Shown here: in pieces, positions 1-26,948 of the stretch
Layout: the number at the start of each line of letters is the position of its first letter
Numbering within the stretch: position 1 is the stretch's first letter
From: Candidatus Fermentibacterota bacterium
Lineage (GTDB): Bacteria; Fermentibacterota; Fermentibacteria; Fermentibacterales; Fermentibacteraceae
Assembly: GCA_022703195.1 (NCBI GenBank)
Contig: JAKLEF010000001.1
Span: 1 to 26,948 of the forward strand
Reading direction: 5' to 3'
Length of the DNA: 26,948 nucleotides
Notes under the pieces: model-generated
What the model was told of the DNA's origin: nothing
Seen by the model: the letters and a program-made list of their open reading frames with translations, nothing else
The model's database searches: none
Made by a program: the position numbers and the translations under genes

Positions 1-261
1 GCCGCGGCGGGCGGCGGCCCCGATTCCCGGCGCTCGCCTTTGCTGCAGGCGCACGTGAACAGCGCGAGAACCGCCACGCCGAACAGACTGCGTCGGATCA
101 TCGGAGCCTCCTCGCCGGGGCACCTGCCGCGGATCCTCGGGATGGGGACCGCCTCGGTACACCCCGACATGTACGTCGCCTCCTCGGTGCTCCTCGCGGC
201 TGCCGCCGTCTACGCCGAGGCCGGCACCAGGGACCGCGTCAGGCGGCCCGGAGGCTCCTGA
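1..261 (+). CDS. 3' part of a hypothetical protein (starts before the window)
   Basis: Frame 1 is open from base 1 to TGA 259-261 with strongly G/C third codon positions; ends 1 nt before the GNAT ATG. No family recognised. Confidence 0.65.
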   Translation, partial: AAAGGGPDSRRSPLLQAHVNSARTATPNRLRRIIGASSPGHLPRILGMGTASVHPDMYVASSVLLAAAAVYAEAGTRDRVRRPGGS

Positions 262-262
262 A

Positions 263-754
263 ATGGACACAAGGCTCATGGAGGCAGGCGATTATGACGC
301 CCTGGCAGCCCTCTGGTCGGGCTTCCCGGGCAATGCCATGACCGCGGCGGATTCGCGCGCGGGTTTCGAGAGGTTCCTCGGCGCCAACGGGCCGCTCTGC
401 TTCGTGCTCCTCGACGGCACCGGAGTCGCGGGCTCGGTCATGGCTGGCCACGACACCAGGCGGGGATACGTCTACCATCTTGCCGTCTCGTCACGTCTCC
501 AGGGGACGGGCGGGGGCAGGCTCCTGATGGAGAGGGTCGAGCGCGCCCTCCTCGACGAAGGGATAGAGAAGGTCCACCTCTTCATCTACCGCGACAACCC
601 CGCCGTCGCCTTCTACGAGAGGCTGGGCTGGCGGGTCAGGCAGGACATCCATGTCATGAGCAAGGTCCTGTCGGGCGATCCTTCCACGGGCATGCGGGAG
701 ACGCCCATGCCGGACGCGCGGGGAGATGGCGCCGCGCGGACCGATCCCCGATAA
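263..754 (+). CDS. GNAT family N-acetyltransferase (YpeA-like)
   Basis: 163 aa; acetyl-CoA-binding motif A (YHLAVSSRLQGTGGGRLL) and motif B (NPAVAFYERLGW); GHDTRRGYVYHLAV resembles YpeA-type GNATs. Confidence 0.9.
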   Translation: MDTRLMEAGDYDALAALWSGFPGNAMTAADSRAGFERFLGANGPLCFVLLDGTGVAGSVMAGHDTRRGYVYHLAVSSRLQGTGGGRLLMERVERALLDEGIEKVHLFIYRDNPAVAFYERLGWRVRQDIHVMSKVLSGDPSTGMRETPMPDARGDGAARTDPR

Positions 755-806
755 TCGCACTTCCATGTCCTCCCGGCGATATTCCGGAGGACGCAAAGGC
801 ACGGAG

Positions 807-814
807 GGAGGTGA
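807..814 (+). promoter_or_regulatory. Shine-Dalgarno sequence of selD
   Basis: GGAGGTGA at 807-814, 7 nt before ATG 822, which is in frame with the SelD core. Confidence 0.75.
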
Positions 815-821
815 TGGATCG

Positions 822-2045
822 ATGGCGGAGAAGAGCATCGACGGATGCCCCTGCACGGTGAGCTGTTCCAATCACGGCGACTGCGCCTCCTGCATGGCGG
901 CGCACTCCGGGACGGGCGAGCCCACCGCCTGCCGGAAGCTCGGAGTGCCGAGCCTGGCCGACAGGAATGTCCGGGCCGTGGCCGATTCGGTGAGGCTGCT
1001 CGACTTCTCGCCCTGCGCGGGTTGAGCCGGCAAGCTGCCCCCGGACAGGCTGTCCGGGCTGCTATCGGGGATACCGAAATTCGAGACTCCTGACCTGATC
1101 GTGGGGATGGAGACGATGGACGACGCCGGGATCTTCAGGATCTCCGACGACACCGCGCTCGTCCAGACCGTCGATTTCTTCTCTCCCGCGGTCAATTCGG
1201 CGAGGGCTAGCGGCAGGATAGTTGCCGCCAACTGTCTGTCGGACATCTGGGCGATGGGCGGCCGGCCGCTGACGGCCATGAACATCCTCGGGTTCCCCGC
1301 GTCGAAGCTGCCCCCCGAGGTCGTGCGGGAGCTGCTGTCGGGCGCGGCCGAGAAGATGGTCGAGGCGGGCGTCGCGCTCGTGGGTGGCCACAGCGTCGAC
1401 CAGAAGGATGTGATGTTCGGCATGAGCGTCACCGGCGTGATCCACCCGGCGAGGGCGATACGCAACTCGCGGGCGAGGGCCGGCGACGCCCTGATCCTCT
1501 CGAAGCCCCTGGGGACCGGGATTCTCTGCACGGCCCTGAAGGAGGGGCATGTGGAGGATTCCGCCCTCGACGAGGCCGTGTCGTTCATGGAGAGGCTCAA
1601 CCGGTACGCCTCGGAGGTGCTGGCGACATTCGACGTCAGTGCGCTCACCGACGTGACGGGGTTCGGCCTGCTCGGGCACTCCGTCGCGATGGCGAAGACC
1701 TCGGGCGTCACGATCGAAGTCGATCCGGATCTCGTCCCGGTGCTGGACGGCGCGATTGAGCTCGCCGACAGGTATCTCCCCGGGGGCTCGGGCAGGAACT
1801 GGGACTACGACAGGGCGAACGTGGAGATACCCCTGGACGTCGATCCACGCATGCTTGCGGTGCTGATGGACTCGCAGACCTCGGGCGGCCTGCTGGCGGC
1901 GGTTGCCCCGGGTCAGGCGGAGGACGCCGTCTCGCGCCTCAGGGAATGCGGCGACACCCGCGCTTCCGTCATCGGCCGCCTCCTCCCCCCCTCCCCCTTC
2001 CCGGTCCGTGTCAGAGGAAAAAACGTAAAGTACTCAGATTTCTAG
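822..2045 (+). CDS. selD: Selenide, water dikinase (selenophosphate synthetase), selenocysteine-containing (UGA 1023-1025 = Sec68), with N-terminal Cys-rich extension
   Basis: ORFs 726-1025 and 1101-2045 share one frame and are separated only by TGA 1023-1025 (I translated 1026-1100: no stop). Read-through gives VRLLDFSPCAG-U-AGKLPP, matching the SelD catalytic loop (E. coli IRLTQYSHGAG-C-GCKISP). Downstream motifs DDAG, TVDFF, LSDIWAMGG, GGHS, DVTGFGLLGH, DSQTSGGLL. Confidence 0.93.
1026..1063 (+). promoter_or_regulatory. Bacterial SECIS-like stem-loop
   Basis: Perfect 8-bp stem CCCGGACA (1040-1047) / TGTCCGGG (1051-1058) with G-first loop GGC starting 22 nt after the UGA; weaker lower stem possible (1030-1034 with 1059-1062). 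Confidence 0.75.
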
Positions 2046-2201
2046 CTTACGACCATTGATTTCATGCAACAGAACGATGCTATCCATCTGCAGATATATA
2101 TGATCATCAATTGCTACGGAAGTCTTCATCAGCTCACATAGTGCTTGTGAATACGTTGGCTGGGCAGAAACCCTGCGTACTTTACGTTTTTTCCTCTGAC
2201 A
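2009..2201. mobile_element. Small non-autonomous TIR element (MITE-like), TGT...ACA ends
   Basis: Perfect inverted repeat GTGTCAGAGGAAAAAACGTAAAGTAC at 2008-2033 and its reverse complement at 2177-2202; CCG directly repeated at 2006-2008 and 2202-2204; about 41% GC by hand count (79/193), far below the flanks. No transposase. Confidence 0.7.
2034..2129 (-). pseudogene. 31-codon remnant, possibly a ribbon-helix-helix/antitoxin-like N-terminus, inside the TIR element
   Basis: MKTSVAIDDHIYLQMDSIVLLHEINGRKLEI; MKTSVAIDD resembles RHH beta-strand starts such as MRTTIDIDD. Very short, resemblance only. Confidence 0.25.
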
Positions 2202-2215
2202 CCGGACTGGGGGGG

Positions 2216-2291
<76 letters not shown>

Positions 2292-2308
2292 ACCGGGGCA
2301 AGGCTGCC

Positions 2309-2338
2309 AATCTACAAAACGCGGGCCGATGCGGTCAA
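2309..2338 (-). promoter_or_regulatory. Putative sigma70-type promoter of tRNA-Phe
   Basis: TTGACC (2338-2333) - 18 nt - TAGATT (2314-2309), 17 nt upstream of the mature tRNA 5' end; the -35 box is largely supplied by the end of the first 61-bp repeat. Confidence 0.55.
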
Positions 2339-2541
2339 TCCTCGCACCTTCGAGAGCGATGGAACGCATCTCCGGGTCCTGCGATGATTGACGTGTCAAT
2401 CCTCGCACCTTCGAGAGCGATGGAACGCATCTCCGGGTCCTGCGATGATTGAAGTGTCAATCCTTGCACTGTCTAGAGCGATGGAACGGATCTTCGGGTC
2501 CTGCAAGGATCGACGTGTCAACCCGCGCCTCGAGACTCGAT
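2334..2541. repeat. Tandem array of 61-bp palindromic units (3 full copies + degenerate fourth)
   Basis: Units start at 2334, 2395, 2456, 2517. Copy 2 differs from copy 1 at 1 position, copy 3 at 9. Each unit has about 13-bp terminal inverted repeats (GTCAATCCTYGCA ... TGCRAKGATYGAC). Confidence 0.92.
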
Positions 2542-2546
2542 CCACC

Positions 2547-2609
2547 CTGTCCTGTCCGGGATGCACAGTGACAGGACGGCGGTTCCGGCATTTCAGGCAA
2601 GGCCGGAAC
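2547..2609. other. Two intergenic stem-loops, possible transcript 3' end of the TIGR02757 operon
   Basis: CTGTCCTGTC (2547-2556) / GACAGGACGG (2570-2579), one G-U pair; GTTCCGGC (2582-2589) / GCCGGAAC (2602-2609). No U-tract. Confidence 0.35.
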
Positions 2610-2672
2610 GAGAACCCGCGTGAAGACAACTAGACGGACAACGGGCCGGAAGGGTACTGCGGCACCGGTATG

Positions 2673-3491
2673 TCAGCGGGCGGCGGGCTGCGGCAGGGCG
2701 AGCTCCCTGAGAAGGTCCTCCCGCGAGAGTTCGCGCCTGATCCCGAAACGCGTGAGCGCGAAGTCGTACCTGGCGGGATCGTCTGGCCTGATGCGCCTGA
2801 AGCCGTCGGTGACCTCCTCGACTGTCACCGAGTCGGCCTGACGCCTTTCCGTCATGCCCAGCAGCAGCCCCGCCCTGTGCATGTGCACGTCGAGGGGCAC
2901 CAGCAGCTGAGACGGCCCGAGGGCATCCCAGCCCCCCGGATCGACGTCGTCGCACCTCACCATCCAGCGGAACATCAGGTTGAGTCTCTTGCACGCGCTC
3001 CCGAGCCCGGGATGCGGCAGCATGCTCGATCTCCCGAGCCCCGCCTCCCGAAGAATGGCCTCCACAAGCATCGCGCCGGCCTCTTGCGCGCCGGCGGCAC
3101 CGCGGAAGGTCTCCTGCAGCGAACCGGCATGCCCCTGTATCCTCGAGGCCGCGAACAGGACCGCCGACATCTCCTCGCCGGGGGTGAACCTGTGCCTGAA
3201 GGAGCAGGCCCCCGAGGCGTCACCGGGGGTCCGGCAGCTCCCGAGGAAGGCCGATGGCGAAGGCCCCATCGCGTCCAGCAGCCTCGACACGTTCCGGATG
3301 ATCTGCTCGACGCGCCCGTAGGCCAGGGATGACGCTGCGAGGGCTGCCAGCTCGCGGTCGGCGGGATGGTCGTACCTGTAGAGGAACTGGAGCGGATCGG
3401 GCTCTACGAACGCCCTGGTGTTGTAGCGTCCGTAGAGCCCTTCGAGCGAGTCGGACAGAGAGAGGGAACCGGCCGGGAACGGGTCAGGCAA
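2673..3491 (-). CDS. TIGR02757 family protein (DUF2400-like)
   Basis: 272 aa; motifs PDPLQFLYRY, LAYGRVEQI, SACKRLNLMFRWMVR, VPLDVH, DPARYDFAL typical of the family. TTG start overlaps the upstream stop; start uncertain. Confidence 0.88.
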   Translation of the reverse strand: MPDPFPAGSLSLSDSLEGLYGRYNTRAFVEPDPLQFLYRYDHPADRELAALAASSLAYGRVEQIIRNVSRLLDAMGPSPSAFLGSCRTPGDASGACSFRHRFTPGEEMSAVLFAASRIQGHAGSLQETFRGAAGAQEAGAMLVEAILREAGLGRSSMLPHPGLGSACKRLNLMFRWMVRCDDVDPGGWDALGPSQLLVPLDVHMHRAGLLLGMTERRQADSVTVEEVTDGFRRIRPDDPARYDFALTRFGIRRELSREDLLRELALPQPAAR

Positions 3492-3741
3492 GCTCGAGGT
3501 CCACCCTCCTGGCTACGACGCCGGGGATGACGTTCAGCTTGCGCTCCATCTCGGCCTTCTTCTCCTCTTCGCCCACGATCTCGAGAATGATGAGCCCCGT
3601 CTCTGTGCAGTCGTCCAGCACTCCCTCGTGGATGCCGAGGCGCGTCTTGATCATGCAGCCCCAGCCCGTGAGGATCTGCTGAACCTTCGCGGCGGACTCC
3701 TTGCGGCTCGAAACCATGATGAGCACCACTGTCTTCTTCAT
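3484..3741 (-). CDS. Small ACT-like protein, TM1266 / iron-only hydrogenase system regulator-like
   Basis: 85 aa; R-x4-KVQQILT-x2-GCMIKTRLGIHE...C...GLIILE pattern; RBS AAGGAG in the end of the upstream gene. Confidence 0.7.
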   Translation of the reverse strand: MKKTVVLIMVSSRKESAAKVQQILTGWGCMIKTRLGIHEGVLDDCTETGLIILEIVGEEEKKAEMERKLNVIPGVVARRVDLELA

Positions 3742-3743
3742 GG

Positions 3744-4262
3744 CTACTCCTTCTCGAACTCGGTCTTCGGAGCGCCGCAGACCGGGCAGACCCAGTCGTC
3801 AGGGAGGTCGGCGTACGCCGTTCCGGCGGGGATGCCGCCGTCGGGGTCGCCCAGTTCGGGGTCATAGACCCAGCCGCACACGACGCATACGTACTTGTCC
3901 ATGTCCTTGGCCCCCTTCGTGAATGGATTGTCGAGAGGCGCATCGAAACCGGGCGCCACCCTGTCGATGGCGGACATGAAGGCTTCCTTCACGGCCGACA
4001 GCTCCTCGCGCCCCGGTGAGATCATGAGGACGATCCGCACCCACTCCGGGCCCCTGGCCTTCGCGGGGCGGCAGAACTCGAACTCGTCGATGAGGATCGG
4101 CACGTCCAGCTCGTGGCAGTGTATGTCGAGTATGAGCGTGTCGCCCACCGCCTCGCACTCGGCGATGGGGCTGCCCTCGTAGAAGAAGCGGAGGTCCTCG
4201 GTGCAGGTGAGCCCGTCGGTGACGGGAAGCTCCGCGAGGACCATCTGGAGTGCCCTGTTCAT
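3744..4262 (-). CDS. Unknown 120-aa domain fused in frame to a C-terminal rubredoxin (rubredoxin part 3744-3902)
   Basis: C-terminal 52 aa [28 protein letters not shown]...[17 protein letters not shown] is a canonical rubredoxin (CxxCG...CPxCG). GGAGG RBS before ATG 4262; second RBS AAGGGGG 8 nt before ATG 3902. Confidence 0.85.
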
Positions 4263-4280
4263 CAGCCTCCGCCCTGGGTC

Positions 4281-4318
4281 GGGCCCCGCCCCGGCGGCTC
4301 ATCCGCCGGGGCGGGCCC
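4281..4318. terminator. Strong GC stem-loop after the membrane cluster
   Basis: GGGCCCCGCCCCGGCGG-CTCAT-CCGCCGGGGCGGGCCC, 16-bp stem with one bulge, 6 nt after the stop at 4325. No U-tract in the gene (minus) direction; GTTGTTT follows on plus. Confidence 0.55.
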
Positions 4319-4324
4319 GTTGTT

Positions 4325-4954
4325 TCAGTTCAGCAGCCCCAGCCAGTCGCCCAGCAGGAACTGCACGCGGCCGATCAGGAGGCTGATGCGGCCCATGACA
4401 GTGAATCCGAACGTCGCCCCGAACCCTATCATGATGATCCAGATCCCCACCTTCGATCCGAAGCCGAAGAAGGGACCCTTGTGCGGCTTCGAGAAGAAGA
4501 AGTAGATGATCGCCGAAAGTGTCCCGAACACGATCACGAAGGCGCCGAGCGTGTCGAACCACGGGGCGCCCGGCGTGTAGAGCGGGATCATCGTGGACTG
4601 GATCTGCCTGAGGACGAGGGTCTGCATGTCGTAGGGGAAGGCCACGCCCATGCCGGTTCCGAGCAGGAAGGCCATGGGGTAGCGCGACATCCAGGCGATC
4701 CTGGGGAAGAACCTCGTCACGTAGAGCAGCCCCATTATGGCGGGGATGAGCAGGATCAGTTCCTGGCCATGAGACACGGGCTCGACGAGCCTGGGATAGA
4801 GCACCCGCTGGTAGGTCACGACGATCGAGTAGCCGAGCGACGCGCCCACCACTATATGCTCGGCGAACCTGTACAGGGGGTTCTCCTTGTAGAGGAAGGA
4901 GAACACGGCCAGGGTGAAGATGGCCGCGACCGAGAGTCCTATGGTCTCGTACAT
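4325..4954 (-). CDS. Uncharacterised polytopic membrane protein (about 6 TM), DUF6754-cluster subunit
   Basis: 209 aa, nearly all hydrophobic segments; TLAVFSFLYKENPLYRFAEHIVVG; RBS AGGAGG/GGAG upstream. Confidence 0.85.
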   Translation of the reverse strand: MYETIGLSVAAIFTLAVFSFLYKENPLYRFAEHIVVGASLGYSIVVTYQRVLYPRLVEPVSHGQELILLIPAIMGLLYVTRFFPRIAWMSRYPMAFLLGTGMGVAFPYDMQTLVLRQIQSTMIPLYTPGAPWFDTLGAFVIVFGTLSAIIYFFFSKPHKGPFFGFGSKVGIWIIMIGFGATFGFTVMGRISLLIGRVQFLLGDWLGLLN

Positions 4955-4960
4955 CTCCGC

Positions 4961-5962
4961 CTACCTCCTGTTCTTCATGGCGGTCTTCTTGTGGAAGCCG
5001 CCCGCGAAGTACGCGATGTTGCCGAGTATCACGAGCAGGATGATCAGGATGTGAGCCAGGGACTGCACGTCCATGCCCCTGTAGGCCTTGCCCGTGGTTT
5101 CGGTGTAGCCTCCCTCGGTCTCCAGCACCTCGTACTCGGCGGCTCCGCGCAGCCCGCCCATCATGCCAACGATCTGGCCAGACTGGATGTAGGGGAAGTA
5201 GTCCGTCGCCATGACCGCCGTCACGCCGAACGCAACGGGGAGCCCGACGCGGGACGTGCCATAGACCACCCAGGACATGCAGGCGGTGGAGCCGGCGAGG
5301 GTGACGGCAAGGTCGACCTCGCGCAGGTTCTTGTGGGCCTGCAGTATGGGCATGTCGTGGAGGTTGTTGCCATAGGCGTCGGTGGGGTACTGGTTGGCTA
5401 TCGAGGTACCCATGCCGAGGATGACCAGCGAGAAGTACGGAAGGTATCCGAGGTTCGCCAGGTCCACGCCCTCGAAGACCCAGCCCCTGGCCCCCTCGGG
5501 GAGCGAGTTGCCCGCAGCCTCCCAGGCCGACTCGAGGCTGTCGCGCCCTGCGTATCCCGCCGCTCTCACGGATTCCCACTCCGCCCACGGGACGTAGACG
5601 AAGTTGCCGGGGACGCGGGTGTCGAACACGCTGGCCAGACCCATCTCGGCAAGGCCCTGGGCCAGGGGCCAGTAGGCCGTCACGAACACGGGGACGTGCC
5701 TCGCGAAGGCGTGCCTCAGGACGGCCACTCCCATGGGCTGGTTCTCGGCCTCGGTGCCCGGGTCGAAGTCCCAGCCTATGAAGATCGCATCGTCGGGCCC
5801 CAGGCTGTCCACCAGGTCGTAGACGCTGCGGACCTCCTGGGTGGGGACGACGGGGAGCCCCATGCGGATGAAGAACGGGACGATCACGACGATGGCTATG
5901 AGCAGGTAGATCCAGCGCCTGTCGATGTTGAGGAACCTCTCCCAGTTGTTCATGCCGCTCAC
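4961..5962 (-). CDS. Uncharacterised protein: TM - soluble alpha/beta domain - TM, DUF6754-cluster subunit
   Basis: 333 aa from GTG 5962 (ATG 5953 is an alternative start); TM WIYLLIAIVVIVPFFI, then EAENQPMGVAVLRH ... PYIQSGQIVGMMGGLRGAAEYE, C-terminal TM and basic tail KKTAMKNRR. Confidence 0.87.
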   Translation of the reverse strand: MSGMNNWERFLNIDRRWIYLLIAIVVIVPFFIRMGLPVVPTQEVRSVYDLVDSLGPDDAIFIGWDFDPGTEAENQPMGVAVLRHAFARHVPVFVTAYWPLAQGLAEMGLASVFDTRVPGNFVYVPWAEWESVRAAGYAGRDSLESAWEAAGNSLPEGARGWVFEGVDLANLGYLPYFSLVILGMGTSIANQYPTDAYGNNLHDMPILQAHKNLREVDLAVTLAGSTACMSWVVYGTSRVGLPVAFGVTAVMATDYFPYIQSGQIVGMMGGLRGAAEYEVLETEGGYTETTGKAYRGMDVQSLAHILIILLVILGNIAYFAGGFHKKTAMKNRR

Positions 5963-6607
5963 CTACTCTCCCGCCCCGCCGAGCCAGCCGCGCTCGACGC
6001 CGAAGATGATCTTGAGGCAGGTGGCGAGCATGCCGAATCCCACGCCCAGTTCGATGGCCCTCTTGGCGGCGAGGTTGGGGAACCTCAGTATCCAAAGGCC
6101 GGTGTCGGGCAGCCAGCGGCCCAGCAGGTCGCCTATCGGCACCTGCGCCAGCATGACGATGACCGCCGTCACCAGGAGAACCGTGGCGAGGGCGCTCTTG
6201 GCCCTGAAGGCACGGAAGGCGGCGCTCGCGATGTAGAAGGCCAGCATGCTGAACATCGTGGCCTGTATTGGGATCTGCACCCGGGAGTACATGAAGTCGA
6301 AGAGGCTGGGGTTCTCAGTGCCTCCGCCGATCGAGGCCGGCAGGAAGAAGGCGAACAGTGGTATCAGGTACAGGGGGATGAGAACCGCCAGACTGAACGG
6401 CCAGTTGGGGGCCTTGGCCCTGATCTTGTGGACATGGACCCTGGTGATGCTGCCCACGCCCAGGATGAGCGCGAAGGAACCCACGAGGGGGGCCCATTCC
6501 GTGTAGTAGTCGAAGACGTCCTGGGACGCCTGGTGGGGTATGAAGTACTGGATCATCATTATGAGACCGCCGAGCATGGCGATCATCAGCGGGACGTTCC
6601 TCTTCAT
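5963..6607 (-). CDS. Uncharacterised polytopic membrane protein (5-6 TM), DUF6754-cluster subunit
   Basis: 214 aa hydrophobic; ATMFSMLAFYIASAAFRAFRAKS, PNLAAKRAIELG; RBS GGAGG upstream. Confidence 0.85.
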   Translation of the reverse strand: MKRNVPLMIAMLGGLIMMIQYFIPHQASQDVFDYYTEWAPLVGSFALILGVGSITRVHVHKIRAKAPNWPFSLAVLIPLYLIPLFAFFLPASIGGGTENPSLFDFMYSRVQIPIQATMFSMLAFYIASAAFRAFRAKSALATVLLVTAVIVMLAQVPIGDLLGRWLPDTGLWILRFPNLAAKRAIELGVGFGMLATCLKIIFGVERGWLGGAGE

Positions 6608-6626
6608 GTCTGCACCTCCCTCCGCC

Positions 6627-7946
6627 CTACTCGAGGCTCGTTACGTCGACGAGCCCCTGGAGCTTCAGGAGCAGGGACTTCGACGGGTCGGCGGCTCCGC
6701 CCGTGAAGATGTCGACAATGGAAAGGACTATCCCGATCGTCACCAGGGCCATCACAATGCCCTTGCAGGCATCCTGGCCCTTCACGCCGCCGACCTGCTT
6801 GGGCTCGCGCCCCAGGTAAGCGCTGGCGGCGTAGAGCTCCTCGCCTATCAGCGTGTAGTCGCAGGTCGTGATGAAGAACGGCAGCTGGGTGATGGCGTCG
6901 GTGCCCGCGATCTGAATGGCCCCGGAGAGCGAGCCGGTCTCGGCCAGGAGGAGGGACTCTGCCCAGAACATGCCGAGGTAGAAGTTGGTGGCCGGCTTCT
7001 CGCGGGTCATGAGGCCGTTCACGGCCGCCACGTACGCGAACTGGCTGTCGGTGACGAAGAACACCGAGTTGGCCTCGTAGGAGTCGGGCCTGCCGGCCTC
7101 CATGTAGGCCTGCTTCACGGTCTCCTCGGCCACGGTATAGACGATCGGGTCGCGGTTGGGCACCCTCAGGGGGGTCTGGTACTCCGCGACCTTCTTCGCT
7201 ACGCGGTTCAGGATGGTCAGGCTCGCGATCGTAGCGACGTCCTCGATGGACGAGAGGCCCGGGACGTACAGGATGGGCTTGCCCATCTCGGTGGCGCGGC
7301 CGATGGCCTCGTCGATGGCGTCGATGCCCGGGATCGGCCTGAGGTAGAGCTCGTGGCCCATCTGCGCCCTCTTGAAGTACAGGAAGATGAGGCCGATGAA
7401 GATGATGCAGCCTATGAGGACCTTGAGCTTCTCGGTGTGGAATATCTCGCCCTTCGGCGAGAAGTTCGGCGTCACCGCCGGCCCCTCGATCTGACGGCCG
7501 TCCAGGGTGAGGACGTCGACGCGGTACTCGTACTGCGTCCCCGGCTCCACGAGGAAGTCGGGGTCGTAGCCGTCGACTATCTCGGTTGGATCGCCGGAGG
7601 GGACGTTCTTCACCACCGCCCACTGCCCGCCGAGGCTGTCGGGGGCTCCGGGCGTCCTGCGCATGACGAGGTATGCCAGGACGCACTCGGGGTTTGGCGA
7701 TTCGCAGAAGGAGAGGATCAGGTGATCGCCAGCGTCGTTGGGGAAGTCCTGGATCGTCAGCACCGTCGCGGGCCCGACCTCCGGAGGGGCCGCGACCTCA
7801 GGCTCCACGGTCGGGATGGCGGCAAGACTGTCGACGGTGACCGCCGCGGCGGCCTCGCCGGGATCCCCGGGCGAGGCCGTCTGGGCCGTGGCGGTACCGA
7901 AGGGCAGCGCCGCCACCAGGAGCAGCAGCTCGAGGTGTTTCAGCAT
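6627..7946 (-). CDS. Signal peptide + fibronectin-III-like domain + TM + DUF6754-type domain + TM
   Basis: 439 aa; N-terminal signal peptide; Fn3-like segment (QDFPNDAGDHLILSF...YLVMRR...PGTQYEYRVDV); LRPIPGIDAIDEAIGRATEMGKPI and QIAGTDAITQLPFFITTCDYTLIGEELYAASAYL match my recollection of DUF6754. Confidence 0.82.
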   Translation of the reverse strand: MLKHLELLLLVAALPFGTATAQTASPGDPGEAAAAVTVDSLAAIPTVEPEVAAPPEVGPATVLTIQDFPNDAGDHLILSFCESPNPECVLAYLVMRRTPGAPDSLGGQWAVVKNVPSGDPTEIVDGYDPDFLVEPGTQYEYRVDVLTLDGRQIEGPAVTPNFSPKGEIFHTEKLKVLIGCIIFIGLIFLYFKRAQMGHELYLRPIPGIDAIDEAIGRATEMGKPILYVPGLSSIEDVATIASLTILNRVAKKVAEYQTPLRVPNRDPIVYTVAEETVKQAYMEAGRPDSYEANSVFFVTDSQFAYVAAVNGLMTREKPATNFYLGMFWAESLLLAETGSLSGAIQIAGTDAITQLPFFITTCDYTLIGEELYAASAYLGREPKQVGGVKGQDACKGIVMALVTIGIVLSIVDIFTGGAADPSKSLLLKLQGLVDVTSLE

Positions 7947-7973
7947 AGACGCCTTTCGGTGGACTGTTGCGGA

Positions 7974-8885
7974 CTACTTGAAGTACTCGATCAATATCTT
8001 CGAGACCTCGCCGCCCACGCGCGAGGTGGCGCCCGCCGTGCCGGCGCCGATGTGCGGGGTGGCGATGAGGTTCTCGCAGGAGACGAGCGAGAGGTCCTCG
8101 GGGGGCTCCTTCTCGAAAACGTCCGTGCCGGCCGCGAAGACCTTCCCGGATTTGAGAGCCTCGCCGAGCGCGACCTCGTCCACGGTGCCGCCCCTGGCGC
8201 AGTTTACCAGCACGACACCCTCCTTCATCATGTCGAACTGCTTCTTCGAGATGATGTGCCTGGTCTCGGGGGACATGGGGATGTGCAGACTGATGAAGTC
8301 GGCCTCGCGGCAGAGCGTGTCGAGGTCGACCTTCCTGGCATCGAGCGATCCGGCGTCGGTGACGAAGGGATCGTAGAAGACCACGTTCATCTCGAATGCG
8401 AGCGCCCTCTTCGCCACTTCGCGGGCTATCCTGCCGAAGCCGACGAGGCCGAGGGTGGAGTGCCACAGCTCGATGCCCTTGCTGAAGGCCTTCTTCTCCC
8501 ACTTCCCGTCCTTGCAGGTGCGGTCGGCGCGGGAGATGAACCTGCAGCACGCGAGCATCTGGGCCATGGCGAGCTCTGCGACGGCCACGGAGCTGGCGCC
8601 GGGGGTGTTCATGACCTTCACACCGAATTCCTTCGCTGCCTCGGCGTCGATGTTGTCCATGCCCACGCCGCCCCTGACGACGAGCTTCAGCGTGCCGGCG
8701 GCCTTCTCGAGCACGGGCCTGGTCACCTTGGTGGCGCTGCGGACGACCATTGCGTCGAAACCCGGGATTGTCGCGACGAGCTCGTCGGGCGTCATGCCCG
8801 GCTTCTCCACCACTTCGTGACCCGCAGCCCTTATTTCGGCTACGGCATCCGGGGAGATGGGGTCACAGACGAGAATCCTGGCCAT
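7974..8885 (-). CDS. serA: D-3-phosphoglycerate dehydrogenase / D-2-hydroxyacid dehydrogenase, short form without ACT domain
   Basis: 303 aa from ATG 8885 (RBS AGGAGG); VRSATKVT, GVGMDNID, NAD-binding GLVGFGRIA, NCARGG, DVFEKEP, TPHIGA. Substrate not certain. Confidence 0.85.
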   Translation of the reverse strand: MARILVCDPISPDAVAEIRAAGHEVVEKPGMTPDELVATIPGFDAMVVRSATKVTRPVLEKAAGTLKLVVRGGVGMDNIDAEAAKEFGVKVMNTPGASSVAVAELAMAQMLACCRFISRADRTCKDGKWEKKAFSKGIELWHSTLGLVGFGRIAREVAKRALAFEMNVVFYDPFVTDAGSLDARKVDLDTLCREADFISLHIPMSPETRHIISKKQFDMMKEGVVLVNCARGGTVDEVALGEALKSGKVFAAGTDVFEKEPPEDLSLVSCENLIATPHIGAGTAGATSRVGGEVSKILIEYFK

Positions 8886-8927
8886 TTCAATCCTCCTGGC
8901 TGGGTCCACGGACTGCAAATGCGCATC

Positions 8928-8956
8928 AACCTATCCACGGGCGCCGTGAAAGTCAA
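8928..8956 (-). promoter_or_regulatory. Putative sigma70-type promoter for the serA-DUF6754 operon
   Basis: TTGACT (8956-8951) - 17 nt - TAGGTT (8933-8928), overlapping the transketolase stop codon, 42 nt before ATG 8885. Confidence 0.6.
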
Positions 8957-9894
8957 CGAGACGCCCTCGAAACCGCCCTGACGGCCGCGGATGCGACTCC
9001 CTCCGCCGTGAGGCCGAAGCGGGCGAATAGCTCCTCCGGCGATCCGCTCTCGCCGAAGCTGTCAGGCACTCCCACGGGCTCGACCGGCACCGGGCAGCGC
9101 AGGGCCATGAGCTCGGACACCGCTCCGAACAGCCCGCCCGCCTCCTGGTGATCCATGGCGGTCACGGCGCACCCGCAGCGGGAGGCCAGCTCGACCAGCA
9201 GATCGGCGGCCAGGGGCTTGATCGAGTACGCGTTGACGACCGCGGCCGAGATCCCCGAAGCCTGGAGCATCGAGGCAGCATCGAGGCAGATCCCGACCAT
9301 GGCCCCCGCCGCTGCCAGGAGCACGTCGGATCCCTCCCTGAGAACGTCGGCCCCGCCGGGCACGACCCTGCATCCCTCGGGGCAGATCTCGGGAACGGGG
9401 TTCCTGCCGAACCTCACATAGAATGGCCCCTCCGTCTCCGCGGCCGTGATGGCGGCAGCCCTGGTCTGGTTAGAGTCGGCGGGCACGAGGACGGTCATCC
9501 TGGGCAGGACACGCATGACCGCCACGTCCTCCAGGGCCTGGTGGGTGGCCCCGTCGGGGCCCGCGCTCAGGCCGGCATGGGCTCCCCCGATCTTCACGCC
9601 GAGGCCCATGTGGCATACGCTCGTGCGGATCTGCTCCCAGGCCCGGCCCGCGCAGAACACGGCGTAGCTCTGCACGAAGGGCACGAAACCGGCCAGGGCC
9701 AGGCCCGCCGCCTCGGAGATCATCTCCTGCTCGCTCACGCCCACGTTGAAGTGCCGGGCCGGGAACCTGTCGGCGAATCTCTCGCCGCCTATGGACCGCG
9801 ACACGTCGGCGTCGAGGAGGACGATTCTGTCGTCCCTGCCGGCGGCCTCGAGAAGGCCCTCGATCCAGCCCTCGCGTGTCGGTTTCAACTTCAC
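8953..9894 (-). CDS. tkt: Transketolase, C-terminal subunit (pyrimidine-binding + C domain)
   Basis: 313 aa; LDAD, FNVGVSEQEM, HAGLSAGPDGATHQALED, YVRFGR; GTG start with GGAG upstream. Confidence 0.92.
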   Translation of the reverse strand: MKLKPTREGWIEGLLEAAGRDDRIVLLDADVSRSIGGERFADRFPARHFNVGVSEQEMISEAAGLALAGFVPFVQSYAVFCAGRAWEQIRTSVCHMGLGVKIGGAHAGLSAGPDGATHQALEDVAVMRVLPRMTVLVPADSNQTRAAAITAAETEGPFYVRFGRNPVPEICPEGCRVVPGGADVLREGSDVLLAAAGAMVGICLDAASMLQASGISAAVVNAYSIKPLAADLLVELASRCGCAVTAMDHQEAGGLFGAVSELMALRCPVPVEPVGVPDSFGESGSPEELFARFGLTAEGVASAAVRAVSRASR

Positions 9895-9992
9895 GATCCC
9901 GCTCCGATCCCCCCGGCCGTCTCCACCGACTCGGAGAATCTCACATACGTGCCCTCCCTCGTCGGTTTCATCTTCATGGTCCGGCTCCGATC
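9868..9992 (-). repeat. Imperfect 42-bp direct repeat (period 83 bp) of the tktN/tktC junction
   Basis: 9992-9951 GATCGGAGCCGGACCATGAAGATGAAACCGACGAGGGAGGGC vs 9909-9868 GATCGGAGCGGGATCGTGAAGTTGAAACCGACACGCGAGGGC, 35/42 identical. Confidence 0.85.
9891..9977 (-). CDS. 28-aa relay mini-ORF created by a duplicated transketolase junction
   Basis: MKMKPTREGTYVRFSESVETAGGIGAGS; its ATG overlaps the N-subunit stop (ATGA, 9977-9974) and its TGA overlaps the C-subunit start (GTGA, 9894-9891). Confidence 0.5.
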   Translation of the reverse strand: MKMKPTREGTYVRFSESVETAGGIGAGS

Positions 9993-10771
9993 TCCGCCCG
10001 GGCCCTCTCGAGCTCGGAGGCGTCAGGGCACCTGCCGTGCCACGCGCAGCTCCCCTCCATGAACGACACGCCCCTGCCCTTCACCGTCCGGGCGCACAGC
10101 GCGACGGGCATGGAGACCGACCTGGCCTCGCGGAAGGCTTCCTCGAGCGATTCGAACGAGTGGCCGTCGAGTTCGATGGCATGCCAGCCCCAGGCATGCC
10201 ATCTCTCCGATGCGGGCTTCTGCCGCTTGATCGAGTCGACCGGGCCGTCGAGCTGGACTCCGTTGCAGTCGACGATGGCGACGATGTTCCCGAGCACGGC
10301 GTGCGCCGCCCCGGCAGCGGCCTCCCAGACCGCGCCCTCCTGCAGCTCGCCGTCGCCGAGCAGGCAGTACACCCTTGCGGAGGAGCCCGAGAGCCTGAGG
10401 CCGCGCGCGAGCCCCACGGCCGCGGCGAAGCCCTGCCCGAGGCTCCCCGTTGAGGAGTCCAGCCCCGGGAGCCGGTGCATGTCGGGATGGCCCTGCAGCC
10501 TGGAGCCGAGGCGCCTGAGGGAGGAGAGCTCGCCCCGGGGCAGCATCCCCCGGGCGGCCATGACGGCGTAGAGCGCGGGCGCGGCATGGCCCTTCGAGAG
10601 GATGAACCTGTCGCGGCCGGCCCCGGCCCTCATCTCGCGGAAGAAGAGGTGGACGAGTATCTCCACGGCCGAGAGCGACCCGCCGGGATGGCCGGACCCC
10701 GCCGCGTGGATCATCTCGAGCACGTCGAGCCTGATCCGGGCAGCGAGGTCCGGAAGATCAGGAATCTCCAC
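9974..10771 (-). CDS. tkt: Transketolase, N-terminal (TPP-binding) subunit
   Basis: 265 aa; GSGHPGGSLS, DRFILSKGH, LQGHP, STGSLGQG, TPP motif GDGELQEG...DCN, TVKGRG. Confidence 0.93.
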   Translation of the reverse strand: MEIPDLPDLAARIRLDVLEMIHAAGSGHPGGSLSAVEILVHLFFREMRAGAGRDRFILSKGHAAPALYAVMAARGMLPRGELSSLRRLGSRLQGHPDMHRLPGLDSSTGSLGQGFAAAVGLARGLRLSGSSARVYCLLGDGELQEGAVWEAAAGAAHAVLGNIVAIVDCNGVQLDGPVDSIKRQKPASERWHAWGWHAIELDGHSFESLEEAFREARSVSMPVALCARTVKGRGVSFMEGSCAWHGRCPDASELERARAEIGAGP

Positions 10772-12935
10772 CCGGGAAACCGCCCTTCTCCCTTACTATC
10801 GTTATGGGAACATAACCCGTTAGGAGCACCTTGGGTTCGTCCATGCCGAAGTCCACCGTGAGCTGCCACTCCCCCCCGCGCCTGGCGGCCTTCACGACCA
10901 GGCCGAGGCCGTATCTGGGGTGATGGATCACGTTCCCCTTCGCATAGGTGACGATCGCGGGCGCCGCCTGCACCTCCGCGAAGGCTCCGGGCGCCCCGGC
11001 TGCGTCCCGTCCGCCGCCCGTCCCCGAATCCTGCGATCCCTCGAGCGAGAGTTCGCCGAGGAACCTGGAGGGCCCGCCCGCGCTCACCCCGGGCCTGGCC
11101 CTGTGCTGGGCCCACGTCAGGCACAGCCTTTCCATCGCGCGGGTCATGCCGACGTACAGCAGCCGCCTCTCCTCCTCCAGATCGTCCGGCCCGAACCTCC
11201 CGGCCCTTATGAAGGGAAGGAGCCCCTCCTCGACGCCGGCGACGAAGACCGTGCCGAACTCGAGCCCCTTGGCGCAGTGGAGGGTCATCAGGGAGAGCCT
11301 GTCCGAGCCGCTGTCGTAGGAATCGGAAGTGGTCATGAGGCTTATGGATGTGAGGAAGCCGGGCAGCCCGGCCCCGGGATGCAGCGTGTCGTACTCGGCG
11401 GCGGAGCGCCTGAACTCGTTGATGTTCTCGAGCCTGGACGAGCCTTCGACGCTGGACGGATCGAGGGCCTCCAGCATGCCGGACCCGGCGGCCACCGCGT
11501 CGACGACTTCGGAGGCCGGGGCTCCGTCCGCGACGAGGGAGGATGCGCCGGCTAGGAACGAGCCTAGGTTCGCGAGCGACGCCGCGGCGGCCCTGGGGAG
11601 GCCCGGGATCCTGTCGGCCCGCTTCATGAGTTCGTGCGGAGGGCCGCCCGTGGAGGAGAGGTGGGTGAAGAACAGGTCCCTGCTCCTGTCGCCAATCCCC
11701 CTGGCGGGCTTGTTGACGACCCTCGACAGGCTCACGGCGTCGCCCGGGTTGGCGAGCACCCTGAGCCACGCCACGATGTCCTTTATCTCCTCGCGCTCGT
11801 AGAACCTGAGCGAGCCGACGACCTGGTACGGTATGCCCGACAGCAGCGCCGCGCTCTCGAAGGCCCTGGACTGGGCGTTCGTCCGGTACAGCACCGCGAT
11901 GTCGCCCGGCCTCACGCCGCGCGTGCCGAGGTCGGAAACCTCGCGCAGGATCCAGGCGGCCTCGTCCTCGGGGTTGCGCAGGCTCGCGACGGTGACCCGC
12001 TCACCCTCGGGGCGCTCCGTCCAGAGCACCTTGCCGTGCCTCCCCCTGTTGAAGGACACGAGGGACGAGGCGGCCCTGAGGATGGCGGGGGTGGACCTGT
12101 AGTTCCTCTCCAGCCTGATGATCCTTGTCCCGGGGAAGTCGTCGGGGAAGTCGAGGATGTTCGAGACCCTCGCCCCCCTCCACCCGTAGATGGCCTGATC
12201 GTCGTCACCCACCGCGCAGACCATGCTCCCGGGGCCGCCCAGGCTCCGCAGTATCTCCCGCTGCACCAGGTTGGTATCCTGGTACTCGTCGACGAGGATG
12301 TGCCCGAACATGCCCGAGTACCGCCTGCCCGCGTCGGCATCTTGACGGATGAATCCGAGGACCACCGTCAACAAGTCGTCGAAGTCGAACGCCCCGTTCC
12401 TCCGGAGCGCCCCGTCATAGGCGGTGTAGATGAGCGCTATCTCGCGCTCCATGTCGTTCCCCGCCTCCTCGACCGCCGTGGCGGGAGTGGTTATCGAGTT
12501 CTTCCACTTCGATATCCACGACTGGGCCGCCCCCGGGGTCACCCTGGCCTCCACCGGGGATCCCTTCAGCAGGCTGCGCAGCAGCGACTTCTGATCGTCG
12601 GAGTCGTAGATCGAGAAGTTCTCGGGCCATCCCCCGGCCGAGGCCTCGCGCCTGAGGATCCACGCGCAGACGGAGTGGAAGGTGCCCATCCTGACCTTCG
12701 GCGCATCCGACGGGGAGAGCTTCGCCACGCGCTCGGTCATCTCCCCGGCGGCCTTGTTTGTGAAGGTGACGGCCAGTATCCTCCTGGGCTCCACCACGCG
12801 GGCATCGAGGAGATGGGCGATCCTGCACGTCAGGACGCGCGTCTTGCCGCTGCCGGCGCCGGCGAGCACGAGCAGGTGCCCTCCGAGATAGCCGACGGCT
12901 TCGGCCTGTTCGGGGTTCAGTCCGGTTCCGTGCAT
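10758..12935 (-). CDS. uvrD: ATP-dependent DNA helicase UvrD/PcrA
   Basis: 725 aa; LNPEQ, Walker A AGAGSGKT, TFTNKAA, VDEYQDTN, VGDDDQAIYGWRG, LERNYRS, YRTNAQSR, TLHCAKGLEF, EERRLLYVGMTRA, C-terminal Tudor-like domain (HPRYGLG). Confidence 0.96.
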   Translation of the reverse strand: MHGTGLNPEQAEAVGYLGGHLLVLAGAGSGKTRVLTCRIAHLLDARVVEPRRILAVTFTNKAAGEMTERVAKLSPSDAPKVRMGTFHSVCAWILRREASAGGWPENFSIYDSDDQKSLLRSLLKGSPVEARVTPGAAQSWISKWKNSITTPATAVEEAGNDMEREIALIYTAYDGALRRNGAFDFDDLLTVVLGFIRQDADAGRRYSGMFGHILVDEYQDTNLVQREILRSLGGPGSMVCAVGDDDQAIYGWRGARVSNILDFPDDFPGTRIIRLERNYRSTPAILRAASSLVSFNRGRHGKVLWTERPEGERVTVASLRNPEDEAAWILREVSDLGTRGVRPGDIAVLYRTNAQSRAFESAALLSGIPYQVVGSLRFYEREEIKDIVAWLRVLANPGDAVSLSRVVNKPARGIGDRSRDLFFTHLSSTGGPPHELMKRADRIPGLPRAAAASLANLGSFLAGASSLVADGAPASEVVDAVAAGSGMLEALDPSSVEGSSRLENINEFRRSAAEYDTLHPGAGLPGFLTSISLMTTSDSYDSGSDRLSLMTLHCAKGLEFGTVFVAGVEEGLLPFIRAGRFGPDDLEEERRLLYVGMTRAMERLCLTWAQHRARPGVSAGGPSRFLGELSLEGSQDSGTGGGRDAAGAPGAFAEVQAAPAIVTYAKGNVIHHPRYGLGLVVKAARRGGEWQLTVDFGMDEPKVLLTGYVPITIVREKGGFPGGDS

Positions 12936-13022
12936 GTCGGGGCTCCGGCTGGCAAGTAAGTTGCTTCCCTATGTGGCATGAACACTTCCAACAGGAGATC
13001 CGGATTCAGGGGAGCCGAGGCC

Positions 13023-13112
13023 ATGAGGCCCGGCCTCGTGAGCTGGATCATACTGTTCCTCGGTTGCCTGCTGGTTCCGGCGTTATTCCTTCTCACGCGG
13101 ATGCCGGTCTGA
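13023..13112 (+). CDS. Putative 29-aa single-pass membrane microprotein
   Basis: MRPGLVSWIILFLGCLLVPALFLLTRMPV; AGGGGAG (13008-13014) 8 nt before ATG; below the length cutoff of the ORF track. Confidence 0.4.
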   Translation: MRPGLVSWIILFLGCLLVPALFLLTRMPV

Positions 13113-13844
13113 CCCCTCCAGGGCCGTCTCCGCAGAGCAGGAATCGGAACCAGAACCCTCGGCGGGCGGCTGGACGACCCCACCAGCCGCCCGCAACCTC
13201 ATCTCACCCATTATCCGAACGCTGCGGCTGAGACCCAGCCTGTCGGCTCCGGCCCCTATCATCGCGAGCGCGGCGTCCAGGTCGGCTATGCCGCCCGAGG
13301 CCTTCACGCGCAGCCTGTTCCCCACCGCCCGCCTGATCAGCCTCACGTCGCCGACAGTGGCGCCCCCGCTCGAGAAGCCGGTCGAGGTCTTCACGAACGA
13401 GGCGCCTCCGGCCTCGCAGACGGAGCACGCCGCGAGCTTCTCCGGATCCGTGAGCAGGCAGGTCTCGATGATCACCTTGACGGGCATGCCCGATGCGGCC
13501 CCGACCACGCGCGCGACGTCGGCCTCGGCCGCGGAGGCGTCCCCGTCCCTCAGGGCCCCGATGTCCAGCACCATGTCTATCTCGCCCGCGCCGTCGGAGA
13601 CGGCGAGGGAGGTCTCGACGGGCTTCGACCTGCAGGCTCCGAGGGGGAAGCCGACCACGGAGCAGACCAGCACCCCGGTGCCCCTGAGCAGGGATGAAGC
13701 CAGCGCGACTCTGGAGGGGTTCACGCAGACGGTATGGAAGCGGTTCTCCGCAGCTTCGGCGCAGAGCGCGCCGATGTCGGCCGAGGTCGCCCCGGGCGAG
13801 AGCAGGGTGTGATCGATCATGCCCGCCAGGCAGGCGGGCGTCAT
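13083..13844 (-). CDS. deoC: Deoxyribose-phosphate aldolase
   Basis: IDHTLL, VCVNP, VGFPLG, GAGEIDMV, KVIIET, Schiff-base lysine FVKTSTGF, VKASGGI. Start ATG 13844 (ATGA overlap with upstream stop) or 13850; long low-complexity tail. Confidence 0.93.
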   Translation of the reverse strand: MTPACLAGMIDHTLLSPGATSADIGALCAEAAENRFHTVCVNPSRVALASSLLRGTGVLVCSVVGFPLGACRSKPVETSLAVSDGAGEIDMVLDIGALRDGDASAAEADVARVVGAASGMPVKVIIETCLLTDPEKLAACSVCEAGGASFVKTSTGFSSGGATVGDVRLIRRAVGNRLRVKASGGIADLDAALAMIGAGADRLGLSRSVRIMGEMRLRAAGGVVQPPAEGSGSDSCSAETALEGSDRHPREKE

Positions 13845-15148
13845 TTCCATCCCGCGGACCTCGTGAACAGAAAGTCGACGCCTCCTGCCGCGACGTCCAC
13901 GGTACCGCTCCAGACCGCCACCCCGCCCAGTTCGACCGAGAGGTCCCTGCGCCCTTCGGGCAGCGTGATCCTCGCGACGTGGATGCGTGCCGGAAGCGTA
14001 AGCCACGCCCTGAGGTCGGCCTGTTCGGTCGCCGCTCCGAGGAGGCTCGCGATGAAACCGGCGCCTTCGGCGAGAAGGCTGTCCTCGTCGCCTGTCAATT
14101 CTTCGACGGCCTCTTCGGCCCCCTCCGCGACGGCTGTTTTCACGATGGCCCTGGCCACCGCGCGCGCGAGGTCCCTCGCGGCCAGGTCCTCCAGGTTCCT
14201 CGAGGCTATGGCGGAGAGGTCCTCGGCGAGGAAGCCCTCCTCGGAGAGCCCTCCCGACCGCACGACGAGCCTGGGCGAGTCGTACCTGTAGTAGTGGATC
14301 GAGGGGACGGCTATCCTGACGAGCCTGTCCTCGCCCCATGACTGGACGGTGCTGGGCTGCCGGCAGGGTATCATCGACTCCTCGACGATCACGACATACT
14401 CGCCGTTCAGGCTGTCCGCCCCGACGTGCCAGGCGATGCCCGGCCAGCTCTGCGCGAATCCGTCATGCAGGTCGGAGAAACCCGGCAGGGCGGCCGAGAC
14501 CCGCAGGATGTCTGCCTTGACGCGGTCCGGCACCCCGAGCCCGTACAGCCCTTCGTAGTCGGACTCGTAGATCTCGAGGCTGTTACGGTAGGCCACCAGG
14601 GCGTCGTCGAGATCACCGGTGCTCTCGTAGAGGGCTCCCATGAGATACCGGACGAACGCGTCGTCCCTGTAGCGCGAGGCCTCCTCGTAGCGCTCGCGGA
14701 GGACGCCCAGCTTGTAGCCCACCCGCCTGCACTCGACGAGGGCCTCCGAGGGCTGACCCAGCATCGTATAGCACGATGCCAGGCAGTAGTTTATGAAGAC
14801 CCTCTCGTAGTCGGCCCCCCTGTAGGCACGGGTCAGGTCGCTTGTGAGGAGCGCGCCGGCCTCCTCGGCCAGGTCGGTGCCCACCAGCATGTCCGAGAGC
14901 CTGTCAGCCTCGAGCAGCAGCGGGATGGCCTCCGAGGGCCTTCCGGCCAGCCTGAGCAGGTTCCCCTTCTCCATCAGGAAGAGGAGCCTGTCACCCCCGG
15001 TGCTGTCGGGGAACTGCTCGTCGAACGACCTGAGCGCCTCTCCGGGCATGTCCGACGCGAGCCTCGACCTGACCGGCCGCATGGATTCCGTGTAGTCCAC
15101 GGCGCAGCCCAGGGGCAGAAGGAGGAGCAGCGCTGCGAGGGCCTTCAT
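13841..15148 (-). CDS. COG3014-like TPR lipoprotein
   Basis: 435 aa; lipobox LPLG-C; DRLLFLMEKG, YRGADYERVFINY, DAFVRYLMGALYE, ADLRAWLTLP; adjacent to an LpoB-like gene. Confidence 0.75.
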   Translation of the reverse strand: MKALAALLLLLPLGCAVDYTESMRPVRSRLASDMPGEALRSFDEQFPDSTGGDRLLFLMEKGNLLRLAGRPSEAIPLLLEADRLSDMLVGTDLAEEAGALLTSDLTRAYRGADYERVFINYCLASCYTMLGQPSEALVECRRVGYKLGVLRERYEEASRYRDDAFVRYLMGALYESTGDLDDALVAYRNSLEIYESDYEGLYGLGVPDRVKADILRVSAALPGFSDLHDGFAQSWPGIAWHVGADSLNGEYVVIVEESMIPCRQPSTVQSWGEDRLVRIAVPSIHYYRYDSPRLVVRSGGLSEEGFLAEDLSAIASRNLEDLAARDLARAVARAIVKTAVAEGAEEAVEELTGDEDSLLAEGAGFIASLLGAATEQADLRAWLTLPARIHVARITLPEGRRDLSVELGGVAVWSGTVDVAAGGVDFLFTRSAGWK

Positions 15149-15155
15149 CCAGCTC

Positions 15156-15764
15156 TCACCACTCCACTATCTTCTTGATCTCCAGGTTGCCCATCCAGGC
15201 CTTGCGGATGGTCTCGACGTCGGTCAGGTCGAGGGAGATCGTGTAGTACACGGCCCTGGTGTCCCCGCTCTCGTCGATGATCGAGTCGAGCGTGCCCATC
15301 ATGATGTAGTCGGCCCCCAGCTCGCGCCCGAACTCGGCCGCAGTCTCGGGGGAGCCGAAGCGCTGCTGGTCCTCGCGCTCTCCGCGGATCTCGCCGCGCT
15401 CCGTCCTGGCGGCTACCACGTCCACGCGGCCTGACTCGATGAAGGCCCTCTCGATCTCGTTCATGAACACGTCGGTGGAGATGTGCTCGGTGGTGCGGTT
15501 GAGCACGCTGCCGACGACGATAACCGGCCTGTCGCCGCGCTGGTCGCCGTTGAAGTCGGTGAGCCAGGAGCCCGCCATGCAGATCTCGATCATCGAGTCC
15601 GCCACCATCCTCGCGTCGGTGTCGTTCCACCAGCCGCTCAGATCGGTGACGGTCTCCGGATCGGTCCTGGTGACCGTCCGCCCGCAGCCGGACACGGCGA
15701 GCAGGGTCGCGGAGGCCAGAGCGATCAGAAGCCTTCTGTCCACGGGTCGACCGTCCTCTCTCAT
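15156..15764 (-). CDS. lpoB: Penicillin-binding protein activator LpoB-like lipoprotein
   Basis: 202 aa from ATG 15764 (ATGA overlap); lipobox VSG-C; DLSGWWNDTD, NRTTEHI, GRELGADY, YTISLDLTDVET. Confidence 0.75.
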   Translation of the reverse strand: MREDGRPVDRRLLIALASATLLAVSGCGRTVTRTDPETVTDLSGWWNDTDARMVADSMIEICMAGSWLTDFNGDQRGDRPVIVVGSVLNRTTEHISTDVFMNEIERAFIESGRVDVVAARTERGEIRGEREDQQRFGSPETAAEFGRELGADYIMMGTLDSIIDESGDTRAVYYTISLDLTDVETIRKAWMGNLEIKKIVEW

Positions 15765-16555
15765 CTCGATGCCGCCAGGGGCAGTGGCACCACTCCCCTG
15801 AAGGCCACGTTGAAGTAACCGCTGCCGGCATCTGCGATCCCGGTGCCGCCCGGGCGGAACAGCGTCGCGCAGGGGGCGTCGGCGCCACGCGCCACATCCG
15901 CCGGGGAACCCGGGAGCGAGCCGGTCCACTCCCACATCACGCGCTCGGAGGCGGTGCTGTATCCGGCGAACATGGCCTGCGTCGACAGCCTTCCGAGCAT
16001 CGATCCCATCGACTCTTCCATCATGTCGGCATACGTGCTCATCACGGAGAACACGTCCACTTCGGCAACAAGGCCGTTCCTGGCAGCGAGGGCGAGCTCG
16101 GCCGCGGAAGGGAGCCTCCTGCCCTCGGATGCCAGGTAGCCCCTGGCGCCATCGAGGGTCAAAGAGGCCGCCGGCAGGGCCATGCAGGCCTGGGGCACGG
16201 TGAGCCCCGAGCCCGAGGCGTCGCCCGTGAACGGGGTGTATCTCAGGAACTGGAAGTTCTCGTCATACTGACCGGTGATGACGGCCGCGAGCCCCTCCCC
16301 GTCCGTGAAGGCCCCGTTGAGCCAGGGCAGGACATCTTCGTAGGACACGGCCGCGGAGTCGACGTAGAAGGACGGAACGGTGCACGTGACCCCGTCTACG
16401 GTGATGGTGTCGCCCGGCACGAAGGCCATCCCGGATGGAGGCTCGGGTATGAGGCACCGCGGGCAGAAGGCTTCGTCGACTCCGCCTCCGCACGAGGGGC
16501 ACACCCATGCCGCCGAGAGAACGAGAAGGATGAAGGCAGTCAAGTCTCCAAGCAC
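15761..16555 (-). CDS. Exported protein with N-terminal double zinc ribbon and degenerate formylglycine-generating-enzyme (FGE/SUMF1)-like domain
   Basis: Hydrophobic N-terminus; CPSC...CPRC; GMAFVPG, SFYVD, RRLPSAAE, MWEW, NVAFRGV. Start GTG 16555 or TTG 16543. Confidence 0.65.
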   Translation of the reverse strand: MLGDLTAFILLVLSAAWVCPSCGGGVDEAFCPRCLIPEPPSGMAFVPGDTITVDGVTCTVPSFYVDSAAVSYEDVLPWLNGAFTDGEGLAAVITGQYDENFQFLRYTPFTGDASGSGLTVPQACMALPAASLTLDGARGYLASEGRRLPSAAELALAARNGLVAEVDVFSVMSTYADMMEESMGSMLGRLSTQAMFAGYSTASERVMWEWTGSLPGSPADVARGADAPCATLFRPGGTGIADAGSGYFNVAFRGVVPLPLAASR

Positions 16556-16630
16556 CTCCAGGGCCAGTTGCCGGGCCCGCCCTCCGGTACTACCTGACCG
16601 GCCGGGCGCGGTTCCAGCGCTTCGGGGCCG

Positions 16631-19510
16631 TCAGAACGAGGCCCCCAGCGAGACGTAGTGCACGGGCTTCTCCGAGACGCCCGAGAGGTCGGTGGCCCAG
16701 GCCGTGTCCTCCCTCAGCAGGAATATGCCCAGATTCGCCCTGAAACCGAAGCCGAAGCCCATCCCGATGTCCTCCAGCCTGAACCCGTCGTCGGCTTCGA
16801 CCCCCACGAAGGAGGACGGGTCGTCGAAGGCCGTTCCCGCGTCGGCGAAGATGACGCCCCTGATGCTCGAGAAAGTCATCGGGAGGGGAGCGTCGATCGA
16901 GAGCGTCCTCACGAAGGGCACCCTCAGCTCGACTGAGGTCGAGACGTAGTTCCTGCCGGAGAGCTCTGTGTAGTCCAGGCCCCTGAGCATGTCGCCGTAG
17001 TTCGTGTAGAACCCGAGGATGTCCTCGAACTCCTCCGTCTCGCCGGTCATCACCCTGTGGGGCACGGCGCCGCCCACGAGGAACCTCTGGGGCTCCGAAC
17101 CCCAGCTCGACGCCCCTGCGACCCTGAGGGCGAGGGAGCTCCGCGAACTCATCCAGACGTACTTCCTGAGGTCGGCCGAAACCGTGGTGTACTGCACCAT
17201 GCCGTCCCATCCGGGGGCAGCCTCGACGCCGACGGAGAGCCTCTCGCCGAGCCTGGGGCCCACGTGGTCCCACAGCGCGGTGTCGACCACGAACCTGGCG
17301 AAGAACGACAGGATGTCCGAGGCGTAGTCGGCGTCGGAGTTCCAGACCCCGTCCCTCGTGATGTGCCTGAAGTCGACCCCGCCCAGGGCGTTCACGGCCA
17401 TCGTGAACGGGTACCTGACCACCGCCCCGCCTCCGGTGTCCACGTCGCGGACCTGCTCGAGATGGTCGTCGGGGAACCTGAAGAGGTACTGGGTCGACTC
17501 GCGGAAGACGTATCCGCCGTAGTCGGCCCTGTGGGGCATGTAGGTGTAGTAGACCGCCGCGTCGGCATCCTCGACCGGCCCGTTGAAGTTGCCGTTGAGC
17601 ACCACCTGGTGGTGCGCCAGCACGTCGCTGAACACGAAGGTCGTGTAGCCCTCGAAGCCGGAGTAGGAGTCGTAGCCGGCCAGGGCGCTGACGTAGTCGG
17701 TCGAGAGAGTGGGGGTGTAGGGCGCGATCCTGACGGGCTGCCCGGCCACGGCCTCCACCGGGGCCGTACGGGCCGGGGCCTCCTCCACAAGGGCCTGCAT
17801 CGCGCCCGTGCGGTTCGATGAGCCGTCCCGCGGATCGGCGGGCGAGGGCTCCTGGGCGATCCGGTCCAGGACCCCGTAGGCCAGATAGACCCCGTAGCCC
17901 GGCCAGCTCACCGACGTGAACGAGAGCACCCTGCCGGAATCGGCCCAGGAGGGCGAGTCGATGGATGTGTAGAGGTTGGAGAGGCGCCTCACCGCACCGG
18001 TCGAATCGCACAGGAAGAGATCGGGGAGGCCGCCCGGGTTCCCGAGGAAGGCGATGCCTTCCGGAGTGTCCGCCGGATACCTGATCTCGCTGGTCTCCCT
18101 GTGGACGACCTCGAACGAGGGCTCTCCGCCGGCGGCGCCCGGATCTATTCGGAGGACGGCCCAGGAACCGCTGCCCGGCTCCTCCGACGCTGCCAGGATG
18201 GTCGATCCGGACCAGGAGATGTCGCGCTCGCCGTCGGGCGTGTCCGTCACGCGCCGCGGAAGGCCCCCGTCCCAGACGAAGACGTCCGTGGCCGCCGCCG
18301 ATCCGTCCATGCCGCAGAAGGCTATGGCCCTGCCGTCGGGTGACCAGACAGGGTCCCGGATCAGGTCCATCCGGAAGGGGAGCTCCTCGGTGCCCCCGGG
18401 GGTGGAGATGAGGAGCATGTCGGAACTGACGCCGTGGACGGCGATCGCGAGGGAGTCGCCGCCCGGCGAGAACCCGCAGACCCTGTAGGCCGGAGAGATG
18501 CCGGTGTTGGAGAGCCCGCCGGAGGACACGCACCGCCTTATCACCTCGCCCGTCACGGCCGACCTGACCACCACCGAGTATCCGCCCCTGTAGCCCTCGA
18601 CGCCGGCCACCATCGAGCCGTCGCGGGAGATGACTGTCACCGCCTGGGTGAGGTTGCCGTGGTCTCCGTCCTCGATGACCCTTCCCAGGTCGGACGGGTT
18701 CTCGCGCGTCGCGAGCTGGGCCCAGTAGGTCTCCCTCGCCCATTCCTGGAACCTGGCGTCGAACTGGGCCAGGCTCATGTCGAAAGCCTCCTCCACGGCA
18801 TCCGGGAGCCCTCCCCTGTCGGCGATGTTCCGGACGAACTCGTGGAACCGGTCGATCCCGTACCTCTCGACCATGAAGCGGTAGATGGCCTGCCCCTCGC
18901 GGTAGACGAGATAGTCGCCGCGGTTGGACAGTTCCTCTATCGAGACGATCTGGCCCGTGATGATCATGTCGCGGAACTCCGCCTCGGAGGCGGGGTCCCA
19001 GCCGGCGGACGTGTACTCTGCCAGGCCCTCGATGGTCCAGAGCGGGGTCGTGCTCATGATGATGTCCTGCAGGCTCCGCCTGTAGAGCATGTCGAAGACG
19101 TAGGCGTGGTTGATCTCGTGGGTCAGGACATGCCTGAACTCCGTCCACGAGCCGGTGAAGGGCACCACGACCCTGCCCTTGAAGTACTCGGTGAAGCCCC
19201 CCACGGCCTCGTCTATCTCGGAATCGATGATCGGGGTCTGGCGGAACGAGCCGGGGGACGGGTAGGCTACCACGGGGACGGGATGCTCGGGCAGGAACCC
19301 GAACTCGGCCGATAGCTCGTCCAGCTCCGCGGATGAGATGGCGAGCACGCTCTCGGCCAGGGCTTCGCACCCCATGGGGTAGTAGAGGTCGACCCGGGGG
19401 GAGGAGATAGTCCACCATTCGTACCCCTCGATCTGGATCTTGCTCCTCCCGTAGGAGGTGGCGGAAGCGACCGAACAGGCGACGAGCAGAGCGGTGGTGC
19501 AGACTTTCAT
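16631..19510 (-). CDS. Outer-membrane protein: zinc metallopeptidase (HExxH) + PD40/TolB-like propeller + Omp85-type beta-barrel
   Basis: 959 aa; signal peptide; THEINH ... WTIEGLAEY; repeats FSPGGDSLA, PVWSPDGRAIAF, PSWADSG; C-terminal GFGFGFRANLG...HYVSLGASF ending in Phe. Confidence 0.82.
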   Translation of the reverse strand: MKVCTTALLVACSVASATSYGRSKIQIEGYEWWTISSPRVDLYYPMGCEALAESVLAISSAELDELSAEFGFLPEHPVPVVAYPSPGSFRQTPIIDSEIDEAVGGFTEYFKGRVVVPFTGSWTEFRHVLTHEINHAYVFDMLYRRSLQDIIMSTTPLWTIEGLAEYTSAGWDPASEAEFRDMIITGQIVSIEELSNRGDYLVYREGQAIYRFMVERYGIDRFHEFVRNIADRGGLPDAVEEAFDMSLAQFDARFQEWARETYWAQLATRENPSDLGRVIEDGDHGNLTQAVTVISRDGSMVAGVEGYRGGYSVVVRSAVTGEVIRRCVSSGGLSNTGISPAYRVCGFSPGGDSLAIAVHGVSSDMLLISTPGGTEELPFRMDLIRDPVWSPDGRAIAFCGMDGSAAATDVFVWDGGLPRRVTDTPDGERDISWSGSTILAASEEPGSGSWAVLRIDPGAAGGEPSFEVVHRETSEIRYPADTPEGIAFLGNPGGLPDLFLCDSTGAVRRLSNLYTSIDSPSWADSGRVLSFTSVSWPGYGVYLAYGVLDRIAQEPSPADPRDGSSNRTGAMQALVEEAPARTAPVEAVAGQPVRIAPYTPTLSTDYVSALAGYDSYSGFEGYTTFVFSDVLAHHQVVLNGNFNGPVEDADAAVYYTYMPHRADYGGYVFRESTQYLFRFPDDHLEQVRDVDTGGGAVVRYPFTMAVNALGGVDFRHITRDGVWNSDADYASDILSFFARFVVDTALWDHVGPRLGERLSVGVEAAPGWDGMVQYTTVSADLRKYVWMSSRSSLALRVAGASSWGSEPQRFLVGGAVPHRVMTGETEEFEDILGFYTNYGDMLRGLDYTELSGRNYVSTSVELRVPFVRTLSIDAPLPMTFSSIRGVIFADAGTAFDDPSSFVGVEADDGFRLEDIGMGFGFGFRANLGIFLLREDTAWATDLSGVSEKPVHYVSLGASF

Positions 19511-19589
19511 TCATCGCCTCCCCTGGCTGTACCGGACCCCTCGACGAGGCTATACTGACGCCCGACTGAAAAGGTCCCGGAAAGGGAAT

Positions 19590-19973
19590 ATGACGACCGA
19601 CGCCCCGATCCGCTCTGCAGCCCCCGGATTCGCCCTGGCCGCCGCCCTCTCGGCGGCGCTGGCGGCTTCCGCATGCTCGAAGCCGGGCGGGAACGCCATC
19701 CCGGGGGAGGACAGGGAGTACCTGGAGAACTGGGCATCAAGGCTGGCCCCCTCTATGGTGCTGCCCGAAACCTGCGCGCCTGCGCCCGACACGGCCGGCA
19801 TCTCCGAACTGATAGCGCTGTGCGATGCGAACCCGGACTACTATCTCTATTTCTACGGCTGCCTGAAGGATTCGATCTCGTCTGTGACGCCCCCGGACCC
19901 CGGCTGCCTGACCGACACCGTACCGGAGATCCGGATGCCCGATTCGCTCACGAACCGGGCTGGTTCACCCTGA
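19590..19973 (+). CDS. Hypothetical lipoprotein
   Basis: 127 aa from ATG 19590 (AAAGGGA upstream; TATACT at 19551-19556 possible -10); signal with lipobox AASA-C; 3' end overlaps the rseP stop region by 26 nt. Confidence 0.55.
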   Translation: MTTDAPIRSAAPGFALAAALSAALAASACSKPGGNAIPGEDREYLENWASRLAPSMVLPETCAPAPDTAGISELIALCDANPDYYLYFYGCLKDSISSVTPPDPGCLTDTVPEIRMPDSLTNRAGSP

Positions 19974-21204
19974 GGAACAGCCGGGCGACGTCGCGCCACA
20001 TTATAAGCACGAACAGAGCCAGTATGAAGAGAACGCCCACCTGCTGCATGACCTGGATCGCCCGCCCCGAGAGCCTCCTCCTCGTGATACCCTCGTAGAG
20101 GAGCAGAAGCATCTGCCCTCCGTCGAGGATCGGGATCGGGAGGAGGTTGAAGCACATGACGGCCAGCGAGATGCCAGCCACGGCCTCAAGGAGCCTGCCC
20201 AGCCCCTTTCCGGCCTCCTGGTCGAGGGTCTCGGCGACGAAGATCGGCCCTCCGGACATCTCGACCAGCTCCCTGGGGCGCGAGAAGACCGTGGCCAGCG
20301 ACCTGAAGATCATCACGGCCCCGCCGGTGGCCGACTTCACCGAGTAGAGAAGGGCTTCGGGCACGGGATACCTGAGATTCTCGACCGGGGTGCTCGCCAC
20401 GACGCCGATCCTTACCATACCCTCGATCTCCACGGGGCGCAGTCTGGCGGTGTAGACCGAACCGTCCCGCATGTACCCGATCGTCATCTCACGGCCGCGG
20501 GCGCCTTCGACCATCCCCAGAAGGTCGGACCATGAGCCGACCGTGTCTCCGTCGACGGTGAGCACGCTGTCGCCCGCCCTGATGCCGGCTTCGTAGGCCG
20601 GCATGCCGATGAGGCTCTCCCCCACCACCGGGGGGAGCATCGGGACGAAACCCGGCGTCTCCTCCAGCCCGCCGAGGCCGTATGCGGCCGTGACCCTGCC
20701 CGATGCAGTCCCGACGGTGATCTCGCCCGACAGGTCCCCGGACATGGCGGCGGCCACGGCGGCGTAGTCGGCGGTCGGGACGCCGTTCACCGCCAGCACG
20801 GTATCCCCAGGCGCCAGGCCGAGGAGGTTCCCGCCCTCCCCGACGATGTTCGAGAAGACCGAGACCTGCTGCCCCACGACTGCCAGGACGAGGAAGAAGA
20901 GGACGATCGCGAGGAGGAGGTTGAAGAGCGGGCCGCAGGCGGCCGTGAGCAGCCGGAGGTACCAGGGGCCGTCGGGAGCGGTCTCGCCGGATGTCCCGAG
21001 GTCCACCTTCACGTAGCCCCCGAGCGGGATCGCGCCGATGCAGTACTCGGTCTTCCGCCCCCTGATCTTCACGATGTGCGGGGGGAAGCCCATCGAGAAC
21101 CGCTCGACCGGCAGGCCCGAGAGCCTGGCCGCGACGAAGTGCCCGAGCTCGTGGAAGAAGATGATCGCACCGAATCCGGCGATGGCCGCCAGCACCGTCA
21201 GCAT
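19948..21204 (-). CDS. rseP: RIP metalloprotease RseP (M50, PDZ domains)
   Basis: 418 aa; HELGH, ERFSMGF, IPLGGYVK, GPLFN, NLLPIPILDGG; follows dxr. Confidence 0.95.
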   Translation of the reverse strand: MLTVLAAIAGFGAIIFFHELGHFVAARLSGLPVERFSMGFPPHIVKIRGRKTEYCIGAIPLGGYVKVDLGTSGETAPDGPWYLRLLTAACGPLFNLLLAIVLFFLVLAVVGQQVSVFSNIVGEGGNLLGLAPGDTVLAVNGVPTADYAAVAAAMSGDLSGEITVGTASGRVTAAYGLGGLEETPGFVPMLPPVVGESLIGMPAYEAGIRAGDSVLTVDGDTVGSWSDLLGMVEGARGREMTIGYMRDGSVYTARLRPVEIEGMVRIGVVASTPVENLRYPVPEALLYSVKSATGGAVMIFRSLATVFSRPRELVEMSGGPIFVAETLDQEAGKGLGRLLEAVAGISLAVMCFNLLPIPILDGGQMLLLLYEGITRRRLSGRAIQVMQQVGVLFILALFVLIMWRDVARLFLRVNQPGS

Positions 21205-22289
21205 GAGCCCTCCAGGAAGGCCCGGGCCAGGGCCCTGGCCTCCTCGTCAGCATCAACAATATCCCGATATGAGCGTGCCGCCCGGGGAGCCGTGCGCTCG
21301 AGAACGTGCTCGATCACGCGGGCGATCCCGCCGAAGAGTATCCTTCCCGCGAGGAAGGCCGCAACGGCCTCCTCGTCGGCGGCGTTCGCGGCGGCGGGTG
21401 CCGTGCCCCCGAGCCTGCCGGCCCCCTTCACGAGCCCGAAGGCGGGGTATCTCCGGGGGTCTATCTCCCCGAAGCGGAGGGCTGGCCAGTCAGCGGGCGA
21501 GTCGTCCGCGACGAGCCCGGGGGCGCCCCCGCCGAGGAGCGCGTACTGGACGGGCAGGCGCATGTCCGGGGTGCCCATGAGCGCCTTCCAGGAGCCGTCA
21601 GCGAGCCTCACGAGCGAATGCGCGATGCTCTGGGGATGGAGCACGGCGTCGACGGGGATGCCGGGGAAGAGCCACTCGGCCTCCAGGACCTCGAACGCCT
21701 TGTTCACCAGCGTAGCGGAATCCACCGTGATCCTCGGCCCCATCCTCCATGTGGGATGTGCGAGCACCTCCGCGGGGCCGGCGCCTTCGGCGGCCTCCGG
21801 AGACGCGTCGCGGAGGGCGCCTCCGCTCGCGGTCAGCGTGATGCCCAGGGGTCTGACGGCCTCCCCCGCCAGGCATCTCGCGATGGTGCTGTGCTCGCTG
21901 TCGACGGGCTCCACCAGACCCCTGGCGACATGCCCCTCGAGCAGGCACCCTCCGGTGACGAGGCTCTCCTTGTTGGCAAGGGCCAGAGGTAGCCCGCGCG
22001 AGGCCGCCATGAGGCTGGCCCGGAGCCCTGCGAACCCCGTGATCGCATTGAGTACGATGTCGCAGCCGTCGAGCGCCCGTTCGAGGATGCCCTCCCCGTC
22101 GGATGCCACGTCGGGACGGATCGCGGCCGGGAATGCGGAGGGGAACTCGGCCGACTGCCGGGCGAGGAGCGCCGTGTTCGACCCGCAGACAAGGGAGTGG
22201 ACGGAGAGAAGGCCGGGGTTGGCGCGCACCACGTCGAGCGCCTGGACCCCGATGGACCCGGTGGACCCGAGGATCGCCACCCTCCTCAC
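21198..22289 (-). CDS. dxr: 1-deoxy-D-xylulose-5-phosphate reductoisomerase
   Basis: 363 aa from GTG 22289 (GTGA overlap); GSTGSIG, LANKESLV, PVDSEH, TASGG, HPTWRMG..ITVDSAT, HPQS. Confidence 0.95.
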   Translation of the reverse strand: MRRVAILGSTGSIGVQALDVVRANPGLLSVHSLVCGSNTALLARQSAEFPSAFPAAIRPDVASDGEGILERALDGCDIVLNAITGFAGLRASLMAASRGLPLALANKESLVTGGCLLEGHVARGLVEPVDSEHSTIARCLAGEAVRPLGITLTASGGALRDASPEAAEGAGPAEVLAHPTWRMGPRITVDSATLVNKAFEVLEAEWLFPGIPVDAVLHPQSIAHSLVRLADGSWKALMGTPDMRLPVQYALLGGGAPGLVADDSPADWPALRFGEIDPRRYPAFGLVKGAGRLGGTAPAAANAADEEAVAAFLAGRILFGGIARVIEHVLERTAPRAARSYRDIVDADEEARALARAFLEGSC

Positions 22290-23110
22290 GAGACCGCCCC
22301 CGCCGCCATCGCGAAGAGCAGCGCAACCGGCGCGGCCGTGGCGATGCTGTCCGTCCTGTCGAGGATACCCCCGTGCCCCGGCAGGAACGTCCCCGAGTCC
22401 TTCACGCCGGCGTCCCTCTTGAAAGCCGATTCCAGAAGGTCGCCGAATGCGCCGGCAAGGCCGCACGAGAACCCCGCTGCGGCCAGGGTCGCCGTTCCCA
22501 GCGGCACGCCTCCGGCAAGGCCGAGCGACATCGCGGCGGCCGTCGATCCGGCGAGGCCCGCCGCGAGACCCTCGACGGTCTTGCCCGGGCTTATACCGGG
22601 CGCCAGCCTGTGCCTGCCGAAGGCGCAGCCCGCGAAGTACGCGGCCGTATCGCCGGCCCAGCAGGAGACCAGGGGCAGCAGTGCGAGCCAGGGGCCTTCG
22701 GAGCCCGCCCGCAGCCTTGCGATCGATCCGAGGCCCAGCGCCCACAGCATCGACATCCAGCCTGCCCCGGCCACCCCGGGGATCGATCCGCCGGGATCGC
22801 CCTTCCTCATCATCGGTATCGCGAGGATCAGGCCGGGAAGAATCAGGGCGAAGGCCCCGAACCGAGGTAGCATGGCGAAGCAGACAGCCGCTGAGGCGGT
22901 GGAGACGGCCTGCGCGATGCGCTCGGCGGCTCCGGCGGAGGGGGATGCGAGCCTCGAGATCTCGCAGCCTGCGCCCGCGGCGGCCAGGGCGCACAGCACG
23001 ATGGTCGGGGCGGATCCGGGCCAGTCGGGCAGGATGGCCAGGAGCACGGCCGCCAGGGCGGCGAGGGCTCCGGCCGAGCGCCTCGCGAGGGCTGGGAACC
23101 GGGCGGTCAC
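22286..23110 (-). CDS. cdsA: Phosphatidate cytidylyltransferase
   Basis: 274 aa from GTG 23110 (GTGA overlap); GDTAAYFAG, ISPGKTVEG, GDLLESAFKRDAGVKDSG..LPGHGGILDR. Confidence 0.93.
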   Translation of the reverse strand: MTARFPALARRSAGALAALAAVLLAILPDWPGSAPTIVLCALAAAGAGCEISRLASPSAGAAERIAQAVSTASAAVCFAMLPRFGAFALILPGLILAIPMMRKGDPGGSIPGVAGAGWMSMLWALGLGSIARLRAGSEGPWLALLPLVSCWAGDTAAYFAGCAFGRHRLAPGISPGKTVEGLAAGLAGSTAAAMSLGLAGGVPLGTATLAAAGFSCGLAGAFGDLLESAFKRDAGVKDSGTFLPGHGGILDRTDSIATAAPVALLFAMAAGAVS

Positions 23111-23808
23111 GCGAGTCCGCCGAAGCGTCTCTGCCGCGCCGAGTAGACCCTCAGGGCCTCGTCGAGGTGCTCCTTCCTGAAGTCGGGCCACAGCACCTCC
23201 GGAAAGTGGAACTCGGAGTAGGCGCTCTGCCAGAGCAGGAAGTTGGAGATCCTCTGCTCGCCGCTGGTCCTGATGACGAGATCGGGGTCGGGCACGTCGG
23301 GCAGGTAGAGCCTCCGCGAGATCGCCTCCTCGTCGACGGCCGACGGATCGAGGGCACCCGAGGCGACCTCTGCGGCTATCCTGCGGGCCGCGTCGGCGAG
23401 TTCCGCCCGGCCTCCGTAGTTGAGCGCGAGGATGAGCTGCAGGCCTCCGTTGCCCTCGGTGCGCCGTATGGCCGATAGGAGGTCGCTGCGCGGCCCTGCC
23501 GGCAGGCCTTCCAGCCTGCCCATGGCCCTTATCCTGACGTCCTTGCGTTCGAGTTCCTCGAGGTTGCGCCTTATGAACGAGCGCAGGAGGCTCATGATGA
23601 GAGAGACCTCGGCCCTGGGGCGGCTCCAGTTCTCGGTGGAGAAGGCGAAGAGCGTGAGGTGGCCGACTCCGTTCTCGCCGCACCATTCCACGGCCTGGTG
23701 GATCGAGGTCTCGGCGGCCCTGTGCCCCTCGGTCCTGGCGAGCCCCCGGCTCCGGGCCCACCGCCCGTTGCCGTCCATCACGATAGCTATGTGGACCGGA
23801 GGGTTCAA
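23107..23808 (-). CDS. uppS: Undecaprenyl diphosphate synthase
   Basis: 233 aa; HIAIVMDGNGRWA, FSTENWSRP, NYGGR, DLVIRTSGEQRISNFLLWQ. Confidence 0.96.
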   Translation of the reverse strand: MNPPVHIAIVMDGNGRWARSRGLARTEGHRAAETSIHQAVEWCGENGVGHLTLFAFSTENWSRPRAEVSLIMSLLRSFIRRNLEELERKDVRIRAMGRLEGLPAGPRSDLLSAIRRTEGNGGLQLILALNYGGRAELADAARRIAAEVASGALDPSAVDEEAISRRLYLPDVPDPDLVIRTSGEQRISNFLLWQSAYSEFHFPEVLWPDFRKEHLDEALRVYSARQRRFGGLA

Positions 23809-23809
23809 C

Positions 23810-24364
23810 CTAGACCTCCGTGATCTCCTCTTCCTTCGCCTTGAGGATGCGGTCGATCTCGGAGACGGAGCCGTCGGCCACCTTCTGGACCTCCTCGAGC
23901 AGCCTCTTCTCCTCGTCCTCGGAGACCTCGCCGTTCTTCCGCGCCTTGTGGACGGCGTCGTTCCCGTCCCTCCTGAGGTTCCTGACCGCGGTCCTGCCCT
24001 CCTCGGCCATCCGGCGGACCATCTTGAGCAGGTCCTTCCGCCTCTCCTCCGAGAGCTTGGGGATCGGGATGCGGATCACCTGTCCGTCGATCGCGGCCCT
24101 GAGGCCCAGCTCGCTGGACTCCACGGCCTTCACGATGGCGGCCGCGGTGGACTGGTCCCAGGGCTGGATCACCAGCATCCTCGGCTCGGGGGCCGATATT
24201 CCCGCGACCTGCCTGAGAGGCATGGCCGAACCCCAGCATTCCACCCTGATGTTGTCGAGGAGTGCGGGGCTGGCCTTGCCCGTCCTGATGCCGGTCATCT
24301 CGCGGGACGTGTTGGTGACCGTCTTCTCCATCTTCTGGCGGATCTCGTCGTTCAGTCCTGACAT
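23810..24364 (-). CDS. frr: Ribosome recycling factor
   Basis: 184 aa from ATG 24364; IRTGKASPALLD, IQPWD, IPKLSEERRKDL, RNLRRD, KAKEEEI. Confidence 0.96.
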   Translation of the reverse strand: MSGLNDEIRQKMEKTVTNTSREMTGIRTGKASPALLDNIRVECWGSAMPLRQVAGISAPEPRMLVIQPWDQSTAAAIVKAVESSELGLRAAIDGQVIRIPIPKLSEERRKDLLKMVRRMAEEGRTAVRNLRRDGNDAVHKARKNGEVSEDEEKRLLEEVQKVADGSVSEIDRILKAKEEEITEV

Positions 24365-25083
24365 TCCAGCGACCCCTCTCCTACGAGCGTGCCCGTGGAA
24401 CCGTCCCGCAGGGCCCTTGAGACGCCGGCGGGATCCGTTGAGTCGAAGACGAGGAACGGCAGCGAGTTGTCCCTGCAGACCGCCACGGCCGCCGCATCCA
24501 TCACGCCGAGCCCCCTCGAGAGGACCTCGTCCCAGGAGAGCCGCGCGAAGCGCCTGGCCCCGGGATGGAGCTTCGGATCCATGTCGTAAACGCCGTCGAC
24601 CTTTGTTCCCTTGAGGAGCAGCCTGCACCCGGTCTGGACGGCCCTGAGCGCCGCGGCCGTGTCTGTCGAGAGGTACGGGTTGCCGGTGCCGCCCGCGTAG
24701 ATCGCGATGGCCCCGGAATCGAGGACGCGGGACGCCTCGTCGTGAGAGTAGGTGGTGAGGCCCTGCACCGCGAAGGCCGTGAGCACCGACGCGCGTCCGC
24801 CGGCCTTCTCGACCGCGTCCTGCATGGCGATTGCGTTGATGACGGTGGCCAGCATCCCCATCGAGTCGGCCCTGTTCCGGGAGATGGAGGCGGCGGCAAC
24901 GCCTCTAATGACGTTGCCGCCGCCGATCACGACTCCGAGGCTCCAGCCCTCGCGGGCGACCTTCACGAGCTCGCCCGCGTAGGCGGCTAGGGCTGCGGGA
25001 TCGAGGCCTGATCCCCGGCCGCCGGCGAGCAGCTCACCGCTCAGCTTGAGAAGGATCCTCCCGGACGGAGGGTCCCCCGCCAT
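24352..25083 (-). CDS. pyrH: Uridylate kinase
   Basis: 243 aa; LLKLSGE, GGGN, DSMGMLAT, GTGNPYLSTDTAA, DGVYDMDP, VMDAAA. Confidence 0.96.
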   Translation of the reverse strand: MAGDPPSGRILLKLSGELLAGGRGSGLDPAALAAYAGELVKVAREGWSLGVVIGGGNVIRGVAAASISRNRADSMGMLATVINAIAMQDAVEKAGGRASVLTAFAVQGLTTYSHDEASRVLDSGAIAIYAGGTGNPYLSTDTAAALRAVQTGCRLLLKGTKVDGVYDMDPKLHPGARRFARLSWDEVLSRGLGVMDAAAVAVCRDNSLPFLVFDSTDPAGVSRALRDGSTGTLVGEGSLECQD

Positions 25084-25084
25084 G

Positions 25085-25678
25085 TCAGGAACCTATCTGG
25101 AAGCGGGCGAAGCGTCTGATCACGACGTTCTCCCCGATCTTCGCGACCAGGGCCTTCCTCACGTCGGCCACCTTGCCGGCGGATGCGTCGTGTATCCACT
25201 CCTGGTCGAGGAGGCAGGCCTCCTCGAAATACTTCTCGAGCCTTCCCTCGACGATCTTCTCGATGATCGCCTCGGGCTTGCCGGTCTCGCGGAGCTGGGC
25301 CCTGTAGATCTCCTTCTCGCCCTCGACCGTCTCGGGGGGGATGTCCTCCCTGCTGACGGCCACGGGCTCGAATGCCGCGATCTGCATCGCGACCTGCCTG
25401 CAGAAGGTCTGGAACTCGGCGGTCCTGGCGACGAAGTCGGTCTCGCAGTTCAGCTCGAGCAGGACACCGTGCTGGCTGCCCTCCAGGTACGAGGTGACCA
25501 GCCCATTGCTGGCGGTGCGCTCGGCGCGCTTGGTGACGCCCTTGGCGCCGTGGACGCGCAGGATCTCCACCGCCTTCTCGAAGTCGCCCTCGGCTTCCTC
25601 GAGGGCCTTCTTGCAGTCCAGGACTCCGCCGCCGCTGATCTGCCTCAGCTCCTTGACCATGCTGGCATCTATGTTCAT
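25085..25678 (-). CDS. tsf: Elongation factor Ts (short form)
   Basis: 197 aa from ATG 25678 (ATGA overlap with rpsB); VKELR..DCKKAL, ELNCETDFVA, IVEGRL, ENVVIRRFARF. Confidence 0.96.
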   Translation of the reverse strand: MNIDASMVKELRQISGGGVLDCKKALEEAEGDFEKAVEILRVHGAKGVTKRAERTASNGLVTSYLEGSQHGVLLELNCETDFVARTAEFQTFCRQVAMQIAAFEPVAVSREDIPPETVEGEKEIYRAQLRETGKPEAIIEKIVEGRLEKYFEEACLLDQEWIHDASAGKVADVRKALVAKIGENVVIRRFARFQIGS

Positions 25679-26418
25679 TCGGCTTCTTCCTTTCCTTCGG
25701 CCTCGGCCGGCCTGCCCGCCGCCCGGACCGGATCCCTGCCCTCGTTGCCCAGCAGGCATGCATCCGCCAGGGTGCCCACGAGGAGGGATATCGACTTGAT
25801 CGCGTCGTCGTTGGCAGGGATGGGATAGTCGACTTCGTGCGGGTTGCAGTTGGTGTCGACGAGCCCGATGCAGGGGATGCCCAGCCGCTTCGATTCGAGG
25901 ACGGCTATGTGCTCCTTCTTGATGTCGACGACTATGACCGCGCCGGGGAGGTCCCTCATCGACCTGATGCCGCTGAGGTACTTTGCCAGCTTTTCCTGTT
26001 CGCGGGACTTCTGCAGCAGCTCGCGCTTGGTGAACCTGGCGGCCGAGCCGTCCTTCTCGAAGGCTTCGAGCTCCTCCAGCCTGAGCACGCTCTTGCGCAC
26101 TGTGGCGAAGTTGGTGAGGGTGCCGCCGAGCCAGCGCTCGGTCATGCTGTGCTGCCCGCACCTCTCGGCGTGCTCCCTGACGCACTCGCGGCCCTGCTTC
26201 TTGGTGGCCACGAACAGGATGCTCCTGCCGGAGGAGACCGTGCGGGTGACCAGGTTGACGGCCTCTTCGAGGGTGGAGCGGGTCTTCTCGAGGTCGATGA
26301 TATGGATCCCGCCGCGGGCCATGAAGATGAACGGCTTCATGGCGGGGTTCCACCTCTTGACCTGGTGGCCGAAGTGCACTCCGGCCTCGAGCATATCGGG
26401 CGTGCTGGGAATCTTCAC
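25675..26418 (-). CDS. rpsB: 30S ribosomal protein S2
   Basis: 247 aa from probable GTG 26418 (AAAGGA upstream); MLEAGVHFGH, WNPAMKPFI, RWLGGTLTN, VDTNCNP, IPANDDAIKSI. Confidence 0.96.
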   Translation of the reverse strand: MKIPSTPDMLEAGVHFGHQVKRWNPAMKPFIFMARGGIHIIDLEKTRSTLEEAVNLVTRTVSSGRSILFVATKKQGRECVREHAERCGQHSMTERWLGGTLTNFATVRKSVLRLEELEAFEKDGSAARFTKRELLQKSREQEKLAKYLSGIRSMRDLPGAVIVVDIKKEHIAVLESKRLGIPCIGLVDTNCNPHEVDYPIPANDDAIKSISLLVGTLADACLLGNEGRDPVRAAGRPAEAEGKEEAE

Positions 26419-26521
26419 CTGAGGGATCCTTTCGGTTGATCCGCCGGCGGTCCCCCGTGCCGTCCGGAGATACGGACACCGTGGCACGGCTTCTCCCGCC
26501 GTGTGTGATATCCGGAAGTCC

Positions 26522-26555
26522 GCCGCCGGGGCCGGACGAAGCCGGCCCCGGCGGC
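26522..26555. terminator. Perfect GC hairpin after rpsI
   Basis: 14-bp perfect stem GCCGCCGGGGCCGG / CCGGCCCCGGCGGC with 6-nt loop, 10 nt after the rpsI stop; no U-tract. Confidence 0.55.
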
Positions 26556-26565
26556 AGGCGCCGGG

Positions 26566-26948
26566 TTAACGCTTGGAGAACTGGAAGCGCTTGCGGGCCT
26601 TCTTCTGCCCGTACTTCTTGCGCTCCACCTCCCTGGGATCGCGGCTGAGCATGCCCTGTGACTTCAGGGAATGCCTGAATTCCGGATTCATGGAGACGAA
26701 GGCCCTTGCTATGCCGAGCCTGATCGCCCCGGCCTGTCCCGTGAGGCCGCCTCCGGCCACGTTGATCACGAGGTCGAAGGAATCGCGGCCCTTCACTATA
26801 TCCAGGGGCTCGAGCGCGTGCTCGAGCTGCCAGAGATCGCAGAAGAACTCGGCCGGCTCCCTGTGGTTTATCACGACGAGCCCGCGTCCGGGTCTGAGGT
26901 AGCACCTGGCGGTAGCCGTCTTCCGCCTGCCCACACCTATGTACTGCT
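26566..26948 (-). CDS. rpsI: 30S ribosomal protein S9 (start lies beyond the window)
   Basis: Frame open to the window edge (QYIGVGRRKTATAR); GGGLTGQAGAIRLGIARA, RDPREVERKKYG..KARKRFQFSKR. Confidence 0.96.
   Translation of the reverse strand, partial: QYIGVGRRKTATARCYLRPGRGLVVINHREPAEFFCDLWQLEHALEPLDIVKGRDSFDLVINVAGGGLTGQAGAIRLGIARAFVSMNPEFRHSLKSQGMLSRDPREVERKKYGQKKARKRFQFSKR

Follow-up and report, generated by a model that had tools for sequence, protein, structure and literature searches.

A DUF6754 four-gene membrane cassette and its companion ATPase constitute an undescribed system

What do four tightly packed genes for membrane proteins, only one of which belongs to a recognisable protein family, encode together in a Candidatus Fermentibacterota genome? 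The window analyzed here, a stretch of 26,948 nucleotides, holds these genes as four co-oriented ORFs of the minus strand in the order A-B-C-D. Subunit A (6627..7946) has 439 aa, subunit B (5963..6607) 214 aa, subunit C (4961..5962) 333 aa and subunit D (4325..4954) 209 aa; the intergenic gaps A/B, B/C and C/D measure 19, 0 and 6 nt. The cassette is closed by a GC-rich hairpin on the same strand (4285..4315), which begins 10 nt past the D stop codon and is made up of a 13-bp all-GC stem and a 5-nt loop. As RNA it has a folding energy of -45.5 kcal/mol (z = -4.05 vs shuffled sequences), and a U-tract is absent from the coding strand. A hairpin of other sequence was found at the equivalent position after D in six relatives (L002, L003, L004, L007, L008 and L013). 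The original prediction had described this layout, with the same orientation, gaps and strong closing hairpin, and all of it was confirmed.

The four genes are inherited as one set. Each of them was found in 71-75 of 80 independent loci from more than ten phyla, in addition to the window; B, C and D adjoin A in 74-75 of the 80 loci, and the counts for single subunits are 75 for B and 72 for D. These numbers are far above chance, and the four ORFs are therefore real genes. The gene order is mostly A-B-C-D, to which the window conforms, and whole cassettes often occur in two or three tandem copies. A and C were present in the identical 51 of 201 Planctomycetota genomes, so the co-occurrence expected of the predicted complex is borne out both across the loci and genome by genome. 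DUF6754 was detected in all 70 Fermentibacterota genomes, and the system is also distributed in many other, mostly uncultured phyla. A quarter of the sampled Planctomycetota carry it, including anammox bacteria and the cultured Gimesia aquarii, which possesses the complete operon in the order ATPase-partner-A-B-C-D (proteins QDT96558-QDT96560); the original restriction to anaerobes was too narrow for this reason.

Subunit A is a full-length member of Pfam family DUF6754 (PF20539), as had been assigned from the sequence. The match covers residues 165-414 and positions 2-251 of the 257 in the model, with 392.9 bits (E 6.5e-118), and exceeds the gathering threshold of 27 bits across the full model; nothing else was matched among the Pfam and NCBIfam family models. 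The protein starts with a signal peptide, followed by an extracytoplasmic Fn3 domain at about residues 56-167, which is backed by PDB profile matches, fold matches and the AlphaFold model (AF2, pLDDT 76). TM helices are located at 171-195 and about 382-415, and between them the DUF6754 domain forms a Rossmann-like fold of five parallel strands (225-347) that is predicted to be cytoplasmic. For A, sequence-profile and Foldseek searches of the PDB both returned Fn3 matches only. In a wide VIA-align run of the A model, Fn3 matches dominated and the DUF6754 domain gave no information. The Pfam entry is limited to a single domain without assigned function, and does not take in the partner subunits B, C and D, the companion ATPase or the structural kinship with C that are described below.

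Subunit C has no match in Pfam or NCBIfam and none in the PDB by sequence profile, and a Foldseek search of its AF2 model (pLDDT 93, pTM 0.88) against the PDB gave no match under E 1e-3. The model does match DUF6754 clusters in AFDB, with probability about 1, E of 2e-4 to 7e-3 and 320-337 aligned residues. Comparison to DUF6754 clusters in the ESM Atlas gave TM scores of 0.55 and 0.63, vs no higher than 0.38 for unrelated folds. At the level of these models it is shown that the DUF6754 module of A and subunit C have one fold, composed of a TM helix, a Rossmann-like domain and a second TM helix, the arrangement that the original prediction had proposed for both proteins. Sequence homology between A and C was found neither by BLASTP nor by hhalign (probability 0.6-1.5% with about 120 sequences per family); these searches, and those for B and D, used 34-38 sequences per family first and then about 120. 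For the C model, a wide VIA-align run yielded nothing beyond generic Rossmann matches, with Z up to 10.3. The C domain superposes at Z 8-10 on RCK/KTN domains (Trk/Ktr/Kef), type I periplasmic binding-protein lobes, PntB domain III and MTH777, scores in the range of the generic fold, with 5-12% identity and no common motif. None of these domains is flanked, as in C, by two TM helices.

The two proteins are predicted to lie in opposite orientations in the membrane. In A, a signal peptide and Fn3 precede the first TM helix, which would place the DUF6754 domain in the cytoplasm. In C, a predicted cytoplasmic N-terminal tail with an invariant D-R-R is followed by a TM helix at about 15-34, a predicted extracytoplasmic Rossmann-like domain, a long TM helix at about 292-321 and a cytoplasmic tail rich in Lys and Arg. 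The K+R content of the C tails (3.3 and 4.1) is higher than that of the domain flanks (1.4 and 2.2), and Chloroflexota relatives of C bear zinc ribbons at the N-terminus. Charge bias and fused domains support an A domain in the cytoplasm and a C domain outside, and the models support C as a structural paralogue of the DUF6754 module of A in predicted inverted orientation. The inverted topology suggested in the original prediction finds support on these grounds, as a prediction.

B and D are the two polytopic proteins of about 210 aa in the earlier description; each has about six TM segments by hydropathy, and D has an additional amphipathic segment at the C-terminus. Both termini of B are predicted inside, with a K+R content of 11.1 on the N-terminal side vs 4.2 on the opposite side, a bias present in 118 of 118 family members. 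The charge bias of D is ambiguous: an outside N-terminus is favoured in 74 of 116 members, and we lean uncertainly towards this orientation. No match to B or D was found in Pfam, NCBIfam or the PDB. Homology between B and D was found neither by BLASTP nor by hhalign, where profiles of about 120 sequences gave a probability of 0.5-1.5%. The pseudo-symmetric 2+2 arrangement that had been proposed is consequently established for the A/C pair alone, through its common fold, and does not extend to B/D. A relationship to the Rnf/Nqr family was rejected, as no match to the Rnf-Nqr Pfam family was obtained at E up to 1 among 37 B and 36 D sequences; the analogy drawn originally has no sequence support in these members.

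The four genes had been regarded as the whole machine, and they turn out to be only part of it, since two further proteins are obligate companions at the genome level. Genome by genome, the cassettes almost always come with a GlmL-related actin-fold ATPase and a soluble partner protein of the barrel-sandwich type. In the 201 Planctomycetota genomes, A and the ATPase were both present in 49, A alone in two, the ATPase alone in one, and neither in 149. The ATPase adjoins the cassette in 15 of the 80 loci, with 62-66% identity across phyla, and is single-copy in five of five distant genomes; one to four cassette units per genome co-occur with one set of ATPase and partner genes. The ATPase matches Pfam MutL (PF13941) at E 1e-121, with a weak match to Hydantoinase_A, and falls far below all three curated GlmL cut-offs (NF040745, 220 vs 475 bits; NF040744, 206 vs 600; TIGR01319, 166 vs 204). 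It shares the actin/hydantoinase-type fold family with the GlmL/MutL accessory protein of glutamate (methylaspartate) mutase and with a GlmL-related protein of ornithine degradation. However, it is about 150-200 residues longer than GlmL/MutL proteins, and pairs with membrane proteins whereas these pair with B12 mutase genes.

The ATPase gene is not in the window. The genus has two cassettes, and the unit in the window is cassette 1; the locus of cassette 2, with the ATPase, is located elsewhere in the genome on other contigs. The MAG holds fragments of the ATPase, the partner and C2-D2, with pieces of the locus on contigs C267, C298 and C241: the ATPase halves are on C267 and C298, and a partner-like stretch is also on C298. 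A closed Fermentibacter relative displays the order ATPase-partner-A2-B2-C2-D2, directly after gcvP1-gcvP2. Sister lineages possess a fused ATPase-partner gene after D. This fused gene is missing from the closed Fermentibacter genome and after D in the window; we infer that it was lost in Fermentibacter. As no fused ATPase accompanies the cassette in the window, the unit most likely draws in trans on the canonical ATPase of the cassette 2 locus. Identity between paralogous cassettes is 63% in the alpha/beta domain of A, the best-conserved region of the system, and is 44% in B and D, 36% in C and 30% in the N-terminal region of A.

No further neighbours besides the ATPase and its partner are conserved among the 80 loci, and an ABC ATPase is absent from the conserved neighbourhood. 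Glycine-cleavage genes, SerA-like genes and peptidases occur at some loci, and OmpA-like and PD40 genes, M23 or M15 peptidoglycan enzymes, or a TonB-dependent receptor are found near others. In the window, A is preceded at a distance of 27 nt by a co-oriented gene for a SerA-like D-isomer 2-hydroxyacid dehydrogenase (7974..8918, minus strand; Pfam 2-Hacid_dh_C, E 2.6e-59). This gene keeps its upstream place in 15 loci, apparently of close relatives only, and is a lineage-specific neighbour outside the core system. Transcription is supported by sparse RNA-library contigs only, one of which (n=1, from a related strain) spans the junction between the SerA-like gene and A.

We consider it somewhat probable that A-D form one inner-membrane unit of a modular machine with a shared ATPase, in which A and C are an inverted pair. 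A and C would pair antiparallel, with one Rossmann-like domain on each face of the membrane, and B and D would supply the path through it. The common ATPase and partner may dock on the conserved cytoplasmic domain of A, and the variable outward parts, namely C and the Fn3/N-terminal region of A, may confer specificity on the unit. The case for C as the specificity subunit is weak, because divergence in its TM helices keeps pace with that in its domain. Our tentative proposal for the function is transport driven by ATP, probably the uptake of solutes, in which a single energiser serves several units. A further step, which we regard as rather doubtful, would be a new class of primary-active transporters, defined by an actin-fold ATPase in place of a P-loop or P-type one, an antiparallel A/C core and an energiser for several substrate-specific units. 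To our knowledge, no primary transporter driven by an actin-fold ATPase is known. ECF-type and other modular transporters similarly share one energiser among several units, here one to four paralogous ones. This likeness is logical only, as the system has no ABC ATPase, no homology to T or S components and another ATPase fold. No nucleotide-binding or permease domain of ABC, ECF or other primary transporters is recognisable in A-D by Pfam or NCBIfam, where B, C and D have no match and A matches DUF6754 alone; a match to a characterised transporter, which would have spoken against the novelty suggested originally, was not found. No binding-site motif was found in the subunits.

Other readings of the same data differ in what the ATPase would drive. 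An envelope machine, in which the extracytoplasmic region of A would be the working part and ATP would be spent on exporting, assembling or anchoring a structure of the cell surface or periplasm, is unlikely, though it has points in its favour. A always opens with an exported region, which is Fn3 in the window protein and about 730 to 1,050 residues without a Pfam match in the N-terminal extensions of Cloacimonadota and Planctomycetota. OmpA-family and PD40/TolB-like genes lie within the Planctomycetota cluster, and the neighbours at other loci include M23 and M15/PG-binding peptidases and a TonB-dependent receptor. However, these envelope-type neighbours change by lineage and none is conserved, the best-conserved part of the system is cytoplasmic, and feature look-alikes suggest the system also in Chloroflexota. 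Chloroflexota have no outer membrane. Less probable still is a membrane-anchored ATP-dependent enzyme or group translocation, in which the ATPase would phosphorylate or otherwise activate a crossing metabolite, or would remodel the Rossmann-like domain of A in the way that GlmL-type proteins may act on B12-binding domains. The relation of the ATPase to MutL and GlmL fits such an activity, as do the positions of cassette 2 after gcvP1-gcvP2 and of cassette 1 after the SerA-like dehydrogenase, but the metabolic genes nearby change from phylum to phylum. No B12-binding domain was among the fold matches and no cofactor motif was seen.

An Rnf/Nqr-type complex that translocates ions in redox or energy-converting reactions is in our view very improbable. 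The resemblance to RnfA/RnfE and NqrD/NqrE lies in small six-TM subunits, B with its N-terminus in and D possibly out, and in antiparallel related subunits within one complex, and is a likeness of outline only. The inverted pairs of Rnf/Nqr are small six-TM proteins, whereas the related pair in predicted inverted orientation here is the bitopic A/C and not the polytopic B/D, for which profiles detect no homology; A and C also differ from the Rnf/Nqr pairs in carrying large Rossmann-like domains, predicted on opposite membrane faces. Besides the missing Pfam match, no motif for Fe-S clusters, flavin or haem was seen, no conserved redox partner lies nearby, and the companion is an ATPase rather than an oxidoreductase. 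Four independent membrane proteins that are adjacent by chance and form no complex would be the least credible case, given that the four families keep their adjacency and order across more than ten phyla, that duplications involve whole cassettes, and that the presence and absence of A and C is identical in the 201 Planctomycetota genomes.

The DUF6754 A-B-C-D system is undescribed. It comprises six components, with an ATPase about 60-65% identical across phyla, yet no published description of the four-gene system was found and it has no characterised relative. A cultured carrier with the complete operon, G. aquarii, makes the question of its function directly testable. If the system is a transporter, it would add an unprecedented energising principle, the actin-fold ATPase, and an architecture, likewise without precedent, in which each face of the membrane carries one of two homologous soluble domains. 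Should it be an envelope machine instead, it would supply a core function so far missing for the dominant lineages of digesters and sediments.

Four co-oriented genes on the minus strand of the window, A (7946-6627, 439 aa), B (6607-5963, 214 aa), C (5962-4961, 333 aa) and D (4954-4325, 209 aa), are spaced by only 19, 0 and 6 nt, and thus conform to the tight packing described in the original prediction. The window is the entire 26,948-bp contig of a Candidatus Fermentibacter MAG of 77% completeness. Protein A matches Pfam DUF6754 (E 6.5e-118); B, C and D have no match in Pfam or NCBIfam, and a literature search found no paper mentioning DUF6754 or PF20539. Contigs of sludge metatranscriptomes show perfect matches to portions of each of the four genes, and one contig spans the A/B junction, with sparse coverage and possible DNA carry-over in these RNA libraries.

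A strong hairpin closing the cassette was likewise found 3' of D (4285-4315). It begins 10 nt past the stop codon, has a 13-bp stem consisting entirely of GC pairs with a folding energy, as RNA, of -45.5 kcal/mol (z -4.05), and lacks a U-tract on the coding strand. Since six relatives carry a hairpin of different sequence at the equivalent place after D, two of them with a U-rich tail, the hairpin marks the conserved end of the cassette. The next gene, starting 23 nt beyond the hairpin, encodes a rubredoxin fused to an unrecognised N-terminal region of 120 aa (3744-4262) and is accompanied by a gene for a small TM1266-like (ACT-type) protein (3484-3741); neither is kept beside the cassette outside the genus. 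A segment of the rubredoxin-fusion gene (3782-3812) matches contigs of two metatranscriptome libraries over 31 nt only, with unrelated flanks, and presumably represents a conserved rubredoxin segment of other organisms.

A search of species-level genomes with a profile of DUF6754 proteins yielded 80 loci from, among others, Fermentibacterota, Ignavibacteria, Zixibacteria, Cloacimonadota, WOR-3, TA06, Edwardsbacteria, Latescibacterota, Gemmatimonadota, Eisenbacteria, Coatesbacteria, Poribacteria and Planctomycetota. In 74-75 of the 80 loci, A is adjoined by B, C and D, mostly arranged A-B-C-D, and the loci without the full set are mostly short contigs or solo additional copies of A. When all ORFs of the 80 loci were clustered, only the A, B, C and D families were common to the loci, each present in 71-75 loci with 117-128 copies; the next genuine neighbour family reached at most 17 loci. 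DUF6754 occurs in all 70 Fermentibacterota genomes in two to four copies. Among 201 Planctomycetota genomes, each at least 85% complete, 51 contained A, and precisely those 51 also contained C. The four genes are inherited together as a unit. The cassette can also be split with all parts retained, as in some closed Planctomycetota genomes (G216, G117, G183 and G200) where C lies megabases from A and the ATPase described below. Single in-frame stops (TGA, TAA or TAG, with one genome showing three TAA) interrupt an otherwise well-conserved C in a closed Poribacteria genome (L080:9736-10593) and several well-conserved Planctomycetota ATPase genes, and may reflect errors, pseudogenes or recoding.

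The cassette belongs to a larger system. In eleven Fermentibacterota loci, D is followed by a gene for a 916-aa protein that combines a MutL domain of Pfam (GlmL-type, actin-fold) with a weak RnfC_N-like match. In Gemmatimonadota, Ignavibacteria, Zixibacteria and CSSED10 loci, a GlmL-related ATPase of 652 aa and a soluble partner of 373 aa are encoded directly upstream of A, with 62-66% and 53-58% identity to the respective Fermentibacter proteins. The ATPase is single-copy in five of five distant genomes, in three of them away from the cassette, and in the Planctomycetota sample A and ATPase occur together in 49 genomes, A only in two, ATPase only in one and neither in 149. The ATPase reaches none of the curated GlmL cut-offs and has no solved relative; no TM segments were found in it or the partner. 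In two Planctomycetota loci (L088, G125:C37; L089, G091:C41), a PD40/TolB-like propeller gene lies between ATPase and partner, and an OmpA-family coiled-coil gene between cassettes.

Two DUF6754 copies are present in all near-complete genomes of the genus. A closely related closed genome has one cassette orthologous to that of the window and, 96 kb off, a second arranged as gcvP1-gcvP2-ATPase-partner-A2-B2-C2-D2-TonB-dependent receptor. There, cassette 2 and the ATPase (L087:11246-15567) immediately follow gcvP1-gcvP2 in the same orientation, and two additional ORFs of 366 and 153 aa, unannotated, lie upstream on that strand. The second locus is fragmentary in the MAG of the window, with the ATPase halves on contigs C267 and C298 and C2-D2 on C241. 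The sister lineages Aegiribacteria and Sabulitectum possess, besides the canonical ATPase, one to three ATPase-partner fusion genes immediately after D, whereas the closed Fermentibacter genome possesses the canonical ATPase only; a dedicated fused ATPase has thus apparently been lost from the cassette of the window, which terminates at the hairpin. In Aegiribacteria-type loci (L009-L016, e.g. L010:9618-10667), a solo additional DUF6754 gene without its own B, C and D follows the fused gene, giving two A per B/C/D.

The AF2 model of C, a confident one (pLDDT 93, pTM 0.88), has a Rossmann-like domain between an N-terminal TM helix and a second, long one. That of A (pLDDT 76) displays an Fn3 domain (residues 61-147), a first TM helix (171-195), a five-stranded Rossmann-like domain, and a loop of low confidence (352-366) that is the most conserved motif, QLPFFITxCDY, followed by the last TM helix. 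Despite no detectable sequence similarity between A and C, the C model matched in AFDB the same DUF6754 accessions as the A model (probability about 1, 320-337 aligned residues), and in ESM Atlas a DUF6754 cluster with TM 0.55/0.63 against at most 0.38 for unrelated folds. From these models we conclude that C and the DUF6754 module of A are distant structural paralogues; outside DUF6754, the C domain resembles only generic Rossmann folds (Z at most 10.3). The opposite orientation proposed for the two domains is supported, as a prediction, by charge bias and fused domains. The A domain is predicted to be cytoplasmic, because a signal peptide and the exported Fn3 domain precede the first TM helix, with K+R of 3.7 after this helix against 0.6 before it. 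The C domain is predicted to lie outside, because its tails are K/R-rich (3.3 and 4.1, against 1.4 and 2.2 at the domain flanks) and Chloroflexota relatives bear N-terminal zinc ribbons.

The pairing foreseen for the four subunits is seen for A and C in their shared fold and is not seen for B and D, which show no homology in profile comparison. Charge bias robustly places both termini of B inside, in 118 of 118 sequences; the orientation of D is ambiguous in the same analysis. A redox pump of the Rnf/Nqr kind, to which the small subunits had been likened by size, is disfavoured, and neither the B nor the D family has an Rnf/Nqr match.

Our preferred, though tentative, reading is a modular transporter in which one energiser would serve several membrane units, each with its own substrate. 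It fits the combination of one energiser with several units and the conservation of the inner parts against the variability of the outer ones. Many Ignavibacteria and Zixibacteria loci contain two or three tandem copies of the whole cassette. Identity between paralogous cassettes is highest in the cytoplasmic domain of A (63%), intermediate in B and D (44%), and lowest in C (36%) and the exported N-terminal region of A (30%). The tandem copies (L029, L048, L055 and others) are about 3.6 kb each, behind a single ATPase-partner pair. An envelope machine, which we consider rather unlikely, is kept because of OmpA-like, PD40, M23 or M15 genes beside some loci and the exported extension of A, which can reach about 1,000 residues without a known domain. 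The A proteins of L088 and L089 measure about 1,270-1,310 aa, with some 1,000 N-terminal residues lacking a Pfam match. Other loci adjoin glycine-cleavage genes, a SerA-like dehydrogenase or peptidases, and neighbour genes do not settle the function. A membrane-bound ATP-dependent enzyme or group-translocation system seems less probable still than an envelope machine.

Among anammox bacteria, the genera Brocadia, Jettenia and Kuenenia also carry the system. The supposed restriction to anaerobes does not stand, since cultured Gimesia aquarii possesses the full ATPase-partner-A-B-C-D operon in its closed 7.4-Mb genome, and this cultured carrier with a complete operon makes the system open to bench study.
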